Source: Verrucomicrobiia bacterium
GTDB taxonomy: Bacteria; Verrucomicrobiota; Verrucomicrobiia; Opitutales; Cerasicoccaceae
Assembly: GCA_030432235.1 (NCBI GenBank)
Contig: JAUIHT010000002.1
Coordinates: 249,136-313,135 of the forward strand
DNA: 64,000 nucleotides
Reading direction: 5' to 3'
The position numbers and the translations under genes are program-made. This document shows, piece by piece, positions 1 through 64,000 of the stretch (positions are counted from its first letter, which is position 1; each line of letters starts with the position of its first letter). A model generated the notes under the pieces. The model was not told where the DNA came from and did no database searches. It saw only the letters and a program-made list of their open reading frames with translations.

Positions 1-343
1 CCCGTGGGGCCAGGGTGTGTCGTTGCGACGGTATTCCTGACCGGTAAACTCGTCGAAGTAATCGTTAACCCACGGATGGACAACGCACTCGCCCGAGGTG
101 TCCGCCGCCAGGTTGCTCTCTGCCACGTAGGTAGCGTGCGCGGCGCCATCCACCAGTACATGATACCATGGCTGCTCGCGGTCGGGTTGGGTCTTATTGG
201 CCTGGTACCACGCTTCGTCAGCCTGGCATTCGCGATCAAGCGCAACGATCACCCCGCGGTAGTCATAGCGGAGATGACGCACCAGTTGCCCCTCCGTGAA
301 CTTCGGCGGGTGGCCCTCGAAGAGCTTGCGTGGTGCGATCATC
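1..343 (-). CDS. HspQ/YccV-like hemimethylated-DNA-binding domain protein (C-terminus lies beyond the window start)
   Basis: Minus-strand translation from ATG at 343..341 reads MIAPRKLFEGHPPKFTEGQLVRHLRYDYRGVIVALD...PWYHVLVDG, matching the YccV/HspQ fold. The listed plus ORF 4..357 is its antisense. Confidence 0.5.
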
Positions 344-599
344 GTGTGAGTCGATAGCGGATTCCCCCGGGCATAAAGCTTAAAACGTTCCGGCTCCGCC
401 GATTACACGGTTTTTTCCAAACACCGCTTTTCCGTTGCCGGAAGCCTCCCTGCACTTATTCTCTATCACAACCCCTGATAGCTATGCCGACTCCGAGTCG
501 ATTAGGGAATTTTTTTGCGCAAAAGCCATAGATAAGTGTTGCTAACATAATAATTTTCTCCCATAAGCGTTTGTAATCTAACAAAAATCCAACCTCATC

Positions 600-2417
600 A
601 TGAAATCAGCCACCCTCGAACTCCGTTCCGAAGCGCCGACCAAGCACAAGGCCCTCCTCAAGTGGGTCGACAAAATGGTCACCATGTGCAAACCGGATCA
701 GATCCACTGGTGCGACGGCTCACAAGAAGAAGCCGACGCCCTCTTCTCCGAAATGATGGAGAGCGGCATGTGCATCAAGCTCAGCGAAGAGAAGCGCCCG
801 AACAGCTACCTCTTCCGCAGTGACCCGCGCGACGTCGCGCGCGTTGAGAGCCGCACCTTTATCTGCTCCGTCAACAAGGACGACGCTGGCCCGACCAACA
901 ATTGGGAAGAGCCCCGCGCCATGCGCCACAAGATGAAGAAGCTCTTCGAAGGCTGCATGAAGGGCCGTACCATGTACGTCATCCCCTTCAGCATGGGCCC
1001 TGTCGGCGGCCCGATCTCCCAGATCGGCGTCGAAGTGACCGACTCGCCCTACGTCGTCGTTAATATGCGCATCATGACGCGTATGGGGCAGGCCGCCCTC
1101 GACGCTCTGGGCACGGACGGCTTCTTCGTCCCCTGCCTGCACTCCGTCGGTTGCCCGCTGGAGCCCGGCCAACAAGACGTGACCTGGCCCTGCAACCCGG
1201 AAAACACCCACATCGTCCACTTCCCCGAGGAGCGCACCATCGTCTCCTTCGGCTCCGGCTACGGCGGTAACGCCCTGCTCGGCAAGAAGTGCTTCGCCCT
1301 CCGCATCGCCTCCACCATGGCGCGCGACGAAGGCTGGCTGGCCGAGCACATGCTCATCCTCGGCGTCACCGACCCGGAAGGCAACAAGACCTACGTCAGC
1401 GCCGCCTTCCCGAGTGCCTGTGGCAAGACCAACTTCGCCATGCTCATCCCGCCGAAGGAAATGGAAGGCTACAAGGTCTCCTGCGTCGGCGACGACATCG
1501 CCTGGATCAAGCCCGGCCCCGACGGCCAGCTCTACGCCATCAACCCCGAAGCGGGCTTCTTTGGCGTGGCCCCCGGCACCTCCTACGACACCAACCCGAA
1601 CGCCATGGAGTCCTGCCGCAAGGACAGCATCTTCACCAACGTGGCTCTGACCGACGACGGTGACGTATGGTGGGAAGGCATGACCGAGGAAACCCCCGAG
1701 CACCTTATCGACTGGAACGGCAACGACTGGACACCCAAGAGCGAAAAGCCCTCCTCGCACCCGAACAGCCGCTTCACCGCGCCGGCAGCCAACTGCCCGG
1801 TCATCGACGAAGACTGGGAAAAGCTCGAAGGCGTGCCGATCAAGGCCATGATCTTCGGTGGTCGTCGCATGAGCGACATCCCGCTGGTCTTCCAGGCCTT
1901 CACCTGGAGCCACGGCGTCTACCTCGGCGCCACCATGGGCTCGGAGCGCACCGCCGCCGCCGAAGGCAAGCAGGGCGAACTCCGCCGCGACCCGATGGCC
2001 ATGCTGCCCTTCTGTGGATACCACATGGGCGACTACTTCCGCCACTGGCTCAAGCTCCAGAAGGACCTCGACCAGACCCCGCGCGTCTTCCACGTCAACT
2101 GGTTCCGCCGCGGGCCCAAGGGCGAATGGCTCTGGCCCGGATTCGGCCAGAACATGCGCGTGCTCAAGTGGGTCGTCGAGCGTGCCAACGGCCGCGGTTT
2201 CGCCAAGGAAACCCCCATCGGCTGGGTGCCTCGCTTCGAAGACCTCGACTGGCGCGGGCTGGACTTCTCCCTGGATCAATGGAAGGAGCTCATGGCCTAC
2301 GACCGCGAAAAGCTGAAGATGCAGACGCTGCAACACGAGGAACTCTTCCTCCAGCTCTTCGAACACCTGCCCAAGGAACTCATCTTCGAGCGCGAACTGC
2401 TCATCTCCCGCCTCTAA
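600..2417 (+). CDS. pckG: phosphoenolpyruvate carboxykinase (GTP)
   Basis: 605 aa. GTP-PEPCK signatures are present: FPSACGKTN kinase-1a loop, [26 protein letters not shown], and [14 protein letters not shown]. Followed by a rho-independent terminator. Confidence 0.95.
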
Positions 2418-2478
2418 GGCGGGGGAGCCGCAGTGGTCGTGAACTCCATTTAGCAGGATTTCCAATCGGTTTCCTATT

Positions 2479-2688
2479 ATGAAGAAACTAGAATCCAGTT
2501 TGTTTGTGCAAATAATCGGACTGATGGTGCTTCCAGTCGTCCTGGACGCCCTCGCCGTAGCCTATTGCGGGTTTGTAGGTAAGATGCTGGCGATCTTTCT
2601 CATCCCCTTGTGCTGGGTTGTCGCGGTCTTTATCCTGACCGCGAGCGCTGAAAAGCGCATGAACCAAATCCTGCAAAAAATACAATAG
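2479..2688 (+). CDS. hypothetical small two-TM membrane protein
   Basis: 69 aa ORF between the pckG stop and its terminator. Two hydrophobic helices, no recognisable motif, weak RBS. Confidence 0.25.
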   Translation: MKKLESSLFVQIIGLMVLPVVLDALAVAYCGFVGKMLAIFLIPLCWVVAVFILTASAEKRMNQILQKIQ

Positions 2689-2772
2689 TCATCTTCAGAA
2701 GCGGTATCCCGGTTCGTCATCACCCCTCCAGAGACGAACAAAGACACCGCCAAGAACATTAAAAACCTCGAA

Positions 2773-2803
2773 GCACGGAGCCGTCAGCGCTCCGTGCTTT
2801 TTT
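2773..2803 (+). terminator. rho-independent terminator downstream of pckG
   Basis: GCACGGAGC / GCTCCGTGC 9-bp stem followed by TTTTTT. Confidence 0.6.
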
Positions 2804-2887
2804 ATACGTAATCGGCACGAGTCGAGGAAACAGTCAACCATCTCGTGCTCGACAGCGGCGCCACAAATAACTCAAAATGATATAAGC

Positions 2888-3853
2888 ATGAAATACCTCG
2901 CTCTGCTGTTTTTACCTCTCTGCGTACTGGCTGGTGAAAACCGCACCTGGACGGACACTGCCGGACGCTCTTTTTCCGGTGGTCTCATCAGCGTACAAGA
3001 CGGTACCGCCTCTATCCGACGGGAAAGTGATCAACGCATTTTCGATGTGCCGCTAGACACTCTTTCCGAAGCCGACCGCACGTACATTCAGGCCAATTAC
3101 AAAGAGCCGAACTATCACTTGCAGGATATCTCCATCGCACTGGATGGGACCGGCAAGGAAGACATCGACCTAAGGATAGAATACAACCACCGAACCGTCT
3201 GGGAGGGTTCCACCCAGGCCCCGGGACCGGTTGACCTGGACATTTACGCCGACACCAACTTCAACGAGGAGCCCAAACGCGGCTATGCAAAAAACGACCG
3301 CATCTACCTCTACTTTCAAACGCCCAATTATGCCGCTCAGTGGCACCAACTCGAACTCAACGGCGACAAGTTAAAGCTCAAGGACAACAGCCGCATCCGG
3401 CTTCACAAAAAGAAATACGCCATCATCGAGTACGCCTTCTACCAAGGTGACAACCCGGACTTCACCAATCGCGAGCCCACCTACAGCGGCGTCGCGGCAG
3501 TCGGCCACTGGGGTACGCTACCGGGCTTCCGGCACGACTGGCAACTCTGGCAGGGCGATGTGGAGCAAAGCGAACTCTGGGGCAAGACACTACTGCTCGA
3601 ACACCACCGAGGCAACAACGAGAACGGCATGACCGAGGCACGTGGTACAGACTTCTCCAGACTTAACCACGCGCCCGAGGAAGGCTATACCCATTTCGGT
3701 TCGTGCGGAGAGCCATCCCTTGAAGCTAAAAACGGAAAAAGCTACTACTGCCGCGTCACAGGCCACACCAACAGCACGCGCGGCTACGGCAAAATACACA
3801 TCAAGGATATCGTTGATCAGCCCCCCGCCGGAATGGAAGTTCTGGAACGCTAG
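2888..3853 (+). CDS. secreted hypothetical protein with N-terminal SHD1-like domain
   Basis: Signal peptide MKYLALLFLPLCVLAG, then RTWTDTAGRSFSGGLISVQDGTASIRRESDQRIFDVPLDTLSEADRTYI, resembling the SLA1-homology (SHD1) module common at the N-terminus of PVC secreted proteins. Confidence 0.5.
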   Translation: MKYLALLFLPLCVLAGENRTWTDTAGRSFSGGLISVQDGTASIRRESDQRIFDVPLDTLSEADRTYIQANYKEPNYHLQDISIALDGTGKEDIDLRIEYNHRTVWEGSTQAPGPVDLDIYADTNFNEEPKRGYAKNDRIYLYFQTPNYAAQWHQLELNGDKLKLKDNSRIRLHKKKYAIIEYAFYQGDNPDFTNREPTYSGVAAVGHWGTLPGFRHDWQLWQGDVEQSELWGKTLLLEHHRGNNENGMTEARGTDFSRLNHAPEEGYTHFGSCGEPSLEAKNGKSYYCRVTGHTNSTRGYGKIHIKDIVDQPPAGMEVLER

Positions 3854-3859
3854 CGAACG

Positions 3860-5851
3860 TTACAGCAACTCCGCCACTTCCGCCGGATCAGACATCGGCT
3901 CCAGGCACTGAGTACCGACGCACAACTGATAGCCGCTTGGGCCATCCACATCGGCGGGGAGGATAAAGAGCGGTCGCCAGGGGCGCTCGCGCAGGGCAGC
4001 GGCCAGCGCGGCAGGGTCCGCGTCCTTGCACTTGATCACCGCGATGCCGACGGCTTCCTGGCAAAAGCCTGCCAGGGCGTGAGCAACAGCGGACGGCGCG
4101 CGTTCGGCCAGACCGGTGTAACACTTGCGCAGCTCACCCAGCTCGGCGGCGTACTCGGACTTGCCGGTCAGCGCATAGCGTTGGGCGAAGCAATGGACCA
4201 GGCTGCTGTTGCCGGCCGGGCGGGCGTTGTCGAGCCAGTCCTTCTTGCGCGCGGCCAGTTCTTCGTGATCATCGGCCACATAGAAAAAGCCGGCCGCGTG
4301 CTCGTCCCGAAATCTTTTGATCACGACATCCAGCAATTCCTGAGCACGCGCGATATAGGTGGCGCTATCTGCACCAAAAACCTCGGCATAGGCCGCCAGG
4401 GCTAGGTTGGCCTGAATGAAGTCCGCGTGGTCGTCGAGGCAGGCACGATGGCGCGGTCCGTCCGGGTACATCACAGCGGACAAGCGGCCTTCGGCGTCGC
4501 GGCAGTTTTCCCAGAGCCAATCGGCGGTCTCGCGGGCACGGGCGAACCAGTCCCCACGGTCCAGGGCGAAGGCCGCCGTGGTCAGCCCTCGCACCATGAG
4601 GGAATTCCAGGACAACAGACGCTTGGGGTCGCGCCCCGGCGACACGCGCTCCTGACGCGCCTCGAGAAGCTTGGCGCGCATCTCGGTAGCGGCGGTGCGC
4701 AGCATAAAATCGTCCGTGGCCAGCACGGGATTGGTGGTAGCATGTTCGAAGTTGCCGGCGGGTGTCACCCCGTAAAGCGCACAGAACATCTCGGCATCTT
4801 CCTTGCCGAGAACCTCTTCGATTTGCTCGGGCCGCCAGACGTAGTACTTGCCCTCCTCACCCTCGCTGTCAGCATCCAGCGAAGCGGCGAAGCCTTTGCC
4901 GTCACCCGCCATCTCGCGCTCCAGCCAGCCGACGGTTTCCTCAAGCACGGCGGCATAGAGGTGACGTCCGGTGCGCAGCCAGGCCTTGGCGTAGGCGTCC
5001 AGCAGCAGGGCGTTGTCGTAAAGCATCTTTTCGAAGTGCGGAATCTGCCACTGCGCATCGACGCTGTAGCGGCAAAAGCCGCCGCCTATCTGGTCGTAGA
5101 TGCCGCCCATGGCCATGCCGTCGAGGGTCTTCTGCAGAACGAAGTCCAGGCGCTGGGCCAACCCTTTGGTGGACTCCACCGCGCGGCTGCCACGCAGGGC
5201 CAGCAGGAAGTCGACGGCCATCGACGGCGGGAACTTGGGCGCGCTGCCGAAGCCGCCTCGGTCGTCGTCGTGCTGGGAGCAGATGCCCTCCCCCGCGCGC
5301 AGGAGAGCCTGCGGCGAAAGCGCCGAACCGTCTGCGCCAAGCGGCAGATTGGCGTGGGCCATGTTTTTCAAAATGTTCTCGGCGTTCTCCTCCAGGTCAC
5401 TCCGGCTGCGCTTGTAGTAGTCGGCGATGCGCATGAGGAGCTGCGGCCACGGCACGATGCCCTGCCCGGTATCCTCCGGCGGGAAGTAGGTGCCGCCAAA
5501 GAAGGGCCGCCCGTCCGGCAGGCAGAAGACGTTGAGCGGCCAGCCGCCATGGCCGTTAAGCATCTGCACGGCCTCCATGTAAATCTGGTCGATGTCAGGA
5601 CGCTCCTCACGGTCTACCTTGATGCAGACGAAATGATCGTTCATCAGGCCGGCGATGTAGGCGTCCTCGAAGCATTCGCGCTCCATCACGTGGCACCAGT
5701 GGCAGGCCGAGTAGCCGATGGACACCACCAGCGGCTTGTTCTGCGCCCGCGCGGCTTCCAGCGCCTCCGGTCCCCACGGATACCAGTCCACGGGGTTGTT
5801 GGCGTGCTGACGCAGGTAAAGGCTCGGTTCGGCGGCGAGTCGGTTGGGCAT
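3860..5851 (-). CDS. thioredoxin-domain protein YyaL (DUF255 plus six-hairpin glycosidase-like domain)
   Basis: [48 protein letters not shown] is the YyaL/spermatogenesis-associated-20 thioredoxin-like N-terminus. The track ORF extends to 5902. Start was moved to the [11 protein letters not shown] at 5851 by analogy with family N-termini. Confidence 0.85.
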
Positions 5852-5946
5852 AAGTAGGCCAAGGAATAGAGGAACGCGGCTCAGGGCAACCCGAGATTCC
5901 AAAAGGAGCTGGAACCATTACCAGCTTGTAATTGTAATATATTTCA

Positions 5947-6597
5947 TTGTATATAATCCTTAAATTACTAATTACGATGGAAATTGAGAAAGAAAAACTC
6001 AAAACAGATATACTCGAATCCAAGGTCAAAATCATTGCCGTGGTGATGGCCGGCCTTTGGGCCCTGTTTACCTTCAATGCATTACGCACGGTCTACAAGT
6101 CGGATGCGAAGATTGCCGCACAAGAGGCAAGCCATGTCTCGCTCGAGTTTGATTTAGCGACGGAAACCATCCGTAGCGACAAGCCAGGCAAAATCGGCCT
6201 CGAAGTGACGGTAACAGTCAAGAATGTCGGTATTTTTGCCGTCGATCTGGACTTGAGCAGTAGCGAGGTCATGACTGTCTCCAAGCTGGATGGCTGCATA
6301 AATCCCAATTTTGTCGGCGTCACGCACTCCTACCCGGCCAAAGCCCACAGTTACATTACCGCACAGTATTTGCGAACCATGAGCTCCGCCCTGGTGACAC
6401 CGGGAGTGGAGCTAAAAATCCCCTTTTACGTCGAAGTCGACGGTCCGGGCCTCTACTACGCTTCGTTTATCTCCTATATTCCCAAGTCAGTACTCGACCG
6501 CATCAATCTGCAGGAGCTTGGCGATTTGGAGGAGGAAAGCGACCTGCCTCCGGTCTGGGGAGCGCAAAAGTATTTCCGCATCGAGGAGCCCACCTAG
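5947..6597 (+). CDS. hypothetical membrane-anchored protein, low-GC ORFan-like
   Basis: 216 aa, one N-terminal TM (IIAVVMAGLWALFTF), no recognisable motifs, GC well below the window mean. An alternative start MEIEKEK lies at 5977. Confidence 0.35.
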   Translation: MYIILKLLITMEIEKEKLKTDILESKVKIIAVVMAGLWALFTFNALRTVYKSDAKIAAQEASHVSLEFDLATETIRSDKPGKIGLEVTVTVKNVGIFAVDLDLSSSEVMTVSKLDGCINPNFVGVTHSYPAKAHSYITAQYLRTMSSALVTPGVELKIPFYVEVDGPGLYYASFISYIPKSVLDRINLQELGDLEEESDLPPVWGAQKYFRIEEPT

Positions 6598-6624
6598 TCG
6601 CGGCTCATCGGGACCTAGGGCCCG

Positions 6625-8859
6625 ATGAAATCGCCTCCCCTCCCCGCTTGCCAAGTACCCGGTGGGTGTTTGGAATGGCCGGCCTTGAAAACCTTCTTCA
6701 AATGGCTCGGGGTCGCCCTGGCGGTGCTGATACTGCTGGTACTCGCGGCGCTGGCCACGCTGGGCTGGTGGTTGCCGCCCCTGGCGGAGTCACAAGCGAG
6801 CGAGATATTGGAGGACCTCGGCTTCGAGGCGGTCGAGATGGAGGTGGAACGTTTCGGCTACAGCGGCGTGACCATCACCGGGCTCGCCCTGGAGCGTGCG
6901 GAGGCGGACGTAGCCCTGCGCTCTGTCCTGCTGGACTATTCGCTGACCGGCCTGCTAGTGCGGCGACAGGCCGAGAGCCTGATCATCGACGGGCTGGACG
7001 TCACCGTGTACGTGCAGGCTGTATTGGAGGACTGGCAGTTCGGCGGCGCATTTATCGAAGAGCAGGATGAAGAGGACGGGCCGACCTCGGAGCCGCTCGC
7101 CCTGCCGGAAGACCTTTCATTGCCAGTCAAAAATCTCCTGCTCGACGACAGCTCCCTGACCCTGGAGGCGGACGGCTGGCGCAAACGGTTGAACGTGAAC
7201 GCCTACCTGGAGGACGGCCGCCCCGCCCGCTACCTGTTGGAGGCCGATGACGCCGCCGACCTGATCGACGTTTCCGGCACCATCGACACCATCAGCCTCG
7301 AAAACGAAACCACCTTCCATCTGCGCATGGCGCGACCCACCGAATGGCAGGGCCTGCTCGACAGCCTGAAATTGAACACACTGCCCGAAGGGCTCGACTG
7401 GGAATCCGGCGCCTTCGAACTGGAGGGCGCACTACGCACTGACGACGCCGAGCTGGGCTCGTGGACCGTCCTCGGCTCGCTCAACAACTTCGCCGCTGAA
7501 ACCGCCGACGGTTCCGCCCGCCTGGGGTTGTTCAACTTCGGAGCCAGCGGTGACGGGATGATGCCTGACAAGCTCTGGGCCGGCCTCTTCAACGGCGAAG
7601 CGCGGCTGGCCAATCCTTTGCCCGCCCGCTTTGAGTGGGAAGCCGCCACCCTGGAAACCCTCGACTCGGAACGCGTTTACCTGAAGCTCGAAGACTGGGA
7701 ACTGAGCGGCGACCTCGCCATGTACAAGCTCGGAGACGTCAGCGCCACCGCCGGGCCGGTGCGTGTCCTACTGGACGGCCCCTGGGCCACCGTGCGCGGC
7801 GCGGAGGATTTGCAGCCGTTCAGTGTACGCCTTATCCTGCAGGAAGGCCCGGTGGAGATTTTCACCGGCAAAGGCAGCATCCTCGGCACGCTGGGCCTGC
7901 GCGCGGACTTCGGTCCGGTGAAGGGCGAGCCCCAATTGGAGGCCGCCGCGACCTTAACAAATGGCACCATCAACGCGGGGCCGGTCGAGATTGCCACGGA
8001 GCGTGTAAAAGTCGCGGTTGGCGGAAAGCCGCCGAATGCACTGGCGTCCACCATTTATATAAAGAACACCGACGTCACCTGGGCAAGCGACTCGGGGCAT
8101 CTCACCGGGATTAATGGCGAAGTCCAGATCGCCAACATCCTGCCCCTGGCCATGCCGGAGAAGCAGACGCTCACCTTCAAACAGCTGGAGCAGGGCAAGA
8201 TAGTCATCTACGACGGCGAAATCAACGTGGCCTACCAAGCGGCCACGGAAAGCGAACAGGCGGAAGTCAGCCTGACCGCGGGCGGCGATTTTGCCAACGG
8301 CGGCATTGCCGGGCGCATCCAGGTGACCCTCGGCGAGCCCTTCACTGCTCAGGCGGACCTGCTCCTGCAACGCGTGAGCCTCACCTATTTGGCCGGGCTC
8401 TTCCCGAAGTTTGACGGAAAGATCCAGGGCTATGTCTCCGGCGAAATCCCGATCAAGAAAGTCGGCAACCGCGTCTTTATTCGGCCCGGTTATCTGGAAA
8501 TGGCCGCGGGCGACACCGGCAAGTTCAGCTATACCAAGCAGGGCTGGCTGACCCAGGACCCCTCACTCAATCCGGTGGAGTTTTCCAAAGACATGGACCT
8601 GGCCACGCTCATGAAGCAGCCCAAAGGCGGTGCTATCCTGACTGAGCTGGCCATGCGCGACCTCAATATGTCCGCCTTCCGCCTCGACATCCTCAAGCCC
8701 GGCGAGGGCAAAGAGCGCATCAGCATCCATCTCGAGGGTGACGGCTCCTTCAAAGGGGTCAAGGTGCCCATCGTGCTGGACGTCCCCATCCGCGGCGATG
8801 TAAAGGAACTCATTAACCTAATGTTACTGATGAACGAGAAGCTGGAGTTCGGCCAATGA
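6625..8859 (+). CDS. large N-terminally anchored protein, YdbH/AsmA-like (intermembrane lipid-transfer family) candidate
   Basis: 744 aa with a single N-terminal TM followed by a long beta-rich region. N-terminal architecture and C-terminal ISIHLEGDGSFKGVKVPIVLDVPIRGD resemble YdbH. Assignment is tentative. Confidence 0.4.
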   Translation: MKSPPLPACQVPGGCLEWPALKTFFKWLGVALAVLILLVLAALATLGWWLPPLAESQASEILEDLGFEAVEMEVERFGYSGVTITGLALERAEADVALRSVLLDYSLTGLLVRRQAESLIIDGLDVTVYVQAVLEDWQFGGAFIEEQDEEDGPTSEPLALPEDLSLPVKNLLLDDSSLTLEADGWRKRLNVNAYLEDGRPARYLLEADDAADLIDVSGTIDTISLENETTFHLRMARPTEWQGLLDSLKLNTLPEGLDWESGAFELEGALRTDDAELGSWTVLGSLNNFAAETADGSARLGLFNFGASGDGMMPDKLWAGLFNGEARLANPLPARFEWEAATLETLDSERVYLKLEDWELSGDLAMYKLGDVSATAGPVRVLLDGPWATVRGAEDLQPFSVRLILQEGPVEIFTGKGSILGTLGLRADFGPVKGEPQLEAAATLTNGTINAGPVEIATERVKVAVGGKPPNALASTIYIKNTDVTWASDSGHLTGINGEVQIANILPLAMPEKQTLTFKQLEQGKIVIYDGEINVAYQAATESEQAEVSLTAGGDFANGGIAGRIQVTLGEPFTAQADLLLQRVSLTYLAGLFPKFDGKIQGYVSGEIPIKKVGNRVFIRPGYLEMAAGDTGKFSYTKQGWLTQDPSLNPVEFSKDMDLATLMKQPKGGAILTELAMRDLNMSAFRLDILKPGEGKERISIHLEGDGSFKGVKVPIVLDVPIRGDVKELINLMLLMNEKLEFGQ

Positions 8860-9740
8860 GCACGGCTGCATCCAACGATCCTTTCACACGCCCCGGGCTC
8901 TCCCTGACGGGGCGGGCCTGGCGACGATTGGCGCGCAACAAGATGGCGCTGGCGGGGCTGTGCTTCCTCGTCGTCATGGCAACGCTGTGCTTTGCCGCGC
9001 CGCTCATCGCCCCCTACCCCTACGAGGAAACCAATCTCGCCCTCGGCCCCACCGCGCCTTCGGCAGAACACTGGCTGGGCACCGACATGCTGGGGCGCGA
9101 CCTGCTCAGCCGTCTGCTCTACGGCGGCCGTATCTCTTTCGCGGTCGGCTTACTCGCCACGGCGGTAGCCCTGAGCATCGGCGTGGTCTACGGCATGATT
9201 TCCGGCTACGCCGGTGGGCTGCTGGACCGCGCCATGATGCGCTTCGTGGAAATCGTCTACTCCCTGCCCTTCGTCATCTTCGTCATCCTGCTGGTCACGC
9301 TGTTCGGGCGCAACCTCTGGCTCATCTTCATCGCCATCGGTGCGGTGGAGTGGCTGACCATGGCGCGTATCGTGCGCGGGGAGGTCGTCAGCCTGCGGCA
9401 ACGCGCCTTCGTGGAGGCCGCCCGTTGCCTGGGTCAGCGCGGAGGCGGCATCATGCGACGTCATCTGCTGCCCAACCTCCTTGGCATCATTGTCGTCTAC
9501 GCCACCCTGACTATACCCGCCGTCATGCTGCTGGAGGCGTTTATCAGTTTCTTAGGACTCGGGGTGCAAGCCCCTATGACAAGTTGGGGTGATCTCATTA
9601 AAGTGGGGGCAGAGAATATGGAAGAATATCCCTGGCAGTTAATTTTTCCCAGTATCGTATTTGCAGTTACGCTTTTTTCGCTTAATTTTTTGGGCGATGG
9701 CCTCCGCGAGGCCTTCGACCCACGCGCTGAAAAAGGCTAA
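8856..9740 (+). CDS. ABC transporter permease, DppC/OppC/NikC family
   Basis: 294 aa with six TMs. The N-terminal OppC-type TM domain and the EAA-like loop AARCLGQRGGGIMRRHLLPN are present. Start overlaps the preceding stop by ATGA. Confidence 0.8.
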   Translation: MSTAASNDPFTRPGLSLTGRAWRRLARNKMALAGLCFLVVMATLCFAAPLIAPYPYEETNLALGPTAPSAEHWLGTDMLGRDLLSRLLYGGRISFAVGLLATAVALSIGVVYGMISGYAGGLLDRAMMRFVEIVYSLPFVIFVILLVTLFGRNLWLIFIAIGAVEWLTMARIVRGEVVSLRQRAFVEAARCLGQRGGGIMRRHLLPNLLGIIVVYATLTIPAVMLLEAFISFLGLGVQAPMTSWGDLIKVGAENMEEYPWQLIFPSIVFAVTLFSLNFLGDGLREAFDPRAEKG

Positions 9741-10696
9741 GCAGTGGCAGCCTCGTGCTGAATCCGTCGACGCGCCAGGGCGAGGGCCAGCAGACCCTTG
9801 CGCGGGCTGAATATCCACGCCACGCCGAAGAGCGCACCGGCCACCACGACCATCGCCCCGGCAATGCTCGTATCCAGCCACAGCGCCAGGTGGAAGCCCA
9901 GCAGCGAATACATAGCGCCCAGCGGCAAAGTCAGGCCTAGAATAAGCGGCAGGCGATCCGTCAGCATGGTGCCGGTGACCGCCGGAAAAATCAGCATGGC
10001 AATCACCAGAATAACGCCTACGGCCTCGAAGGAGCTCACCACGGTGACGGACAGGCAGAACATCAGCCCGTAGTGATAGACACTCGCGCGGATGCCCAAC
10101 GAACGTGCCAACGCGGGGTCGAAGGACGTCACCAGCAATTGCTTGTAGAAAAGAAACAGCAACGCCACCAGAACCAGGAACACTATCCCCATCTGCAGCA
10201 CCGGCCACGGGCCGAGGCTGACCGAGCCGATGCGCGCCTCCTGCATCAGCGGCATGAGCCCAATCTCGCCGTAGAGCACGCAGTCCGGATCGAGGTCCAC
10301 CTTGTCCGCGAAGAGCGCCAACAGGATGACACCGAGGGCAAAGAGAGTCGAAAACACAATGCCGAGGGCTGCGTCCGGCTTGACTCGCGAGCCGCGATGG
10401 ATGGCCTCGATAAGCGCAACGGTGACCAGTCCCGCCGCCACTGCTCCCGCCATCATCGGCAGCACACCGCGCGAACCCGATATCAGAAACGCAATGACGA
10501 TGCCCGGCAGGATGCTGTGGCTGATGGCGTCCCCCACCAGCGCCATGCGCCGGAAGACCAGAAACGTGCCGACCAATCCGCAGGCCGCGCTGACTAGAAA
10601 CCCCATGCCGACTATCCAGGCCGTGCCCACGGGGTCCCACTGCCAGGGCTCGACGAAGACAGTCTGAAAATCGAATGCTGGAATGAAGCCGTTCAT
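9737..10696 (-). CDS. metal (Mn/Zn/Fe) ABC transporter permease, ZnuB/MntB/YtgD-like
   Basis: 319 aa, polytopic, with ABC-3 family motifs (GDAISHSILPG, conserved permease core). Last gene of the minus-strand metal-importer operon. Confidence 0.85.
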   Translation of the reverse strand: MNGFIPAFDFQTVFVEPWQWDPVGTAWIVGMGFLVSAACGLVGTFLVFRRMALVGDAISHSILPGIVIAFLISGSRGVLPMMAGAVAAGLVTVALIEAIHRGSRVKPDAALGIVFSTLFALGVILLALFADKVDLDPDCVLYGEIGLMPLMQEARIGSVSLGPWPVLQMGIVFLVLVALLFLFYKQLLVTSFDPALARSLGIRASVYHYGLMFCLSVTVVSSFEAVGVILVIAMLIFPAVTGTMLTDRLPLILGLTLPLGAMYSLLGFHLALWLDTSIAGAMVVVAGALFGVAWIFSPRKGLLALALARRRIQHEAATA

Positions 10697-12273
10697 GAGC
10701 CGGGTTGACGGTAGCCCGTGGCGGCGGAATCACCGGCGGGTGCAGGTTGCAGGGTTTGCGGGATGGGTTTGCCGTGCGGATCGAGCTGTGGGTAGTTAAG
10801 CCGCTTCTCCAGTTCGCGCACAATCTCCTCGCCCAGGATGTGCTCAACGCGCTCGGCGTCGTCGTGAACATGATCGGCGGCGTACTGCGCGGCATTGGTC
10901 AGGTAAAGCTCCCAAAGACGGTGGTTGCGCACGACCTCGCTGGCCCGACGCCAGCCGCTGGGCGTCAACTGCACGTTGCGATGGGTGCCGGGCAGGCCGT
11001 TCTCCGTAGCCTGTACCACGGTGGCGAAGCCCGCTCGGGCCAAGGCGGCGGCGCGTTCCTCGGTTTCCGGCAGCGACTCGTTACGCTGAGCGGCGAGTTG
11101 GCCAAGGTTAAAACTTTCTTCGGCAAAGTTGCTTTGCTCTGCCAAGTGATAGAGAGCCTTCAAGGTGTTCTCATCGCGCACACGGCGGCGACGGCTCGCC
11201 TGCCGGAACCAGCGCGTAATCAGCCCGTGGCGCGGCCCGGCGAAGTAGGCCACGGTAAAGGCCACGCCTGCGCCCACCACCATAAAGGGGCCCGTCGGCA
11301 GGCTGTGCCCGAGGAAGGACAGAAAGGCGCCCAGCACCGCGCTGCCCACCCCGATGAGCGCGGCCAGCGTTAGCATCACGCCCATGCGGTCGGTCAACAG
11401 ATAGGCCGTGGCCGCCGGGGTGATGAGCATGGCCGAGACCAGCACCACGCCGGTGGCCTGCAGGGAAATCACCACCGCAAAAGCCAGCAGCGACATCAAC
11501 AGACTGTGCAGCATCCCAGTGGCCATACCGGAGCTACGCGCGAATCCGACGTCGAAGCTCGTGGTCAGCAGCTCCTTGTAAAAGAGCGCCACGGCCAGCA
11601 GCGCACAGGCGGTCACGATGCCCATCAACCAGAGGTCCTGAGTTGAGAGCGCGGCGGCCTGACCAAAGAGAAACTTGTCGATGCCGCTTTTGTTGCCCGT
11701 CGGCGAACGTTGGATCATGACGAAGAGGCAAATGCCCACAGCGTAAAATCCCGCCAGCACCATGCCCAGCGCACCGTCCTCCTTTACCGGCGTGGTCTTC
11801 TTGATCGCGCCAACCAGCCAGGTGCCGGCCAGCCCGGCCAGCGTCGCACCGATGAAAATGGCCAACGGATTCTTACTGGCGGCCCAGAGGAAGCCGAGCG
11901 CCACCCCTGGCATGACGGCGTGCGAGAGCGTGTCCCCCATGAGCGAGAGTTTGCGCACCACGATGAAGGCCCCGAGCAGCCCGCAGCAAACACCCATCAG
12001 GACCGACCCGATAAGCGCGTTGACCACCGCAGGATCGCTCAGGCTCCAGAAGCGCGCAGCCTGCTCCAGCCAGTCGGTCTCGCGCAGGTCACCGATTTTT
12101 GCCGCGTGGGCCAGGGATGTCCCAAACAGTAACCATAATATAAATATGGTTTTTTTCAGCCGCAGATGAAACGCAGATGAAACGCAGATTCGGGAGAAAA
12201 TAATCTGCGTAAATCTGCGCAAATCCGCGGCAAAAGAAAATGCCTGCTTGCTGATGGCGTCCTCCTTCATCAT
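10693..12273 (-). CDS. metal ABC permease fused to a complete DtxR-family repressor domain (YtgC-YtgR-like)
   Basis: N-terminal two-thirds is a ZnuB-type permease (LMGDTLSHAVMPGVALG...). The C-terminal 150 aa aligns to the DtxR wHTH plus metal-binding/dimerisation domain (ENTLKALYHLAEQS...RNHRLWELYLTN...ADHVHDDAERVEHILGEEIVRELEKRLNYPQLDPHGKPIP). The ATGATG start overlaps the znuC-like stop (ATGA). The first 40 codons are encoded by a CGCAGAT repeat array, so the true start may lie downstream. Confidence 0.8.
   Translation of the reverse strand: MMKEDAISKQAFSFAADLRRFTQIIFSRICVSSAFHLRLKKTIFILWLLFGTSLAHAAKIGDLRETDWLEQAARFWSLSDPAVVNALIGSVLMGVCCGLLGAFIVVRKLSLMGDTLSHAVMPGVALGFLWAASKNPLAIFIGATLAGLAGTWLVGAIKKTTPVKEDGALGMVLAGFYAVGICLFVMIQRSPTGNKSGIDKFLFGQAAALSTQDLWLMGIVTACALLAVALFYKELLTTSFDVGFARSSGMATGMLHSLLMSLLAFAVVISLQATGVVLVSAMLITPAATAYLLTDRMGVMLTLAALIGVGSAVLGAFLSFLGHSLPTGPFMVVGAGVAFTVAYFAGPRHGLITRWFRQASRRRRVRDENTLKALYHLAEQSNFAEESFNLGQLAAQRNESLPETEERAAALARAGFATVVQATENGLPGTHRNVQLTPSGWRRASEVVRNHRLWELYLTNAAQYAADHVHDDAERVEHILGEEIVRELEKRLNYPQLDPHGKPIPQTLQPAPAGDSAATGYRQPGS
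12160..12230. repeat. self-complementary array: 3 direct CGCAGAT heptamers (11-bp spacing), 13-nt spacer, 3 inverted ATCTGCG heptamers (10-bp spacing)
   Basis: Read directly: CCGCAGATGAAACGCAGATGAAACGCAGATT-cgggagaaaataa-TCTGCGTAAATCTGCGCAAATCCGCGG. The same heptamer arrays recur at 23301..23329 and 23744..23771. Confidence 0.6.
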
Positions 12274-13040
12274 TCCGCGACAGCCTTTTCGCGCTCGGCC
12301 ACTTCCGTGAGGATGTTGAGACGTCCGCCATAGGCCTTTTGCAGATTCTCCATGTTAAAGACTTCTTCCGTCGGCCCGTAGGCGACGAGCCGCATGTTGA
12401 GCATGAGGATGCGGTCGAAGTACTTCTGCGCCGTGGGCAGGTCGTGATGCACCACGAGGATCGTTTTGCCGCGCGCCTTGAGTTCAGTCAGCAGCTCGAT
12501 GATGGCGGCCTCGGTGGCGGCATCGACGCCGGCGAAGGGCTCGTCCATGAAGTACAGGTCACTTTCCTGCGCCAGAGCCCGCGCGAGGAAGACGCGTTGC
12601 TGCTGTCCGCCGGAAAGGTTGGATATCTGCCGCCCGGCGTAGGGCAGCATCTTCACCTTGTCCAGGCAGTCGCGGACGATGTCGCGGTCTGCCTTGCCGG
12701 GGCGCTTGAAGAGTCCGAGCCGTCCGTAGCGGCCCATCATGACCACGTCGAAGACGCTGACAGGGAAGTCCCAGTCGACCGACTCGCGCTGCGGCACATA
12801 GCCGACGCGGTTGACGGCCTGCCGGAAGGGCTTGCCGAAGAGCTTTACCCAGCCGCCGCTGATCGGTACCACGCCCATGATGGCCTTGATGAGGGTGGAC
12901 TTGCCCGCGCCGTTGGGCCCGACCACGCCGATGAGAGCGCCCGCTGGCGCCACCATATCGATACCGTACAGCACCGGGCGCTTGTGGTAGGCTACCGTCA
13001 GGTCGTGCACTTCCAGTGGTGGTGCCGCGTCCGGGCTCAT
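12270..13040 (-). CDS. metal ABC transporter ATP-binding protein, ZnuC/MntA/YtgB-like
   Basis: Walker A GPNGAGKST, signature LSGGQQQRV, Walker B LYFMDEP. 256 aa. Confidence 0.9.
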   Translation of the reverse strand: MSPDAAPPLEVHDLTVAYHKRPVLYGIDMVAPAGALIGVVGPNGAGKSTLIKAIMGVVPISGGWVKLFGKPFRQAVNRVGYVPQRESVDWDFPVSVFDVVMMGRYGRLGLFKRPGKADRDIVRDCLDKVKMLPYAGRQISNLSGGQQQRVFLARALAQESDLYFMDEPFAGVDAATEAAIIELLTELKARGKTILVVHHDLPTAQKYFDRILMLNMRLVAYGPTEEVFNMENLQKAYGGRLNILTEVAEREKAVAE

Positions 13041-13042
13041 GG

Positions 13043-13975
13043 CTACTTCAGCGCCTCCACCACGGTATTGACGTTATGCTGGAACATCCCCGGATACGTG
13101 CCGACATCGTACGAGACTCCGCCAGGACCGCTTTCCATCTGGCCGGGCGTGCCCATGGCGTCCGAGAAAAGTTCGCCGCCGACGCGCGCGCCGGAGTCCT
13201 GGCTGATGCGCTCGATGGTGGTGGGTGGTACGCTGCTCTCCACGAAGATAGCCGGAACCTGATGCTTTTTGATGTAATCCACCGTCCCCGAGACATCGGC
13301 CAGTCCCGCCTCGGAGGCGGTAGAAATGCCCTGCACGCCGACCACGGTAAAACCGAAGGCGCGCCCGAAGTAGTTGAAGGCATCGTGGCTCGTGATGAGG
13401 ATGCGCCGGTCCTCCGGTAAGACGGCAAAACGCTCTTTAGCCCACTCTCCCAAGGCCAGATAGTCGCTTTCCAGCGCTTCCCCGCGCTCTGCGAACTGAG
13501 TCGCATGCGCCGGATCGGCGGCAGACAGGGCCTCGACCACCACCGGGATGCAGGCGGCCCACATCTGCGGGTCAAACCACACGTGCGGGTCCCAGTGGCC
13601 CTCGAACTCCGGCGGTTCCAGGAGCGTCGCTTCATCCAGCTCCTCGGTCACCGCGTAGACCTTGGCGCCGCTGCGAGCCATCTTGGCGAAAACGTCCGCC
13701 ATGCGCCCCTCCAGCATCAGGCCGCTGTAGATGATGACGTCGGCCTTGCGGAGCTGCGCGATATCCCGCGCGGAAGGCTTGTACAAGTGCGGGTCCACCC
13801 CCGGCCCCATCAGCGGAATGACGGTCACGTCGTCTCCGCCAACCTCCTTGACCATGTCCGTAACCATGGTCGTAGTCGTGACCACGACGGGCTTGGCCGC
13901 CAGCAGCGCTCCGGCGGACATCACAGCCAGAAAAGCTACGCGGACCATGCCGGAAAACATCTTTGATATTCGCAT
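13043..13975 (-). CDS. metal ABC transporter substrate-binding protein, ZnuA/TroA/YtgA-like
   Basis: 310 aa with signal peptide and cluster-9 SBP fold motifs (DPHLYKPSARDIAQLRKADVIIYSG, HDAFNYFGRAFG). Confidence 0.9.
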   Translation of the reverse strand: MRISKMFSGMVRVAFLAVMSAGALLAAKPVVVTTTTMVTDMVKEVGGDDVTVIPLMGPGVDPHLYKPSARDIAQLRKADVIIYSGLMLEGRMADVFAKMARSGAKVYAVTEELDEATLLEPPEFEGHWDPHVWFDPQMWAACIPVVVEALSAADPAHATQFAERGEALESDYLALGEWAKERFAVLPEDRRILITSHDAFNYFGRAFGFTVVGVQGISTASEAGLADVSGTVDYIKKHQVPAIFVESSVPPTTIERISQDSGARVGGELFSDAMGTPGQMESGPGGVSYDVGTYPGMFQHNVNTVVEALK

Positions 13976-14002
13976 AATTACTTCTTTTGTTGCTCAAATA
14001 CT

Positions 14003-14020
14003 TGACTTTGACAAGTCAAA
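14003..14020. promoter_or_regulatory. palindromic operator candidate TTGACTT-tgac-AAGTCAA
   Basis: 7-bp inverted repeat with 4-bp spacer in the 134-bp divergent intergenic region between the metal-importer operon and the DtxR-family regulator gene. Confidence 0.35.
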
Positions 14021-14109
14021 ATTGTTTCTTTGATTGATTCCATGCAATCACCAGGTATTTCCATCCTCACCCCGTGGAAAAGCGGAGAAGCCCCTTCCCA
14101 ATATTAAAA

Positions 14110-14769
14110 ATGCCCAGCAGCACGGTCGAAGACTACGCCAAACAAATCTTCCTGGAGAGTCAGCACGGGGACAGTGATGTCGTGCCTATGGGTCGGGTGG
14201 CAGGCGCGCTGGCCGTCTCCCCCGGTACGGCCACCACCATGGCTAAATCCCTGGCCAAGGCCGGTCTGGCCGACTACGAGCCCCGCGCGGGCCTGCGCCT
14301 GACAGAGGAGGGCCGCATTCTGGCCCTGCGCATGTTGCGCCGCCACCGGCTTATTGAATACTTCCTCGTCGAGGTCCTGGAGATGGACTGGGCCGAGATC
14401 CACGTGGAGGCCGAAGCCCTTGAGCACGCCGTGTCCGACCGCATGCTGGAGAAGCTCGACGCCTATCTGGGCCACCCCAAGTACGACCCGCACGGCGACC
14501 CCATTCCAAACGCCGATGGTCTCATAGAGGAGCCCGTCCTGCGACCTCTCAGTGAATGTCCCGCCGGAACCAAAGCGCGCGTGGCACGCATTCAGAACCA
14601 GGACACGGCCTTTCTTAACTTCGCGCAGAGCGCCGGGCTCGTCCCCGGAGCGGCACTCCATATCCTCAAGTGTGACCAGGCCGCCGACTGCATGGAGCTG
14701 CGCGTCGGCAAGGCCGAGCCACGCGTCATCGGCCTCAGCGCCGCTGCCAGAGTGCTCGTGCGAGGGTAA
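14110..14769 (+). CDS. DtxR/MntR-family metal-dependent transcriptional regulator with C-terminal FeoA/SH3-like domain
   Basis: wHTH plus metal-binding core (RRHRLIEYFLVEVLEMDWAEIHVEAEALEHAVSDRMLEKLDAYLGHPKYDPHGDPIP) followed by an FeoA-like beta domain. The track ORF begins at 14074. MPSSTVEDY at 14110 fits family N-termini. Confidence 0.85.
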   Translation: MPSSTVEDYAKQIFLESQHGDSDVVPMGRVAGALAVSPGTATTMAKSLAKAGLADYEPRAGLRLTEEGRILALRMLRRHRLIEYFLVEVLEMDWAEIHVEAEALEHAVSDRMLEKLDAYLGHPKYDPHGDPIPNADGLIEEPVLRPLSECPAGTKARVARIQNQDTAFLNFAQSAGLVPGAALHILKCDQAADCMELRVGKAEPRVIGLSAAARVLVRG

Positions 14770-14773
14770 AGGA

Positions 14774-15406
14774 TCACGGGAGCATCTCGATTCTTTTACT
14801 GAACCGGTATTCGTTTGCACTACCTAACGTGTTGACCGTGAGCAGCTCATCTTTGTAGGGCCCGTTCATGTAGATGATGTAAATGCCTTCAGTGTAATTC
14901 GATACCATACCAATGTACTGCTTCAGAAACCCCGCATCCACAAACCTGTCTCTCCACGGAACGTTGATCCCATAAACAAACAGGTCCTTAAGTTGCTCAA
15001 ATTCTTCCCTGCTGATGCCCTCCAACCGAGTCGGCGAACCACCCCGTCGAAATTCAAAGGTGTAGAAAAAATCACGTATATCGTCTGTTTCTACGGAGAA
15101 GATTTCCCCCTGATACGCATCGTTCTCCAGACGTACGTTCATCTCCCGGCCCCGATAAAAGCCAAGTGAGCTATCCCACCGTAAATTGAACAGAATCTGT
15201 AGGTATTTTCTACTACTGGGAAGGGTTTTTTCTTTGGAAACCCTGTATAACTGATTCTCAGGGAATTTTTCACGCCAATCGACAATGACCCGAATTACCT
15301 CGTTTTCACTAAGATTGCTGATGCTGGAGAGCGGCAAAAACTCACTCTCGGCAGAGGCTGACATGGCAACCACCCAGAAGATACATACAAGAGCAGGTAC
15401 TCTCAT
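14774..15406 (-). CDS. hypothetical secreted protein, low-GC ORFan-like
   Basis: 210 aa with signal peptide MRVPALVCIFWVVAMSASA. GC about 45%, against about 62% for the window. No motifs recognised. Confidence 0.35.
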   Translation of the reverse strand: MRVPALVCIFWVVAMSASAESEFLPLSSISNLSENEVIRVIVDWREKFPENQLYRVSKEKTLPSSRKYLQILFNLRWDSSLGFYRGREMNVRLENDAYQGEIFSVETDDIRDFFYTFEFRRGGSPTRLEGISREEFEQLKDLFVYGINVPWRDRFVDAGFLKQYIGMVSNYTEGIYIIYMNGPYKDELLTVNTLGSANEYRFSKRIEMLP

Positions 15407-15574
15407 GTTAAATTAAGAATATCACAATGAATAGATTTCTTCCGATAAAACAGGCTAAAGATATCCTCAAATCCATTAAAAAACTCGTTGATCTTTATCG
15501 CTTGCGCGGGTCGATGGAGGGGCGTAGGCTATCAGGTTCATTATTGGCCCATTTCGACCTCGGGCCGGTTGACG

Positions 15575-18250
15575 ATGAACACGCGCGCTATTAAACGACT
15601 GTACTCGGGAGCGGCCCTGGAGGCCTGGCTCACCCGTCTGGATAGCGACTGGGAAGAGCATTTCCGCTCGGAGCACCTCGAGGACGGCCGCCGCATGTAC
15701 CGGGAGGGTCTGGTGCGCGAAATCGAACTCAGCGAGGCCGACGCCATCGTTCACGTCAAGGAAGACGGCGAGAGCCGCTACGTGGTCATCGACTGGGAGG
15801 AAGGCCGCCCCCGCGTGCGCTCCTCCACGGGCGAGGATACCTTCGGGCACGCCCTGGCCGCCGCCGGGCTCTACGAAATCGAGGAGCTGGTGGGCGACGA
15901 AGCCGCTGCCCTCCCCCCCGATCCCAAGCCCGGCGCCGAGGAAACCGAGAATGGCAAAAACGGCAGCAACGGCCATCGCACCAATGGCAACGGAGCCGCT
16001 CCCGCCGCCAAGGGCTCCTCCAAGACGTCCTCCAACGGCAACGGCCAAAGCGCTCTGGAAAAACTCCTGGCCGCGCGCAAGACGGCCAAGGGCAAGCCTG
16101 CGGCCAACGGCAAAGCCGCCGCCCATGCCGAGCCGGAACAGGACGCGAAACCCGAACCGGAGAAAAAGCCCTCGCGGCGACTCGTGCTGGTCTTCACCGA
16201 GGACCCGCGCGGCCTGATTTTTTCCACCTTCTGGAAAGGCTTCGACAAAAAGCGCCTCCCCGCCCTCGGCAGTAAGGCCGAAGCCGCCGGTGAGCTCACC
16301 ACGGATGAACGCGAGGATATCATCCGCCTGGCCAGCGCGGCCCGGCGTGCGGGTTTCCGCTACCTCCAGAGCGAGGGCCGCTACCGCCTCGAGTCGCTCG
16401 ACAGCGCCCCCTCCTTCATCCGGAGAGAGCTGCCCAACTGGCGCGCCCATTTCGACATCGAGACCGGGCCGGGCGTCGACCGTCTGGCCGATGGCATCCA
16501 TGAGGCCGAGGTCACCGCGCATGCCTCCCTCGGTGACGGCGGCAGCCTCAAGCTCAACTGGACCGTGCGCCTCGGCGATAGTGTTTTGACCGGCGACGAG
16601 GCCAAGCGACTGGTTTCCCAGGGCGGCGCCACCGTACTGCTGCCCGGGCGCGGCCTGGCCCACCTGCAAAAGCGCGCCGCCGAAGCGGCCGAGTCCTGGC
16701 AGGAGGCCGCCGCCCTCTACGCCGACGGTCAATTCCCGCGCTACCTGGTCTTTTCGCTCTTCGGCGCCGAGGAGGTAAAGCTCGAAATGGACGCACCCGT
16801 GGCCGCCTGGCGCGAACAGCTCCTGCAAAAGCCCGACGACGAGACGCTCAACCTGCCGGAGCTCCTGCGGCCCTACCAACGCCACGGCTCGCGCTGGATG
16901 GCTCACCTGGCCGAGTCCGGCTGCCATGGCATGCTGGCCGACGAAATGGGCCTGGGTAAAACCCTGCAGGTGCTCAGCCTGCTGGCCGGACGCCCCGTAG
17001 ACGGCCTGCCCGCGCTGGTGGTCTGCCCGGCCAGCGTCATCCCGGTCTGGCAGATGGAGGCCCAACGCTTTTTCCCGCAGCTCAAGGTGGCCGTGCTGGG
17101 CCGCGACCAGACCTTTGCCGAGGTCACCGAGGGCGTCGACCTGTGGGTATCCAGCTACACCCAACTGCGCCGCCACAAGCACCTGCTGGGCGACGTGGAG
17201 TTCGGCTACGCCGTGCTGGACGAAGCGCAGTTTATCAAGAACCCCGACGCCAAAGTCACCCAGGCTTGCTGCTCCTTGCGGGCACGGCGGCGGCTGGCCT
17301 TGACCGGTACCCCGCTGGAAAATCGCCTCCTGGACCTGTGGACGCTTTACCGCTTCCTCATGCCCGGCATGCTGGGCTCGCGCCGGCGCTTCGAGGCCGC
17401 CGTGGCGGGCGATCCCTCCGGGCTGCTGGCCCGCCTGCGACGCCAGATCGGGCCCTTCGTCCTGCGCCGCACCAAGGCCGATGTCGCCCCCGAACTGCCG
17501 GACAAGGTGCAGGCCGAGCTGCGCTGCCCGCTGACCCAGCTCCAGCGCACCGAGTACGAACGCCTCAGCAAGGAAGGCCTGCAAAAACTCGGCGACGACA
17601 TCTCAGCGGCCAAGCGTACCCAGAACATGAATTTCCTCAGCCTGCTCACGCGTTTGCGGCAGGCCTGTTGCGACCCGGCGCTGCTGCCGTGGGTCAACCA
17701 GCCCTGGGAAGCCAGCGGCAAACTGCAAATCCTGGTCGACCGCCTCGACGAGGTTCTTTCCAGCGGTCGCCGCGCGGTGGTTTTCAGTCAATTTGTGCGC
17801 CTGCTCGACCGCGCCAGCCAGGCCATCGAGGCAAGCTTCCCCGACGTGCCACGGCTCCTGCTGACCGGCCATACCCGCGACCGCGGCGAGCCCGTCAGGC
17901 AGTTCCAGGAGATGGAAGGCGCCGGCGTCATGCTGGTCAGCCTGCGGGCGGGTGGCTCCGGCATCACCCTGACCAATGCCGACTACGTCTTCCTCCTCGA
18001 CCCGTGGTGGAACCCCGCCGTGGAGGAGCAGGCCATCGACCGCCTCCACCGCATCGGGCGGCGCGGCAACGTCTTTGTCTATCGCCTCGTGGCGGCAGGC
18101 ACCATCGAGGAGCGCATTCAAGCCCTGCAGAAGGAGAAGCGCGCCCTCTTCGGCGAAGCTCTCAGCCAGGCCACCGGCGGCGACAGCTTCGAGGACTCCT
18201 TCGACAGCCTGCGCGATCTCATCGCCCTGCTGCCCGAAAGCAACGACTAG
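15575..18250 (+). CDS. SNF2-family DEAD/DEAH helicase with low-complexity N-terminal linker
   Basis: [12 protein letters not shown]...[10 protein letters not shown] (motifs I/Ia), DEAQFIKN (II), and the C-terminal helicase domain [48 protein letters not shown]. A Gly/Asn/Lys-rich linker precedes the core. Start was set to MNTRAIKRL at 15575. Confidence 0.85.
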   Translation: [891 protein letters not shown]

Positions 18251-18314
18251 GTGCGTGACCGCACAGGACATTAATGGGGCTGTGCCCCATCGCTCGCGTT
18301 GCTCGCTGCCCTTC

Positions 18315-19046
18315 TCAGACGCGGCGGCGCAGGCAGACTAGCACGGCGAGCACGCCCGCGCCCAAAGCAAACCAGGACGGCTCCGGCACAACAACCATGT
18401 CAAGGGAGATGGGATTGCCGCCGGTTTCGTCCCAAAAGCCACCGCTGTTATTGCCGACACCCGGACCGGCATCATAGCCGTAAACGCGGAAAATCACGAT
18501 ACTGGTCGTCGGGTCCATGGTGATAGGCACGCTGATATTCGTGCCCGCGATGTTGTTTCCGTTACCCGTGGCGACATCCGTACTCAGGTCCAGATTGTCA
18601 CCAATCAGCGTTGCCAAGGTGTTGCCCTGGTTGCCGATATCCATGGTGATGTCCAGCTTGCGCGGACCGTCCTGAGTGCTGCCCCAGCGAAAGCTGAGAT
18701 TGTTGATGTCGAGGGTATATCCGCTGGCGGCCTTGACCGCGAAGGCGAAGACCTCGTTTTCATCACGCACATCCGCAGCCGTCCAAACGAGAGCGCCCAG
18801 GGATTCCGCCACCCAACCGACGCTGAAGTCAGGCTTGGCGCCCAGCAGGCCCGTTCCAAAGATGGACGAAAAATTCGACTCCAAATCAGCCGGATCGGCC
18901 ACAATCGTGCCTAGAACGTTCGATGGCAGTGACGGCGACTGCGACTGGGCGTTTTCAGCCAACGAATTGATATCGTACAAAACGGACGACAATCCGAAGC
19001 CGGAAAGCGGCACGAGAAAGAGCAGTGATGTCAGGAGACGACGCAT
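18315..19046 (-). CDS. PEP-CTERM sorting-domain secreted protein
   Basis: Signal peptide. C-terminus VVVPEPSWFALGAGVLAVLVCLRRRV is the PEP motif plus TM plus basic tail. Confidence 0.7.
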   Translation of the reverse strand: MRRLLTSLLFLVPLSGFGLSSVLYDINSLAENAQSQSPSLPSNVLGTIVADPADLESNFSSIFGTGLLGAKPDFSVGWVAESLGALVWTAADVRDENEVFAFAVKAASGYTLDINNLSFRWGSTQDGPRKLDITMDIGNQGNTLATLIGDNLDLSTDVATGNGNNIAGTNISVPITMDPTTSIVIFRVYGYDAGPGVGNNSGGFWDETGGNPISLDMVVVPEPSWFALGAGVLAVLVCLRRRV

Positions 19047-19111
19047 ATCAGTGTAATATAAAAGAGTAGGGATAATAAACCCCTATTAGAAAAACTTCAA
19101 GCCAGAACGAC

Positions 19112-21517
19112 TCAGCTTCTAAGCGAGTAACCCGCCTGAACCATGCTCCGCTGGATTTTCTCGAAGGCGTCGTTAACCTCCTTGTCCTTCAGCGTGCGGT
19201 CGTCGGCGCGGAACTTGAGGCTGAGCGCGAGGCTCTTTTTGCCTTCCTCGAGCCCCTTGCCCTGGTAGACGTCGAAAACGCGCACGGCGTCCACCGAGAA
19301 CGCCTTGCCCACTACTTTGCGGGCGGCCTTGTCCAGGGCGGCACGCACAGCTTCGGCGGGCTCGGTGGCGTCGACAACGAGGGCGAGGTCGCGTTCGGTC
19401 CCTGGAAAGTCGCTGAAAGGCTGGAAGGCGGCGGGCTTCGACGCCCCACCCTTCAGGCGTTCGGGCGCAAAGACGATTTCGCCCGCCAACACGAGGCCAT
19501 CGAGGTCGTTGGCCTTGAGCAGGTCGATGGACAAGAGTCCGGCGGCGAGGCTGGCCTTGCCCGTGGCGGTAGCGGCATGACCGTTTTGCCAGAGCGACAG
19601 ACCGTCGGCCAGTTTCCAGCCCACGGCATTGGCGCCCAACAGGGCGGCAACTTCCTCGACGAGTGCCTTGGCGGCATAGAAGTCAGGCGCTTCGGGGGTC
19701 TTCCAGGCTCGCTCGGGCTCGTCCACGGCCAGAACGAAGGCGACCGAGGCCATCTCCTTGAGCGCCCCCTTCTCGGACTTGAAGACGCGGCCGGTCTCGA
19801 AGAAGCGGCGCGGGGCATTGCCGTGGGAGCGGTTCAGGCGCAGAGCGTTGAGCAGCCCCGGGATGAGCGAGGCGCGCAGGTGACTCATCTCGCTGGTCAG
19901 CGGATTGGCCAGCGACAGCACGCTCTCGGCCTCGGCGGATTCCCACTTCGTCAGCACGTCCCCATCCACCAGGCTGTAGTGGCAACACTCGTGATAACCC
20001 CGTGCGGAAAGCAGGTCCTGCGCACGGTGGTTGAAGGCGGCCAGCGGCGCGTCCTCGCGATGCAGGCCATGCACGGAGACGGCTGCGGCTGGGATGTTAG
20101 CCGTGCCGTTGACGCGTACGAACTCCTCGACCAAGTCGATGGGACGGTCCACCTCCGGTCGGAAGGACGGCACCGTGACGGTATACTCGCCCTCCGAGCC
20201 GCGTACGGTGAAGCCCAGGCGGGTGAAGACTTTGATGATGTCCTCATCGGAGGGACGGTAACCGCAGACCTCGCGCACGTAATCGCCGGTGATGGCGATT
20301 TCGCGATCGCCGCGCGGCGGCTCGCCATGGGTGATGCGCGCGCCGGTCAGTTCTCCCCCGGCCAAACTGAGGATAAGCTCGAGGGCACGGCGGCCCCACA
20401 GGTCCACCCCGGCTGGGTCGACATCGCGGGCAAAGCGGTAGGAGCTGTCCGTGGACAGGTTGAGCTTGCGCGCGGTACCGCGCACGGAGCCGGGCCGGAA
20501 CCACGCGCTCTCCAAAACGATATCCGTGGTGGCGTCGTCCACCTCGGCATCGAGGCTGCCCATGACCCCGGCCACGACCAGCGGGCGCTCGGCATCGGCG
20601 ATGACCATCATGCCGCTGTCCAGCGTACGCGCCTTCTCGTCGAGCGTGGTGATCTTCTCGCCGTCCGCCGCCTGTCGCACAATCAGCTTGCCGCCCTTGA
20701 TCTTCTTCGCGTCAAAAGCATGCAGGGGCTGACCGGTTTCCATCAGCACGTAGTTGGTGACGTCCACGACGTTGTTGATGGGACGCAAGCCGACTGCCTC
20801 GATGCGCTCCTTGAGCCAGGCCGGGCTCGGCGCGATTTTTACCCCGCGAATGCTCCAGGCGGTGTAGTACGGGCAGTCCGGCGTAGTCACCTCGACCGCG
20901 CTGATGAGTTGTTCGCCCTCGGGCGCGTAGCCCTCCACCGGAGGGAGCTTGACCGATAATCCGAAATACGCCGCCAAGTCACGAGCCACGCCGATGTGGC
21001 TGAGACAGTCGCCGCGGTTGGCCGTGAGCTCGATTTCGAAAACTGTATCGCCGCCGGAAAAGACCTCGTTGATGGGCATGCCGATCTCCGGGCGTTGCTC
21101 CAGGATGAGCAGGCCGCTGTGGTCGTCGCCCAGGCCAAGCTCCTTGGCCGAGCACATCATGCCGTGGCTCTCCACGCCGCGCAGCTTGCCGACCTTGATC
21201 TCGAAGTCCCCCGGCAGCACACAGCCCGGCAAAGCCACCAGAATGCGGTCGCCAACCTTGTAGTTGGTCGCCCCACAGACAATCTGACGCGGCTCTTCGT
21301 CTGGCGATGTTTTGACCATGCACACGCCGAGCCGGTCCGCATCCGGGTGCTGCTCGCGCGAGAGTACCTCGCCCACGACGAGATTCTGAAAAGGCGGCAG
21401 GCCGAGCTTTTCGACCTCCTCGACCTCCAGGCCGAGCATCGGCAGCACCTCGGCGACTTCCTCCGGGGTAGCAGTCAGCGGAACGTATTCCTTGAGCCAG
21501 TTGTAAGATATCTTCAT
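19112..21517 (-). CDS. pheT: phenylalanine--tRNA ligase beta subunit
   Basis: 801 aa. The tRNA-binding OB N-terminus, the B3/4 and B5 domains and the FDX-ACB C-terminal domain are recognisable. Confidence 0.95.
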   Translation of the reverse strand: MKISYNWLKEYVPLTATPEEVAEVLPMLGLEVEEVEKLGLPPFQNLVVGEVLSREQHPDADRLGVCMVKTSPDEEPRQIVCGATNYKVGDRILVALPGCVLPGDFEIKVGKLRGVESHGMMCSAKELGLGDDHSGLLILEQRPEIGMPINEVFSGGDTVFEIELTANRGDCLSHIGVARDLAAYFGLSVKLPPVEGYAPEGEQLISAVEVTTPDCPYYTAWSIRGVKIAPSPAWLKERIEAVGLRPINNVVDVTNYVLMETGQPLHAFDAKKIKGGKLIVRQAADGEKITTLDEKARTLDSGMMVIADAERPLVVAGVMGSLDAEVDDATTDIVLESAWFRPGSVRGTARKLNLSTDSSYRFARDVDPAGVDLWGRRALELILSLAGGELTGARITHGEPPRGDREIAITGDYVREVCGYRPSDEDIIKVFTRLGFTVRGSEGEYTVTVPSFRPEVDRPIDLVEEFVRVNGTANIPAAAVSVHGLHREDAPLAAFNHRAQDLLSARGYHECCHYSLVDGDVLTKWESAEAESVLSLANPLTSEMSHLRASLIPGLLNALRLNRSHGNAPRRFFETGRVFKSEKGALKEMASVAFVLAVDEPERAWKTPEAPDFYAAKALVEEVAALLGANAVGWKLADGLSLWQNGHAATATGKASLAAGLLSIDLLKANDLDGLVLAGEIVFAPERLKGGASKPAAFQPFSDFPGTERDLALVVDATEPAEAVRAALDKAARKVVGKAFSVDAVRVFDVYQGKGLEEGKKSLALSLKFRADDRTLKDKEVNDAFEKIQRSMVQAGYSLRS

Positions 21518-21525
21518 GGGAAAAT

Positions 21526-22194
21526 TTAATTTAGTGATTCATGCCATGCGAGTTGAGGAGCAAGTACTCCCGCAAGCGCATATTCGAAATGGATGACCCG
21601 ACGCTGGCCGACAGATACCGAGCGACTTGACGCATGTAAAATCAATGGCGACATCAAAAGCACATCGCCAGCATGACACTCACACACGGTTTCCTGCCCT
21701 GCGCTGTACCGCTGCAAAGCATTGGAAGGTATCTTCCCGAGTCGTGAAGATTGCGGAATGACACGCAACGCACCATTTTGAGCCGGAGTATCGTCCAAGT
21801 GAATACGCACGGTAATCATGGACTCCAGCAACGACTGCGGCGGCTGGACGTGAACCACCTCATCCTTAATCGACCAGGGTCCATAACCATCGACCTCGCA
21901 TTGTGCCTCCACGGCAATGGTCAAATCCTGATGCCAGGCAACAGGCCAGTTTTGCTCCTTCGTCTTGTTAAAAAGAATGCTGCGAACGGGCGCATAACCG
22001 GTAGGCAGCAAATCCAACAATTTTGCCGAGTTCGCGAGCTTATCCAGCATCTCCGACTTACTGCGGAGATGCCGCACACAGGCCTCTCCTGCTTCGTTTG
22101 CGATTCTATCGACCTCTATGCGCAGCGCCTCGATTTCATCTCCGCTAAATACCGCAGAGATGATCTCAAAGCCTTCTGATTGAAGCAGAGTCAT
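21526..22194 (-). CDS. phytanoyl-CoA dioxygenase (PhyH) family 2OG-Fe(II) oxygenase
   Basis: 222 aa. The HxD...H facial triad in the WHQDLTIAV ... HAGDVLLMSPLILHAS context is typical of the PhyH family. It lies between pheS and pheT. Confidence 0.7.
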   Translation of the reverse strand: MTLLQSEGFEIISAVFSGDEIEALRIEVDRIANEAGEACVRHLRSKSEMLDKLANSAKLLDLLPTGYAPVRSILFNKTKEQNWPVAWHQDLTIAVEAQCEVDGYGPWSIKDEVVHVQPPQSLLESMITVRIHLDDTPAQNGALRVIPQSSRLGKIPSNALQRYSAGQETVCECHAGDVLLMSPLILHASSRSVSVGQRRVIHFEYALAGVLAPQLAWHESLN

Positions 22195-22227
22195 CCTTAC
22201 TCCTTATTCCTTATTCCTTACTTCTTC

Positions 22228-23283
22228 CTAAGCGACGAATTGTCGCAAGAAGCGCAGGTCGTTTTGGTAAAAGTGACGGATGTCGTCGATGCCGTGGAGA
22301 ATCATCGCTATGCGCTCGACGCCCATGCCGAAGGCGTAACCCGTCCACTCTTCCGAGTCGTAGCCGACGGATTTAAACACCTCGGGGTCGACCATGCCAC
22401 AGCCCATGATTTCGATCCACTTGTTGGACAGCTTGCCGAGGTTGGCGGAGCGGATATCCATCTCGAAGGACGGCTCGGTGAAGGGGAAGAAGCTGGGGCG
22501 CAGTCGGGTCTCGACGCTGTCGCCGAATATTTCGTGCACGAAGTGATCGAGCACCGCTTTGAGGTCGACGACCGACACGCCCTTGTCCACGCAGAGCCCT
22601 TCGAGCTGGTGGAAGTTGGCGCTGTGGGTGGCATCGACGGTGTCGCGGCGGAAAACGCGGCCCGGGGCGACGATGCGCAGGGGCGGCTGCTCGGCCAGCA
22701 TGGTACGGATTTGCACGCTGCTGGTGTGAGTGCGCAGCAGGTAGGCCTCCGACTCGGCGTCCTTACCATGGCGGGAAACATTGCCGACCTTGGTCTCGGG
22801 CTTGATAAAAAGCGTATCCTGAGCATCACGCGCCGGGTGATCGGCGGGGGTGTTGAGCGCGTCGAAGCAGAACCACTCCGTCTCCACCTCGGGGCCCTCG
22901 GCCACGGTGAAGCCCACGCGGCGGAAGATATCCACGAGCTTGCGGCGGGTCTGCGTGAGCGGATGCAGACCGCCCTGGAGAGTGTCCGGGCTCGGCAAGC
23001 TGGGGTCGATGGGCGGTCCGAGACGACTGGCGACCTCGGCGGCCTCAATGCGGGCCAGGGCATCAGTGTAGTGTGCCTCGATCTGGGTCTTGGTCTCGTT
23101 GACCAGCTTGCCGACGGCGGGCTTGTCCTCCTTGGGCACGTCCTTCATGCCCTTCATGGCAGCGGTCAGCTTGCCGTTGGGCCCGGATATGGTGGCCTTG
23201 AAGGCCTCGAACTCGGGACGCGTCGCGATGCCGCCGATGGCGCTTTCAACTTCGGAAAGAATGGCTTGAAGGGTTTCTTTCAT
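22228..23283 (-). CDS. pheS: phenylalanine--tRNA ligase alpha subunit
   Basis: 351 aa. Class II motifs 2 and 3 (FRRDTVDATHSANFHQLEG, GYAFGMGVERIAM). Confidence 0.95.
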   Translation of the reverse strand: MKETLQAILSEVESAIGGIATRPEFEAFKATISGPNGKLTAAMKGMKDVPKEDKPAVGKLVNETKTQIEAHYTDALARIEAAEVASRLGPPIDPSLPSPDTLQGGLHPLTQTRRKLVDIFRRVGFTVAEGPEVETEWFCFDALNTPADHPARDAQDTLFIKPETKVGNVSRHGKDAESEAYLLRTHTSSVQIRTMLAEQPPLRIVAPGRVFRRDTVDATHSANFHQLEGLCVDKGVSVVDLKAVLDHFVHEIFGDSVETRLRPSFFPFTEPSFEMDIRSANLGKLSNKWIEIMGCGMVDPEVFKSVGYDSEEWTGYAFGMGVERIAMILHGIDDIRHFYQNDLRFLRQFVA

Positions 23284-23300
23284 GGGAGGTTTTTATTTAT

Positions 23301-23329
23301 CCGCAGATTTACGCAGATGAGCGCAGATT
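23301..23329. repeat. three direct CGCAGAT heptamers, 10-bp spacing
   Basis: CCGCAGATTTACGCAGATGAGCGCAGATTG, located between the pheS start and the stop of the 143-aa gene. Confidence 0.6.
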
Positions 23330-23333
23330 GTAT

Positions 23334-23765
23334 TCAAAAGTCAGGTATTATTTTAACAGGATAAGATTCTAATAACTCAACCAAAGTGACTTCATTTTTA
23401 TCTACGATAAGGAAAACAGTCTCTTTATTGGTGTTCGTTAAGAATAGTAGAGTAACCCACTCTCTCTTTTGGGGTTCTGAACTAGAAACAAAAGGATCAT
23501 CAGACTCGACCGTACCCAATGAACAAAAAATTCGAGCGGAATCCAAAGGGTCTCTGGCAATTGGTTCGTCGCTCACCAGCAAGAATACTTCATTGGGCTT
23601 ATCAGTCCAAACAATAGAAATCCCAAGTGAGTTCTTTTCTTTATCTAACTCTAGTTCGATTATTTTAATGCTATCGCCCAAAGGCTTATCAGCACACAGA
23701 TATGCAGGCATGCTACATAGCAGCGATAAAAGCACTGCCTTAAATCTGCGGAAATCTGCGTTCAT
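23334..23765 (-). CDS. hypothetical secreted protein or lipoprotein, low GC, inserted between rplT and pheS
   Basis: 143 aa. N-terminus MNADFRRFKAVLLSLLCSMPAYLCADK is signal-peptide-like. The first 9 codons are encoded by the 23744..23771 heptamer array. The gene is flanked by inverted CGCAGAT arrays. Confidence 0.4.
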   Translation of the reverse strand: MNADFRRFKAVLLSLLCSMPAYLCADKPLGDSIKIIELELDKEKNSLGISIVWTDKPNEVFLLVSDEPIARDPLDSARIFCSLGTVESDDPFVSSSEPQKREWVTLLFLTNTNKETVFLIVDKNEVTLVELLESYPVKIIPDF

Positions 23766-23771
23766 CTGCGG
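23744..23771. repeat. three ATCTGCG heptamers (inverse of CGCAGAT), 10-11 bp spacing
   Basis: AATCTGCGGAAATCTGCGTTCATCTGCGG. Inverted relative to the 23301..23329 array, so the two arrays bracket the 143-aa gene. Confidence 0.6.
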
Positions 23772-23783
23772 CTAAAATTCACC

Positions 23784-23812
23784 AATAAAAAAGGCGGCCA
23801 GATTGGGCCGCC
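23784..23812 (-). terminator. rho-independent terminator after rplT (minus strand)
   Basis: GGCGGCC-agattg-GGCCGCC stem. On the minus strand it is followed by TTTTTTATT. Confidence 0.55.
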
Positions 23813-23844
23813 TTTCGGAGTGGGTCAAATGGATTGTCTCGGCT

Positions 23845-24204
23845 TTAGGCTTCGAGGGCGGCTTTGGCCTGGCCGACGAGCGCGGTAAAGGCGGCTTCGT
23901 CCGCGATGGCGAGCTCGCTGAGCTGCTTGCGGTCCATTTCAATACCGGCCTTCTTGAGGCCAGCCATGAAACGGCTGTAGGCCACGCCGTTGAGACGGCA
24001 GGCGGCGTTGATACGCACAATCCAAAGCTGGCGAAACTCGCCCTTCTTCTTGCGGCGGTCGCGGAAAGCGTAGTGCTCGGCGCGGTCGCGTGCGTCTTTG
24101 GCGTAACGATAGAGGCGGGACTTGTTCCCGAAGTAACCCTTGGTCGTCTTCAGCGTGCGCTTACGACGTGCCTTGGTGGCGGGTCCGTTGGTGGCTCTAG
24201 GCAT
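23845..24204 (-). CDS. rplT: 50S ribosomal protein L20
   Basis: 119 aa. RRKRTLKTTKGYFGNKSRLYRYAKDA...WIVRINAACR is canonical L20. Confidence 0.95.
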   Translation of the reverse strand: MPRATNGPATKARRKRTLKTTKGYFGNKSRLYRYAKDARDRAEHYAFRDRRKKKGEFRQLWIVRINAACRLNGVAYSRFMAGLKKAGIEMDRKQLSELAIADEAAFTALVGQAKAALEA

Positions 24205-24287
24205 GTTTTATGGTCTTTCTGTGTTTTGGGTGGGCGGCGAGGTCGCCTGTGGTTGTCACCAGCCGCCCGGGTTAATTGGATAAACGC

Positions 24288-24491
24288 TTAGAAGTGGTGC
24301 GGCATGGCCTCGCGGACCTGCCTGGAGAAGCCCTCGGAGACCTGCTGGTCCTGACCCGAACGACGCTTCTGCTTCACACTCTTCTTGCGCAACAGGTGAC
24401 GACGGTTTTGACTGCGGCGCATTACTTTGCCGGTACCGGTCACCTTGAAGCGTTTGGTGAATGATTTACGTGTTTTGGCTTTTGCCTTCAT
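24288..24491 (-). CDS. rpmI: 50S ribosomal protein L35
   Basis: 67 aa. [34 protein letters not shown] is canonical L35. No infC lies upstream in this window. Confidence 0.9.
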
Positions 24492-24678
24492 GGAAAAAGG
24501 GAGAAAAAAGCCTTTTTACGCCTGCCTGTCCAGTAAAATTTGGGTGGGGGCCATAAAAAATCTGCTTGCGGGCAGGCGCGGATTTCATTCGTTTTGGAGG
24601 TTTTAAAAGAGGTGAAACCCGCTGCCCCAAACCCGAATCCGCACGGGGGCACCTCCAAGATTAAATCCCTTTTCAGCT

Positions 24679-25419
24679 ATGTCAGGACATTCCAAATGGG
24701 CCACCATCAAACGCCACAAGGGCGCCATCGACGCCAAGCGTGGTAAAATCTTCAGCGTCATCTCCAAGGAGCTGACCATCGCGGCCAAGAACGGCGGCGG
24801 CGACCCGAACTTCAACCCCAGCCTACGCATGGTCATTGCCAAGGCCAAGCAGAACAACATGCCCTCGGACAACGTCGAGAAGGCCATCAAAAAGGGTACG
24901 GGCGAGCTGGAAGGCGTATCCTACGAGGAGCTGGTCTACGAGGGCTACGCCCCTGGCGGCGTGGGCGTCATCGTGGAAGTGACCACGGACAACAAGAACC
25001 GCAGCGCCTCGGAGGTCCGCAGCACCTTCACCAAGTGCAACGGCAACCTCGCCGGGGCCGGGGCCTTGGCCTTCAATTTCCAGCGCAAGGGCCAGTTCAT
25101 CATTTCCGCCGACAAGACCGACGAGGACACCCTCATGGAGGTTGCCATTGAGGCCGGCGCGGAGGACATCAAGAACAACGACGACCACTTCGAAGTGCTC
25201 TGTGAGATGGAAGCCTACAACGACCTCGGCGCCGCCCTGCAGGAAAAGGGCATCGAAACCGAGTCCGCCGAAATCGCCTACATCCCCAACAACCTCGTTC
25301 CCGTGACCGACCCAGACGTGGTCAAGCAGGTGCTCAAGCTGACCGAGACCCTCGACGAACTCGACGACGTCAAGGCGGTCTGGAGCAATTACGATATTGC
25401 TGACGAACTGCTGGGCTAA
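24679..25419 (+). CDS. yebC: YebC/PmpR-family DNA-binding transcriptional regulator
   Basis: 246 aa. MSGHSKWATIKRHKGAIDAKRGKIFSV is the family N-terminus. Confidence 0.9.
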   Translation: MSGHSKWATIKRHKGAIDAKRGKIFSVISKELTIAAKNGGGDPNFNPSLRMVIAKAKQNNMPSDNVEKAIKKGTGELEGVSYEELVYEGYAPGGVGVIVEVTTDNKNRSASEVRSTFTKCNGNLAGAGALAFNFQRKGQFIISADKTDEDTLMEVAIEAGAEDIKNNDDHFEVLCEMEAYNDLGAALQEKGIETESAEIAYIPNNLVPVTDPDVVKQVLKLTETLDELDDVKAVWSNYDIADELLG

Positions 25420-25445
25420 ACCCGCATACATTCTTTCCGAAAAGT

Positions 25446-25475
25446 GCGCCTCGGCTTCCGGGGCGCGCTTTTTTT
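25446..25475 (+). terminator. rho-independent terminator after yebC
   Basis: GCGCCTCGG-ctt-CCGGGGCGC 9-bp stem followed by a run of seven T. Confidence 0.6.
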
Positions 25476-25603
25476 GTGCCCCTATCCACGCTGCTCAACC
25501 GTCCGATGGATTAAAAACCTCAATACCCAGATAGGGAGTTGACCCTCCGCACTACAAGCCTATGAATATAGCTTATAGCTCACTATCAAGTTACTGCTAC
25601 ACT

Positions 25604-26371
25604 ATGGGTTACAAACACGCACTCCTCTTCGCTGGTGCCCTCGCCAGTGCCTCTATCACGCAATCCGCCATCGAAATCGGCTACGATACGGGTATCGGGG
25701 GCATCATCGACCCATTCACCTCAGCCTCCGAAAAGATATTTATCGTCCCTTTTCAATTTAATGGCAGTGGAACCTACACTCTGAACAGCATTGCCTTACT
25801 CCTCGACACTACAGGTGGCGCACAAACCGGCCTATCTGTCGGCGTAACAAATACTCTACCGACTAACAATAGCTTTAGCACAAGCATGACTTTTTCGACG
25901 GCGGATGCCGCAACCGGGATTCATAGCGTTAACTACAGTGCGGATGGAAGCTATGAGATAGACGCCAATACGCCCTACTACCTGGCCTTGTCTGGCTTTA
26001 ATAGTTCCCTCTCCTGGAAATCCGGTGTTGGCGTTCCAAATCTTGTGTCCACCAGTGAACTATCTCCGGTTACCGCACCACTCCTCTACAGTGATAGTAT
26101 GGATTTTAGACTCATAGCGAATGCAAGCAGCAGTGGCTCTACGAGCGGTTCTTCAAGCGGTAGCACGAGTGGTAGCACGAGTGGGGGTAATGGTGATAAA
26201 GTGGGGAATGGCACCTCTGACGGGGATTACAGCGGCGGCGTAGGTGGCTTTTCCATAACCGCAACAGCCATTCCGGAGACTTCCACGATCGTAGCCAGCA
26301 TGGGCGGCATCGCCCTGCTCGTGGGGCTGGTCAGCCGCTCACGCCGCAAGCGTCAGCAGGCCGCGGAATAA
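25604..26371 (+). CDS. secreted protein with Ser/Gly/Thr repeat and PEP-CTERM-like C-terminus
   Basis: Signal peptide from MGYKHALLFAGALASAS. SSSGSTSGSSSGSTSGSTSG linker. C-terminal IPETS motif, then TM, then RSRRKRQQ tail, resembling the PEP-CTERM sorting signal. Confidence 0.55.
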   Translation: MGYKHALLFAGALASASITQSAIEIGYDTGIGGIIDPFTSASEKIFIVPFQFNGSGTYTLNSIALLLDTTGGAQTGLSVGVTNTLPTNNSFSTSMTFSTADAATGIHSVNYSADGSYEIDANTPYYLALSGFNSSLSWKSGVGVPNLVSTSELSPVTAPLLYSDSMDFRLIANASSSGSTSGSSSGSTSGSTSGGNGDKVGNGTSDGDYSGGVGGFSITATAIPETSTIVASMGGIALLVGLVSRSRRKRQQAAE

Positions 26372-26408
26372 GTTGCCTCAAGGGCATCCGCGCCCGAATG
26401 TCATTTGC

Positions 26409-27782
26409 ATGGGTGTGGCCAAATACCTCCGACAGGCCCGGCAGTGGCCGGAGTGGTGGGTCATCCTGGTCACGCTGGGATTTGCCGCCTACTATGGCCT
26501 GACCCACAGCCTGGAGGTGCTCCCGCTGGACGACATGTTCTACTACCAGTTGTCGAGCTACTTCGCCTCGTTTGTCGTCCTGCTGGCCAGCCTGGCTTTT
26601 GCCGCCGATGCCTTGCGCTCCCTTGAGCGTAAGGATCGCACCGTAGCCATTGCCGCATTCGTGCTTCTATGCGGGGCAGGTGTCTCCTGGCTGGTGCAGA
26701 CCTACAATCCGCCCCACTCCTACTGGTTCGGACGTCTGGTGGAAGCAGCTGCCCTTACCTCGGTCATCGCAATAACACTGGTGGTCCTGTACCTACACTC
26801 TTCAGGTGCGCTCAGCTGGCAGCGCTTTTCGGGTGTCACAGCTCGTTTCATCGCACTCTGGGGGCCGCTCGGGCTCTATCTGGTGGCCGGTGGTTTTTGC
26901 CTCACCTGGATGATGCAGAGCCTGAGTACGCTCTGGGATCCGGTCCTGATGCGCATGGACCTCTCCTTCGGCGGCATCCCTGCGCGGAGCGCTTTCCTGT
27001 TCGGCTACGGCAGCGACTGGATGGAATCCATCAATGACTTCGGCTATCCAATGCTCGGCCTGACCATCGCCCTGCCTGCGTTTTGCCTCTACGCATCGGC
27101 AAACTACGCCCAGGCAAGACGCTGCCTGATGGGACTGGTGCTGGTGGCTTGCCTGGGGCTGGCAAGCTACACTCTCGTGCCAGCCGTCGGCCCGCTGTAC
27201 GCTTACAAACCTATACTGGCCGCAAAGGCTATCCCGCAAAACGACATCCCACTGGACAATGCCACGATTGCCATCATGGAGGGGCCGGAGACCATCGAGG
27301 GGTACCACGATCAAACGCGCAACGTATTCCCGTCGCTGCACACCGCCTTCTCTCTCATGGCCCTGACAGCCGCGTGGTTCTGGCGGCGGTGGCTCTTCTG
27401 GCTCTGCCTGCCTCTGGGGATTATCCAAATCCTGACCGCCGTCACGACCGGCTACCACTACGTCGTGGATATCATCGCGGCCTTCCCTTTTACCGCGCTA
27501 TGCTGGTGGCTGGCCAACGTCCTGATGCCAGCAAAAGGGGGCGCCGGCTATGTCTTCGCCATCACGCATCAGAGGGCCAGCTTGGTCAAAAAAGTCTTTG
27601 GCGGGTCGCTCCTTCTGAGTGGACTACTCCTTTGGATATGGGCCGGGCTCGCGCCGATAAGCCCAATCCCCGCCTGGGGGTTTACCTTGATTATCATGGT
27701 GCCGCCCTGCGTTGCCTCCCTGCTGCTGACGCACCACCTGGAACCAGGTTCAGCGGCGAGCGCCCAAGCTCAGGCTTCCTGA
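26409..27782 (+). CDS. polytopic membrane protein with partial PAP2-like motifs
   Basis: About 457 aa with more than 10 TMs. PSLHTA (motif 2, PSGH-like) and HYVVD (motif 3, HxxxD) are present. The first PAP2 motif was not found. Confidence 0.45.
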   Translation: MGVAKYLRQARQWPEWWVILVTLGFAAYYGLTHSLEVLPLDDMFYYQLSSYFASFVVLLASLAFAADALRSLERKDRTVAIAAFVLLCGAGVSWLVQTYNPPHSYWFGRLVEAAALTSVIAITLVVLYLHSSGALSWQRFSGVTARFIALWGPLGLYLVAGGFCLTWMMQSLSTLWDPVLMRMDLSFGGIPARSAFLFGYGSDWMESINDFGYPMLGLTIALPAFCLYASANYAQARRCLMGLVLVACLGLASYTLVPAVGPLYAYKPILAAKAIPQNDIPLDNATIAIMEGPETIEGYHDQTRNVFPSLHTAFSLMALTAAWFWRRWLFWLCLPLGIIQILTAVTTGYHYVVDIIAAFPFTALCWWLANVLMPAKGGAGYVFAITHQRASLVKKVFGGSLLLSGLLLWIWAGLAPISPIPAWGFTLIIMVPPCVASLLLTHHLEPGSAASAQAQAS

Positions 27783-28654
27783 CCCGCCGCTTTGGTCAGG
27801 TAATCGGTCGGCGTGCAGTTGTAGTAGCGCTTGAAGCACGTGGCAAAATACTGCGAGCTGGGGAAGCCGAGCTCAAAGGCGATCTCAGTAATGGAGGCAC
27901 GCCCACGCTTCAAGGCCTCGCAGGCCAACTCCAGGCGGTGGCGGGTGAGATACTCCCGTGGCGGCACCCCAACCTCCTCCTTGAACCGTGCCTTGAAGCG
28001 CGGCTCGGAGAGCCCGGCGAGTTTGGCCATGGCCTCGTTGTTATAAGCCTCACTGGGATTTTCCGCGATAGCCCGCAGCACCTTCGTGATCGGGGAATAG
28101 CGCTGCGCGGAATGGGTTTGATCCGCGGCCCGGCTCACCAGCAGGAAGAAACGCAGCAAGTGGTTCTGCATGGCGGTTGCGCGTAGCGGCGCGGCCTTGT
28201 CGTGATAGATGCGGGTGAAGGCATCCAGCTCGTGCGACATTTCCCGGAGCCCGCGAAACTGCCTGTCGGGCAGGGAGAGCAGACGGTTCCAGAGACGCAC
28301 CGCCTCGGCGTTGGGCAGACCCCAAAAGCCCTGACCACCATGATCCGCTTTTAAGATCAGCCAATACAGCACGCCCTTCTCTTCCGGCTGGCCCGCGGTG
28401 CTGTGCACCTCATCAGGCCGAGTGATAAACACATCACCCCCGCGCAACCGATGGAGGTCACCATGGACCTGGTAAGTCTGATAGCCGCGCACCAGGTAGC
28501 AGATTTCAATCGCGCCCGGATGCTTGTGCAGCGACAGCGGGCGCTGGGCCGAGGCGTAATTGTAGCGCCCCACCATGGTCACCCCCCGCAGTAGCTCTCC
28601 ACGCGGCTGCATCAGGATACGCTGCTGCCGCAGGGGATCGGGGCGATGCGACAT
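27770..28654 (-). CDS. AraC-family transcriptional regulator (cupin sensor plus HTH)
   Basis: N-terminal cupin-like domain. C-terminal AraC HTH (MAKLAGLSEPRFKARFKEEVGVPPREYLTRHRLELACEALK). Divergent from the desaturase gene. Confidence 0.85.
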   Translation of the reverse strand: MSHRPDPLRQQRILMQPRGELLRGVTMVGRYNYASAQRPLSLHKHPGAIEICYLVRGYQTYQVHGDLHRLRGGDVFITRPDEVHSTAGQPEEKGVLYWLILKADHGGQGFWGLPNAEAVRLWNRLLSLPDRQFRGLREMSHELDAFTRIYHDKAAPLRATAMQNHLLRFFLLVSRAADQTHSAQRYSPITKVLRAIAENPSEAYNNEAMAKLAGLSEPRFKARFKEEVGVPPREYLTRHRLELACEALKRGRASITEIAFELGFPSSQYFATCFKRYYNCTPTDYLTKAAGQEA

Positions 28655-28701
28655 GTTTGAAAATGTATTGAAGGCTTTTCGCGGAAGTCAAACCCATAGA
28701 A

Positions 28702-29790
28702 ATGCTTATAATGGCTATCATGAAAACGATCTCCGAACTCGGCCCCGAGAAAGAAAGCCTGGCGGAATATACCGTAAAGGAACGCAAGGCGCCCGCCATT
28801 CGCTGGTACCGCACCCCTCTGCCCAAGGAGGAAATCAAAAGCCTGTACGAGCGTAGCGACTGGAAGGGAAGCGTCCAGACCCTCGGCTATCTGGGCATCC
28901 TGCTGCTTACCTTTGCCCTGGCGCTCTACTCTTTTTTGTACTGGCCATGGTACGTCACTGCCGGCCTCGTATTCCTCCACGGCATGACGCGCGCCTTCGG
29001 CATCAACGGCGTCCATGAGCTCGGCCATGGCACTGTCCTTAAAACCGCTTTCTGGAACCGCTTCTTCTGCAAAATCCTGGCCGTGCTCAGTTGGGTCAAC
29101 GACGAGAACTTCAACGCCAGCCACACCCGCCATCATCGCTATACCCTGCATCCGCCGGACGACCTCGAGGTCGTGCTGCCGGTACGCCTGATGGTCCGAC
29201 ATTTTTTCCTGACCGGCTTTATCGATGTAAAGGGCTTCTGGAATGCCCTCGTCAACTACGTGCGGTTTTCCCGCGGGCGCTTCCAGGGGGAATGGGAGCT
29301 GACCCTCTTCCCGCCGGATGCGCCCGAAAAGCGCAGACCCTCGCTCGGGTGGGCCCGCCTGACCCTGACGATTCACCTCGCTGTCGCAGTGGTGTCGCTG
29401 TTCTACGGCCTCTGGATTATTCCTATCCTCTTCAGCCTCTGTCCGTTCATCGGGGGCTGGCTATTCTTTCTCTGTAACAACACTCAGCATATCGGCCTGC
29501 AGGACAACGTGCCGGACTTCCGCCTGTGCTGCCGCACCTTTACGCTCAATCCCCTCGTGCGTTTTCTCTACTGGCAGATGAACTACCACACGGAACACCA
29601 TATGTACGCGGCCGTGCCCTGCTACCACCTCGGGCAACTCCACCGGCTCATCCGGCACGATCTACCACCCTGCCCCGCGGGCCTTATCCAGACCTGGCGT
29701 GAGATTGTCGCCATACAGAAGCGACAGGAGGAAGACCCGGACTATCAGCATCAGGCTCTATTGCCAGGCCAGGCTGCTCCACCCGCTTAG
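28702..29790 (+). CDS. membrane fatty-acid desaturase family protein
   Basis: Three His boxes: HELGH, HTRHH, HTEHH. Four TMs. Confidence 0.85.
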   Translation: MLIMAIMKTISELGPEKESLAEYTVKERKAPAIRWYRTPLPKEEIKSLYERSDWKGSVQTLGYLGILLLTFALALYSFLYWPWYVTAGLVFLHGMTRAFGINGVHELGHGTVLKTAFWNRFFCKILAVLSWVNDENFNASHTRHHRYTLHPPDDLEVVLPVRLMVRHFFLTGFIDVKGFWNALVNYVRFSRGRFQGEWELTLFPPDAPEKRRPSLGWARLTLTIHLAVAVVSLFYGLWIIPILFSLCPFIGGWLFFLCNNTQHIGLQDNVPDFRLCCRTFTLNPLVRFLYWQMNYHTEHHMYAAVPCYHLGQLHRLIRHDLPPCPAGLIQTWREIVAIQKRQEEDPDYQHQALLPGQAAPPA

Positions 29791-30248
29791 TGGTGGTCAG
29801 CCGGAGCGCCCGGACGACCTGGCAGCATCAGCATGCCCAGGCCGATTACGCCAAGGATAACGACGACCAGCCAGGGGCCGCTAAAGATAACTGCCGGCGG
29901 GTAAAACCAGAAGATGGGCACACAAAAGGCCGGGAAAACCGAGAAGATGGCCAGTATGCCGGCCCGGCCCATATCGTTGACGCGCTTGACCGCCTGCGTG
30001 AGGAGTATCGACAGGCAAACGATGCCGGTCAGGATGCCGAGAAAAACAATGATGCCCGAAAGGTGATGGTTGGCATGCAGCGCAATGTAAATGAGCTTCA
30101 CCACGGCACAGCCGAGCACCGCCAGCACGATAAAGGAAAGAATAAAGCCCAGCGGCCCGAGCCGACCGCGCATATCGAGGTAGTTCGCAATCATGCCTAA
30201 TACGGTTAAGTAGCGCGGCTGGCCTTGTCCACTCCATTCGGACTCCAT
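29787..30248 (-). CDS. small inner-membrane protein, DUF805-like
   Basis: Start was set to MESEWSGQG at 30248 (the track ORF extends to 30500). Three to four TMs, with an RVNDMGR-type loop resembling the YhaH/DUF805 family. Confidence 0.4.
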   Translation of the reverse strand: MESEWSGQGQPRYLTVLGMIANYLDMRGRLGPLGFILSFIVLAVLGCAVVKLIYIALHANHHLSGIIVFLGILTGIVCLSILLTQAVKRVNDMGRAGILAIFSVFPAFCVPIFWFYPPAVIFSGPWLVVVILGVIGLGMLMLPGRPGAPADHH

Positions 30249-30324
30249 CCGCTGGAGCAAAATTCGAAAAATAAAAAGCGCCCGGACGACCGTAAGCCCT
30301 CCGGGCGCTCGTGAGCCTTGCAGC

Positions 30325-31314
30325 CTATTCAAGGCGTGAAAGTATGGTGCGCCACCAGTGATAGCTCCCCCGCGAACGCTGGCGCTGACGCGAGCGGCGA
30401 TCCGTCGGCAACTGCTCCTCGATGAAGCGCGGCCCCTCGGGCACACGGTGGAATCCAAAGCGACTGGGCAGCTTCGTGTACAACGAACGAGGCGGCCCAT
30501 ACCGTGAATTGAGCTGCTTGAACCACAGTCCGGACTCCCAAGTATGGAAGTAAACCATGCTGACCTCGAGCTCCTCGTAAAGGAACCAGAGCGCAGCCGA
30601 CAGCATGGCCTCGTCCCAAAGGCTCTGCATGGGCTGGATGTGCTCTTTAAAGTACATCAACGCTTTTCTAACAGGCACATCAGACCAACTTCCGCTCAGG
30701 GAGACCTTACCACCCTTCAGGCTTTTCAGTAGCGCCTGCTGTTCGAACAATGCGTCTCGCAACCAGTCATTCTGGATTTCCTCAATGACCGCGATGCCAC
30801 GCAACATGTCCAGGTCGATACGAGTCCAGGCCATGGTGGTGTAGCGTGGGCCCATGAGCACAGGGTGGCACATCGCTCCGAGCAAGAAGGGATTGGCACT
30901 ATCCTCGCACAGACTCCCGTAACAGCGGTCGTGCTCCGCGGAGAAGTTCAGTTGTAGCACCAGATTCCAGCCGGGGCGAGACGTCTGGTACCAGGAGTCG
31001 TGGCGTTTGCCACTGTCACCCCAGCGACCGACGGTCAACCGGAAGCGGTGAAGCTTGTGGGTTTCAAACCCGTACTCCATCAGACGCTCGGCCGTGATGA
31101 CGCCGTCCGGCAGAGTCATTAAAAACTGCTTGAAGCGCGGAAGCTGCAGGAAGCGCCTCAGGTGCGCATGCTTTTTTAATTCGTGCACCTTGATGCTTCG
31201 CTTGCCCAACTTCCAGGCCAGCATTTGAAAAGCGTAACGGTCCTTGAAGTAGTAGTATTTGGTGCGGCCCTTGGGAAGGTAGCCGCGAATCAGATTCAAT
31301 TCTTTGAGTTCCAT
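30325..31314 (-). CDS. hypothetical protein (329 aa, basic C-terminal tail), immediately downstream of the SPFH gene
   Basis: No recognisable catalytic motifs. Reading frame is supported by length and codon usage. Arg-rich C-terminus RRSRQRQRSRG. Confidence 0.45.
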   Translation of the reverse strand: MELKELNLIRGYLPKGRTKYYYFKDRYAFQMLAWKLGKRSIKVHELKKHAHLRRFLQLPRFKQFLMTLPDGVITAERLMEYGFETHKLHRFRLTVGRWGDSGKRHDSWYQTSRPGWNLVLQLNFSAEHDRCYGSLCEDSANPFLLGAMCHPVLMGPRYTTMAWTRIDLDMLRGIAVIEEIQNDWLRDALFEQQALLKSLKGGKVSLSGSWSDVPVRKALMYFKEHIQPMQSLWDEAMLSAALWFLYEELEVSMVYFHTWESGLWFKQLNSRYGPPRSLYTKLPSRFGFHRVPEGPRFIEEQLPTDRRSRQRQRSRGSYHWWRTILSRLE

Positions 31315-31441
31315 AGTGGATGCCCTCCCGGCGGGTTGTGAGTTAATGTTGTTGGTTCAGAAAAAGAAAAAGCCCCGGAGTCGTCGGTCTCCGGGGTGGT
31401 TAGGGTTCCGGGCTCGATCTAAGGTCGTCCATAGGATTGGC

Positions 31442-32578
31442 CTAGATGAGCTTGACGATGCGCTTGCTCAGCTCCTGCCCGTCTCCGACGAAGATTTGCA
31501 GGTTGGCCTTTTCGGTGATCTTTTCGACCGCCTCGAGCTCGCGCAGGCGCATAAGGGCCGGGTTCTGCTCAATCAGCTTGGCGGTGTTCAGCTGAGAGCG
31601 CATAGCCGCGGTTTCCTCACGACGCTTGATGTTGTTGGCCTGGGCCGCCTTTTCGGCTTCGATGACCTGGTTGAGCAGTTCCTTCATATCACCCGGCAGG
31701 ATGATGTCACGGATACCCAGCCCCAGGACTTCGAGCCCGTAGGTGGTGGCCTTTTCCTTCATGGCCGCGAAGGCTTCGCGGGCCACGGCAGTCTTGTCCC
31801 CGAGCAGCGCGTCGAGGGTGCGGCCCCCGACTTCCGCGCGGATGACAAGCTGGACTTCGCGGTAGAGCGCCTGCGCGGCGTCTTCCGCAGTTTCGGCGAC
31901 CTTGCGGACGTCCGCGATGCGGTAGGTCAGTACCGCATTCAGACGTAGGGTCACCTTGTCGGCGGTCATGATTTCCTGACCGCTAACGTCGAGGACCTTC
32001 TCACGCAGGTCGTACTGGTAGAGCTTGACCTTGCCGGCGTTCTTCCAGAAGGCGTAACGGCCCGGGCGGAGAATCTCCGCAAACTGACCGTTCAGGTAAA
32101 GCACCCCCAGCTTTCCGTCCTCGATGTCGTGGACGTCCAGGTAGAGGTTGCTCACGCTGTTCTTCAGGATGACTTCGGCTTCGGCGTGCTCGAAGCGAAC
32201 GCCCTCACGGACGTTGACGACTTCGATGCGCACCTTGACCAACCCCTTCCAGTAGGCGTAAAGCCCCGGAGTCAGGATGCCGTGGAAACGGCCGTCCAGC
32301 CACACCAGCGCACGCTGGTTGTCGTTCAGGTCGACGAACTCGGCTCGTTCAGCCACCGCTTCCGCCTCGCGGAGCTGCTTGAGCTGGTTATTCTGAAGCA
32401 TCAGCCACGGCTCATTCAGGTCGGAAACTTCCACCTGAGTGCGCCACAGCGGGTCGAAGCGCCAAAAGCGCCCCGCCTCCAGGAGTTCGACGAAACGACC
32501 TTCACGAAAGACCAGACCGACGCTTTCGTACGGCACATGGATTCGCTTGATAATGAACATTGTCGTTTTGTTTTGCAT
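31442..32578 (-). CDS. SPFH/band-7 domain protein with triplicated N-terminal strand motif
   Basis: C-terminal half is an SPFH core with a coiled-coil tail. The N-terminal half carries three copies of VxLxxRxGxFxxxLxPGxYxxWK. Start was set to MQNKTTMFIIK at 32578. Confidence 0.7.
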   Translation of the reverse strand: MQNKTTMFIIKRIHVPYESVGLVFREGRFVELLEAGRFWRFDPLWRTQVEVSDLNEPWLMLQNNQLKQLREAEAVAERAEFVDLNDNQRALVWLDGRFHGILTPGLYAYWKGLVKVRIEVVNVREGVRFEHAEAEVILKNSVSNLYLDVHDIEDGKLGVLYLNGQFAEILRPGRYAFWKNAGKVKLYQYDLREKVLDVSGQEIMTADKVTLRLNAVLTYRIADVRKVAETAEDAAQALYREVQLVIRAEVGGRTLDALLGDKTAVAREAFAAMKEKATTYGLEVLGLGIRDIILPGDMKELLNQVIEAEKAAQANNIKRREETAAMRSQLNTAKLIEQNPALMRLRELEAVEKITEKANLQIFVGDGQELSKRIVKLI

Positions 32579-32965
32579 TGTTAATGCAGGACTGACGGCC
32601 TGCGTTCGTTTTGGCCATAGGACCAAAGTGTCTAAAAAATGAGCCCGGGAGAGCGGACGACGAGGACGCGCCGCCACAGGCAAGCTCCACGGGGCTCGGC
32701 TTGAGCCGGGGTCAAACCGGAGCGCAGCCATGACTCCGCTTCCAACACCACTGTATCAGTCTCCTAATACAGATGCGTTTTCCACTTCGTGCATGCTTTG
32801 CTCCGGTTGTCTCCGGGCGGTATCCGCCGGGCCGCTGGTGGGCTGCCTGCTGGAGCCAGGGAAGAACGCCCCACACGGACGCATGACGCCCCTGCCCTGC
32901 TCCGGGCTTTGCGTGTCGCCGCCGCTCTCCGCGGGCGGTTTTCGAAGCCGGTGATTAGCCGGCGG

Positions 32966-33038
32966 GTGACGAGGAGGATTCGAACCTCCGACATCCGGCT
33001 CCCTAAGCCAGTGTGCTATCCACTGCACTACCGTCGCA
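32966..33038 (-). tRNA. tRNA-Pro-like, anticodon AGG (A34)
   Basis: Hand-folded cloverleaf: acceptor GCGACGG/TCGTCAC (one C-A mismatch), D arm GTGC-AGTGGATA-GCAC, anticodon stem CTGGC/GCCGG with loop TTAGGGA, T arm GGAGG-TTCGAAT-CCTCC. The Pro-type loop (U33, G37, A38) has A at position 34. Its 5' G at 33038 is shared with the neighbouring tRNA. Confidence 0.5.
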
Positions 33039-33110
33039 TACTGTCCGGGAATCGAACCCGAGACCGATGGTTTATGAGACCACTGCTCTACCAACTGAGC
33101 TACCAGTATC
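33038..33110 (-). tRNA. tRNA-Met (CAU), elongator-like (an Ile2/lysidine type cannot be excluded)
   Basis: Acceptor ATACTGG/ACAGTAT (A1-U72, G7.A66 mismatch), D arm GCTC-AGTTGGTA-GAGC, anticodon loop CTCATAA, T arm TCGGG-TTCGATT-CCCGG. The discriminator position coincides with G1 of the next tRNA. Confidence 0.6.
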
Positions 33111-33112
33111 GT

Positions 33113-33188
33113 GGTGCGGCCCGCTGGAGTCGAACCAGCGACCTACCCCTTCGTACAGGGCTGCTCTACCAACTGAGCTAGGGCCGCA
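33113..33188 (-). tRNA. tRNA-Arg (ACG)
   Basis: Perfect acceptor GCGGCCC/GGGCCGC, D arm GCTC-AGTTGGTA-GAGC, anticodon loop GTACGAA, T arm GCTGG-TTCGACT-CCAGC, discriminator A, CCA encoded. Confidence 0.85.
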
Positions 33189-33289
33189 TTTTCCTGAGAC
33201 CGTCCAGAACGTCAAGCGGGACACCGCACTCCAACAGGCTGGGCCAGGGAATACCGTGCCGCCGACCGGCGATCAGAAAGTGATATATG

Positions 33290-33360
33290 CTGCGGGGGAA
33301 GGATTCGAACCTTCGATGGCGGAATCAAAATCCGCTGTGTTACCGCTACACCACCCCGCA
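33290..33360 (-). tRNA. tRNA-Gln (UUG)
   Basis: Acceptor TGCGGGG/CCCCGCA (U1-A72, as in bacterial Gln), D arm GTGT-AGCGGTA-ACAC, anticodon loop TTTTGAT, T arm GAAGG-TTCGAAT-CCTTC, discriminator G. Confidence 0.8.
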
Positions 33361-33370
33361 AGGTAAAAAG

Positions 33371-33442
33371 TATCCGCAGCCGGAATCGAACCGGCGTTCT
33401 CACAGTGAAAGCGTGATGTCCTGACCACTAGACGATGCGGAC
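33371..33442 (-). tRNA. tRNA-Glu (UUC)
   Basis: Acceptor GTCCGCA/TGCGGAT (G1.U72 wobble), D arm GTCT-AGTGGTCA-GGAC, anticodon loop CTTTCAC, T arm GCCGG-TTCGATT-CCGGC. Confidence 0.75.
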
Positions 33443-33448
33443 AAAAAG

Positions 33449-33524
33449 TGGAGGCGCCGCCAGGATTCGAACCTGGTGAAACGGATTTTGCAGACCCGTG
33501 CCCTGGCCATTCGGGATCGGCGCC
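33449..33524 (-). tRNA. tRNA-Cys (GCA)
   Basis: Acceptor GGCGCCG/CGGCGCC, 3-bp D stem, anticodon loop CTGCAAA, T arm CCAGG-TTCGAAT-CCTGG, U73 discriminator (Cys identity element), CCA encoded. Confidence 0.8.
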
Positions 33525-33664
33525 GTATCAGATAAAAAACTTCGGGAGGCCGCCGCCCGGTCACCCCCGCAACACCTGTCAGGGTGCCATTGCCTGGCGC
33601 TATGTGACCGGGTGGGCTGCCTTCATCCCGAAATGTGTTTTGGGGATACTGTTAGAACCCCAAG

Positions 33665-33737
33665 TGGGAGCACATGGTTTCGAGCCATGACCTCCCGGTC
33701 TTCAACCGGACGTGCAGACCATCTACACCATACTCCC
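33665..33737 (-). tRNA. tRNA-Phe (GAA) with non-canonical T loop
   Basis: Acceptor GGGAGTA/TGCTCCC, D arm GTGT-(9-nt loop)-GCAC with G18G19, anticodon loop TTGAAGA (G37 rather than A37), T arm CATGG-CTCGAAA-CCATG (C at position 54). Confidence 0.6.
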
Positions 33738-33745
33738 TGAAATGG

Positions 33746-33818
33746 CTCGAAGGGCAGGCTACGATCCTGCAACTGCGTCCTTAACAGGGACGTGTTCTGC
33801 CAATTGAACTACCTTCGA
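33746..33818 (-). tRNA. tRNA-Asn (GUU) with non-canonical T loop
   Basis: Perfect acceptor TCGAAGG/CCTTCGA (U1-A72, as in E. coli Asn), D arm GTTC-AATTGGCA-GAAC, anticodon loop CTGTTAA, T arm GCAGG-ATCGTAG-CCTGC (A54/U58 swapped relative to the usual T54/A58), discriminator G. Confidence 0.65.
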
Positions 33819-34123
33819 AAAAGGCTCTTTTGTTTTCCACCTAGGCCACTTCTTCATCATCAAGCACAAGCACACGTCGTGAAATTTTGAGGTAAAAATG
33901 TGGCTTTCGAGCCGAGGCAAATGCGGATTTGTCGAGGCGAGGAAATGCATTTTTAGCCAAAATGATACAGTGTGCGAAGCCGATGAATTATGAAGAAGCG
34001 GCCAAGCTGCAGCCGTTTCGCCCCTCTCACTTCACCGAATTCGGTTCCATGGTTTGGACGCCATTTATGTGACGTTTCACCCGCCGGAGATGGTGGACGG
34101 GACACCGCATGACTGTCGTAGGT

Positions 34124-34167
34124 GGAAAACAAAAAAGCCCAAGCGCGATAGGACAGGCGGCTTGGGC
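34124..34167 (-). terminator. rho-independent terminator on the minus strand, upstream of the tRNA operon
   Basis: GCCCAAGC / GCTTGGGC 8-bp stem with a 15-nt loop. On the minus strand it is followed by TTTTTTGTTTTCC. Confidence 0.55.
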
Positions 34168-34529
34168 GTCAGGGAAGGTCTCTCGTTTCATCAGCATCCG
34201 GGTGGTTGTGCGCCACCCAGGGGACGCGGATGAAAGGTCGGCTTCCTCAAGGCCTCAAGCACGGCGATTTCCAGTGTATCATTACCGCCCTGATCGGGAC
34301 GGTAACACCGGCGCTCGCCTGCGCCCTCGGGTTGGAAGTGGTCTATGGAATAATTCATGATTCAAAAAAGAGTGTGTGAGGAAATTGGCCGCCCCATGGA
34401 ACAAAGTCAATAAATTATTTTCATAAATATTTGCATACCAATATCTTATGAAATTAGATAAAGCACCGCCCCGACGCAGACTTACCTGTTTTCAGGTTCG
34501 GTCAATGCCTTGCAGTGCAGAAACAAAAA

Positions 34530-34562
34530 GCCCGGACGGCGCGAGGGCGGTCCGGGCTTTTT
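34530..34562. terminator. bidirectional rho-independent terminator (efp on minus, unknown short transcript on plus)
   Basis: GCCCGGAC / GTCCGGGC 8-bp stem flanked by AAACAAAAA upstream and TTTTTGAAA downstream. Confidence 0.6.
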
Positions 34563-34786
34563 GAAAGTCGCTAGAGTCTGTATCTATCGGTTACTCGTAG
34601 GTTCAAACTTGAGTTGCTTTCGTCTCATCCCGGACGTGTGCGCATAGCCGGAGCCACGCGGATGGTCACAATAGAACATCTGCGTCTCTTCGGGTTGTAT
34701 CCAGTTGATGAGCTTCAGGATCATGGGAAGACGAAAAGCTATGGCAGCGACAGCCTGTCGCGACAAGGCTTAAGTGGCTGAAATGT

Positions 34787-35344
34787 TTACGCGCGGCTCA
34801 GGTAGGAGCCGTCGGTGGTGCTGACGCGGATAACCTCGTCCTGCTTAATGAAAAGCGGCACCTGCACGGACAGCCCGGTCTCGGTGGTGACGGGCTTCTG
34901 CACGTTGGACGCGGTGTCACCCTTGATGCCCTCGGGGGCATCGATCACCTTCATCTCGACGGCAGCGGGGAGGTTGATGTCCACCGGCTTGTCGTCGACC
35001 ATAAGAATGTCGTAGGTGTTGTTCTCGATCAGGTAGTCCTTGTACTCCTCGCAGATATCGGTCGGCAGGACGCTGTCCTCAAAGGACTCGGGGTCCATGA
35101 AGTGGTAGCCCATGTCGTCAATGTAGGAGAACTCCAGCTTCTGCGTACCGGTGTGGAGGAAGTCCACGCTGTCGGTGGAGCGGAACTTCGCCGTGGTCGA
35201 AGCGCCGGTGTTGAGGTTGCGCATAGTCACCTGCACGAAGCCGGCCTGACGGCCCTGCGTGCGGTGCTGCATCAAGAGAACGAGGTGCGGTGCGCTCTGA
35301 TAATCAAGGACGCGACCTTTACGGATTTCGGTGGGGGATGCCAT
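34787..35344 (-). CDS. efp: elongation factor P
   Basis: 185 aa. Three EF-P OB-like domains. Modification loop reads TQGRQAGF, with Arg at the position equivalent to E. coli Lys34. Confidence 0.95.
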   Translation of the reverse strand: MASPTEIRKGRVLDYQSAPHLVLLMQHRTQGRQAGFVQVTMRNLNTGASTTAKFRSTDSVDFLHTGTQKLEFSYIDDMGYHFMDPESFEDSVLPTDICEEYKDYLIENNTYDILMVDDKPVDINLPAAVEMKVIDAPEGIKGDTASNVQKPVTTETGLSVQVPLFIKQDEVIRVSTTDGSYLSRA

Positions 35345-35508
35345 GGTTGGAATGCTGGTTGGAAAAACGTGGCAGCAAGGGGGATTTCCCGGCGACTGTC
35401 AATCGCGCAGAATGCGTGGATAAGCCCCCATTATGTGAAAAAGACGGCACAAAAGCGTTTTTTCGTTTCAGGACGGAACAGAAACGGCTTACAAAGAACG
35501 TCCCGACT

Positions 35509-38500
35509 ATGAGTATCGACCTGCAAAAAGCTATTGGAATCACCCCCGGCAAGCGGGAAACGCCCTCGCGCGACCCCTTTCTGCTGGAATACGCCAACCT
35601 CAAGCTCGCTTCGCTGGGCCAGCCCATCTTCGGCACCCGCAAGGACTACCCGGTCATGCGGCTGGCACACCCGCTCCTGCGCGACTATCAGGAGAAAAAC
35701 CGCCTGCTCGCCGGCTACCTCTGCCCGGTCGACGCCCGCATCCAGTCCTTCATCGACCGCTACCTGGGCTCACTCGATGAGTCCGAGCCGCGCCCCCGCC
35801 TGCCCTCCTCCACCTTTACCGCGGACCGCCACGGGCTGGCCCGCATGCTTTCCCTGCCGCCGGACAAGGACCATTTCGCCTCGGACATCATCGACAGCTA
35901 CCGCCTCCATCAGGGCGTGTTGCACAATCCCAAGAGCGACCGCCGCACCACCCAGGGCGTCTTCCACGTGGCCGAAGGCGGCCTGCCCATCCCGGCGGAC
36001 AAACTGGCTGTGCCCAAGGTGACCTTCGCCCGCATGCTGGAGCGCGCCTTGCAGCCCCCCAGCGAGCTCATGCAGTTACCCTTTACCGCCAGCCAGGAGG
36101 AGAAGGCCGAGCTCTGGGTCTCGCTGCTACTACGCCCGGTGGTCTGCCCGGCCGTGCCCGGCGCCATCTCGGAAAAGCGCTACGAAGTGCGCTTCTTCGC
36201 TCCCGGCAACCTGGTCAGCAATCTCGACTTCGTCGAAAGCATCTTCGGCAACGCCGGAGACCCTTATCTGGGCGAGAACGACGCCGCCCTCGATGTCGAC
36301 GGCTGGACCGGCCACAGCGGCTGCGTCATCCTGGCCCCGCACCTCATCCGCTGCACCAAAAAGGAGCTGGGCCTGCCCAACATCGCCGACGCCACCGAGC
36401 GCCAGAAACGCGACAAGATGTGCTGGGAAAAGGAAGACGAGCTCTACAACGGCGGCGGCGCCTTCAAGCTCACCACCCGCGACGCCAGCGGGGTTGTCGT
36501 TACCATCATCGCGGACAACTATTTCGGCTACTGCAAGAAGGAGGTCAAAACCCAGATCAGCTTTAGCGCCAACCTCTACGGCCTGACCGAGGAGGAGCAC
36601 TCCGGCGGCGCCATCGCCTTCCCCAGCTACGACCTCGGCGAGGACTTCATCCTGCCCCAAAGCCTGCCCGACGCCGATTACACCTTTGACGACTTCCTCA
36701 AGCGCTATGGCGACTCGGTCAACGTCACCGAAGAAGGCTACGCCGTCGACAAAACCCACCCGGACATCCTTTTCGTGCCAGAGGACGCCGCCTTCTCCCT
36801 GCAGGAGCAAAGCGTCAAGTGGGAGCGCGGCGGCAAGCAGTGCGAACTGCGCCTGCGCCCAGGCGTCACTTATGTGCTGCCCAGCGGCTATAAGGTCGAG
36901 ATGGTGCGCCGCCACAGCGGACAGCGCTGGCGCCTCATCGGCATCACCGCCGAAGGCACCTTCTGCCACAAGCCCTGCACCGTCTCCGGCGGTGGCAAGA
37001 GCGAGATTTCAAAGTCCATCGGCGATGCCATGATCTTCGGTCCGGCCATCGTGGCGGACTACCAGAAGGACTTCGATTTCGTCGAGGAAATCATCGATAA
37101 GGAGTACGGCGAACGCTTCAAGGACGAGTCCAAGAACCGCAAGGCGGGCCGACCGTTGCTCAGCCCGGCGCGCTCCCTCGGCTCCGTGGTCAAGCTCCTG
37201 ACGCCCTCGCCGGAGTACAAGCCCGACTACAACACCTGGCTCAAGACCATCCCCTTCTACATCAAGGAGCTCGTCTTCATCGTCAAACGCTTCTACAAGG
37301 AGGACTGGGGCAAGGACTGGCGTTCGCGTTTCAACGTCGACCTGGTCAACGGCACTTCCGGCAACGAACTGAAGTACCGTAACGGCAAACTCGTCTCCCA
37401 GTACCTGCGCGTCGGTTACACCGCCGAGGGCGCGTGGCGCACGTTCGGCCTGCGCAAGGACTTCTCGCCCGCCTTCAAGCTCCAGCTCGAGGACGACATC
37501 ACCGCCTCCGCCGTCTTCCCCGTGGATCAGGTGGATGGGCTGCCCGCCGAGTCGCTGCACCCCTCGGTCAAGCTCGCGCTCAACTGCGAATACCGGCTCT
37601 TCCAGCGCCCCGACGATGCCATCCATCGCGGCTACGACAAACGCACCGAGTCGGACATGTCGCTGCCCGGCAACTTCTTTTCCAACTACGCGCCGCTGAC
37701 CCGCGAGCAGGCCCAGGCTATCGTCGACGACACCATCCGCTTCGACCAATACACCGACCCGATCAAGGAGCTTATCCGGGACTTCCTGGCCAAGCCCAAC
37801 GGCGAGTACCTGAGCCTGCCCTCGCATCCGCGCATCGTCGACGGCAAGCCCACCAAGAACCCCCGCTACCTGCAGGACCGCGATGACCTCGTCGACCCGC
37901 GCAGCTTCTATCTGGGTCAACTCGGTCTGCAGCTTAATCGCAAGCTTCCACTCGGCGCCCCCGCACCGATGCCGGTCAACGCCGTGCTGCCGGGCCGTCG
38001 CAACAACCCGCCCGAAGACGGCATCCGCCCGCTGGCGGTCTTCAACCCGCTGCACTACCTGCCGCTGCCGGAGTTTTTCATGGAGGTCGTCTCCAGCATG
38101 ACCGGCAAGAGCCCGTCCACCACTGGCGCCGGAAGCGAAGGGGCTTTGACCAAGGGTCCCTTCAACGCCCTGCCGCCCGTGGTCGATCTCAACAACGCGC
38201 TCGTGTCCTTCCTCCTGACCGGTTACCCGCCCTTCATCTCGGCCGCCGGTTACGTCGGGCCGAAGTGCCGCGTCGATCACGACATCAGCCTGCTCGTGCC
38301 CGAGCTGTGGTGCCGCATGCGCGGCCGGGAACAGGAACCGGCATGGCTTATCGAGGAAGAGATGCTGGAAAAGTGCGAGGACATCGAGCACAAGGGCAAG
38401 ACCATCCCCGGCAGCATGCTGGGCTACCGCATCACGGAGAAATTCGTCATCCGCATCTTCGGGCGTATGTTCGCCAATCCCGCCGCGGTCTTCACCCCCG

Positions 38501-38970
38501 AGATGCTCCGGCCCGAAACCCAGGACCTGGATATCTTTGCCGACGGCATGGACAACATCATGGCCACCCACCATCGTGTCGCCGGGCTGTACTTTGAGGA
38601 CGGCTCCATCGAGGGCGCCATCCCGCCACTCAAGGCCCTCCTCCATATCATGAAAGACGGCAACTACGAGGGCAAGGGACTTGAGCACCCGGACATCCGC
38701 GCGCTCTTCACCCGCGAGTCGGTCATCGAAAGCGACTGGTATCAGGAACGCCTGGCCTGCCGCCAGAAGCTCCAGGTCGCCCGCTGGGAAAACGCCCTGC
38801 AGTGCCTGAATTCCTTCAACAACGAGCCTTCACGCGCCGCCGAGGCCAAAATGATGGATATCCCAGCCCGCATCGACCTGGCCAAGCACGCCATCGCCGC
38901 CGTTCAGGCCAAGGCATATCTCGGCAAGCTCAGCGGCACCCTCGGCACCGACCCGTATTTGCACGGCTGA
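35509..38970 (+). CDS. very large conserved hypothetical protein (1153 aa)
   Basis: Uninterrupted 3.46 kb frame with strong codon bias. The track ORF from 35290 overlaps efp, so the start was set to MSIDLQKAIG at 35509. No Walker, HTH, TM or signal motifs recognised. Confidence 0.6.
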   Translation: MSIDLQKAIGITPGKRETPSRDPFLLEYANLKLASLGQPIFGTRKDYPVMRLAHPLLRDYQEKNRLLAGYLCPVDARIQSFIDRYLGSLDESEPRPRLPSSTFTADRHGLARMLSLPPDKDHFASDIIDSYRLHQGVLHNPKSDRRTTQGVFHVAEGGLPIPADKLAVPKVTFARMLERALQPPSELMQLPFTASQEEKAELWVSLLLRPVVCPAVPGAISEKRYEVRFFAPGNLVSNLDFVESIFGNAGDPYLGENDAALDVDGWTGHSGCVILAPHLIRCTKKELGLPNIADATERQKRDKMCWEKEDELYNGGGAFKLTTRDASGVVVTIIADNYFGYCKKEVKTQISFSANLYGLTEEEHSGGAIAFPSYDLGEDFILPQSLPDADYTFDDFLKRYGDSVNVTEEGYAVDKTHPDILFVPEDAAFSLQEQSVKWERGGKQCELRLRPGVTYVLPSGYKVEMVRRHSGQRWRLIGITAEGTFCHKPCTVSGGGKSEISKSIGDAMIFGPAIVADYQKDFDFVEEIIDKEYGERFKDESKNRKAGRPLLSPARSLGSVVKLLTPSPEYKPDYNTWLKTIPFYIKELVFIVKRFYKEDWGKDWRSRFNVDLVNGTSGNELKYRNGKLVSQYLRVGYTAEGAWRTFGLRKDFSPAFKLQLEDDITASAVFPVDQVDGLPAESLHPSVKLALNCEYRLFQRPDDAIHRGYDKRTESDMSLPGNFFSNYAPLTREQAQAIVDDTIRFDQYTDPIKELIRDFLAKPNGEYLSLPSHPRIVDGKPTKNPRYLQDRDDLVDPRSFYLGQLGLQLNRKLPLGAPAPMPVNAVLPGRRNNPPEDGIRPLAVFNPLHYLPLPEFFMEVVSSMTGKSPSTTGAGSEGALTKGPFNALPPVVDLNNALVSFLLTGYPPFISAAGYVGPKCRVDHDISLLVPELWCRMRGREQEPAWLIEEEMLEKCEDIEHKGKTIPGSMLGYRITEKFVIRIFGRMFANPAAVFTPEMLRPETQDLDIFADGMDNIMATHHRVAGLYFEDGSIEGAIPPLKALLHIMKDGNYEGKGLEHPDIRALFTRESVIESDWYQERLACRQKLQVARWENALQCLNSFNNEPSRAAEAKMMDIPARIDLAKHAIAAVQAKAYLGKLSGTLGTDPYLHG

Positions 38971-38990
38971 CGCACGACCTGTGGCTACGC

Positions 38991-40427
38991 CTACGCGCAG
39001 CGCACGGTCATGAGGGTGAGGTCGTCGGCGAAGACACTACTGCCGGTGAAGCGCTCGACACTGGAGACGATGCCATCGTTGAGCTCGGTCGCGCTACGCT
39101 CGCGCAGGGTCTTGATGGTCTCGCGTAAACGCAGGTCGGAGAACTCGACGCCGTCGCGATTGGCTGCCTCGGTGATGCCGTCGGTAAAAAAGACCACGAT
39201 GTCGCGCGAGTTGAAGGGCACGGTCTTGACCTCAATGATCATGTCGAAAAGCTCCGGCGGCACCATGCCGATAGCCATGCCCTCGGAGCCGACGGGGTTG
39301 ACCACCACTTCGCCATTTTTGTTGTGATGCAGCAGCAGCGGCAGCTCGTGACCGGCGCGCGCCAGTGTAAGGGTCTTGGCCACCGGGTCGATGATGCCGT
39401 AGACGAAGGTCACGAACATATCCTGCCGCATCTCCGGCCCGACCTCACGATTGAGGGCCTTGAGCACTTCACCGGGGCACTCGAATTCCTTGGCGAAACG
39501 GCGCAGGTTGGTCTGGCAAATGGCCATCAGCAATGAGGCCGGAATGCCTTTGCCCGAGACGTCTGCCACGGCGATGCCCAGCTTGCCGCTCTCCAGTTCA
39601 AAAACATCGTAGAGGTCGCCGCCGATTTTCTGAGCGGGCCTGTACAGGGCGGCGATATCCAGCCCTTCGATTTCCGGAAACTTCTTTGGCAGGATCATGC
39701 CCTGGATGGAGCTGGCCATGGAGATGTCGAAATCGAGCTTGTTCTTCTCGATCTGGATTTTCATCAGGTCGGCATTGTGAATGGCCATACCAGCCTGCTC
39801 GGCGATGGACTCGACCAGTGAAAAATCCGTCTCGGTGAAGGCCATGCCGTCGCTGGGGTTGGCCACGGCCAGGACTCCGATGAGCTCCTTGCGGAAGGTG
39901 ATGGGCGCGACAATGAGCGAGCGCACCATGAGCGAACTGTCCGTATGCTGCACCACGCGCGGGTCCTGCGTGGCGTCTTCGATGAGTACGGGTTTACCGC
40001 TTTTCGCCACCGAGCCAATGATGCCTTCGCCCATTTCGTACACCTCGGACTTAAGCACCTGCTCGATAAACTTCGCCCGCGTGGAGAGCTTGTCGGTCGA
40101 GGTTTTAGGTAGCTCTTTCTGAGGCGGGAAAAGACCCTCGACGGCCACGCCCTGCAGTTTGTCGTCCGACGTCCGGTTGAAAACGCAGGCGCTGAGGGCA
40201 TTGGTACTGAGAATGGCCGCATGCACCATGCTTTTAAAGAGCTGCTCGCGGCTCATGCCCTCACCGATGTCCTCGACGAGGTTGTGCATGAACTCGACCA
40301 CAATCTGCTTTTCCTGCTGCAGCATCTGCTTCTCTTCGCGCAGCCGCACGATCTGCCGGCGCGAAGCCAGAAACAGCAGCCAGAGCGAGCCAGCGCCAAG
40401 GGCCAGTCCTAAGAGGAAAGGAAACAT
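38991..40427 (-). CDS. membrane-anchored GAF-domain PP2C (SpoIIE/RsbU-like) serine phosphatase
   Basis: N-terminal TM and coiled coil, central GAF-like region, C-terminal PP2C/SpoIIE motifs (GDLYDVFEL, VADVSGKGIPASLLM, TDGITEA). Confidence 0.8.
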   Translation of the reverse strand: MFPFLLGLALGAGSLWLLFLASRRQIVRLREEKQMLQQEKQIVVEFMHNLVEDIGEGMSREQLFKSMVHAAILSTNALSACVFNRTSDDKLQGVAVEGLFPPQKELPKTSTDKLSTRAKFIEQVLKSEVYEMGEGIIGSVAKSGKPVLIEDATQDPRVVQHTDSSLMVRSLIVAPITFRKELIGVLAVANPSDGMAFTETDFSLVESIAEQAGMAIHNADLMKIQIEKNKLDFDISMASSIQGMILPKKFPEIEGLDIAALYRPAQKIGGDLYDVFELESGKLGIAVADVSGKGIPASLLMAICQTNLRRFAKEFECPGEVLKALNREVGPEMRQDMFVTFVYGIIDPVAKTLTLARAGHELPLLLHHNKNGEVVVNPVGSEGMAIGMVPPELFDMIIEVKTVPFNSRDIVVFFTDGITEAANRDGVEFSDLRLRETIKTLRERSATELNDGIVSSVERFTGSSVFADDLTLMTVRCA

Positions 40428-40494
40428 AAGAAAGACTTCTTAATTCCTTACGCCTTTCCCGCCGTCGGGCAACAACGCTCTCGATATTTTTTTA

Positions 40495-40869
40495 TCAATC
40501 ATGACAGGTCGGACAGCGCCCGAAGAAAACCACGTCCTCCCCATCGATGGTGAAACCCTCTGGCGGCGTGTAGCCATGCATGACCTCCGGCGTCTCACCG
40601 GGCAGTTGGAAGACCTGGCCGCACTGCCGGCAGATGAAGTGCGGGCAGTGCTCACCCGTCGGCAGCTCATAGCGGGTCGGTTGCCCCGGCAAATAAACGC
40701 GCACCAGCAGCATTTCGTCCATCATCTCGCGCAGATTGCGGAAGACCGTGCGCTCCCCCACGCGCGGGCAGCGAACACGCGCGCCGGCCAGCACCTCCTC
40801 CCAGCTTAAAGGGCGCGCGGCCTCCTGCAAAGTGGCCAGGATGGCTTCGCGCTGCTTCGTCTGCCGCAT
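40495..40869 (-). CDS. Fur-family metal-responsive transcriptional regulator
   Basis: 125 aa. HTH region plus HCPHFICRQCGQ and the C-terminal CPTCH metal sites. The track ORF has a 28-aa N-terminal extension, so the start was set to MRQTKQREAIL. Confidence 0.8.
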   Translation of the reverse strand: MRQTKQREAILATLQEAARPLSWEEVLAGARVRCPRVGERTVFRNLREMMDEMLLVRVYLPGQPTRYELPTGEHCPHFICRQCGQVFQLPGETPEVMHGYTPPEGFTIDGEDVVFFGRCPTCHD

Positions 40870-41021
40870 ACCATGGGTTTTCACAAGGCGCAGATAAACC
40901 CACGATCGCTTCAGGCGCAAAGCGTTTTTATCTATCGCGCTTGCTATTGACATTTAACTGCCAATTAATGCTTGCAGAGCCCGAGCTTTCCTCTTTGCAT
41001 CGCTTCAAACCTGACAACCCA

Positions 41022-42167
41022 ATGCATAAGACAACCACCCTCTTCATCGCTCTCAGCCTGCTCGGCGCCGCCTCCGCGCCAGCCTTAACCCAGGGTTTCG
41101 AGGCCTTCGGCATCGCCGCCGACACCTTCGAGGAAGGCCCCACGCCCAATGCCGTGGTTACGGAGACGACAGATCCCTTCGGGCCGGACAGCGGCCTGCA
41201 AATCACCGCCAACGGCATCTGGCATACCGGCGACGCGATAGGCTTCCGTAATATCTTCAACGAAGTCGAGAACCCCGTCGGCACCCTCTCCTACACCTTC
41301 TGGAACGGCGTCGGGCTCTCCACCCTCGTCGACACGACCACGGAGGGCTTTGCCAACGAAGGGGCGGCCTATACCGGAGGCGGCGCCAATTTCTCCGGCG
41401 AAATAGTCCCCGGCGGCGCCTATGGTATTGTCTTTCCCTTTTTTGAAAACACCAGCGAGATCGCCCTCAGTGCCTATTACTCCCTGCAAGGCATGTACAT
41501 CACCAACACCACCTACGCTGCCCTGGCCATGCTCAACGGCAACGGCGTCTCCCGGCAGTTCGAGCAGGGTGACTGGTTCCAGATGACCATCACCGGCCTG
41601 GATAGCGACGAAAACGTGACAGGCCAGTTGTTCGTCTTCCTGGCCGATTACCGCTCCAGCAATCCCGACGATCATTACATCCTCGATGAGTGGGAATGGA
41701 TCGACATGAGCGGCTTCGGAGAGAGCACCGCCAATTTGCGCTTCTCCTTCTACTCCTCGGATGTCGGCGAGTATGGCATCAACACCCCCACCTATGTGGC
41801 CATCGACAACGTGGTCCTTACGGCTAAAGCCCTGGCCGGCGCAGTGCCGGTTGCCGATGGCTGGAGCTATTCGCCGTGGTTCGGAGATTACTACGACGCC
41901 AACCTGCCCTGGGTCTACCAAAACGACCTCGGCTGGCTCTACCTGGACCCACAGAGCACCCCCGACGACATCACCTTATACAGCAACCTGCTAAGGTGGG
42001 CTTACACCACCGCCGAAGCGTATCCCTGGCTCTACGTCATGGACGAAGGCGCCTGGCTCTATTACATCAAGGGAACAGAAAACCCGTGGCTCTTTTACGA
42101 CGCCGATACCAAGGAAATCGTCGAATATCCACATGACATCGACCTTGAAATCGGTGTAGCGGATTAA
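41022..42167 (+). CDS. secreted hypothetical protein with C-terminal Trp/Tyr-rich module, upstream of the TonB receptor
   Basis: Signal peptide MHKTTTLFIALSLLGAASAPA. C-terminal DLGWLYLD...PWLYVMDEGAWLYY, shared with the 57427..59994 protein. Confidence 0.5.
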   Translation: MHKTTTLFIALSLLGAASAPALTQGFEAFGIAADTFEEGPTPNAVVTETTDPFGPDSGLQITANGIWHTGDAIGFRNIFNEVENPVGTLSYTFWNGVGLSTLVDTTTEGFANEGAAYTGGGANFSGEIVPGGAYGIVFPFFENTSEIALSAYYSLQGMYITNTTYAALAMLNGNGVSRQFEQGDWFQMTITGLDSDENVTGQLFVFLADYRSSNPDDHYILDEWEWIDMSGFGESTANLRFSFYSSDVGEYGINTPTYVAIDNVVLTAKALAGAVPVADGWSYSPWFGDYYDANLPWVYQNDLGWLYLDPQSTPDDITLYSNLLRWAYTTAEAYPWLYVMDEGAWLYYIKGTENPWLFYDADTKEIVEYPHDIDLEIGVAD

Positions 42168-44137
42168 TGTGCCCTGCCAGGGCATTCATGATGGTAGCGG
42201 CGGCGTTCCTCGGGGTGTCGCCGCTTGGTGCGCAAGAGGTCGACGACGTCATCGAAATGGAGCCCTTCGTGGTCACCGCCAGTCGCTTCGATGAGTCCGC
42301 CGAAAACATCCCGGTCAACCTCGACCTCATCACGGCGGACGCCATCGCCGAGTCCGGCGCCAGCGATGTCGTCGAGGTTCTGGAAAAAGAAGCCGGGGTC
42401 TACTTCCGCAACACCACCGGCAACGCCTCCACCGCCGAGGCCGACCTGCGCGGCTTCGGCGAGAACAGCGGCGTACGCGTCCTCGTGCTGGTCGACGGCG
42501 TCAAGCTGAACCGGCCCGACATCGGCGCCCTCAACTGGCTGCAGCTCCCGTTGGAGCAAATCGAGTCCATCGAGGTCCTGCGCGGCACGCAAACCGCCCT
42601 CTACGGCAACAACGCCGCCGGGGGCGTCATCAAAATCACGACTAAACAAGGGCTCGGGGAGCCCGGCGGCAGCCTCTCCACCCAAGTGGGCAACTACGGC
42701 CTGGTCGACGTCCGCGGCGGCTACAGCGGCAGCACTGGCAAACTCTCCGTGGCGGCCAACGGCGACTACAACCAGCTCGACGGCTACCGCGCCAACTCCC
42801 GCGTAGAATCCAAAAGCGGCAGCGCCAGCCTCGGCTACGCTTTTTCCGAAAAACTCAGCCTGCGCGGCTCCTTTGCCTATACCGAGACCGACAGCCTCTT
42901 CCCCGGTGGCCTGACACTCACGCAGGCACAGGACGACCCGCGGCAGTCGTTTAACGACGCGGCCACCTCCTACTCCGACGAAACCATCTGGCGCGGCGAC
43001 CTCCAGGCCACCTACGCCATCGAGAGCGATAACCGCCTCGAGTTCACCGCCGGCTACCTCAACCGCAGCCTCGCCTGGTCACTGGCCGGACCGGGGGCGG
43101 ACAATACCATCCAGACCCTGACCGTCTCCCCGCGCCAAGTGCTCGAATGGACGGACTGGAAGCTGGTCTACGGGCTGGACTACATCCGCGACGACCTGGA
43201 CTTCACCATCTTTCAGAACAACAACCGAGCCACGTCCACCGGCTACGGTCGCCTGACCCGCGACTCCGTCGGCGGCTACGCCCATGTGCAATATCAGCCG
43301 GACGAACGCTGGGTGCTCTCCGCCGGGCTGCGCCTCGAAGGCACCTGGCTCGACGGCTCCAACGTGGACAGGCAACCGCCCATCCAGAACTTCGACGCCC
43401 GCAAGAGCGACTTCGGCGTGGCCGTCGACGCCGGCGCGGTCTACAAAGTGAACGAAGACCTGCGCCTGTGGACGCGCTTTGACCGCCTTTACCGCTACCC
43501 CGCCACCGACGAAATCGCCGCCTATCAGGGCTACCCGCTGACCCAGCCCTTCAACTTCAGTCTCGACCCCGAGACCGGCTACAACGTCGAGGTCGGTCTC
43601 GACTGGGCACGGGACGGCTTTTTCGCCGGGGCCAATCTCTTCGGCATGTGGCTCGACGGCGAAATCGGTTACGACTACCTGCAAAGCCTCAACATCAATA
43701 TCGGCGACAGCCGCCGCCTAGGGGCCGAGCTTGCTCTCGGCTACGGCAACGAGCACTGGAGCCTGCGCGCCGACTACAGCTTCATCGACGCCAACTATAC
43801 CAGCGGCTTTTACGACGGTTACGCCGTCTGGCTCGTCCCCCGGCAACGCCTCGGCCTACGCGGGCAAATCAACTTCACCCGGGAGCTCGCACTCATCGCC
43901 CGCTACAGCTACACCGCCGAGCAGGACCAGGGCAACAACATCACCGGCACACTGCCCAAGCTGCCCAGCTACCAGCTCGTCGACCTGCTCCTGCGCTATA
44001 ACATCCGCCCGTGGTGGAGCGTCTTCGGCGGCATCGACAACCTGACCGACGCGCGCTACTTCACCGTCGCCTACGCCGGGGTTTACTATCCCGCCAACGG
44101 CCGAACCTTCAAAGTCGGCACGCGGGTGAGCTTCTGA
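42167..44137 (+). CDS. TonB-dependent outer-membrane receptor
   Basis: Signal peptide, plug domain (FVVTASRF TonB box region, IEVLRGTQTALYGNNAAGGVIKITTK), 22-strand barrel length, terminal aromatic residue F. Start overlaps the preceding stop (TAATG). Confidence 0.9.
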   Translation: MCPARAFMMVAAAFLGVSPLGAQEVDDVIEMEPFVVTASRFDESAENIPVNLDLITADAIAESGASDVVEVLEKEAGVYFRNTTGNASTAEADLRGFGENSGVRVLVLVDGVKLNRPDIGALNWLQLPLEQIESIEVLRGTQTALYGNNAAGGVIKITTKQGLGEPGGSLSTQVGNYGLVDVRGGYSGSTGKLSVAANGDYNQLDGYRANSRVESKSGSASLGYAFSEKLSLRGSFAYTETDSLFPGGLTLTQAQDDPRQSFNDAATSYSDETIWRGDLQATYAIESDNRLEFTAGYLNRSLAWSLAGPGADNTIQTLTVSPRQVLEWTDWKLVYGLDYIRDDLDFTIFQNNNRATSTGYGRLTRDSVGGYAHVQYQPDERWVLSAGLRLEGTWLDGSNVDRQPPIQNFDARKSDFGVAVDAGAVYKVNEDLRLWTRFDRLYRYPATDEIAAYQGYPLTQPFNFSLDPETGYNVEVGLDWARDGFFAGANLFGMWLDGEIGYDYLQSLNINIGDSRRLGAELALGYGNEHWSLRADYSFIDANYTSGFYDGYAVWLVPRQRLGLRGQINFTRELALIARYSYTAEQDQGNNITGTLPKLPSYQLVDLLLRYNIRPWWSVFGGIDNLTDARYFTVAYAGVYYPANGRTFKVGTRVSF

Positions 44138-44161
44138 AACCGGCCTTTTCCGCACGCACGC

Positions 44162-44908
44162 TTATTCAGAGCGGCGGCGCCATACCACGAAACCAATCAC
44201 GGCAATACCGCACAGGACAGCGTACAGGGAAGGCTCCGGAACCACAGTGATGTCATCCACGTAACTGGTGTAGGCACCGTAATCGCTGCCGGTTTCGCCA
44301 GCGCCTACGCGCACCTCCAGCACACCCAGATCGCCCCAGAGACCACTGCCCGTCGAGAAGCCACTAAGACTAGAGAGCGTATCAACGGTACTGGCTGTAG
44401 AGTAGGACGAACCCAGTCCGGGACGAGCGCCTACCACATGCACATCCGTGCCTCCATCGATGCCACTGATCTGCCAGGTATCAAACTGAACTGCCGGGCC
44501 ATCCGTGATAAAGGCAATAACAAACGAATCGTCCCCGAAGTTAAAGGTCTGGTCGCCATTGGTATCCACTCCGAAATACATGTAAGGCAGGTATGCCGGG
44601 TTCCCCGAAGAAATGTAGGAATAGAATGTGCCTGCGGCCTCTTTGAGGGATAAGGAACCAGGCGCAAAGTCGATGATTACCTTCGCGAAGTCTGTTACCG
44701 TGTTGGCGAGCGAGAGTTGCGCCGAGTGCGTAGGGCTCAATGCCTGATCTTCGCTTAGTACCGCCGTTCCAGCGCCGTCTCCGTCGAGACTGTATCCACC
44801 GGATTCAAAATCGACGTAGCGGTAAGCAGCAGTCAACAGGCTATTACCAAAAATCAAAGAGGCGGCAATGATCGCCAACTTGTAGTAGTTTTTAGTGAGT
44901 GGTTTCAT
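44162..44908 (-). CDS. PEP-CTERM sorting-domain secreted protein
   Basis: Start at MKPLTKN (44908), preceded by AAGGAGATATAAAG. C-terminus VVPEPSLYAVLCGIAVIGFVVWRRRSE. Confidence 0.75.
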   Translation of the reverse strand: MKPLTKNYYKLAIIAASLIFGNSLLTAAYRYVDFESGGYSLDGDGAGTAVLSEDQALSPTHSAQLSLANTVTDFAKVIIDFAPGSLSLKEAAGTFYSYISSGNPAYLPYMYFGVDTNGDQTFNFGDDSFVIAFITDGPAVQFDTWQISGIDGGTDVHVVGARPGLGSSYSTASTVDTLSSLSGFSTGSGLWGDLGVLEVRVGAGETGSDYGAYTSYVDDITVVPEPSLYAVLCGIAVIGFVVWRRRSE

Positions 44909-45253
44909 CTTTATATCTCCTTTATTAGCGTTTTTCAGATATACTTCAACGATTACGAGGATATTCTCGATGTCCACAACCAAACAGTACTTGTAATAGA
45001 TCTCAGTTAAAAAAGCATTAATAGAGTCATTTATCATAATAAAATAGGGCATATGCCCTATCTCCTGATTGCCCTAGTCCCACTGGACAGACATCGGCAC
45101 CTATTTGTAGCCTTACTCCCCCGCCAACGGCCGCACCTTGAAGGTCGGTATGCGGTTAAGCTTCTAAGCGTCAGTCTCAATATTAGAATCCCTAACCCAC
45201 TTGGACTGAACAACTTGCTTGAAAAAGGGGCTGATTCTGCTTTGCTACTAATC

Positions 45254-47353
45254 ATGAGGCCTTTCATCTACTGCGTGTGCCTGTTATTCGCCTGCACGTT
45301 GACTGCCCAGGACAAGCCGCTGGATATGTCCAAGCCGGTCACCGTGGAGGATAATCCCGGCACCCACGAGGAAGTAACGCGCGTGGCAAAATCCAAAGGC
45401 GCGCTCTCAGAAGGGTTCCGTAATGCACCGCCCCTCTACATTCCCAGTGCCGATAGCCCGCAAACCAGCATCCGCAACTTCCAGGAGCTGACACGCGGCA
45501 TCGAAGAGGTATTCGAAAAGGGCAGCTACTATGGCGATGTCAACTGGGAGCAGGAAGAGGAGCTCATCGACCTGTACGACAAGCTCGTTTTCCTCTTGGA
45601 CACGAGCGAGCTCCCCAAGGACGACGCCTACGCCCGCGATAATATCATCGCCTCCCAGATTTCTGAAATCCTGGACCGCATCTACCTGCCGCCCCTGGAA
45701 AAAATCCCCAACGCGGATGCGGTAGAAGCAGACGAAATGAAATACTGGCGTATCCCCGAAACGGAAATATCCCTAAGCGTCATCGAAGAGGGGCCGCGCA
45801 AAGGTGACTGGGTCTTTTCCGCCGATACCGTAGAAAAAGCGGACAAGTTCTACGAGCGTGCCCAGCTCGCGCCTTACCGCAAAGATGCCAATGTCGGCGA
45901 GATTGGTTCCGGCGGCGGCATTCTGGATCACTATATCAACTATACCGGGCCGCTCCTACCCGTAAACTTCACTGACCATATTCCGAAATGGATGCGCGCA
46001 AAGCTGTTCGGCGACCCATTATGGAAATACTTCGGCAGCTTCCTCATCTTAGCCGCTCTCCTGCTCATCTTCATTATCGTCAAGATCCTGACCCGCTATC
46101 GCTCTGACAAGGAAGACAGCCCCAATCACATAGGCTTGCAGATTCGAAGGCTCGTTTTGCCCGTCGTCATGGCATTCCTGCTGCCCCTCACCATTCATCT
46201 GATTACAGTGGATGTGCGCCTGCGGCTGATCCCTCTGGATGTTACCGATGATATCCTCTGGGGCCTCTTCTACATCACTTCATTCTGGATTTGCGTCTGC
46301 GTGGGCAACCTGATTTCGGCCATCATCATATCGTCGCCGGAAATCAGTCCCTTTGGGCTCGATGCCAGCCTGGTGCGGCTGTGTACCCGGATTATCGCCT
46401 ACCTCATCGGTTTCTACATCATCTTCGAAGGCTTCAAGGATCTTGGGCTTTCCCTCGTGCCACTCCTCGCCGGGGTCAGTATAAGCGGCTTGGCCTTCGC
46501 CCTGGCCGCACGGCCGACTCTGGGCAACTTTCTGGGGGGCGCGCTCATCTTCGCGGACAAGCCCTTCGTCATCGGAGAGCGAGTGGTGATTGGCAAGTAC
46601 GACGGCATCATCGAGGAAATCGGCCTGCGCTCCACCCGCATCCGCACTCTCGACGGCCATCTGCTGACCGTGCCCAACGAAGAAGTCTCCAGCTCCTTCA
46701 TCGAGAATATCGGCAAGCGTCCCTACATCAAACGCATGCTCAACGTCACCCTCACCTACGATACGCCCCCGGAAAAGATCAAGCAGGCCATCGAAATCGT
46801 CCGCGGGCTGCTTTCCGTGGAGGAAGACGGCGGCAAGGACGACGAGGAGCTGGGCCGCCCGCCCAACACCCGCATCAATACCGAGGATTTCCCGCCCCGC
46901 GTCTTTTTCAACGACCTCAACGCCGATTCGCTGAACCTCCTGGTCATTTACTGGTACCATCCCCCGGATTACATGGAATACCTCGACTACTGCACCTGGT
47001 TCAACATCCAGCTCATCGAACGCTTCAACCGGGCCGGCATCGACTTCGCCTTCCCCACCCAGACCATCGACCTCAAACAACACAGCGACCAAGCGCCCGA
47101 TGCTCAAACCGGGGAAATCGTCGACGACCTCATCGCCCACCCCGGTCTTTACCGGACCGCCGTGAAGCCGGAAGACGACGAACAAAAGGACGAGCAGGAC
47201 AAGAGCGCTGCGGAAGACACTGACAAGGAGGAAACGCCGGATGAAACCATCGAAAGGCTCGCCGGTTCCCGCGACGACGAATCCAAGGAAGAGAAAGAAC
47301 TCAAGGAAGCCGTAGAGAAAAAGGCCGCGGAAGAGGGCTCCAAGGCTCCTTGA
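45254..47353 (+). CDS. large mechanosensitive channel, MscS family, with periplasmic N-domain and acidic C-tail
   Basis: Start was set to MRPFIYCV at 45254 (signal peptide). Five to six TMs, then the MscS pore and beta domain (LAGVSISGLAFALAARPTLGNFLGGALIFADKPFVIGERVVI), then an Asp/Glu/Lys-rich C-terminal extension. Confidence 0.85.
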   Translation: MRPFIYCVCLLFACTLTAQDKPLDMSKPVTVEDNPGTHEEVTRVAKSKGALSEGFRNAPPLYIPSADSPQTSIRNFQELTRGIEEVFEKGSYYGDVNWEQEEELIDLYDKLVFLLDTSELPKDDAYARDNIIASQISEILDRIYLPPLEKIPNADAVEADEMKYWRIPETEISLSVIEEGPRKGDWVFSADTVEKADKFYERAQLAPYRKDANVGEIGSGGGILDHYINYTGPLLPVNFTDHIPKWMRAKLFGDPLWKYFGSFLILAALLLIFIIVKILTRYRSDKEDSPNHIGLQIRRLVLPVVMAFLLPLTIHLITVDVRLRLIPLDVTDDILWGLFYITSFWICVCVGNLISAIIISSPEISPFGLDASLVRLCTRIIAYLIGFYIIFEGFKDLGLSLVPLLAGVSISGLAFALAARPTLGNFLGGALIFADKPFVIGERVVIGKYDGIIEEIGLRSTRIRTLDGHLLTVPNEEVSSSFIENIGKRPYIKRMLNVTLTYDTPPEKIKQAIEIVRGLLSVEEDGGKDDEELGRPPNTRINTEDFPPRVFFNDLNADSLNLLVIYWYHPPDYMEYLDYCTWFNIQLIERFNRAGIDFAFPTQTIDLKQHSDQAPDAQTGEIVDDLIAHPGLYRTAVKPEDDEQKDEQDKSAAEDTDKEETPDETIERLAGSRDDESKEEKELKEAVEKKAAEEGSKAP

Positions 47354-47520
47354 CGCTTCAAAATGTGAGCTTATTTACTGATTTCTTAAAATCAGCTTGA
47401 CTAATGAACCGGGCTGCCTTGCTTATTTTCACCTTCCTCGTTCTGTTTTGAGCGTTCTTTTCTTAAAACGCTTGCCAGCCATCGGGAACACGTTTTCTTT
47501 CGACAGGCTTGCGCCCGTAG

Positions 47521-48594
<1,074 letters not shown>

Positions 48595-48633
48595 GGAAAC
48601 GCTGAAATTCTGAAAAAGCTGAAAAACTTTCAA

Positions 48634-48664
48634 GCCGTCGGGTCACCCCCGGCGGCTTTTTTTT
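48634..48664 (+). terminator. rho-independent terminator after gap
   Basis: GCCGTCGGG-tcacc-CCCGGCGGC stem followed by a run of eight T. Confidence 0.6.
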
Positions 48665-48764
48665 ATTCAAGAGTCAAAAGTCGAAAGCCTAAAGACGAAA
48701 GCAATGAGAATTCCCCATCGTCCAATATGAATCCGGCTTTTGACTTTCGTCTTTCGACTTCCAA

Positions 48765-49331
48765 TTACAGCCTCTGCCGGACGGCTTCGAACAAGCACAC
48801 GCCGGTGGCGACGGAGAGGTTTAGACAATCCATAGGCCCCATCATGGGGATGCGCACGAGGAAGTCGCACTTCTCGGCGATTTTCTCGCGCAGGCCGCGG
48901 GCTTCGGAGCCCATGACGATGCCGAGCGGGCCTTTAAGGTCGACCTCGTAGAGCAGCTTGGACTCCTCGTCGCCGGTGCCAACGAGCCAGAGACCGGCGT
49001 CCTTCAGCCGGGTGAGGAGCTGGTTGAGGTTGCCCACCTGGATATAAGGCACGTGGTCAGAGCCACCGGTGGAGATTTTGCGCACGGTCTCGGTCACGCC
49101 CACAGTGTGCTTGAGCGGCGCGAAGACAAAATCCACGCCCGCGGCGGCGGCGGAACGCAGGCAGGCCCCGAGATTGTGCGGGTCCTCCACGCGGTCGAGA
49201 ATGAGCACGAGCGGATTCTCCAACGCCTCGATGCGCGCGAGGGCCTCGCTCTCGTCCATGGGCTCGACGAGTTGCTTCTTGGAGACGTGGCGGTTTTCGC
49301 GTCCGCCGAGATTTCTACGTGAATTAGCCAT
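48765..49331 (-). CDS. TrmH/SpoU-family RNA 2'-O-methyltransferase (RlmB-like)
   Basis: SpoU motifs: LILDRVEDPHNLGACLRSA, GIVMGSEARGLRE and the C-terminal trefoil-knot region. Confidence 0.8.
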   Translation of the reverse strand: MANSRRNLGGRENRHVSKKQLVEPMDESEALARIEALENPLVLILDRVEDPHNLGACLRSAAAAGVDFVFAPLKHTVGVTETVRKISTGGSDHVPYIQVGNLNQLLTRLKDAGLWLVGTGDEESKLLYEVDLKGPLGIVMGSEARGLREKIAEKCDFLVRIPMMGPMDCLNLSVATGVCLFEAVRQRL

Positions 49332-49414
49332 GGAAAACGTTCAAACCACGGAAGACACGGAAAACACAGAAGAAAAGACTAAACGTAGATAATGCCGTGT
49401 CTTGGCAGTTTCCT

Positions 49415-50686
49415 CTAAAAACTAACGGCCAGGCGCTCGGTGGGTGCGGCAGGCGGCTCGGGGCGGGCGCGTCCGGGGCCGGGATAGTCAACATAGCCGA
49501 CGGCCTGGCGCAAGGCCTCGGCCAGGAGCATGGCGTTGCGGTGGCTGTCGAAATGCGTCTCCACCCAGTGGCGGGCAGCCTTGCGAATCTGCTCCGTCGC
49601 AGCGGGGTTCTCCTGTATTTCCCGGATGGCCGCGACCCAGGCCTGCGGTTTGGCCGTCGAAATCACCCAACCGGTGCGCCCGTGCGAGATAGCTTCGATG
49701 GTACCGGAGACCGGCGAAGTCAGGACCAGCAAACCGCTGGCCATGGCCTCGGGGATAACGTTGGGCAGGCCGTCGCGGTCACCATTGGCCGCCACGCGAC
49801 CAGTGAAGGCCATAATGTCGGCCCAGGCATACTCCTCCTGCACGGCCTCGTAGTCCAGCCAGCCGACGAAAGTCACCTCACGGCGCAGGCCGAGCTTTTC
49901 CCGGAGAGCAAGCAGTTCGTCCCGGAGCCTGCCGTCACCGATAATCCGCGCCTCGAAGGGCACACCGGCTTCCTTGAGAGCTTGGTAGATGTAGAGTTGG
50001 TCGTCGAAGCCCTTCTTTTCCACCATGCGCCCGACGGAAAGCAGGCGGATGGGCTTCATGGCCTGACGCAGGGGCTTAAACGCGGGAAAGTGATCCAAGC
50101 CACGGCGAATCAGCACCACCCGCTCGGGGTTCGCCTCCAGAGCAATCAGGCGGCGGCGGGTAGCCTCCGTGGTGGTATGGATGAGTCGGGCGCTGGCTAC
50201 CTTGGCAGGCAACAGGCAATCACCCCCATGCAGGAAGACGTCGTAGGCGTGCGCCCCCATGCTGTAAGGGATGCCGGTGAGCTTATGCAGCAGCCAGGCG
50301 GCCGTGGCGGGCATGGTGGCCCAGACGCCATGCAGCAGGTCGGGCTTATCTTTCTCGAAGCGCCGGGCCATCACCACCGCAAAGCCCAGCCCCATGAGCA
50401 ACTCGCCGAGGTTTTGCATGCAGCGGATGTCCTGCTGGTAGAGGCGTTGTAAAGTGCCGCGAACGACGTCCGGGCGGCGACATATCCAGTAAGGCAAGGC
50501 CCAGAGCAACCGCAGCAGGTAACGATGTCGAAAATGGTTTACCGTGTGGCCCTCCCAGGACTTCTTACCCTTCCACAGCGAGTGTATCTGAATATCGACG
50601 CCCTGCCGCGCCATCAGCCGCAGCTCGCGCTGGAGAAAGGTTTCCGACGCAACGGGAAACGTGGTAAACAGGTAAGTAATGCGCAT
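49415..50686 (-). CDS. glycosyltransferase family 1 (GT4-type)
   Basis: 423 aa. GT-B fold with the EAMASGLLVLTSPVSG (E-x7-E-like) donor-binding region. Confidence 0.85.
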   Translation of the reverse strand: MRITYLFTTFPVASETFLQRELRLMARQGVDIQIHSLWKGKKSWEGHTVNHFRHRYLLRLLWALPYWICRRPDVVRGTLQRLYQQDIRCMQNLGELLMGLGFAVVMARRFEKDKPDLLHGVWATMPATAAWLLHKLTGIPYSMGAHAYDVFLHGGDCLLPAKVASARLIHTTTEATRRRLIALEANPERVVLIRRGLDHFPAFKPLRQAMKPIRLLSVGRMVEKKGFDDQLYIYQALKEAGVPFEARIIGDGRLRDELLALREKLGLRREVTFVGWLDYEAVQEEYAWADIMAFTGRVAANGDRDGLPNVIPEAMASGLLVLTSPVSGTIEAISHGRTGWVISTAKPQAWVAAIREIQENPAATEQIRKAARHWVETHFDSHRNAMLLAEALRQAVGYVDYPGPGRARPEPPAAPTERLAVSF

Positions 50687-50713
50687 GGCGCGATCTTCCC
50701 TTTCTGGGATGCA

Positions 50714-51967
50714 CTAAATGTGCTGGAAGATCAATGATACATTTGCGCCGCCAAAGCCACTGCTGTTGGACATGGCGAGCGCAGGGCCCTTGTCTTCGGT
50801 TTCCTTGATAATGCGCAGGCCGGTCGCCTCGGGGTCGAGGGACATGATGTGCGCGGAACCGGGCATGAAATTGTGACGCAGGCCGAGGACAGTGAAGGCT
50901 GCCTCCATGATGCTGGCCAGGGAAAGGCCGTGGCCGGTCAGCGCTTTGGTGCTGCTGATGGCGGGACGGTCGCCGTTAAAGGTCTGCTTGAGCGCGCGGA
51001 TTTCCGACAGGTCGCCGATGGGTGTGGAAGGCGCGTGGGCGTTGATGTAGTTGATGTCCTTGAGGGAAACCTTGGCGCAGGCGGCGGCGCGGCGCATGGC
51101 ATTGGCCAGGCCGTCCCCGTCCGGGTGTGAAATGGCGACGTTGTAGCCGTCCGAGGCCTGTCCCCAGCCCACCATACGGGCGTAAATGGTCGCGCCGCGC
51201 TTGCGGGCCAGCTCCTCATCCTCCAGCACCATGACGACGGAACCGCCGGTGCCGACGAAACCGTCGCGGTCCTTGTCGAAGGGGCGCGAAGCGATTTCCG
51301 GATCCTTGCACTGGCTGAGGGCGCGCATCCCGGCGAAAGGCAGGATGCTCTCACGGTTGCCGTCTTCGCCACCAACGACGAACATGCGCTTCTGGCGGCC
51401 CAGGGTGATTTCGTCCCAGGCGTATCCCAAGGCGTGCCCGGAGGAAGCACAGGCGGAGACGAAGCCCGCCGAGGCGCCTTTGATGTGGTAGGCCGATGCG
51501 AGGTTGAAGGTCAGCGTGCCGACAATCGAATTAACGATGCCGAGGGGCGAGCATCGGTTGACCCCGTGGCGATTCATACGCTCCAAATGCGAATGCAGCA
51601 TCTTGGCCGAGCCCGCCGAAGCGGTGAAAATGCCAGTGTCTAGATTGGACACCTCCTCTTCGCTCAATCCGGCGTCCTCGATGGCCTGCTGCATGGCACA
51701 GTAGGCGAACAAACCGTGCGGAGCCAGCCCGCGCAATACTTCACGGCGAACGCGATACGCATCCGGATAGGTCCAGTCTTCCGGATCGCAACTGTTGACG
51801 GAAAAGTCCTTGACCGTGCCGGCCAGCTTGACGGGAGAGTCCGCCCCGGCAAAATCCGGAAAATAATCAATCCCGTGGCGCAACTCCCGCAGATTGTCGA
51901 GCACGGTCACCTGCTCGTTGCCGATACTGGTGACGAAACCGAGTCCCGTGATAGCTACTTGAGGCAT
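50714..51967 (-). CDS. beta-ketoacyl-ACP synthase (KAS I/II-type, Cys-His-His)
   Basis: Start at MPQVAITGLG (51967), preceded by AAGGAGACT. Active-site ACASSGHA (Cys), NAHAPST (His), TGHGLS (His). Confidence 0.85.
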   Translation of the reverse strand: MPQVAITGLGFVTSIGNEQVTVLDNLRELRHGIDYFPDFAGADSPVKLAGTVKDFSVNSCDPEDWTYPDAYRVRREVLRGLAPHGLFAYCAMQQAIEDAGLSEEEVSNLDTGIFTASAGSAKMLHSHLERMNRHGVNRCSPLGIVNSIVGTLTFNLASAYHIKGASAGFVSACASSGHALGYAWDEITLGRQKRMFVVGGEDGNRESILPFAGMRALSQCKDPEIASRPFDKDRDGFVGTGGSVVMVLEDEELARKRGATIYARMVGWGQASDGYNVAISHPDGDGLANAMRRAAACAKVSLKDINYINAHAPSTPIGDLSEIRALKQTFNGDRPAISSTKALTGHGLSLASIMEAAFTVLGLRHNFMPGSAHIMSLDPEATGLRIIKETEDKGPALAMSNSSGFGGANVSLIFQHI

Positions 51968-51996
51968 AGTCTCCTTGAATGAAAACGTGGCAACGA

Positions 51997-52878
51997 TCAG
52001 CCAGCGGAACCAGGACCCTCCTGAGCTACGCTTTCCGCCTCGCCACAAAAATCAAATATCAAGGAGATTTCTTCAGCAAAAGCAACCTTTTCCGTACCTG
52101 CCATGATGTGTCCTTCGAAGCTGGCAAGCGGATGACGAATCCGTTTGGGCTTGATGCTCAGCGTCAATTTGTCCCCCGGTTTGCAGAAGCGGGTACAGCG
52201 GATGCCGTCACAGGAACTGAAAAAGACCTTATCCTTATCCACCTGCTTGGGTAGACTTTCAGATTTTGTTTTAACCAGGTAAAGCACGGCAAGCTGTCCT
52301 AATGCCTCTAGCATGATAGATGCCGGAAAAACCGGATTACCTTTAAAATGCCCTTCGAGGAAAAATTCATCCCCCGCGATGCGATAGGTGCCTCGGGCTT
52401 CGCTCTGGCGCAGGGTGGCATCCTGCAGAAACAGGAAAGGCGGGCCATGGGGAAGATCCTGATAGATTTCTTCTATAGGGATGTGGAGGGCCTTTTCGGG
52501 CAGTGGCAGGCCCTTCAGCTTGCAATCAATGAATATTTTGACGTCCCCAACGGTGCGGAGGTCGCGCAACTCGTTGTTGTCAATGGAGATGTCCAAGGTT
52601 TCCTCCACCAGCATGATAACCTCGACCAGAGTCAGGGAATCGACCCCAAGGTCCTCAAAGATGCGCAATTCGTCAGCGCCGTTTTTCAGACGCGGGCGGA
52701 TATCCGGCTCCAGGAAGCGCTCGATAATACCGAGGATAACGACCGGAATCAGGTCTGTGTTTCCCGTACGTCGGTAGGACAAGGCTGCCTCAATCGACTC
52801 TGGAGAGCAGCGCTTGAGGGAATCTTTGATAAGTTCCTCTTCCTCGGGAGTGAGGTTTTTCACTGTAGAATCAGCCAT
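51997..52878 (-). CDS. acyl-carrier-protein domain fused to FabA/FabZ-type hotdog dehydratase
   Basis: N-terminal ACP with phosphopantetheine site LGVDSLTLVEV. C-terminal hotdog with FFLEGHFKGNPVFPASIMLEALGQ (FabZ catalytic His motif). Start was set to MADSTVKNL at 52878. Confidence 0.7.
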   Translation of the reverse strand: MADSTVKNLTPEEEELIKDSLKRCSPESIEAALSYRRTGNTDLIPVVILGIIERFLEPDIRPRLKNGADELRIFEDLGVDSLTLVEVIMLVEETLDISIDNNELRDLRTVGDVKIFIDCKLKGLPLPEKALHIPIEEIYQDLPHGPPFLFLQDATLRQSEARGTYRIAGDEFFLEGHFKGNPVFPASIMLEALGQLAVLYLVKTKSESLPKQVDKDKVFFSSCDGIRCTRFCKPGDKLTLSIKPKRIRHPLASFEGHIMAGTEKVAFAEEISLIFDFCGEAESVAQEGPGSAG

Positions 52879-53048
52879 GCGTAATCTCTCATAAAGGGCA
52901 TCGTATCTGGGAATGTAAACCTCTTTTTTAAGGGGCAATTCGAATAGTCTGCCAGCAAACAGGATGGTAAATTGCAGTGGAAGCCCTGTCTACCAACGGG
53001 TGAGAATAGGATTAAATCGGCACCGGTTAGCATTTTCGATGCCGGGTC

Positions 53049-53846
53049 CTATTTTCGTTGAGCCGCATCACGCCAGGCAGCTGGATTACAGCCTAAGTTG
53101 CGGCGAAAAGCGCGGGAAAAGCTATCCGGATCCGCATAACCGCAATGGCTGGCCACCACCGCTACCGGGGCGGTGGTCGAAACGAGCAACTGGCAGGCAG
53201 CCTCCAGACGCAGCTCCTGCAGGCGCTTGCCGGGCGAGGTGCCGTAACGTTGGCGGTAGTTACGCGTGAAGTGCTCGCGGCTCATGCCACTGGCACTGGC
53301 AACCTCACTGACGGTAATAGGGAGCCGGAAGCGCGTCTGCATGTAGTCTTCGGCAAAAGCAATGGAATCGCGCTCAAGGGGGACCATAAGCGCATCACGG
53401 GACAGCGCCATAAAAAAACCGTAAGCCAGCGAGGACTCATGATAGACGTCCTGGAACTTGCGGCTGCGCATTCGCTCAAAGCATTCTTTGAAGAGCCGAT
53501 CGCTTTCCGTTCCACGCGCCAGGCTCACGACCGGCCCAACGCGTTCCTTGATTGCCTGCATCGCCGAAACCGCCAACTCACCCTCGAAACTGAGAAACTC
53601 GTGCCGGTAGAGCTCCGTTGCATCCGCTGGATAACCGTAGCTGGAGTTTTCGCCATGGATAAAAAGCATCGCTTTGCCAACTCCGGCGCGGTATTCGATA
53701 CCTTCTACTTCGATGAAGCCCTCCCCTTTCAGTGTCCGTTGCACCACCGCCAAACACGGCCCAGGACGATCACGATTCTGATGGAAGTAGCGTTCCGATT
53801 GTCGCTCCTCCATCTGTCCCCAGCTGCACCTGATCAAAGCATCCAT
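53049..53846 (-). CDS. AraC-family transcriptional regulator
   Basis: C-terminal dual HTH (VSEVASASGMSREHFTRNYRQRYGTSPGKRLQELRLEAACQLL), N-terminal cupin-like sensor domain. Divergent from the GH4 gene. Confidence 0.85.
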   Translation of the reverse strand: MDALIRCSWGQMEERQSERYFHQNRDRPGPCLAVVQRTLKGEGFIEVEGIEYRAGVGKAMLFIHGENSSYGYPADATELYRHEFLSFEGELAVSAMQAIKERVGPVVSLARGTESDRLFKECFERMRSRKFQDVYHESSLAYGFFMALSRDALMVPLERDSIAFAEDYMQTRFRLPITVSEVASASGMSREHFTRNYRQRYGTSPGKRLQELRLEAACQLLVSTTAPVAVVASHCGYADPDSFSRAFRRNLGCNPAAWRDAAQRK

Positions 53847-53973
53847 ATTTGGCCCTAATCACAAATATCCGGTTAATTATCATAAATATCAATTGGTAAA
53901 TCGATAAATTTATCAGAATAATAGGCAATAATTCCAATCTCCGGATTCACCAAAATCACAAATAGTCACATTC

Positions 53974-56127
53974 ATGCCTTGTAAAATTACCCTCATCGGC
54001 GCCGGCTCAGTCGTCTTTGCCAAGACTCTAATCGGCGACATCCTGCAATTCCCCGAACTCTCGGATGCCCACATCTGCCTGATGGACATCAGCCCGGCGC
54101 GATTGAAGGTTGCCGACATCATGATGAAAAAGATCGTGGCGAAGCTGGGCGTGAAGGCGCGTGTCGAATCCACCAGCGATCAGCGCAAGGCCATCAAAGG
54201 AGCCAAATACGTCATCTGCACCGTCCAGGTGGGCGGCTACCAGCCCTCCACCCGGCGCGACTTCGACATCCCGAAGAAGTACGGGCTGGAGCAAACCATC
54301 GCCGACACCCTCGGCGTCGGCGGCGTCTTCCGCGGCCTGCGGACCATCCCCGTCATCAACAGCATCGCGCAGGACATCGCCGATCATGCGCACCCCGACT
54401 GTCTTTTCCTGAACTATTCCAACCCCATGGCCATGAACTGCTGGGCGGTGGACGAAGGCGTGGGCATCCCGCACGTAGGCCTGTGCCACTCGGTCTTCGG
54501 TACTGCCATGATGCTGGCCAGCCATGCCGGCCTGCCCTACGAGGACGTCAGCTACCTGGTGGCCGGCGTCAACCACATGGCCTTCTTCCTCAAGTTCCAG
54601 TACCGGGGTCAGGACGCCTATCCGCTGCTCTTCAAGGTGCTCGAGGATCCCGAACGCAATTACGAACTGGTCCGCTACGAAATGATGCGCCGCACCGGCT
54701 ACTTCGTCACCGAGTCCAGCGAGCACCAGAGCGAGTACCTGCCCTACTTCATCCACCACGGCAAAAAGGTCATCGATAAATTCTGCATCCCCATCGACGA
54801 GTACCTGCGCCGCTGCGAAGCCATCATTTCCACCTGGCAGCAAACCGAAGACACCCTTCTGGGCAAGGACCGCGACATCGACGTGTCTCCACAGTCCCAC
54901 GAATACGGCTCCTACATCATTCACTCACGGGAAACCGACACCCTGCGCACCGTCTATGGCAACGTCCCCAATGACGGCCTCATCGACAACCTCACCCAGG
55001 GCTGCTGCGTGGAAGTGCCCTGCCAGGTGGATGCCACCGGCCTGAATCCTCTGAAGATCGGCGCCCTCCCCGAGCAGCTAGCGGCCCTCTGCATGACCAA
55101 CGTCAACGTCCAGCGCCTGACCGTCGAGGCCGCCCTGACAAAGAAGCGCGAGCACATCTACCACGCCGTCATGGCAGATCCCCACGCCTCTTCGACCCTC
55201 ACCCTCGACCAGATCTGGTCCATGTGCGACGAGCTCATCGAGGCCCACCAGAAGGACGGTTATCTGGGCGAGTTCGCCCCCACCATTAAGGATACCGGAC
55301 GCAGTTATGCCGGTGTCGGCGACCGGGTCATTGCCAAGGTCAAAACCAAAGGCGAGCAACTCCACAAAGCGGGCAACAAGTTCACGGTCATCGTCGAGGT
55401 CGAGAATCCGGGCGAAAAAGATATCAGCGTGCCGCTGCTGCTCAGCTCAAGCAACCCGCAGCTCAAGCTCGAAAAGAGCAAGCTCAAGATCGCCGTCAAG
55501 CGCCGCGCTACGGCCAAAGTACAAATTCAGGCCAAGGTGCTGGAAGTCATAGAAGAGCCGGTGAAACTGCAATTGGATACGGACGACTCCAACGTTCTGG
55601 CCATCGGCAACAAGCTGCTGCCACGACGCCTTCTGGAGAAGGCCGACGACGGCCTCTCCCACTTCAAGCTCCAACTGGCCGGATTCGACGCGGCCGTCGG
55701 CTCGCTCAAGCGCACGGACAAGCATCTGGAAGTCCGCATGCGCATAACCGACTCGGACATCAAGCCCAACGAAGCCGCGCCGCACAAGGGCTCGGTCGTC
55801 GAGCTGTTCTTTGCCAGCGAGGATAAGCCCGTCATCAAGCAGGTCTTTGCCATCCCCGGCAAGAAGTCCGGCGTGCAACTGGTCTACCGTGGCCACAACA
55901 AGATTCCGGGCGCAAGCGTCACGGCGAAGAGAAGCAAAATCGACTACAGCTTCACCGCCAAGATTCCGCTCTCCGAAATCGGCGTGGCGAAGAAGGGGCC
56001 GTTCCTCTTCGATGTGCTCTGCACCCTGTCAGCCCTGGGCGACGCCCACTCGGGCGGCCGTTGCTCCCTCGGCAACAACTTCGGCAGCTTCCTCAAGACG
56101 GAGCACTACCACCAGGTTAATCCCTGA
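53974..56127 (+). CDS. glycoside hydrolase family 4 (alpha-galactosidase/MelA-like) with about 270-aa C-terminal extension
   Basis: N-terminal NAD Rossmann motif (KITLIGAGSVVF), GH4 catalytic region (Cys in NYSNPMAMNCWA, His in GLCHSVF). Residues after about 450 have no recognisable motif. Confidence 0.8.
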   Translation: MPCKITLIGAGSVVFAKTLIGDILQFPELSDAHICLMDISPARLKVADIMMKKIVAKLGVKARVESTSDQRKAIKGAKYVICTVQVGGYQPSTRRDFDIPKKYGLEQTIADTLGVGGVFRGLRTIPVINSIAQDIADHAHPDCLFLNYSNPMAMNCWAVDEGVGIPHVGLCHSVFGTAMMLASHAGLPYEDVSYLVAGVNHMAFFLKFQYRGQDAYPLLFKVLEDPERNYELVRYEMMRRTGYFVTESSEHQSEYLPYFIHHGKKVIDKFCIPIDEYLRRCEAIISTWQQTEDTLLGKDRDIDVSPQSHEYGSYIIHSRETDTLRTVYGNVPNDGLIDNLTQGCCVEVPCQVDATGLNPLKIGALPEQLAALCMTNVNVQRLTVEAALTKKREHIYHAVMADPHASSTLTLDQIWSMCDELIEAHQKDGYLGEFAPTIKDTGRSYAGVGDRVIAKVKTKGEQLHKAGNKFTVIVEVENPGEKDISVPLLLSSSNPQLKLEKSKLKIAVKRRATAKVQIQAKVLEVIEEPVKLQLDTDDSNVLAIGNKLLPRRLLEKADDGLSHFKLQLAGFDAAVGSLKRTDKHLEVRMRITDSDIKPNEAAPHKGSVVELFFASEDKPVIKQVFAIPGKKSGVQLVYRGHNKIPGASVTAKRSKIDYSFTAKIPLSEIGVAKKGPFLFDVLCTLSALGDAHSGGRCSLGNNFGSFLKTEHYHQVNP

Positions 56128-56154
56128 GCGCCCCCAACACTCTCTCACAAAAAA

Positions 56155-56181
56155 GCACCGGCGAAATCCGGTGCTTTTTTT
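56155..56181. terminator. bidirectional rho-independent terminator
   Basis: GCACCGG-cgaaat-CCGGTGC stem flanked by AAAAAA and TTTTTTT. Confidence 0.6.
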
Positions 56182-56198
56182 GGAAAGTCGACACTTAC

Positions 56199-56492
56199 TC
56201 AGCTCTTGGCGCCCTCACGGCGACGGTGGAGTTGGTCAGCCAGCGTCACGTGGAACAGGCAGGCACCCATGAAGAAGAAGCCCCCCATTACCAGCGAAGC
56301 ATAGGCCGTCCAGAACAGCTTCCACGCCGGGTCGTAGACCGGCACGTGCGGCGGAATGACCACAAAGAAGAAGAACAGGAACATCACCCCGGCAAAGGCC
56401 AGGTCGAACAAAAAGGCGACGGGTGAAATCAGCTTGCGGTTTTCAGGCTCCATAATCGGGGAGAAGCTTTTGCCGATCAGGCCCGCCGTCAA
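56199..56492 (-). CDS. hypothetical small membrane protein
   Basis: 97 aa with two hydrophobic helices, downstream of the pseudopilin gene. No known motif. Confidence 0.3.
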   Translation of the reverse strand: MTAGLIGKSFSPIMEPENRKLISPVAFLFDLAFAGVMFLFFFFVVIPPHVPVYDPAWKLFWTAYASLVMGGFFFMGACLFHVTLADQLHRRREGAKS

Positions 56493-56500
56493 AGCAAAAA

Positions 56501-56995
56501 TTACGGCTCCAGGATATAGGTGTAGGCGGAGCCACTGTTGCTTTGAAAGGATCCCGAGGTCAGGCTTCCGTCGTCGAGCATCTGGTCCAGGCGCGCCATG
56601 AACTCATCGTCAGCCACGGAATCGCGCAACGATATGCCCGCCGTAAAGGAAAAGGCGCCCGGTCCCTCCCAGTCCCAGGTGCCCTCCATGACGGAGGCTT
56701 GCTCAAAAGTGCCTTCGGTGATGTAGCCATCCATGACACTGGGGAGGACGCCCGGACTCTCGTCATCCGGCCATTGCCCGTTCTCCATGGCGTAGGTTTC
56801 AAAGCCGGAGCGGAACTGCCGGTAATCGTTGGCCAGGCGGCTCTTGTAGGTGCCTTCCTTGGCCGTGCGTACCGCCGGGACGGCCAGCAGGGCCAGCAGC
56901 CCGATGACCACGACGACTACCATGATTTCAACCAGGGTAAACCCAGGCGAACGTGCTGCTCTCTTCGCGAGTATCTGATGGATGATCGGTTTCAT
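56501..56995 (-). CDS. prepilin-type N-terminal cleavage/methylation domain protein (type II secretion/type IV pilin-like pseudopilin)
   Basis: N-terminal GFTLVEIMVVVVVIGLLALLA prepilin motif after a basic leader. Confidence 0.8.
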   Translation of the reverse strand: MKPIIHQILAKRAARSPGFTLVEIMVVVVVIGLLALLAVPAVRTAKEGTYKSRLANDYRQFRSGFETYAMENGQWPDDESPGVLPSVMDGYITEGTFEQASVMEGTWDWEGPGAFSFTAGISLRDSVADDEFMARLDQMLDDGSLTSGSFQSNSGSAYTYILEP

Positions 56996-57426
56996 GGGAA
57001 TATGTCTCGAGATTTATGATATACGGGCGGGTGAAAATCCTCACTTACCCGAGCTATGAGTTAATGAATGAACAGCCCTAGATTACGACCGAACCACCCT
57101 ATGCGCAATTACGAAGGAATAAGCCCAACCTCAAACTTCGTAAAATATTCTTAAACAGATTCATTATTTGCTTATATTCATGAATTTACATAACAGTAAA
57201 GAAGCCGTAAACATAGACCCGGTAAAAGCCTGTATACATAACCCGGATTTTAAAGTAGTGGCCTTAATTATGGCCCTGTAGGCAGTCTCCATGCCGCTTA
57301 AACACTGGGCATAATAGCGTTGTCCATAAGCGGACATTGCATCACAATTCAGGGAATTTAATAGCCGTCCGGTACTCCCAACCCTAAAAGCGGCCTGCTC
57401 TCCACGTCCGTCAACACTGCGATACC

Positions 57427-59994
57427 ATGAAAACAAGCATACTCTCCTACCTAAGCCAGGGACTGCTTTCCCTGTCCCTGATGAGCCTTACCCTCGGTGG
57501 TAGCCTTCACGCCAAAATCGACGACTACACCCAGAACAATCACTGGGAATTCTCGAAAAATCACGAAGCCAATGTTTCACGCATGGAAACCATCGGCTGG
57601 GCTGATCGGCTCTTTTATTTCTGGGCCAAAAATGATGGCCACCTGGCGTACCGTGCCGCGAAAATCGAACTGAGCGCCAGCGACAAACCTGTGATTAAAA
57701 ACGAAGGCCAGGAAAAGAATTTCGCCAAAGGCTGGGATCACAAAAAGGTTGGCTTTGCCCCCACTCTGTACGGAGACGACCTGTACTTGTTCATCTACGT
57801 GGATGGCGGCAAGTCCATGGCCTACAGCGTTTTTCGCAAGGAAGCCGACAATACCGCGGTCAAGAATATCTCCACCACGGAGACCATTAAGCTCAAGCTT
57901 GAGGGGCAGCCGAAGGGTTTCACCATCGGCACCATGACCGCCTTCACCATCGAGGGGGAAATCTACCTGCTCATCGGCGACGCCAGCGGGACTTCGCTGG
58001 AGCCCTACATCTTCCACTTCGACAAGGTCACGAAAGCAACGTACCTCGGCTCGCTCTCCAAGCTGGGTGCGCCCAGCGGCACGACTCCCCTGACTCCGGA
58101 AAGCACGCAGCGTTACCGCGCCGCCAACCTCATCGTGGACGATGAAAACGGCGATCCCCTCGAGGTGGCCGTTATCAGTTACATGCGAGATACCGACATC
58201 GTCGGCGTCGTCGCCTTTGACGGCGAAGGGATTATCAGCGGCAAGACCTTTACTAAAAAGCTACTGGGCCTGGGCAGTAAAAGGGCCCTGGAAACCGTCA
58301 GTCTCGCCCTGGGTGGCCTGCGGGGCGGCCCGAAGATCGAGGATGCCGCGTTGCAGCTTGTCCTGACATCGGACGACAAGGCTATCAACGCCCACGGCCT
58401 GCATTATACCCATAAAGGCGGGTTCTTTCTCTACGGCTCCTCACTGTCCTATGAGGGCAAGGACTGGTTCGACAATTTTCCCGGCGCCAGCATCCTCAGT
58501 GTGCGCGGCAACACCGTCATCGTCCCCTCAAAGGCGCATAAAGGCTCCCTGCGGCGCGTGGTGGTGATAACCGGCGGCGGCGCCAATTCCTCCCAGTCCC
58601 AAATCGACGTCAACGCGACCCAGTCGGACGTCCTGCGACCCGTCCAACAAGTGGCTATCGACACTCAGAACGCCACCTTGCGTGAGCTCCCCAAGGGAAC
58701 CGCGCAGCCCATACTCGACGACACGATCGCCAACAATCTCTCCCGTCTCTGGAATCTGCTCGGGGTCATCACCGGTGTGCCTCCCTACACCAGCACCACC
58801 CCGCCCGACAAGGTCACCAGCAGCATCAGTTGGAACAAGACCGATACGCTGACCAGCCAGGTCGACCATTCCAGCTCCGCCTCCACCTCGGCCGGCTTCC
58901 TCGGCAAGGCGCACACGGGTGTCGGCGGCTTCAACTTCGGCGCGGCCAGGACCTGGACGACCGTCAACTCCACCAAGCGCACCATCAGCTTCGGCTTCGA
59001 CATCAAGCTCACCGCGCCCGTGACGAAGAAGGGCGAGATCACCGGCTGGATGGTCGTCTACCAGCCCATCATCCTGGCAACCCTCTTCCACGAGTATGCT
59101 CCCAACAACAAGGACGACTACGGTCGTTACTACATCGTCTACACTCAGGACGCCACGCTGAATGCCGACCGCAACGTCAACCTGATATCCTTCCCCCTGA
59201 CCGCTCCCAACGACCTGCTCTCGCCGCTTTCCAACGGCATGTTCGGTGGCGACCCTCTGGAAGGCTGGCCCAGCAGCAACGATCCGGTGGGCTGGCACAA
59301 ACAGGTCTTCGACGGTTATCGCGACGGCATCGGTCTGCCTGCCATGACCACCACGGTGAACGCCTCGGAGTCCGCCAGCACGTTCGTCGATGAAAACAAC
59401 GCCAAGCAGAAAGCCCAGAAAATCGACTGGAGCATGAAGCTGGAACTGCCCTTCGACCTGGGTGCGTTTCTGGGAGCCGGCCTCGGTGGTGGCCAGACCT
59501 GGACGACCACCAACACCCAAAGTACCGCGTTCTCGCAGGCCCTCACCCTTGAGCTTTCCCAAATCGAATCGACTGGAGCCATCGGCGAAATTGACCGCTA
59601 CAACCTGCTCCCCTATCTGCTTTATCCGAACAGTGATGCCAACTGGATCCCCTGGGACGGCTTCCCCCAGTCCGCTCCCTGGTGCCTGAGCTACATCGTG
59701 ACCGGCCTGCACAAGCGCGGCGACGAATTACTCGGCACCTTTGCCTTCGGTGACGTCTATCAGGATAGCAACAACGCGAACAATCTTTACTCCGATTGGC
59801 TCGGCTGGCTGTACGAAACTGACACGCCCTGGTTCTTCGACTACCGCCGCCACCGCTGGCTCTACAGCTACATCTCCTCCATGCCGGACAACTTCTGGTA
59901 CTACAGCGAAGACAAGAGCTGGGCCTGGACTCAAGACGTTCTCTACCCCTGGTCGTACGTGGTTGAGGACGAAGCCTGGTCCTACGACCCATAA
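57427..59994 (+). CDS. large secreted hypothetical protein (855 aa) with C-terminal Trp/Tyr-rich module
   Basis: Signal peptide MKTSILSYLSQGLLSLSLMSLTLGGSLHA. Beta-rich body. C-terminal WLGWLYETD...PWSYVVEDEAWSYDP, matching the module in the 41022..42167 protein. Preceded by a 430-bp AT-rich leader. Confidence 0.55.
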   Translation: MKTSILSYLSQGLLSLSLMSLTLGGSLHAKIDDYTQNNHWEFSKNHEANVSRMETIGWADRLFYFWAKNDGHLAYRAAKIELSASDKPVIKNEGQEKNFAKGWDHKKVGFAPTLYGDDLYLFIYVDGGKSMAYSVFRKEADNTAVKNISTTETIKLKLEGQPKGFTIGTMTAFTIEGEIYLLIGDASGTSLEPYIFHFDKVTKATYLGSLSKLGAPSGTTPLTPESTQRYRAANLIVDDENGDPLEVAVISYMRDTDIVGVVAFDGEGIISGKTFTKKLLGLGSKRALETVSLALGGLRGGPKIEDAALQLVLTSDDKAINAHGLHYTHKGGFFLYGSSLSYEGKDWFDNFPGASILSVRGNTVIVPSKAHKGSLRRVVVITGGGANSSQSQIDVNATQSDVLRPVQQVAIDTQNATLRELPKGTAQPILDDTIANNLSRLWNLLGVITGVPPYTSTTPPDKVTSSISWNKTDTLTSQVDHSSSASTSAGFLGKAHTGVGGFNFGAARTWTTVNSTKRTISFGFDIKLTAPVTKKGEITGWMVVYQPIILATLFHEYAPNNKDDYGRYYIVYTQDATLNADRNVNLISFPLTAPNDLLSPLSNGMFGGDPLEGWPSSNDPVGWHKQVFDGYRDGIGLPAMTTTVNASESASTFVDENNAKQKAQKIDWSMKLELPFDLGAFLGAGLGGGQTWTTTNTQSTAFSQALTLELSQIESTGAIGEIDRYNLLPYLLYPNSDANWIPWDGFPQSAPWCLSYIVTGLHKRGDELLGTFAFGDVYQDSNNANNLYSDWLGWLYETDTPWFFDYRRHRWLYSYISSMPDNFWYYSEDKSWAWTQDVLYPWSYVVEDEAWSYDP

Positions 59995-60081
59995 GCCAAA
60001 CGCCTACTGTTCCTCGGCCAGACTATTAAACGTTCACCCGGCGACCCGTTATACCTTCACACCAGAAGCGGAACAGGTACA

Positions 60082-63000
60082 CTACTGCTCCTCGGCTAGG
60101 TTTTTAAAGTACTCCTCGACCAGGCGGCGGTATTGCTCCGGCGGAGGAGCGGAGTCGCGGTTCATGCGCAGACGCTCACCGATGAGCTCCCCGCGCAGAT
60201 ACTGGTGGATGATACGCGCGGCCTGATCCAGCGAGGGAGCCAGACGCGCGCGGGTCAGGCCGCCGCCGTCGCCTTCCTTGCTCGCTTCCAGGTTCTGCCC
60301 CAGCTCGACCAACTGCTCATCGCTCAAAGCCTTGCCCGCACGGCTAAGCTCCTGACCGAGCCGGCGCAAGGAAGGCGCAAGCTCGCCTTCGGTCTCACTG
60401 GATTGCTCTCCGCCGGGCTGCTGTCCTGCGGACTGCTCACCCGACTGCTGCCCTTCCGGCTTTGACTGTGCCAGCGCCTGCTGCGCCTGCGAAATCTGCT
60501 CGGACAGGTTGCGCAGTTGTGACGGCGACATGGCGGAGAGCTGCTCCATGGCGGCATCGAGGGAAGCCTGCAATTCCTCGAGCTGGCGCGCGGCTTCGCC
60601 CTGATGCCTTTCGGCGCGAGCGTAACGCTCATAAAGCAAAGAGTTGGTGGCGCGCTGCATCTCACCGGTGGTATTGGCGCGTCGCGCATTACGGGCGGCC
60701 TGCCCGAGCGCCTCGCCCGCCTCGGTGTAGGTCTGTTCCAGGTTGACCGCCTCGCGTTGCATTTCAGCGATCAGTTGCTCCAGCTCCTCGCGCATGGCAT
60801 CCTGCTGCTGACGCATTTCGCGGGCAGCATCCTCGCCGGGTGAATTTCCACTGGCAGCCTCACTGGCCTGGCGTGCCGCTTCCTGTCGGGATGCCAGGTC
60901 ACCCGCCTGTTGCGAGAGCCCGGCCAACGCACCGGTGGCGGTCTCACGGATGAGTTCACCCAGCATGCCCTGAGCGGCACTGAGTTCACTCTGGGCACGA
61001 AGGCCGCTTCGTTCCGCGGAACCGTATTCGCCCTGTTGGGTGGCCCCGGACGCCTTGCGCATAAAGTTCTGCGATTCCTTGAGTGCATTGCGCAGCTCGT
61101 AGGTTTGCTCCTGCATGCCCGACCGCAGTTGCTTGGACAAAATCCCAACCTCGTTGTCGATTTCGACCTGCTTACCCAGAAGCTCCGATTGCTCGGCCTC
61201 GCTGAGGTTTTGCCCGTCGGCCCGATTATAGTCACCGTTCAGGGCCGCCTGTTCGCCCAAGAGGCGGTTCAGGTTTTCGAGAGACTCCTGCAGGTCGGAC
61301 ATACTCATCTCCTGCGACTCCTTACTCTGGCCTTGCTGCTGTTGTTCACCGGAGGACTTTGCCTGGCCTTCCGAAGGCTGCCCCTGTCCCCCGCTGCTGG
61401 CCTGCATCTGCGGCTGGCTATTGGCAAAACTTTCCACGATGAGCAAATTGCTCAAGGCCTCGGCCAAGGTCGGGTTGACCTTGTCAGGCTCGTCCTGATT
61501 AGCCAGCAACTCGGCCTCGACCATATTCTCCATAGCGACGACAAGCAGGTCGGCCATGGCACGGCCGTCCTCGTTGCCCATCATGGCCATCTGCATGAAC
61601 ATCATGGTGAGCTTTTCGAGGGCAACACTGGTCTCCTTGCGCGCCTCGGCGATGCCGGTGGCGAGCTCCTGCATGGCTTCTTCACGCCGCTCGCCTGTCT
61701 GCGGGATGGCGGCGTGGGCCATGCGCATGAGACGCTTGAGCTCCACGATGATGCCGCGCAGGTTGATCTCCTCGCGCTCACCCTCGCCCTGGCCTTCACT
61801 CTCACCGCCTTCCTGGTCCGGGATATCGGTCAGCACTTCGATGAAAAATACATCCGAGCGCGCGGACTGCGGCTCGGGCTCACGGTTGTCCCAGGCCACG
61901 GCGTAGTAGGTGATGATGTCGCCGTGCTCGGCGTTCTGGCTGGCTATCTCAATGGCTCCGTAGAGCTCGGCTTCCGGAGTGGGCTCTTCACCGGCTTCGA
62001 AAAGCACCAGCGGATTGCGCGGCAGACCGGAGACGGACACATGCAACTCCACCTTGCTCAGGCCGTAATCGTCTCCGGCAAACACGCTGAACGGCACGGC
62101 GCCCTCGGGTTTGGCCTTTTTGTCTTCACCCGGCTCGGTGATTTCCACCGTGGGCGCTTCATCCGGGATGACGTCCAGGTCGAAACTCGGTGTGACCAGC
62201 AGACGCCCCTCGGTGTTCTTCAACACCACCTGATAGTCGCCATCGCTTTGCATAACAAAGCTACCGGCGAGGTTGCCCTTCATTTTTTCCATTGGCAGGC
62301 GCTCGCCGGAAACGCGCAGGGAACCGGTGACGTCGATCTGCGTGGTTAACATCAACGAGACTTCGCTGTCCTCGGGCGCGTGCAGATCGACCAGACGGCT
62401 GAACTCCGTGGGCTCCTCCCGCGTGTAGGCAGGCGGCGTCACGGACAGCTCGAGCGTGTCGATGCGCGGCGGGTCGTAGACCGTCACCGCGTACCATGGC
62501 GTACTCAGCGAGGACGTTTCCACGCGATAGCGCAGCGGCTCGGTAACGCCAAACAGGGTAAACGATGCCGGGCCAGCGGCCTGCACCGTCATGGGGAAAC
62601 GCTCGGTGACGCCGTTCTGCTCATAGACGATGACCGGATCGTTCTCCCAGCGCGTCACCTCGGCGGTGATGGTCAGGTCGTCGGCACGGGGCACGTCAGC
62701 ATCGCCGGGCTGAACGAGCAACCCGGTGGCCTCGCCCTGCATGCGGTCGATCTGATAAAAGCGCGCCTTGGCCACGAAGTCGGTCTTGCCCGCGAAGTCG
62801 GACAGCACCATGGCCACGGCGATAAGCAGCAGCACGGAAGCCGGATGCACCAGGCGCGGCAGCGAGTCACGCTTGAGGTTTATCTCGGCGCACTTGGCAT
62901 CCACATCGCGAAAGAGAGCTTCCTCGAGCGCGTTGGCGGGCCCGCCGCGCTCCTGGATTTCCATGGCGGTGCTCAGCGTCTCTTGCAGCTCCGGGTGACG

Positions 63001-63270
63001 CGTCTCCACCAGCCTGGCCAGATCGATGGGGCGCGGCCGCTTCAGGGCCAGCCAAAGCAACCCGCCCAAGGCCAGCACCAGAGAACCCAGGCCAAGCCCA
63101 AACAGCGTACGCCAGGCGGTCCCCTCCTGCACCGGTGCGATGCCGTTAATGCCCTGGCATATCAACACCGCCAGACTAAAGGTACCCAGCACGGCAAAGC
63201 CCAGCATCAGCGCCAGCAGCAGGATGAGCAGGCTCTGTTGAAAGCGAAGCTTGGAGTAAAAATCAGGCAT
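60082..63270 (-). CDS. large membrane protein with N-terminal double-TM domain and long Gln/Glu-rich coiled coil (BatD/DUF4175-like candidate)
   Basis: 1062 aa. Two N-terminal TMs and a third at about residue 150. The C-terminal 500 aa are low-complexity, Q/E/A-rich and predicted coiled coil. Start overlaps the upstream gene by 8 nt. Confidence 0.5.
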   Translation of the reverse strand: MPDFYSKLRFQQSLLILLLALMLGFAVLGTFSLAVLICQGINGIAPVQEGTAWRTLFGLGLGSLVLALGGLLWLALKRPRPIDLARLVETRHPELQETLSTAMEIQERGGPANALEEALFRDVDAKCAEINLKRDSLPRLVHPASVLLLIAVAMVLSDFAGKTDFVAKARFYQIDRMQGEATGLLVQPGDADVPRADDLTITAEVTRWENDPVIVYEQNGVTERFPMTVQAAGPASFTLFGVTEPLRYRVETSSLSTPWYAVTVYDPPRIDTLELSVTPPAYTREEPTEFSRLVDLHAPEDSEVSLMLTTQIDVTGSLRVSGERLPMEKMKGNLAGSFVMQSDGDYQVVLKNTEGRLLVTPSFDLDVIPDEAPTVEITEPGEDKKAKPEGAVPFSVFAGDDYGLSKVELHVSVSGLPRNPLVLFEAGEEPTPEAELYGAIEIASQNAEHGDIITYYAVAWDNREPEPQSARSDVFFIEVLTDIPDQEGGESEGQGEGEREEINLRGIIVELKRLMRMAHAAIPQTGERREEAMQELATGIAEARKETSVALEKLTMMFMQMAMMGNEDGRAMADLLVVAMENMVEAELLANQDEPDKVNPTLAEALSNLLIVESFANSQPQMQASSGGQGQPSEGQAKSSGEQQQQGQSKESQEMSMSDLQESLENLNRLLGEQAALNGDYNRADGQNLSEAEQSELLGKQVEIDNEVGILSKQLRSGMQEQTYELRNALKESQNFMRKASGATQQGEYGSAERSGLRAQSELSAAQGMLGELIRETATGALAGLSQQAGDLASRQEAARQASEAASGNSPGEDAAREMRQQQDAMREELEQLIAEMQREAVNLEQTYTEAGEALGQAARNARRANTTGEMQRATNSLLYERYARAERHQGEAARQLEELQASLDAAMEQLSAMSPSQLRNLSEQISQAQQALAQSKPEGQQSGEQSAGQQPGGEQSSETEGELAPSLRRLGQELSRAGKALSDEQLVELGQNLEASKEGDGGGLTRARLAPSLDQAARIIHQYLRGELIGERLRMNRDSAPPPEQYRRLVEEYFKNLAEEQ

Positions 63271-64000
63271 GACGCAACTTGGGCGCGGCGGGACGTACGC
63301 CCGCCAGGGTACTTTCCAAAATAAATATCACCAGGGCCGCCAACGCAAACCAGGGCCACAGGGATTTGCCGGATTCAGAATCGGGCGCTACGGATTCCGT
63401 TTCCGCCTGGCTCCCACGCCCACCCGTCAGGGCCGCACGTAGCGAAGACAGCGACACCGGCGTGAAATCCGACTCCGCCCGGCTAACATTCACCTCGACC
63501 GGATGGCCTTCGGCATCGAGGAAGGCGCGCGGCGCGGTCTCACCCGGGAGTTCGCCGGGGCTCAGGCGCAGCACCGGGTCGCTGCCACTGGCGGAGTCCG
63601 CCAGGGCCTCGCGCAGGAGCGGCAGGAAGCTGTTGCGCAGCGGCAGGTCCGACCACTCGGTGTCGAGCCCGATGGCGCTGGTCAGCACAAGACCCTTGCC
63701 CAGCCTTTCTTCAATCAAAACCGGGTCACCCTCCTCCGTGGCGATGAGCACGGTGGCCTCGTCGCTGGGGCGCAGTTTGACGTACTCGAAAATCTCGGCC
63801 AGGTAGAGGTCGCGCGAGGTCTCCTCATCGAAAAGCCGCCCGAGGAAGCTGCGCTCGTTCAGGCTGCCGATGCGGTAGGTGCGCGCGCGGTCGCCATGCC
63901 GCCCCGGCTGACCCAGGTAAGCAACATCCGTCAGGCCGCTCTCGCGCAAGCGCGCCTGCTGCCGCGAACCTGCCTGCGAGGGCGTCACCAGCAAGGTGCC
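63263..64000 (-). CDS. hypothetical protein with C-terminal TM anchor, 5' end beyond window (Bat/vWA-like operon partner candidate)
   Basis: The frame runs to the window edge. Terminal TM LWPWFALAALVIFILESTLA. Translationally coupled to the downstream large protein. Confidence 0.35.
   Translation of the reverse strand, partial: GTLLVTPSQAGSRQQARLRESGLTDVAYLGQPGRHGDRARTYRIGSLNERSFLGRLFDEETSRDLYLAEIFEYVKLRPSDEATVLIATEEGDPVLIEERLGKGLVLTSAIGLDTEWSDLPLRNSFLPLLREALADSASGSDPVLRLSPGELPGETAPRAFLDAEGHPVEVNVSRAESDFTPVSLSSLRAALTGGRGSQAETESVAPDSESGKSLWPWFALAALVIFILESTLAGVRPAAPKLRHA

Follow-up and report, generated by a model that had tools for sequence, protein, structure and literature searches.

At this locus a DtxR-type metal-sensing module is joined to a permease of an ABC metal importer, and a free DtxR-family regulator is encoded divergently from the importer operon, across a short intergenic region that holds a palindrome. 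The question raised by this arrangement is which of the two modules reads the palindrome and, if it is not the fused one, what the fused module is for. All functional statements on the locus have a computational basis, and the window referred to below is the whole 64-kb stretch of DNA that was analysed.

Gene Content and Organization of the Operon

The operon lies on the minus strand in the order substrate-binding protein (SBP), ATPase, permease-DtxR fusion and permease, and its ORFs and coordinates agree with those of the original prediction:

13043..13975, minus strand: SBP gene, the first of the operon, encoding a TroA-like periplasmic metal-binding protein (Pfam ZnuA, PF01297, 9e-76)
12270..13040, minus strand: ABC ATPase, TroB/YtgB-like (Pfam ABC_tran, PF00005)
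10693..12273, minus strand: permease-DtxR fusion of 526 aa with YtgC-YtgR-type architecture, a single uninterrupted ORF (ORF and Pfam)
9737..10696, minus strand: second ABC-3 permease, TroD/YtgD-like, without an extra domain (PF00950, 8e-49)

Stops and starts had been described as overlapping throughout, which is nearly right: the ATPase/fusion and fusion/second permease junctions are ATGA overlaps, but the SBP and ATPase genes are separated by a gap of 2 nt. The nearest solved structure of the SBP is TroA of T. pallidum (1toa, E 8e-66), with which the ligand motifs DPHLY, DPHVWFD, SHDAF and FSDAMG are identically aligned, and the top NCBIfam match of the ATPase is a Mn/Fe ABC transporter ATP-binding protein, under the equivalog cut-off. 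With a ZnuA/TroA-family SBP, two ABC-3 permeases and one ABC ATPase in the operon, the locus has the make-up of cluster A-I and is, as judged from its sequence, a Tro/Ytg-type (ABC-3) divalent-metal importer, predicted to be of high affinity. Its substrate is most likely Mn/Fe, and possibly Zn. The bacterium that carries it belongs to the class Opitutia of Verrucomicrobiota. The proposal of a Tro/Ytg-type importer with an in-frame permease-DtxR fusion is borne out by the content and order of the Pfam domains.

Domain Structure of the Fusion Protein

The permease and DtxR parts are encoded in one frame, as had been claimed, since no internal stop interrupts positions 10693-12273 and an identical 526-aa protein is encoded in an independent Logan assembly. 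An assembly artefact as the origin of the fusion is ruled out by that assembly and by thousands of homologues with the same architecture. The protein is divided as follows:

11239..12033, minus strand: ABC-3 permease domain, aa 81-345 (PF00950, 5e-64)
11179..11238, minus strand: short tether, aa 346-365, a GPRHG turn and basic helix, RWFRQASRRRRVR (AF2 full-length model)
10966..11178, minus strand: winged-helix domain of the fused DtxR module, aa 366-436 (AF2, Foldseek and profile)
11035..11073, minus strand: helix 3 of the fused module, aa 401-413, LPETEERAAALAR, at the position of the DtxR recognition helix (alignment to DtxR)
10756..10965, minus strand: metal-binding/dimerisation domain of the fused module, aa 437-506 (PF02742, Fe_dep_repr_C, 3e-24)

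The PF00950 match spans aa 81-344, and among solved chains the permease domain comes closest to PsaC, from the Mn importer of S. pneumoniae (7kyp/7kyo, E 7e-62). In the AF2 model, its last TM helix (aa 327-345) is followed by a turn at 346-350 and then by one helix, 351-380, that runs continuously into DtxR helix 1; the column identity of the tether is 0.70 among 45 homologues.

The check on DtxR domains that had been proposed for the C-terminus gave the Fe_dep_repr_C match listed above, whereas the Pfam wHTH model PF01325 had no match on the linker/wHTH region of the fusion, even at E<=10. The reading of this miss as a fusion without a wHTH was discarded, since AlphaFold, Foldseek and profile evidence show the fold. 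The pLDDT is about 96 over the canonical H1-b-H2-H3-wing-H4 layout, and Foldseek aligns about 140 residues of the module to DR2539, SloR, IdeR and DtxR with a TM-target of 0.8, DR2539 of D. radiodurans being the top fold match. In addition, the family profile of the module matches SloR and ScaR, beginning at residue 5 of the chain.

Distribution of Permease-DtxR Fusions

The original prediction held that the fusion is not well described outside Chlamydiae, but the fusion itself is not news. Thompson et al. 2012, as cited by the review PMC5599777, reported permease-DtxR fusions in 11 phyla, and the family is abundant in public genomes: at least 587 species-representative genomes encode it, it occurs both in Verrucomicrobiota and among Cytophagales (Bacteroidota), cultured species included, and the JGI pipeline annotation already reads permease/DtxR. 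The best 120 homologues are all fused, most of the best 150 among 1.84 billion representatives are fusions, and the suggested search for conserved gene order returned 80 loci that share it. The permease-DtxR fusion is an old, widespread and already known family. No named chlamydial protein was present among the protein-database and representative-search matches, and no WWW-motif protein in the retrieved homologue sets.

Free and fused modules occur at one locus in two phyla, an arrangement encountered in hundreds of free-living Verrucomicrobia and Cytophagales, and this co-occurrence argues for non-redundant roles of the two modules.

The Free Regulator and the Operator

The region between the operon and the divergent regulator comprises the following features:

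14110..14769, plus strand: free DtxR-family regulator with an FeoA/SH3 tail and an MntR-like ligand set, divergent from the operon (PF01325 3e-9, PF02742 2e-31, FeoA 1e-10)
13976..14109, no strand: divergent intergenic region of 134 bp, with the operator and presumably both promoters (ORF bounds)
14002..14019, no strand: 7-4-7 palindrome TTGACTT-TGAC-AAGTCAA (TTGACTTTGACAAGTCAA), overlapping the core
14007..14020, no strand: predicted operator core TTTGAC-AA-GTCAAA, the class A box, a 6-2-6 palindrome of 14 bp (comparative conservation)

The longest ORF of the regulator starts at GTG 14074; its start is placed at ATG 14110 (MPSSTVEDY...), which is backed by homologues and with which the predicted gap of 134 bp is right. 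The top NCBIfam match of the protein is MntR (Thermus type), under the cut-off, and among solved structures it is closest to 5zr4, a Mn-dependent repressor, which it matches over the full length (E 6e-43). The ligand set, D, H, E, H, E, E and H, is intact, and helix 3 (SPGTATTMAKSL) is nearly invariant among related loci, its DNA-facing half having no acidic residue. The Pfam domains, together with the palindrome in the gap, confirm the second, free DtxR-FeoA regulator that had been proposed across a palindromic operator.

The predicted palindrome is indeed present in the gap and occurs only once in the window, where 0.01 occurrences are expected, but the conserved unit is the 6-2-6 core at 14007-14020 and not the 7-4-7 repeat, which is created by an additional TTGAC half-site lacking conservation (e.g., in Rubellicoccus). 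In about 20 related loci the class A box precedes the operon, with a second copy before the ATPase gene in split operons, and it is also present in the 78-bp divergent intergenic region of Rubellicoccus peritrichatus. No further class A box was detected in the 64-kb window with one mismatch allowed. A second inverted repeat in the intergenic region (14033-14052) has no conserved counterpart in Rubellicoccus and is probably due to chance, and the comparison with Rubellicoccus gave no other conserved palindrome at the locus. A simple scan of 13976-14109 found neither a sigma-70 consensus nor a terminator.

Across the 80 related loci, the operator class matches the type of the adjacent free regulator in all 20 scorable cases. 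Each operator class is restricted to a single clade, so phylogeny confounds this association. The operators fall into three classes, each of which goes with its own type of free regulator, and each of these types has a characteristic helix 3 (PGTAT[ST]M.K.L, [TS]HVTVIRTVQRL and SQASVTNMIQ[RK]L). A class A box with an adjacent regulator is always accompanied by the DtxR-FeoA type (10/10 loci, window included); in eight class A genomes no regulator gene is adjacent. What is new here, from sequence comparison, is the 14-bp core TTTGAC-N2-GTCAAA and the pairing of operator class with regulator type. The palindrome is most likely read by the free regulator and not by the fused module.

Metal Ligands and Helix 3 of the Fused Module

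Residues H451, E455, H470, E474, E477, H478 and N369 of the fusion align to H79, E83, H98, C102, E105, H106 and M10 of DtxR, and these ligands are invariant or nearly so in the 45 homologues as well as in 52 diverse fused representatives. The signature N10-H79-E83-H98-E102-E105-H106 and an 'EN.LK' helix 1 are common to these 52 representatives, which indicates that the fused family is one lineage.

The fused module varies in helix 3 and the wing but not in helix 1 (ENTLK), and indels are found in the wing and on the helix 3 surface. In the window, E403, E405 and E406 of helix 3, which has a net charge of -3, occupy the positions of DtxR T40, S42 and Q43. Among 81 Verrucomicrobial fusions, 78% have a helix 3 of negative net charge, and the charge of the helix 2-helix 3-wing region averages -0.9 in fused modules (-3 in the window) against +3.6 in free regulators. 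At nine loci compared for both modules, the pairwise identity of helix 3 is 0.26 for the fused modules and 0.75 for the free regulators, whereas domain 2 is equally conserved in both (0.78 and 0.79). In addition, the fused helix 3 shows no covariation with operator class. However, hundreds of species keep the winged-helix fold of the fused module, including a conserved core, and an Arg-rich helix 2-helix 3 turn is conserved as well; because of this fold and turn the fused module may make some contact with DNA or another nucleic acid.

In fused lineages elsewhere in the family, helix 3 may be basic. The expectation that such lineages would be without a free regulator was dropped, as Fulvivirga and Rufibacter have both.

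Comparison with Known Systems

The locus resembles YtgABCD of C. trachomatis (YtgC-YtgR, CT069) in its architecture. The two share the order SBP-ATPase-permease::DtxR-permease, a DtxR module at the C-terminus of the first ABC-3 permease, conserved DtxR metal ligands and a host in the PVC group. In contrast to YtgC-YtgR, the fused helix 3 is acidic and unconserved here, the palindrome tracks the free regulator, and the protein has an extra N-terminal extension resembling a signal peptide. Chlamydial YtgC, the only experimentally studied member of the family, is cleaved, also in E. coli, and the released YtgR domain binds DNA, represses its own promoter and regulates genes beyond its own operon (trpBA); cleavage and DNA binding were shown there by experiment. 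The original prediction stated that the chlamydial domain is released in response to iron, which disagrees with the review PMC5599777, where the stimulus and the protease of YtgC cleavage are given as unknown and iron-dependence holds only for DNA binding; no cleavage motif is known.

TroABCD-TroR of T. pallidum has in common with the present locus the SBP, which is nearest TroA and keeps its His-His-His-Asp motifs, the ABC-3 type and a free DtxR-family regulator at the locus. In T. pallidum, that regulator is encoded solely by a gene of its own, located at the 3' end of the operon, and no module is fused to the permease, whereas here a fused module is combined with a divergent free regulator with an FeoA tail. 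PsaBCA of S. pneumoniae belongs to the same ABC-3, type II-like importer class, but PsaC is a homodimer without a C-terminal domain, and PsaBCA is controlled by a separate DtxR-family repressor, PsaR. Among solved Mn-responsive repressors (5zr4/5zr6, DR2539, SloR and ScaR), the Asp/Glu-type ligand set of Mn sensors is shared by the free regulator; the fused module differs from these repressors in having no FeoA/SH3 domain, an Asn at the position of DtxR Met10 and MntR Asp8, an acidic helix 3 and a covalent link to a membrane protein.

As a functional analogy only, MetNI and ModBC have an attached cytoplasmic ligand-binding domain that halts import on substrate build-up, as is proposed below for the fused module. 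The regulatory domains of MetNI and ModBC are located on the ATPase subunits and have a fold unrelated to DtxR. To our knowledge, trans-inhibition of this kind has not been documented for ABC-3 metal importers, and we know of no metalloregulator domain on a transmembrane subunit that gates an ABC importer.

Possible Roles of the Two Modules

The account that we favour, while giving it slightly less than an even chance, has three parts: an importer with an old fusion, a free regulator that represses the operon, and a fused module that senses metal for another output. Control of the transcription of the operon and of its own gene by the free DtxR-FeoA repressor is well supported by the predicted operator and its conservation, as is the step in which the metal-loaded regulator would bind as a dimer to TTTGAC-N2-GTCAAA between both start codons. 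The fused module would bind metal at both DtxR sites without being a reader of this operator, and in the model a tether of 5 residues would keep it next to the cytoplasmic opening of the permease. From there, it would most likely signal metal that is present in the cytoplasm or is being imported, either to the transporter itself, as feedback or 'trans' inhibition, or to a partner protein; a Chlamydia-style proteolytic release is possible, and nothing seen here requires it.

The two-layer control of the original prediction, in which a YtgR-like module released by proteolysis binds the palindrome together with the free regulator and represses the operon, could draw on chlamydial YtgC-YtgR, whose cleavage and autorepression are experimental, and on the complete two-domain DtxR fold and invariant metal ligands of the module; the three TTGAC half-sites in the window's palindrome may also offer room for two binders. 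However, the fused helix 3 is acidic at the three canonical positions of base and phosphate contact and only 26% conserved though the boxes are near-identical, the operator class follows the free regulator at 20 of 20 loci, and the third half-site is not conserved in Rubellicoccus. Moreover, the tether has no obvious flexible linker in the AF2 model, and the chlamydial cleavage stimulus is not known to be iron (PMC5599777). Joint binding of the palindrome by both modules is unlikely on this evidence. The released module could instead be a metal-dependent DNA-binding regulator of other, fast-evolving targets, with the importer operon left to the free regulator. Such a division would fit the activity of chlamydial YtgR at trpBA, the winged-helix fold and Arg-rich turn kept across hundreds of species, and the coexistence of free and fused modules in two phyla, which implies separate roles. 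Nevertheless, a net-negative winged helix (mean -0.9, window -3) is atypical of a DNA binder, a conserved second palindrome was not seen at the locus, and a drifting recognition helix would need co-drifting operators in each species, which makes this alternative improbable too.

A more specific form of the favoured account is that the fused module of Verrucomicrobiota gave up operator binding and became a tethered metal sensor that throttles its own importer through the TM-linked helix, while the free DtxR/MntR regulator keeps transcription; we put this forward tentatively, as a reading on the doubtful side. If true, this would be the first ABC importer with an allosteric gate of metalloregulator origin on a transmembrane subunit, and the chlamydial 'cleaved repressor' would be one specialised outcome of a broader family. 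The free variation and indels of the helix 3 surface and wing, alongside strictly conserved metal sites, could also be explained by a vestigial winged helix, the module being a metal-buffering, hand-off or oligomerisation domain without regulatory output. This explanation is very improbable, as a useless subdomain of 70 residues should be truncated somewhere but is present in all 125+ sequences examined, and helix 1, the connection between the primary metal site and the last TM helix, is invariant, which suggests signal transmission over passive binding.

The coexistence of fused and free modules makes the question of why a repressor should be fused to a permease concretely testable in cultured Rubellicoccus or Fulvivirga. 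The role of the fused domain, whether in DNA binding, cleavage or transport control, would inform how chlamydial YtgR evolved.

Since the second permease lacks the module, two modules could pair as a DtxR-style homodimer only between two transporters or after the module had been released.

Operon Organization and Gene Identity

The ORF map agrees with the gene layout of the original prediction, with a four-gene operon on the minus strand and a divergent regulator gene.

Features of the locus
9737–10696, minus, second permease (ORF map; Pfam ABC-3)
10693–12273, minus, permease-DtxR fusion, 526 aa (ABC-3, aa 81–344; Fe_dep_repr_C, aa 437–506, 3e-24)
12270–13040, minus, ATPase (ORF map; Pfam ABC_tran)
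13043–13975, minus, substrate-binding protein, SBP (ORF map; Pfam ZnuA)
14110–14769, plus, free regulator, start ATG 14110 (Fe_dep_repress, Fe_dep_repr_C and FeoA)

ATGA overlaps were found at the ATPase/fusion and fusion/permease-2 junctions, with 2 nt between SBP and ATPase. The predicted 134-bp spacing holds given the regulator start at ATG 14110, a start common to its homologues. Among solved structures, the SBP is nearest to T. pallidum TroA (E 8e-66), with 4/4 ligand motifs kept, and the permease of the fusion to PsaC of the pneumococcal Mn importer. For the free regulator, a full-length match was obtained to the Mn-dependent repressor 5zr4 (E 6e-43), and the top NCBIfam model is MntR, Thermus type, under the equivalog cut-off. 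At DtxR positions 10, 79, 83, 98, 102, 105, and 106, the ligands read N-H-E-H-E-E-H in the fused module and D-H-E-H-E-E-H in the free regulator. These matches and ligand readings identify a Tro/Ytg-type importer, with Mn/Fe-type sensors predicted by analogy.

The Fusion and Its Winged Helix

A frameshift or assembly artefact was excluded for the fusion, since the identical protein is encoded in an independent Logan assembly and the same two domains are present in 120/120 of its best relatives (the best 120 of at least 3178 matches at E ≤ 1e-5). The assignment of the C-terminal region to DtxR by HMM stood for Fe_dep_repr_C; PF01325 found no match in the fusion, and none at E ≤ 10 in a separate scan of the C-terminal 179 aa. 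Despite this null result, the presence of the winged-helix domain is shown by three further lines. The AlphaFold model of the module, built with 23 homologous modules as input, shows the canonical H1-strand-H2-H3-hairpin wing-H4-H5-H6 order at pLDDT ~96; by Foldseek, ~140 residues align to the Mn repressor DR2539 (TM-target 0.81–0.83), SloR, IdeR, and DtxR; and a 45-homologue full-length profile aligns to SloR, ScaR, and 6o5c, starting at chain residue 5–7. Strong constraint acts on the module's metal ligands, on helix 1, and on the dimerisation helices, and the SH3/FeoA domain is absent. A few fused proteins keep a C-terminal FeoA/SH3 domain (P0213, 531 aa; P0235, 513 aa), and P0235 further shows a helix 3 of the canonical Ser/Thr type, with Asp in the Met10 position; such proteins may have arisen as independent fusions or be less derived.

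The N-terminal 56 aa of the fusion (12106–12273) are unconserved (0.17 column identity) and modelled with low confidence. Residues ~36–56, RLKKTIFILWLLFGTSLAHA followed by AKIGDL, resemble a Sec signal peptide carrying an AxA site. The motif AxAAKIGDL is kept across the Verrucomicrobial clade, and the 420–445-aa fused proteins of other lineages lack this N-terminal extension. The start codon is uncertain, as the 82% identical homologue P0002 is shorter by 37 aa.

Distribution of the Fusion Family and Gene Order

The suggestion that this fusion is little described outside Chlamydiae was wrong, because orthologous permease-repressor fusions occur in 11 bacterial phyla (Thompson et al. 2012, as reviewed in PMC5599777) and are abundant in our own searches, being found in at least 587 species-representative genomes. 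Some matches already carry the JGI label 'ABC-type Mn2+/Zn2+ transport system permease subunit/Mn-dependent DtxR family transcriptional regulator'. The fusion studied here adds a new member to a family that is already known and widespread, and its operon is of a known type. An exhaustive module-profile search of 1.84 billion representatives returned mostly fused proteins (418–531 aa) or fragments among its best 150. Nearly all of 52 diverse fused representatives share the ligand signature and an 'EN.LK' helix 1, which indicates one old fused lineage.

The best 80 loci of the at least 587 genomes are nearly all from Verrucomicrobiota, plus one Sumerlaeota MAG, and a distant branch is plentiful in Cytophagales (Fulvivirga, Rufibacter, Cyclobacteriaceae). 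Among the matches listed, the fusion has its nearest named relative in Rubellicoccus peritrichatus (66% identity; Verrucomicrobiota, Opitutia, Puniceicoccales). Four MAG loci (L006, L015, L046, and L051) bear implausible species names (Chitinophaga pinensis, Klebsiella pneumoniae, Akkermansia muciniphila) on typical Verrucomicrobial fusion operons, so the taxon labels of such MAGs are untrustworthy.

The best 80 loci keep the order SBP-ATPase-fusion-permease with essentially no variation, and a free DtxR/MntR-family gene adjoins the operon in ~23/80. Since Rubellicoccus reproduces the divergent layout exactly, and Fulvivirga ulvae (CP089981; L082, 2335–3003) and Rufibacter (L083, 2408–3067) carry a free DtxR-FeoA as the co-directional first gene of the fusion operon, the free-plus-fused pairing is recurrent in two phyla and not specific to this locus, with differing gene orientation.

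Operators and Their Putative Reader

The predicted palindrome TTGACTTTGACAAGTCAA was recovered at 14002–14019 as the sole copy in the window (expected 0.01). In related loci, operon-upstream palindromes sort into clade-specific classes. For each of A, B, and C, the adjacent free regulator is of a distinct type with a characteristic helix 3 (the recognition-helix position of DtxR).

Operator classes, with adjacent free regulator and its helix 3
Class A: TTTGAy-N2-rTCAAA; ~20 loci, Opitutia-type; DtxR-FeoA; PGTAT[ST]M.K.L
Class B: TGTAGC-N4-GCTACA; ~9 loci; short MntR type; [TS]HVTVIRTVQRL
Class C: TTAGSy-N2-rSCTAA; ~17 loci; short MntR type; SQASVTNMIQ[RK]L
Class D: TGTTTTA-N4-TAAAACA; 4 loci

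A perfect class A box, TTTGACAAGTCAAA, lies at 14007–14020, with no other across the 64 kb even at one mismatch, and the identical 14-bp box lies inside the 78-bp divergent intergenic region of Rubellicoccus. The 7-4-7 repeat originally described overlaps this box and arises from an extra TTGAC half-site, absent in Rubellicoccus. In operons where SBP and ATPase stand apart, once through an IS element, a class A box precedes both parts. In L008, boxes lie at 1992 and 5090, and an IS-type transposase gene (3404–4891) stands between SBP and ATPase in this one Opitutales genome; L002 and L016 are likewise boxed before both genes. A second inverted repeat, TGATTG-N8-CAATCA (14033–14052), between operator and regulator gene, is probably due to chance, as the intergenic region of Rubellicoccus lacks it. 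Class-A-like boxes with one mismatch (TTT[CT]AC[CGA]AATCAAA) occur ~0.9 kb downstream of permease 2 in several marine Opitutales-type loci (L053 9420; L073 3921; L075 9288; L076 9323; L077 9335; L078 9336) and may belong to a further gene in the same regulon.

Counted only where both could be scored, operator class and regulator type agree in 10/10 (A, window included), 6/6 (B), and 4/4 (C) loci. No class-specific signature was found in the fused helix 3 of the related loci, which diverges widely among class A loci with a near-identical box (SLPETEERAAAL, SSSEVEKEIRQL, SMPEMHHEAIHL, TRKATLLRVKFL). Over the same nine loci, mean pairwise identity of helix 3 is 0.75 in the free regulator versus 0.26 in the fused module, and that of domain 2 is 0.79 versus 0.78. 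In free regulators, acidic residues are missing from the DNA-facing half of helix 3, where fusions have a mean of 2.6; Glu stands in our fusion where DtxR has T40, S42, and Q43. The net charge of helix 2-helix 3-wing is +3.6 in free regulators versus −0.9 in fusions. Among 81 Verrucomicrobial fusions, 78% have a helix 3 with net negative charge, and among 52 other fused representatives 73% have one with net positive charge (Mann-Whitney p ~1e-15, without phylogeny correction). The class pairing, identities, and charges suggest that the class A box is read by the free regulator and not by the fused module, a conclusion drawn with fair confidence.

Possible Role of the Fused Module

The original prediction had envisaged a cleavable repressor of the YtgC-YtgR kind; the observation is confirmed and the interpretation partly supported. 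Its remaining value is a sharpened, testable question on the job of the fused DtxR domain in free-living bacteria that also have a free regulator at that locus. The full-length model shows a 5-residue turn after the last TM helix (aa 327–345) and then one continuous helix (aa 351–380), formed by a basic, conserved linker together with DtxR helix 1, on which the primary-site ligand position lies. This arrangement, as modelled, positions the module on the cytoplasmic side of the permease and mechanically couples its metal-sensitive helix to the membrane domain. Our preferred reading is that the module would act as a tethered metal sensor feeding back on transport, by the same logic as trans-inhibition in MetNI and ModBC; in contrast to these, the sensor would be on a transmembrane subunit and have a DtxR fold.

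A released repressor, acting either on the class A box, where the comparison of helix 3 favours the free regulator, or on other targets, stays alive in both forms because of the chlamydial precedent. Cleavage of the YtgC domain, which also occurs in E. coli, gives a ~28–30 kDa product with iron-dependent DNA binding; the protease and stimulus are unknown according to the review (PMC5599777). Release would also fit the winged-helix fold kept everywhere in fused modules, the conserved Arg-rich helix 2-helix 3 turn, and the basic helix 3 of other fused lineages.

Neighbouring Genes

An OppC-type peptide ABC permease gene (8856–9740, plus) converges on the metal operon, with a 4-nt overlap with the permease 2 end (9737–9740), and is preceded by a gene for a 744-aa YdbH-like protein (6625–8859, plus). 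Both neighbours recur in the independent assembly L081.

Follow-up and report, generated by a model that had tools for sequence, protein, structure and literature searches.

ORF-bearing IVS of 23S rRNA in Coxiella and Leptospira encode S23p, a four-helix-bundle protein, and lie at rRNA helices 9, 25 and 45. REP sequences and REPINs start with a conserved 5′ GT[AG]G head, are specific to a species in sequence and have a RAYT gene as partner. Tandem heptamers of the STRR type are reportedly present in cyanobacteria. The Coxiella IVS is 428 nt long, with a GC content below that of its host, terminal inverted repeats that pair into a 28-bp stem and one small ORF; it is sporadic and horizontally acquired, and it is tolerated in the transcript since RNase III cuts the stem (PMC4990558). 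TAACTGA direct repeats occur in Beggiatoaceae, Cyanobacteria and Bacteroidetes (PMC4679880). The GxxExxY family (PF13366) is recorded as “Unknown”, with multiple transfers between bacteria and archaea (PMC3424549).

We analyzed a window of 64,000 nucleotides from a Verrucomicrobiia bacterium, in which PheS is 74% identical to that of Ruficoccus and 73% to that of Cerasicoccus, and a permease is 66% identical to that of Rubellicoccus. Three loci of this window (A, B and C) carry arrays of a phased heptamer. These arrays are probably the terminal inverted repeats of horizontally spreading miniature selfish cassettes, with locus A as a hairpin copy and loci B and C as the two ends of a single cassette.

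Heptamer arrays in the window

The features considered here are as follows:

12120..12270, no strand: AT-rich tract holding the locus A hairpin (30–52% GC in 40-bp windows)
12160..12189, plus strand: left arm of locus A, a C and three CGCAGAT units with GAAA spacers (11-bp period)
12190..12202, no strand: loop of locus A (13 nt)
12203..12230, minus strand: right arm of locus A, ATCTGCG, ATCTGCG and ATCCGCG (10-bp period) and a G
23297..23328, plus strand: array B, TTATC and three CGCAGAT units (23302, 23312 and 23322)
23334..23765, minus strand: cassette cargo, a 143-aa ORF with a signal-like N-terminus (∼38% GC)
23744..23775, minus strand: array C, TTAGC and three CGCAGAT units on the minus strand (ATCTGCG at 23744, 23754 and 23764)
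23789..23816, minus strand: rplT intrinsic terminator, a separate hairpin in host DNA outside the element
49340..49410, no strand: probable decayed relative, units CACGGAA, CACGGAA and CACAGAA separated by GA and AA, with a partial complementary segment (CCGTGTCTT)

The original prediction of three-unit CGCAGAT arrays with 10–11 bp spacing at three loci is borne out in position and lies far above chance. CGCAGAT occurs 22 times in the window, compared to 10.8 expected, a count reached by none of 100 shuffles, and GCAGAT-N3-4-GCAGAT occurs five times (0.02 expected). Pairs of C[AG]CNGAT at 10–11 bp number eight, compared to 0.06 in shuffles, and all eight fall within loci A, B and C. The predicted resemblance of the peptides ADLRRF and ADFRRF, encoded by arrays A and C, is real; it is also trivial, because one heptamer is read in one frame at both loci. 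The probable decayed relative at 49340..49410 lies between two co-directional minus-strand genes. At the gathering score, Rfam models matched only tRNAs in the window, and permissive scans of both loci returned chance-level matches only.

For the present analysis, we defined a class of array-bounded GxxExxY-type cassettes operationally, by at least two to three C-R-C-N-R-A-N units at 9–11 bp, an inverted second arm able to pair with the first, an outer edge of TTA[A/G]C or GGAAC on one side with its complement on the other, an interior AT-richer than the host (∼410–540 bp in total for copies with a gene), a cargo start codon in or against the 5′ arm, and a PF13366/TIGR04256 cargo gene. The units are present at all three loci (3+3 at A, three each at B and C), as are the edges, which read TTAGC at C, TTATC (one mismatch) at B and CAGC/GC at A. 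The arrays of the window belong to this family. The cargo of the window cassette is a 143-aa ORF without a match to PF13366/TIGR04256, and no PDDEXK_3/GxxExxY ORF was found within the 64-kb window; therefore, the window elements are non-autonomous or cargo-swapped members.

Locus A is an ORF-less hairpin

Locus A lies at the junction of the ATPase and permease genes of an Mn/Zn-type ABC transporter. The CGCAGAT units of its left arm start at 12161, 12172 and 12183 on the plus strand, the arm being preceded by a T-run and CAG, and the inverted units occupy 12203–12209, 12213–12219 and 12223–12229, the outermost being a one-mismatch variant (CGCGGAT). This is the predicted arrangement of three direct units, a 13-nt spacer and three inverted units. 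The pairing suggested for it, three stems separated by internal loops, is recovered in the computed fold with stems of 8–9 bp (−40.2 kcal/mol, z = −6.5). An intrinsic terminator at the arrays was considered and rejected, as the hairpin follows a T-run and precedes an A-run whichever strand is read.

The segment 12160–12270 (∼110 bp) has no counterpart in relatives, in which the orthologous ATPase/permease junction measures 0–9 bp. The annotated 526-aa permease ORF (10693–12273, minus strand) runs through the AT-rich tract and the hairpin. Locus A is an ORF-less hairpin copy of the cassette family and, since it is absent from relatives, the arrays would move without the gene in cis.

Loci B and C bound a cassette between rplT and pheS

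Read along the minus strand, the order is rpmI, rplT, the rplT terminator, array C, the 143-aa ORF, array B and pheS. Array C, the 5′ arm of the cassette, begins 13 bp past the T-run of the terminator and contains the ATG of the ORF (CAG-ATG-AAC-GCA-GAT, giving MNADF). Array B forms the 3′ arm in the sense of the cassette ORF (minus strand) and stops 14 bp before the start codon of pheS. The two arrays are mutually inverted and bracket a low-GC ORF of 143 residues, as predicted, and their duplex has an energy of −45.9 kcal/mol. The local GC content of the ORF region is 29–48%, compared to ∼60% for the window. The whole cassette spans 479 bp with an interior of 38% GC, which fits the length (∼410–540 bp) and the AT-rich interior of the family. 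Assembly breaks within array C are seen in short-read contigs whose sequence is identical to the window.

The ORF itself is an orphan. It had no exact record and no homologue among 5.8 billion proteins, no match in Pfam, NCBIfam or PADLOC, and a single chance-level match in PHROG (E = 0.075); a single-sequence AlphaFold model was uninformative (pLDDT 40.8). It could be a non-functional reading frame. The one sigma-70-like site at the border of the ORF and array B, considered as a promoter, is no more than shuffles yield.

The rplT–pheS junction had been called otherwise universal. The cassette is indeed absent from relatives, but universality is too strong a term, as the junction differs in each of the four relatives compared: it is empty in Ruficoccus, holds a hairpin built of CACGAAG/CACAAAG units in L124 and contains a different ORF in L125. 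Beside pheS of Ruficoccus sp. ZRK36 (CP080649) lies a pheS–pheT cassette of the form TTAAC-CACAGAG x3, a 66-aa ORF and CTCTGTG x3-GTTAA. The rplT terminator is conserved in relatives L124, L125 and L126, and marks the upstream border of an insertion hot spot. Both window insertions, A and B–C, are missing from the orthologous junctions of relatives. Comparison with these relatives, at 69–82% protein identity, suggests insertion at both sites, so that two lineage-specific events would have remodelled the 5′ end of the permease gene and the DNA just ahead of pheS in this genome. No target-site duplication is visible at locus A or at B/C.

The array family across genomes

At least 120 stretches of contigs, sampled at one genome per species, carry the triple array, compared to a chance expectation that we estimate at ∼1 (596 Gb x 2 strands x 4 gap combinations / 4^21). 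The matches include Verrucomicrobiota, Planctomycetota, Acidobacteriota, Cyanobacteria, Nitrospirota, Chloroflexota and Proteobacteria, as well as archaea (Methanoperedens/Methanosarcinales). Another 35 viral contigs carry it, some with three or four hairpins between co-directional genes. The outer edge of the array is polar, with conserved T, T, A, A/G and C. An inverted partner is present downstream of 56 of 132 arrays (10 in the control orientation), the loops are AT-rich, and the spacers include GAA (79), AAA (47) and GGA (23). Nested arrays also occur, as in L011. Heptamer-array ends of cassettes were not described in the literature searched, which covered exact array strings and family names. 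The original prediction that such an element is undescribed for this lineage agrees with that search and is too narrow, as the element is not lineage-specific.

An abutting direct repeat of at least 2 bp was seen in none of 51 family cassettes, compared to ∼4 expected by chance. When the 2987 ORFs located up to 2.5 kb from arrays were compared with one another by BLAST, no transposase recurred; the largest protein family occurs at 6 of 120 loci, and the only recurrent family is a small PDDEXK_3 cluster. A Pfam scan of 150 ORFs abutting arrays gave assorted housekeeping domains only, and PF13366 is the sole family found inside the arms. The neighbours are unrelated housekeeping and phage genes, with no recurring regulator or replication gene. 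ORF-less hairpins far outnumber gene-bearing cassettes, with four PDDEXK_3 ORFs in 1.19 Mb of array-selected loci.

GxxExxY genes reside within array cassettes

Genes of PF13366/TIGR04256, which encode a GxxExxY PD-(D/E)XK protein of ∼125 residues with invariant catalytic D, E and K, sit within array cassettes. In the reverse direction, arrays accompany 68 of 76 metagenome GxxExxY genes on one side or more, 50 of these on both sides, compared to 27 of 902 control windows (3%); this test is biased in that its four query proteins were taken from loci selected for arrays and the 80 loci retained are the closest relatives of these queries (52–70% identity), so that the figure of 89% may describe one subfamily rather than all of PF13366. 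The same heptamer is present at both ends in 33 of 50 cassettes (10.8 expected), and the commonest unit of the family is CGCAGAT (20 of 50), as in the window. In every case the gene is found between the arms and in a single orientation, and it is lower in GC than its flanks at all 61 loci. In 28 of 60 cassettes, the first in-frame ATG is located in or against the 5′ arm, resulting in MNAD or MNTD N-termini like the MNADF of the window ORF. Genes next to a cassette share the orientation of its gene by 66 to 34. No rRNA was detected by Rfam beside the GxxExxY cassettes in 40 loci, and a GxxExxY profile had no match among PDB sequences.

The two arms of a cassette covary. Between the arms, 90% of the cells were paired and 18 of 32 arm pairs showed compensatory changes. 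Cells changed on both sides numbered 100, compared to 41.8 in shuffles, with none of 500 attaining that number; slid controls gave no more than 24. The duplex formed with the cassette's own partner arm has a family mean energy of −43.8 kcal/mol, compared to −30.4 kcal/mol for swapped arms (p = 5e-10); only the arms entered this test, as 140-nt flanks inflate the energies and are uninformative. Pairing of the arms is favoured on the sense strand (34 to 16, p = 0.008), with 71 G.U pairs in sense and 39 in antisense. Position 4 of the heptamer is paired in 69%, compared to ∼90% at the other positions, a mismatch that would fit protein recognition of CRC/GAT half-sites equally well as an RNA stem.

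Alternative explanations

The hairpin arrays could be a homing target, with the GxxExxY gene as a homing-endonuclease-like invader whose product cuts the hairpin and which is copied into the loop. In that case, the ORF-less hairpins would be either a structure of the host or the multicopy element that came first, and the arrays that flank a gene would represent the two halves of its recognition site. The lack of target-site duplications, the great excess of ORF-less hairpins, the invariable placement of the gene between the arms in one orientation and the nesting of arrays are all in favour of such a system. Nevertheless, we consider it unlikely, as the first in-frame ATG is so often built into or set against the arm, arm sequence and gene move together across phyla, and the ORF-less hairpins are themselves insertions, as exemplified by the absence of locus A from relatives. 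The chances are slimmer still that the hairpins are RNAs of benefit to the host (intercistronic mRNA stabilizers, RNase III sites, or translational insulators or starters) that were selected in place. One heptamer recurs from archaea to cyanobacteria, the elements are AT-rich compared to every host, their presence varies at orthologous junctions and a multicopy nuclease-like gene is linked to them, all of which count against this proposal, even though the location of hairpins between co-directional genes in operons and phage modules, the preference for pairing on the sense strand and the co-orientation of neighbours are in its favour. Under the same proposal, the 10-bp spacing would place the TGA and ATG of GATGAA in all three frames, but the spacers often lack ATG/TGA, with AAA counted 47 times and GGA 23 times compared to 79 for GAA.

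A classical MITE, REP or REPIN, moved in trans by a DDE transposase or a RAYT (HUH), shares with the arrays their small size, terminal inverted repeats, multiple copies, intergenic hairpins and the breakage of assemblies within the repeat. The term REP/MITE-like in the original prediction was apt as regards its MITE-like part. We regard the full assignment as very unlikely, since abutting direct repeats are missing from the 51 cassettes, no transposase family recurs within 2.5 kb, the outer edge reads TTARC rather than the REP head GT[AG]G, and the sequence is common to many phyla, whereas REPINs are species-specific. A regulator-binding or iteron-like array had also been suggested, which would make the arrays sites for a transcription factor or iteron protein (OmpR/PhoB-like repeats) that regulates the tro-like operon and pheS. 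Direct repeats at 10–11 bp are typical of winged-helix response-regulator sites, and the arrays abut gene starts. This reading was not sustained and strikes us as barely credible, given that the array lies beside unrelated genes in more than 120 genomes from many phyla and in phage contigs, is missing from the same junctions in relatives, forms inverted pairs around foreign AT-rich DNA and has no recurring regulator or replication gene nearby. Of the earlier suggestions, a small mobile cassette boundary, together with the MITE-like reading, agrees best with the data, in that the arrays probably form the inverted ends of an insertion element that is widespread.

Proposed model of the cassette

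In the mobile-cassette explanation that we favour, the terminal repeat would comprise ∼30 bp, with an outer TTA[A/G]C or GGAAC followed by three C-R-C-N-G-A-T heptamers one helical turn apart. The canonical cassette would be 410–540 bp long, AT-richer than its host, and carry one gene for a GxxExxY PD-(D/E)XK nuclease-like protein of ∼125 residues, while ORF-less hairpin copies would have both arms around a loop of 10–130 nt. Locus A would be such a copy, inserted at the Mn/Zn-type ABC ATPase/permease junction. At B–C, the orphan 143-aa ORF, of secreted type, would take the place of the nuclease gene and would start at the ATG embedded in the array. In the sense transcript, the two arms would pair into an interrupted stem of ∼30 bp, a predicted substrate for an RNase III-type enzyme by analogy with the ORF-bearing 23S rRNA IVS. 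Processing of this stem could separate the cassette RNA from the host transcript and gate translation at the buried ATG. At the DNA level, spread may rely on a GxxExxY nuclease that is encoded elsewhere in the genome and acts on the arrays without a staggered cut.

A wider reading, which we offer tentatively and with more doubt than conviction, is that phased-heptamer arms and the GxxExxY protein constitute an unrecognised class of mobile element that crosses the bacterial–archaeal boundary, in which the nuclease reads the arms and moves the cassette. The nuclease would recognise either the three in-phase CRC-N-GAT sites of each arm or an extruded cruciform/hairpin, and excision and insertion without a staggered cut would leave no target-site duplication. 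ORF-less hairpins would be mobilised in trans. The frame of the cassette, with stops and an ATG in its arms and a stem cleavable by RNase III, would permit residence in operons and swapping of cargo, as for the 143-aa ORF. If this is correct, the ORF-bearing rRNA IVS and the cyanobacterial tandem heptamers would share the same general architecture.

The PF13366 family itself was already known; the phased-heptamer end structure of its cassettes is not described in the literature searched. Genes of this large family, whose function is unassigned, can now be placed in a stereotyped cassette, which suggests a candidate role for the protein as a nuclease directed at the ends of its own cassette. 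The orphan hairpins of environmental genomes, which number in the thousands and include both elements described here, would be the same element. Their recognition accounts for repeats that fragment short-read assemblies and create spurious N-terminal extensions, such as that of the 526-aa permease, and small ORFs of the “MNADERR” type. It would tie ORF-bearing rRNA IVS to a far broader population of intergenic elements, and it identifies a compact, naturally portable cassette that could be inserted anywhere in an operon.

Comparison with known systems

Operators of response regulators and iterons resemble the arrays in having direct repeats on one face of the helix (10–11 bp period). The arrays differ in their unrelated contexts without a conserved regulator or replication neighbour, and in their inverted pairing around foreign DNA. 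Integron cassettes are likewise small, promoterless, often AT-rich and limited to a single ORF, and their attC sites are imperfect palindromes of 60–140 bp in which structure outweighs sequence; an AAC...GTT outer core is shared. However, attC forms one compact hairpin downstream of each ORF, whereas the arms described here lie on either side of the ORF; no cassette series is seen, and the match to the RYYYAAC/GTTRRRY boxes is confined to the AAC/GTT core.

MITEs, Correia elements and REPINs are also short, multicopy and intergenic or intra-operon, with inverted ends that form long hairpins and with more ORF-less than gene-bearing copies. In contrast to these elements, the cassettes lack target-site duplications, no DDE or HUH transposase partner was found for them, and their ends consist of three phased heptamers common to several phyla and to both domains.

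The ORF-bearing IVS are similar to B/C in their small ORF within low-GC DNA enclosed by a terminal stem of the 28-bp type. In addition, S23p-like genes from viral contigs are bracketed by inverted arrays of short tandem units. The differences are that the window elements lie between protein-coding genes, with no rRNA in the window or in the 40 GxxExxY loci; that the cargo family is unlike S23p; that IVS termini are not described as phased heptamer arrays; and that cleavage by RNase III is demonstrated for IVS and predicted by analogy for the cassettes. The suggested link to IVS is thus one of architecture. The TAACTGA and STRR repeats share with the cassettes a specific heptamer that forms short arrays between genes, frequently right before a start codon, and a patchy occurrence among phyla for which no mechanism is known. 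Their units adjoin one another (7-bp period) and are nearly all direct, whereas the units of the cassettes are spaced 10–11 bp apart and arranged in inverted pairs of arms that bracket a gene.

Inverted arrays in the window

The CGCAGAT arrays form the inverted ends of cassettes that belong to one family spread across phyla, and the two arms of a cassette covary. In the window, two members have inserted in a lineage-specific manner: one has no ORF, and the other carries an orphan cargo gene whose ATG is embedded in the array. The arrays originally predicted at loci A (a hairpin), B and C (bracketing a 143-aa ORF) were all recovered, with unit positions as follows.

Array units at loci A, B and C
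12161, 12172 and 12183, + strand: CGCAGAT units, left arm of locus A
Between the left arm and the inverted units: 13-nt loop of locus A
12203, 12213 and 12223: inverted units, right arm of locus A, the outermost being CGCGGAT
23302, 23312 and 23322, + strand: three units of locus B
23744, 23754 and 23764: three inverted units of locus C

Both heptamers and phased pairs are well above chance. CGCAGAT occurs 22 times in the window compared to 10.8 expected (22 was reached in 0/100 shuffles), with 5 phased pairs versus 0.02 expected. The degenerate unit C[AG]CNGAT gives 8 phased pairs versus 0.06, every one at loci A, B and C. Locus A folds into three short stems with internal loops between them (-40.2 kcal/mol, z = -6.5).

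The window also contains a third array, at 49340-49410, that is degenerate (CACGGAA-GA-CACGGAA-AA-CACAGAA, 9-bp period) and is accompanied by a partial complementary segment. The genes on either side are co-directional, both on the minus strand, and the array is probably a decayed member of the CGCAGAT-array superfamily. Elsewhere in the window, eight tRNA genes are clustered within 850 bp of the minus strand (32965-33818).

The rplT-pheS junction

Genes around loci A, B and C are all on the minus strand. Around B and C they run rpmI, rplT, an intrinsic terminator (23816-23789), array C, the 143-aa ORF, array B and pheS. The B-C interior has 29-48% GC, compared to 60% for the window. PheS of the window shares 74% identity with the Ruficoccus protein and 73% with the Cerasicoccus one (Puniceicoccales), and the host belongs to the Opitutia of the Verrucomicrobiota.

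The original prediction took the B-C segment to interrupt an otherwise universal rplT-pheS junction. Relatives agree on the insertion, but 'otherwise universal' is too strong for this junction: the rplT terminator is kept in all those compared, and the window cassette is absent, with a plain spacer, a hairpin of other heptamers or another ORF instead. Ruficoccus sp. ZRK36 has a plain spacer after the terminator, the distance between the rplT stop and the pheS start being 141 bp. The closest relative (L124, 80% PheS identity) carries an ORF-less hairpin of CACGAAG/CACAAAG heptamers at the position of the window cassette (L124:2389-2479; -54 kcal/mol, z = -10), which could be either an independent hot-spot insertion or the outcome of concerted change in an orthologous element. 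Another relative, a TARA contig (L125), has at this junction an unrelated 167-aa lipoprotein-like ORF (1981-2484) with no Pfam or NCBIfam match and no arrays; thus, the site 3' of the rplT terminator collects foreign small genes in more than one way. One junction on, between pheS and pheT, Ruficoccus sp. ZRK36 contains a textbook cassette (L126:3550-3825) consisting of TTAAC-CACAGAG/CACAAAG/CACAGAG, a 66-aa hydrophobic membrane ORF and three CTCTGTG units followed by GTTAA, with 9-bp spacing. This cultured relative is a tractable organism for experiments.

Short-read contigs matching the window exactly start and stop inside array C, the expected product of a multicopy repeat. A sigma-70-like site (TTAAAA-18-TACAAT, 23327-23356, minus strand), not above shuffle frequency, points toward pheS with its -10 box at the border of the cassette interior and array B, and bears on pheS transcription after insertion.

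Locus A and the permease gene

The genes around locus A encode, in order, a ZnuA-like binding protein, an ABC ATPase and, beyond the hairpin, an ABC-3 permease (10693-12273, minus strand; PF00950) with a fused C-terminal DtxR-type metal-binding and dimerisation domain (PF02742). In relatives whose permeases are 82% and 69% identical, the ATPase stop is 9 bp from the permease start or overlaps it; the window junction has ~110 extra bp, including the hairpin, in a ~150-bp AT-rich tract. Permease homologues begin with a signal-like peptide ending in ...A|AKIGD. The window DNA for this peptide is AT-rich (~30% GC at 12115-12155), unlike the remaining gene, and no ATG, GTG or TTG occurs from the hairpin to the peptide. 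The recorded 526-aa ORF (NCBI and Logan) begins at an ATGA, overlapping the ATPase stop, and crosses the hairpin in frame. ADLRRF is the hairpin read-through of this ORF, and its predicted likeness to ADFRRF, the peptide encoded at locus C, is real but a trivial consequence of shared DNA.

Arm structure and distribution of the family

Across 132 arrays, the window's included, the outer edge before the first unit is polar and conserved (T-T-A-(A/G)-C) and spacers are purine-rich (GAA 79, AAA 47, GGA 23). An inverted partner is found ≤1.5 kb downstream of 56 arrays, versus 10 for the opposite orientation, and the loops, from 10 to >400 bp, are AT-rich compared to the host. CGCAGAT and the sister heptamers at array-bearing loci (CACAGAT, CGCCGAT and CGCTGAT) define the unit consensus C-R-C-N-G-A-T. 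Unusual arrangements include a CGCAGAT array within a larger hairpin of CACGGAT units, where it occupies the loop (L011:5100-5290), a run of seven CGCAGATGAA decamers (L083:7227-7293) and six ATCTGCGGTCG units with an 11-bp period (L133:1377-1438).

With one genome per species scanned, the triple array CGCAGAT-N3-4-CGCAGAT-N3-4-CGCAGAT occurs in at least 120 stretches, compared to our chance estimate of ~1 match. Hosts among the matches listed include Verrucomicrobiota, Planctomycetota, Acidobacteriota, Cyanobacteria, Nitrospirota, Chloroflexota, Proteobacteria and Omnitrophota, and the archaeal Methanoperedens and Methanosarcinales. A further 35 viral contigs contain it; in some of them, three or four hairpins sit between phage genes that are co-directional. 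The pattern is not specific to this lineage: the arrays span many bacterial phyla, some archaea and viral contigs. Three to five CGCAGAT hairpins each, with related but not identical loops, lie between structural and other co-directional genes in IMG/VR contigs L138/L143, L141/L147 and L151. Phages may carry these elements between hosts.

The GxxExxY cassette

No transposase or other large family recurs near the arrays. One small protein family lies inside or against the arms (L065, L070, L114 and L077) and matches PF13366 (PDDEXK_3, E = 3.6e-41) and TIGR04256 ('GxxExxY protein', E = 5.7e-43), with the D, E and K residues of the PD-(D/E)XK motif invariant. The 64-kb window contains no GxxExxY gene. 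PF13366 has been listed as 'Unknown', with multiple inter-domain transfers (PMC3424549).

In a reverse test, 80 metagenome loci encoding GxxExxY relatives yielded 76 testable genes, an array being two or more units ≤~130 bp from the gene. An array flanks at least one side of 68/76 genes, compared to 27/902 control windows (3%) from the same loci; this figure of 89% may describe a subfamily of PF13366, because all four queries were proteins from loci selected for their arrays, and the loci retained were the closest relatives of these queries. Both sides have arrays in 50/76, and three units each in 29/76. The commonest cassette units are CGCAGAT (20/50), CACAGAT (14) and CGCCGAT (6), and the same heptamer occupies both ends in 33/50 cassettes, versus 10.8 expected under random pairing.

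In 31 cassettes of canonical geometry, 90.1% of arm cells are paired and 18/32 pairs show compensatory changes. Both-side changes occur in 100 cells, compared to 41.8 in shuffles (100 reached in 0/500) and ≤24 in slid controls. Arms pair better with their own partner than with a swapped one (-43.8 versus -30.4 kcal/mol, p = 5e-10). The sense-strand duplex is the more stable in 34/50 informative cassettes (p = 0.008), with 71 G.U pairs versus 39 antisense. Position 4 of the heptamer is the least constrained (69% paired versus ~90% elsewhere).

GC of the GxxExxY gene is below that of the flanks in 61/61 loci, and neighbour genes are co-oriented with it 66 to 34. In 28/60 cassettes the 5' arm contains or abuts the first in-frame ATG, which gives N-termini of the MNADER-, MNTD- and MDAD-type; the window 143-aa ORF begins MNADF. 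Abutting direct repeats flank the arms in 0/51 cassettes.

Proposed mechanism

We propose that the arms pair in the sense transcript, forming a ~30-bp interrupted stem. By analogy with the Coxiella 23S rRNA IVS, this stem would allow the cassette to be cut out of the host transcript and would control translation starting at the buried ATG. For spread as DNA, the most plausible agent would be the GxxExxY nuclease, with the phased sites or the cruciform they can extrude as its target; no staggered cut would be involved, in keeping with the lack of target-site duplications. One testable explanation would then account for orphan hairpins, a very common class, as well as for a large protein family that is uncharacterised.

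Comparison with known systems

The original prediction offered several readings. Its cassette boundary stands, with inverted ends and insertions absent in relatives, but the elements are neither classical MITEs (no target-site duplication, no transposase) nor REP/REPIN sequences (no GT[AG]G head, sequence not species-specific). The regulator-binding or iteron reading fails, since the gene contexts are unrelated and no cognate gene was found. A terminator is ruled out by the U-run, which precedes the hairpin instead of following it. Of the integron attC features compared, the elements share only an AAC/GTT core.

STRR heptamers are contiguous direct repeats. So are the TAACTGA repeats (PMC4679880); the units of the window family differ from both in forming phased inverted arms. 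Full-text literature searched for the array strings, GxxExxY, PF13366, TIGR04256 and related terms contained no description of these array ends.

The closest architecture is that of the Coxiella 23S rRNA IVS, a low-GC insertion of 428 nt with a 28-bp terminal stem, an S23p ORF and an RNase III cut in the stem (PMC4990558). The window-family arms would likewise give a terminal stem around an ORF; the elements differ in lying outside rRNA, which rules out membership of the rRNA IVS class. S23p-like four-helix-bundle genes on IMG/VR viral contigs (L244-L260), found with a consensus sequence as query, have on either side inverted arrays of short tandem units that differ in sequence and period from those of the window family (GTTGGCT, CAACGTT, GTAGTCT, CGATTGTGG and others; periods 7-11 bp). 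In L247-L250, the gene splits a conserved host ORF (...MFGRYSLD... / ...DNVIP..D...). These brackets support an architecture common to IVS and GxxExxY cassettes, and we rate the element as a hairpin-bounded, IVS-like or MITE-like selfish element.

Follow-up and report, generated by a model that had tools for sequence, protein, structure and literature searches.

Does a compact bacterial tRNA array, whose members depart from canonical tRNAs in the anticodon loop, the T loop and the acceptor stem, consist of working genes, and if so, of what kind? The locus that raises this question lies in a 64-kb stretch of DNA (hereafter the window) from the core chromosome of a bacterium of the order Puniceicoccales (Verrucomicrobiota), with flanks that lack mobile-element genes and an EF-P that is 83% identical to that of a MAG from the Verrucomicrobiota and 75% to that of Cerasicoccus. 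A preliminary description had offered two explanations for the oddities, lineage-specific tRNA variants and pseudo-tRNAs. We consider it fairly probable that all eight are structured, functional tRNA genes forming a slipin-linked array of the Puniceicoccales, made up of a core with conserved anticodons, a structured spacer and a three-gene module with shifting anticodons, and that at least this module is a dispensable supplement. We found no earlier description of a slipin-linked array in the literature.

A tRNA array upstream of a slipin gene

ARAGORN and the Rfam RF00005 covariance model returned the same eight minus-strand tRNA genes that had been claimed at the outset, and neither found a further tRNA in the 64-kb window. 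All eight scored between 39.9 and 66.2 bits, above the gathering score of 29, and folded into a four-arm cloverleaf; their anticodons were as first read, and the covariance model rejected none of them as a tRNA. The genes and their neighbours, in minus-strand order, are as follows.

33746..33818, minus strand: tRNA-Asn(GTT); U1-A72, T loop AUCGUAG (A54/U58), encoded CCA at 33743-33745 (ARAGORN, Rfam)
33665..33737, minus strand: tRNA-Phe(GAA); G37, T loop CUCGAAA (C54), 11-nt D loop, without encoded CCA
33525..33664, minus strand: spacer 1; long hairpin (-61.6 kcal/mol), then a U run, terminator-like
33452..33524, minus strand: tRNA-Cys(GCA); A8-U9, two non-standard D-stem pairs, encoded CCA at 33449-33451
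33371..33442, minus strand: tRNA-Glu(TTC); canonical, 60.9 bits
33290..33360, minus strand: tRNA-Gln(TTG); canonical, U1-A72, 66.2 bits
33188..33289, minus strand: spacer or leader before the terminal module; conserved and structured in an alignment of seven genomes
33115..33187, minus strand: position A, tRNA-Arg(ACG); G32 (loop GUACGAA), U20 rather than A20, encoded CCA at 33112-33114
33037..33109, minus strand: position B, tRNA-Met(CAU); A1-U72, G7.A66 mismatch, G73 at 33037 common to tRNA-Pro
32965..33037, minus strand: position C, tRNA-Pro(AGG); loop UUAGGGA, G1-C72, C2.A71, C73, without encoded CCA
31442..32560, minus strand: slipin/SPFH (Band_7) gene by Pfam; the start is possibly upstream, up to 32731
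30325..31314, minus strand: gene for a conserved 329-aa protein, family unassigned, downstream of slipin

Only the leading gene of each of the three sub-clusters (Asn, Cys and Arg) encodes a CCA end. Spacers within the sub-clusters measure 5-10 nt, or 2-6 nt when counted from the encoded CCA, which bears out the tight spacing first described, and no anticodon is duplicated within the array. Only Arg-ACG (G32) departs from the standard anticodon loop; the other seven tRNAs have 7 nt, a pyrimidine at position 32, U33 and a purine at 37. The T loop is canonical (U54-U55-C56...A58) in six, the exceptions being Asn (A54/U58) and Phe (C54), and the acceptor stem is not fully paired in Met (G7.A66) and Pro (C2.A71). 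The lowest scorer is tRNA-Cys, at 39.9 bits (Rfam).

We compared the 64 kb of the source genome with 10-13 kb from each of nine relatives, comprising Cerasicoccus, Puniceicoccus and several MAGs from at least two families. All nine have a tRNA array, of 7-13 genes, immediately upstream of their slipin ortholog, and every array member detected by Rfam is above the gathering score. The distance from the end of the module to the annotated slipin start is near-constant (400-520 nt), and the genes beyond the upstream side of the array are different in every genome. The window's slipin is 100% identical to a 372-aa protein, P0001. Homologs of the 329-aa protein follow slipin in three relatives (L155, L161 and L162; tblastx), and the protein has no match in Pfam, NCBIfam or PADLOC. 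RtcB, an RNA repair ligase, is encoded downstream in two relatives and was not found in the window; L155 has a PDDEXK_3 gene within its array, and in L158 and L166 slipin is followed by weak HNH_5 genes. No tRNAs were found near efp in the genomes related by EF-P, where synteny is limited to efp itself (tblastx), which makes that absence uninformative.

The content of these arrays varies widely. No anticodon is common to all nine, and tRNAs with a single isoacceptor are present in only some of them (Asn and Lys in 6/9, His in 4/9, Cys in 3/9, Trp in 2/9 and Tyr in 1/9). Since such essential single-copy types are often missing from the arrays, they must be encoded elsewhere in those genomes; tRNA counts for the relatives' genera are not reported in the literature that we found. 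Duplicates also occur within relatives' arrays, for example two Phe-GAA, two Arg-ACG or two Leu-AAG genes. The T or D loop is non-canonical in 23 of 72 array tRNAs, whereas the nine stand-alone tRNAs seen in relatives are all canonical. The few stand-alone orthologs available for a comparison of rates comprised a single tRNA-Ser family. Changes at the elbow are coordinated, with G55 accompanied by loss of G18 in 14/14 cases in the relatives and none in the window.

Within the core block (Asn-Phe and Cys-Glu-Gln), the unusual T loops of Asn (AUCGUAG, A54/U58) and Phe (CUCGAAA, C54, together with G37) were recovered in both the covariance-model alignment and the position table, as originally read. 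The Asn gene has array orthologs in six relatives. Among the Asn orthologs positions 54 and 58 covary (A/U, n=3; U/A, n=2; G/G, n=2), 96.1% of alignment cells are paired and double changes occur at eight pairs. G37 is found in 8/8 array Phe orthologs and their T loops differ (UGCGAUU, n=4; also GUCGAGU and UUCGAUU). Gln-TTG occurs in eight of the nine relatives' arrays. When anticodons were masked, the closest match to each of the five core tRNAs (76-91% identity) still had the same anticodon, with L159 Phe (91%) the closest relative of the window's Phe and L158 Cys (83%) that of its Cys. On this comparative evidence, Phe G37, Phe C54 and the departure of Asn from U54/A58 are best regarded as inherited array traits under structural selection.

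Conserved sequence and structure extend into the spacers. Spacer 1 carries the motif CCGGGCGGCGGC at 33549-33560. The leader before the terminal module consists, in order, of the motif CCGGTCGGCGGC (33258-33269), a hairpin of ~55 nt and a conserved box, GACGTTCT, which overlaps a sigma-70-like match (TTGACG-16-GAAAAT, 33215-33188) in a promoter scan. RNAalifold predicted 23 pairs for this leader from the seven-genome alignment, nine of them with compensatory changes. The spacer motif CCGGNCGGCGGC has two copies in 64 kb, both in array spacers, where 0.18 are expected, and it is at the same place in 6/9 genomes. A search of Rfam with the conserved spacer returned no family at E <= 1.

Anticodon variation in the terminal module

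In the anticodon-masked comparison, each of the three module tRNAs was closest to a gene that occupies its own position but has a different anticodon. Synteny combined with body similarity to different-anticodon genes, the signature of remolding, was thus found for Arg, Met and Pro.

At position A, the nearest gene to Arg-ACG is the L159 Met-CAU gene at the same position (80%). Relatives have AUC, AAG, UAG, UAU, CAU, AUU, GUC or an irregular loop here, and a loop with G32-C33 is frequent.

At position B, the scaffold of tRNA-Met(CAU) is 77-81% identical to position-B genes with UAU, GAA, ACG, GAU or an 8-nt loop; the position-B gene of L165 has CUG. Identity within scaffold B is 84% in the body versus 57% in the anticodon loop. 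Overall, 94.6% of alignment cells are paired, with double changes at seven pairs; in the anticodon stem pairing is complete (100%) and four of the five pairs covary. None of 500 shuffles reached the observed covariation, and controls with slid pairing partners, for scaffold B and Asn, were only 24-43% paired. The acceptor end is less strictly kept, with 1:72 unpaired in 5/8 genomes and 2:71 in 3/8.

At position C, the genes nearest to Pro-AGG are both position-C genes, L158 Thr-CGU (75%) and L155 Leu-AAG (69%), and the anticodons in relatives are AAG, CAG, CGU and GAA. The position-C genes of L157, L161 and L162 are long-arm Leu-AAG/CAG genes that have 5'-GCGA and the C2.A71 mismatch in common with Pro-AGG, and its homology to them rests on these two features together with position. 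The loop of Pro-AGG differs from the UUAAGGA loop of L162 by one substitution, A35G. The Pro loop UUAGGGA with A34, which is also followed by G37, and the A1-U72 pair of Met were seen in the covariance-model alignment and the position table as in the preliminary description. The Met discriminator G does coincide with G1 of Pro, as that description held, but at 33037, not 33038. By Rfam coordinates, genes B and C overlap by 1-2 nt in four genomes, the overlap being 2 nt in L157, L161 and L162.

All three module loops in the window are regular, with 7 nt, U33 and a purine at 37, and in relatives they often carry C33 or G33 or are effectively 5, 6 or 8 nt long. A34 anticodons outside Arg (AGG, AAG in four genes, AUC and AUU) are confined to the module. 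Pro(AGG) itself was found in none of the nine related arrays. The notion of lineage-specific variants therefore stands for the core block and for the Met/Pro-type overlap, but not for Pro(AGG), which occupies a variable position and is absent from all nine relatives. Because the scaffolds are conserved while their anticodons vary, the module genes would be neither pseudo-tRNAs nor, in the case of Pro, a lineage-fixed isoacceptor. As far as sequence comparison can tell, Pro(AGG) is the present state of variable position C, and Pro(AGG), Arg G32, C2·A71 and the Met/Pro overlap are traits of the scaffolds.

These observations suggest how the module may have come about and how it may work. The module would consist of three conserved scaffolds whose anticodon loops differ between genomes through anticodon shifts. 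Pro(AGG) would carry A34 because it most likely derives, by a single A35G change, from an AAG-type loop that already had A34. The G32 of Arg-ACG would be a relic of scaffold A, and scaffolds B and C would account for two features of Met, its weak 1:72 end and the single nucleotide that it shares with Pro. The array may be transcribed as two or three units, with RNase P cutting every 5' end, and the five genes without CCA, including the discriminator-sharing Met, would undergo 3' trimming followed by the action of the CCA-adding enzyme. At least the terminal module may then be a dispensable, evolvable supplement and not the sole source of these tRNAs.

Charging and decoding can be considered for Pro(AGG) in particular. 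It has the G35-G36 anticodon and the G37 of E. coli-type ProRS identity. The acceptor determinants of E. coli ProRS are C1-G72 and A73. The window's Pro, with G1-C72 and C73, is without these E. coli-type determinants (G72, A73), and its charging by ProRS is an assumption for that reason. Charged through G35-G36, it could read CCU and the abundant CCC with an unmodified A34; CCC makes up 43% and CCU 10% of the proline codons in the window. An unmodified A34 tRNA-Pro(AGG) reads CCU and CCC about equally (PMC11066159, PMC3711424). The preliminary description had raised consequences for TadA-like deaminases, and formation of I34 in Pro now appears unlikely. By the specificity criterion taken from PMC11066159, the target is a 7-nt loop with U33-A34-C35-G36-A37, from which Pro deviates at 35 and 37 (G35, G37), and E. 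coli TadA does not deaminate the AGG tRNA (PMC11066159). Arg-ACG fits this loop, though with G32. A TadA gene is absent from the 64-kb window.

Alternative readings

The array might instead be an ordinary housekeeping operon that holds the only genes for these anticodons, its oddities being tolerated lineage-specific variants. We regard this as possible but unlikely. In its favour, none of the relatives examined lacks the locus, the flanks are core chromosome without mobile-element genes, and purifying selection acts on the stems. The window's array has no duplicates and one anticodon per amino acid, which fits a normal decoding set, and the module supplies ACG and CAU exactly where the relatives' core Arg and Met genes are missing here. 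However, array content is very unstable, with no universal anticodon, essential types often absent and duplicates in relatives, and orthologous positions switch anticodon between genomes, so these would not be sole-copy essential genes. Moreover, the stand-alone tRNAs are canonical (9/9), whereas 23 of the 72 array tRNAs are not.

The reading of the module as a dispensable supplement can be carried further. Its loops may be under diversifying selection and not in neutral drift, making the module, behind its conserved structured leader, an anticodon-diversifying cassette of lineage-specific spare or unconventional decoders. Taken with the relatives' coordinated elbow changes (G18/U55 to A18/G55), it would amount to a parallel and semi-orthogonal tRNA pool that a free-living bacterial order maintains. 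We put this forward as a speculative extension, and we doubt it somewhat more than the housekeeping operon. If true, the lineage-specific decoders would include irregular loops, A34 anticodons for two-codon boxes and 'Leu' tRNAs with a short arm; they could counter toxins that cut or modify the loop, or re-tune or blur decoding under stress.

It is improbable, and more so than either of the foregoing, that the module RNAs are tRNA-shaped molecules that do not decode, acting as RNase P punctuation of a transcript that continues into slipin, as decoys or spare substrates for toxins directed at the anticodon loop, or as non-ribosomal amino-acid donors. Such a role would suit the relatives' loops that are often unfit to decode (C33 or G33; 5, 6 or 8 nt), the loosened acceptor ends (1:72 unpaired in 5/8 and 2:71 in 3/8 genomes for scaffold B, with C2.A71 retained in scaffold C), the near-constant distance to slipin and the RtcB genes downstream in two relatives. 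There is precedent both for elbow-variant non-ribosomal tRNAs (PMC4574755) and for a change in the anticodon loop as an escape from a nuclease (PMC10264068). Yet the window's own three loops are regular, and the anticodon stem is strictly kept by compensatory change, which is more than RNase P punctuation alone would need. Furthermore, the window has no RtcB, and no defence model fits either slipin or its partner protein.

An array recently acquired from a phage or mobile element, or L-array as Santamaria-Gomez et al. (2021) define it, is very improbable. Both the A54/U58 T loop of Asn and tRNA-Pro(AGG) are found in phage tRNA arrays, the upstream genes differ in every genome, PDDEXK_3 and weak HNH_5 genes accompany some of the relatives' arrays, and the linkage to RtcB resembles that of the Anabaena L-array (PMC8421152). 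However, the array is small, is present in all relatives examined and is thus not sporadic, shows no local G+C anomaly, and its tRNAs are only 62-74% identical to those of phages. When the 3-kb region was compared with 50,697 phage records by blastn, all matches were at the generic tRNA level, and a recent phage or prophage origin was rejected. No integrase or phage genes were among the ORFs scanned in the 64-kb window, and scaffold B had no matches in IMG/VR. In viral scans, Phe with both C54 and G37 occurred in only two contigs, the Met-Pro adjacency pattern mostly involved Pro-UGG, and Asn T loops with A54/U58 and G54/G58 were present in 43 and three contigs, respectively. The A54/U58 tRNA-Asn matched GenBank phages at 77-84%, none of the matches being diagnostic. 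A scan of metagenomes for an Asn gene paired with a Phe gene, each with its odd T loop, gave eight matches, all of them chance occurrences in coding DNA without a tRNA.

Decaying pseudo-tRNAs, the other explanation first offered and suggested by G7.A66 in Met, C2.A71 in Pro, the non-canonical D arm of Cys and the odd T loops, are the least credible reading of all, since all eight genes pass the tRNA model far above the Rfam threshold, ortholog stems are kept by compensatory changes whose signal is abolished by sliding the pairing partners, the C2.A71 mismatch is itself kept across genomes, and the relatives' elbow changes are coordinated (14/14).

Comparison with known systems

tRNA genes are among the most conserved known, and bacterial anticodons are treated as fixed. 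At the slipin locus, order-wide chromosomal retention is combined with a tRNA body selected to remain constant and an anticodon that changes in nearly every genome, with coordinated variation also at universal positions of the T loop and elbow. The locus thus provides a natural system, in culturable genera (Puniceicoccus, Cerasicoccus), for the study of tRNA identity change, the origin of A34 outside Arg, the processing of overlapping bacterial tRNA genes and the purpose of short tRNA arrays. It also carries a warning for annotation, as isotype calls made from the anticodon only (Pro, Leu, Asp, Asn) may misstate the cargo.

The slipin arrays resemble bacterial A- and L-arrays (PMC8421152) and tRNA array units (PMC4758250) in being tandem, dense and on one strand, in the isoacceptor redundancy seen here in relatives, and in an occasional linkage to RtcB or a nuclease. 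For such redundant arrayed tRNAs, anticodon shifts were predicted by Tran et al. 2015 (PMC4758250). However, L-arrays and array units hold at least 20 and up to 43 genes (PMC8421152, PMC4758250), compared with eight in the slipin array and 7-13 in its relatives. In addition, L-arrays are sporadic among close relatives, whereas the slipin array is found in 9/9 relatives of at least two families, and many A-arrays are periodic, which the slipin array is not. L-arrays also add tRNAs beyond a full housekeeping set; for the slipin arrays, the uneven content and the duplicates give an indirect hint that they may do so too, as seen in 64 kb of the source genome and 10-13 kb per relative. It further differs from A- and L-arrays in its one-gene anchor, slipin, and in its terminal module with conserved scaffolds and variable anticodons.

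Phage tRNA arrays are similarly compact, with minimal spacers and an occasional Pro-AGG, Leu-AAG, Thr-AGU or Ser-AGA, but the slipin array is chromosomal, vertically persistent and without phage genes nearby. [quoted passage not shown] Like the known examples, the window's Pro belongs to a four-codon box and has its A34 encoded in the genome. The acceptor end of Pro-AGG (G1-C72, C73, C2.A71) differs from that of E. coli-type tRNA-Pro.

In human mitochondria, the genes for tRNA-Tyr and tRNA-Cys overlap such that the discriminator of the upstream tRNA is nucleotide 1 of the downstream one. In pairs of this mitochondrial type, cleavage truncates the upstream tRNA, whose 3' end is then restored. 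The shared nucleotide is likewise found for Met and Pro at 33037, here in a bacterium and with 1-2 nt in four genomes.

Altered elbows are known from the non-proteinogenic tRNA-Gly of staphylococci (PMC4574755), which in this respect is like 14 of the relatives' array tRNAs (U55 to G55, with G18 lost). The relatives' isotypes are Phe, Lys, Met, Glu, Ile and Gln, with A18/G55 in contrast to U18-U19 or C18-U19, and the staphylococcal tRNA is a cell-wall species linked to peptidoglycan synthesis, a link with no known counterpart in slipin arrays. Finally, anticodon shifts and alloacceptor remolding in eukaryotic nuclear genomes (PMC3923123) and metazoan mitochondria (PMC4783518) have likewise produced orthologs with different anticodons. 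By comparison, the slipin array is bacterial, involves three adjacent genes whose anticodons differ in nearly every genome, and includes A34 anticodons and irregular loops among its states.

The tRNA array and its orthologs

Eight tRNA genes, all on the minus strand (32964-33818), were the only ones found by ARAGORN in the 64-kb window, in the order Asn-GTT, Phe-GAA, Cys-GCA, Glu-TTC, Gln-TTG (hereafter the core block), Arg-ACG, Met-CAT and Pro-AGG (the terminal module, positions A, B and C). The Rfam tRNA model recovered the same eight genes at 39.9-66.2 bits (threshold, 29 bits), and both methods thus agree with the eight minus-strand tRNAs of the preliminary description. Unusual features were read from the Rfam model alignments and a position-by-position table. 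These reproduced the Pro anticodon loop UUAGGGA with A34 and G37, the A1-U72 acceptor pair of Met, the T loop CUCGAAA (C54) and G37 of Phe, and the T loop AUCGUAG (A54, U58) of Asn, all as first described. The Met and Pro genes had also been said to abut or overlap by 1 nt at 33038; the Met discriminator G is indeed nucleotide 1 of Pro, but the shared base is 33037. In addition, Arg-ACG carries a previously unlisted G32, Met has a mismatch G7.A66 and discriminator G73, and the D arm of Cys is unusual. An encoded CCA is confined to the first gene of each of three sub-clusters, the five genes that follow them being without one:

33743-33745, minus strand, encoded CCA of tRNA-Asn
33449-33451, minus strand, encoded CCA of tRNA-Cys
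33112-33114, minus strand, encoded CCA of tRNA-Arg

The neighbours are ordinary chromosomal genes (efp, PPi-type PEPCK, pheS, pheT, yebC, a fatty-acid desaturase, GAPDH and a TonB receptor). The ORFs scanned across the window included neither an integrase nor a phage gene, there was no local G+C anomaly at the array, and phage records matched the array region only at the level of generic tRNA likeness. EF-P shares 83% identity with that of a Verrucomicrobiota MAG and 75% with that of Cerasicoccus species, which places the organism in the Puniceicoccales/Opitutales group of Verrucomicrobiota. An identical array was present in two Logan assemblies from different samples. Contigs of two independent Logan assemblies (SRR24442552 and ERR3428548) are interrupted between Glu and Gln of the array, which may reflect strain-level variation in its content or a repeated tRNA segment:

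~33362, end of Logan contig L001
~33376, start of Logan contigs L153/L154

Synteny of the efp neighbourhood is not kept in relatives. Orthologous loci were found using the slipin (SPFH) gene directly downstream of the array as an anchor, yielding nine relative loci from Puniceicoccus vermicola, Cerasicoccus fimbriatus, six MAGs and one Logan variant. In all nine, 7-13 same-strand tRNA genes fill the gene-free stretch just upstream of slipin, those detected by Rfam all scoring above its threshold, and the genes beyond the array on the upstream side differ in each genome. The arrays have a common core order, (Trp/His/Asp)-Asn-Phe ... (Leu-CAG, Lys, Ile) Met-Glu-Gln-Arg, followed by a spacer of ~100 nt and then a terminal module, whose two or three tRNA genes overlap or are 0-2 nt apart. 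The module ends 400-520 nt from the annotated slipin start.

Several other genes accompany slipin. Homologs of a 329-aa protein encoded in the window (30325-31314, minus strand), which has no match in Pfam, NCBIfam or PADLOC, lie directly downstream of slipin in relatives' loci L155, L161 and L162, followed in L155 and L162 by RtcB, a gene not found in the 64-kb window. A PDDEXK_3 nuclease-family gene lies within the L155 array (4779-5195), and weak HNH_5 matches directly follow slipin in L158 (7625-7930) and L166 (1762-2067).

The array spacers contain conserved sequences of their own:

33188-33289, minus strand, conserved leader element of ~95 nt directly before the terminal module
33549-33560, array strand, motif CCGGNCGGCGGC in one array spacer
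33258-33269, array strand, motif CCGGNCGGCGGC in the other array spacer

The leader element occurs at the equivalent site in L155, L157, L158, L159, L161, L162 and L165 and consists of the motif CCGGTCGGCGGC, a hairpin of ~55 nt with compensatory changes in 9 of 23 predicted pairs, and finally a GACGTTCT box, likewise conserved, which in the window overlaps a sigma-70-like match. It matched no Rfam family, and could be a promoter/operator, a processing site or a regulatory RNA. The spacer motif CCGGTCGGCGGC was found in equivalent position in 6/9 genomes. Motif CCGGNCGGCGGC has just the two copies in 64 kb (0.18 expected by chance); L163 and L165 have related copies upstream of their arrays. 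The Phe-Cys spacer of the window forms a predicted hairpin of -61.6 kcal/mol followed by a U run. This suggests that the array is probably transcribed in two or three units.

Variant tRNAs of the core block

We compared tRNA sequences with their anticodons masked. Each of the window Asn, Phe, Cys, Glu and Gln genes was nearest to a relative's gene of the same anticodon (76-91%). Among seven Asn orthologs, 96.1% of cells are paired and eight pairs show double changes, with positions 54/58 being A/U (n=3), U/A (n=2) or G/G (n=2). G37 is present in 8/8 array Phe genes, whose T loops are CUCGAAA, UGCGAUU, GUCGAGU and UUCGAUU. The features of Asn and Phe are therefore inherited, structurally constrained variants rather than damage.

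Another variation was found in the relatives' arrays, with no instance in the window. In 14 tRNAs (Phe, Lys, Met, Glu, Ile and Gln; L155, L157, L161 and L162), the T loop has UGC (G55) in place of UUC, and all 14 lack the D-loop G18, with A in 13 and C in one. Read from sequence, the 18:55 contact of the tRNA elbow has changed in a coordinated way, recalling the non-proteinogenic tRNA-Gly of staphylococci. Stand-alone tRNAs in the relatives' other loci were canonical (9/9).

Some array tRNAs also depart from the arm length of their type. Leu-CAG genes without the long variable arm have A37 in place of G37, which leaves their amino acid uncertain; related MAGs (L013, L021) have stand-alone Leu-CAG genes of the canonical long-arm form. 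A long extra arm is unusual in tRNA-Pro, and Pro-anticodon tRNAs with such an arm or a variable-region insertion were seen in L159 and L165:

L155 4296-4372, short-arm Leu-CAG
L157 4973-5049, short-arm Leu-CAG
L159 4713-4789, short-arm Leu-CAG
L161 4866-4942, short-arm Leu-CAG
L165, ~1240 nt before slipin start, short-arm Leu-CAG
L159 4960-5056, Pro-CGG with extra arm or insertion, 97 nt
L165, ~935 nt before slipin start, Pro-UGG with extra arm or insertion, 95 nt

Scaffolds and anticodons of the terminal module

Each of the three window module genes was nearest to a same-position gene with a different anticodon.

Nearest same-position genes (anticodons masked) and anticodons in nine genomes
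Position A: window Arg-ACG; nearest Met-CAU, 80%; anticodons ACG, CAU, AUC, AAG, UAG, UAU, AUU, GUC or an irregular loop
Position B: window Met-CAU; nearest UAU, GAA, ACG, GAU or 8-nt-loop genes, 77-81%; anticodons CAU, GAA (x2), ACG, GAU, UAU, CUG, CGU or an 8-nt loop
Position C: window Pro-AGG; nearest Thr-CGU 75%, Leu-AAG 69%; anticodons AGG, AAG (x3), CAG, GAA
The L158 CGU gene is tabulated under B; it counts as position C in the nearest-relative comparison because Rfam finds a third tRNA mid-module.

Scaffold B has a mean identity of 84% in the body and 57% in the anticodon loop. Pairing in its cloverleaf reaches 94.6%, with double changes at seven pairs (observed value reached by 0/500 shuffles), and its anticodon stem is 100% paired, with covariation in 4/5 pairs; pair 1:72 is unpaired in 5/8 genomes. 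The loop of scaffold A in relatives is often G32-C33 ... C38, and G32 of the window Arg-ACG looks like a relic of it. For scaffold C, 5'-GCGA and the mismatch C2.A71 are common to the window gene and long-arm genes of L157, L161 and L162. An overlap of 1-2 nt between genes B and C recurs in four genomes.

Among 90 array tRNAs, A34 outside Arg is confined to the module, where it appears as AGG, as AAG (four genes), as AUC and as AUU. Two of these anticodons lie in two-codon boxes, where we know of essentially no A34 anticodons in nature: Asp-AUC (L155 5328-5399) and Asn-AUU (L163, ~722 nt before slipin start). Both are scaffold-A genes with the loop G32-C33 ... C38 and no U33; this loop may close to 5 nt, and the two tRNAs may thus not decode at all.

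The window Pro loop UUAGGGA differs from UUAAGGA of L162 by a single substitution, A35G. Pro(AGG) is, on sequence comparison, the present state of variable position C, and would most likely have arisen from an AAG-type loop already with A34. The suggestion that the oddities are lineage-specific variants thus holds for the core block and the overlap, but not for Pro(AGG), which is no fixed isoacceptor, the anticodon at its position differing among genomes. With A34 unmodified, a tRNA-Pro reads CCC about as well as CCU, and the AGG anticodon is not deaminated by E. coli TadA (PMC11066159; PMC3711424). Compared with the TadA target, the window loop has other bases at 35 and 37. Proline codons in the window genes are 43% CCC and 10% CCU, so a tRNA reading both would be useful. 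We assume that Pro(AGG) would be charged by ProRS through G35-G36; its acceptor end, with G1-C72, C73 and the mismatch C2.A71, departs from the E. coli type of tRNA-Pro.

Role of the array and comparison with known systems

The array may be a dispensable spare pool. Across the nine arrays no anticodon is universal, the occurrence of essential single-isoacceptor types is patchy (Asn 6/9, Lys 6/9, His 4/9, Cys 3/9, Trp 2/9, Tyr 1/9), single arrays of relatives contain duplicate tRNAs, and an anticodon change is impossible for an essential sole copy. Alternatively, it may supply tRNAs that are really needed: the window array has no duplicates, and its module has ACG and CAU exactly where its own core is missing the Arg and Met genes found in L157 and L161. 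Array tRNAs appear more diverged than stand-alone ones, at 81-89% versus 97% for the one stand-alone tRNA family compared at similar protein divergence. The locus may provide additional decoders, a backup against stress or toxins, or non-decoding tRNA-shaped elements. The earlier alternative of pseudo-tRNAs failed its tests and is not supported, all eight genes exceeding the Rfam threshold and ortholog stems being kept with double changes (Asn, scaffold B).

Similar variants occur in phages. A tRNA-Asn with an A54/U58 T loop was found in 43 IMG/VR contigs and with G54/G58 in three (L093-L135 and L167-L169), all within phage tRNA arrays and on stems of widely differing sequence. Of the tRNAs in the A54/U58-pattern arrays, 41/42 Asn and 2/134 others have the variant, which is thus nearly exclusive to Asn. 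Several large phage arrays also carry tRNA-Pro(AGG) next to other A34 tRNAs. Overall identity between phage and window tRNAs is 62-74% and scaffold B is absent from IMG/VR; the phage arrays are therefore read as parallels, not as evidence of recent transfer.

Classification as an L-array was rejected on its defining tests, length and sporadic distribution. Overlapping tRNA genes are already known. So are tRNA arrays (PMC8421152, PMC4758250), anticodon shifts (PMC3923123, PMC4783518), A34 tRNAs outside Arg (PMC11066159) and elbow-variant tRNAs (PMC4574755). In the literature searched, we did not find described the combination of a slipin-anchored short array, order-wide conservation, a leader element and a final module in which conserved scaffolds carry genome-specific anticodons. 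Overall, the locus holds more of interest than the window by itself had indicated.
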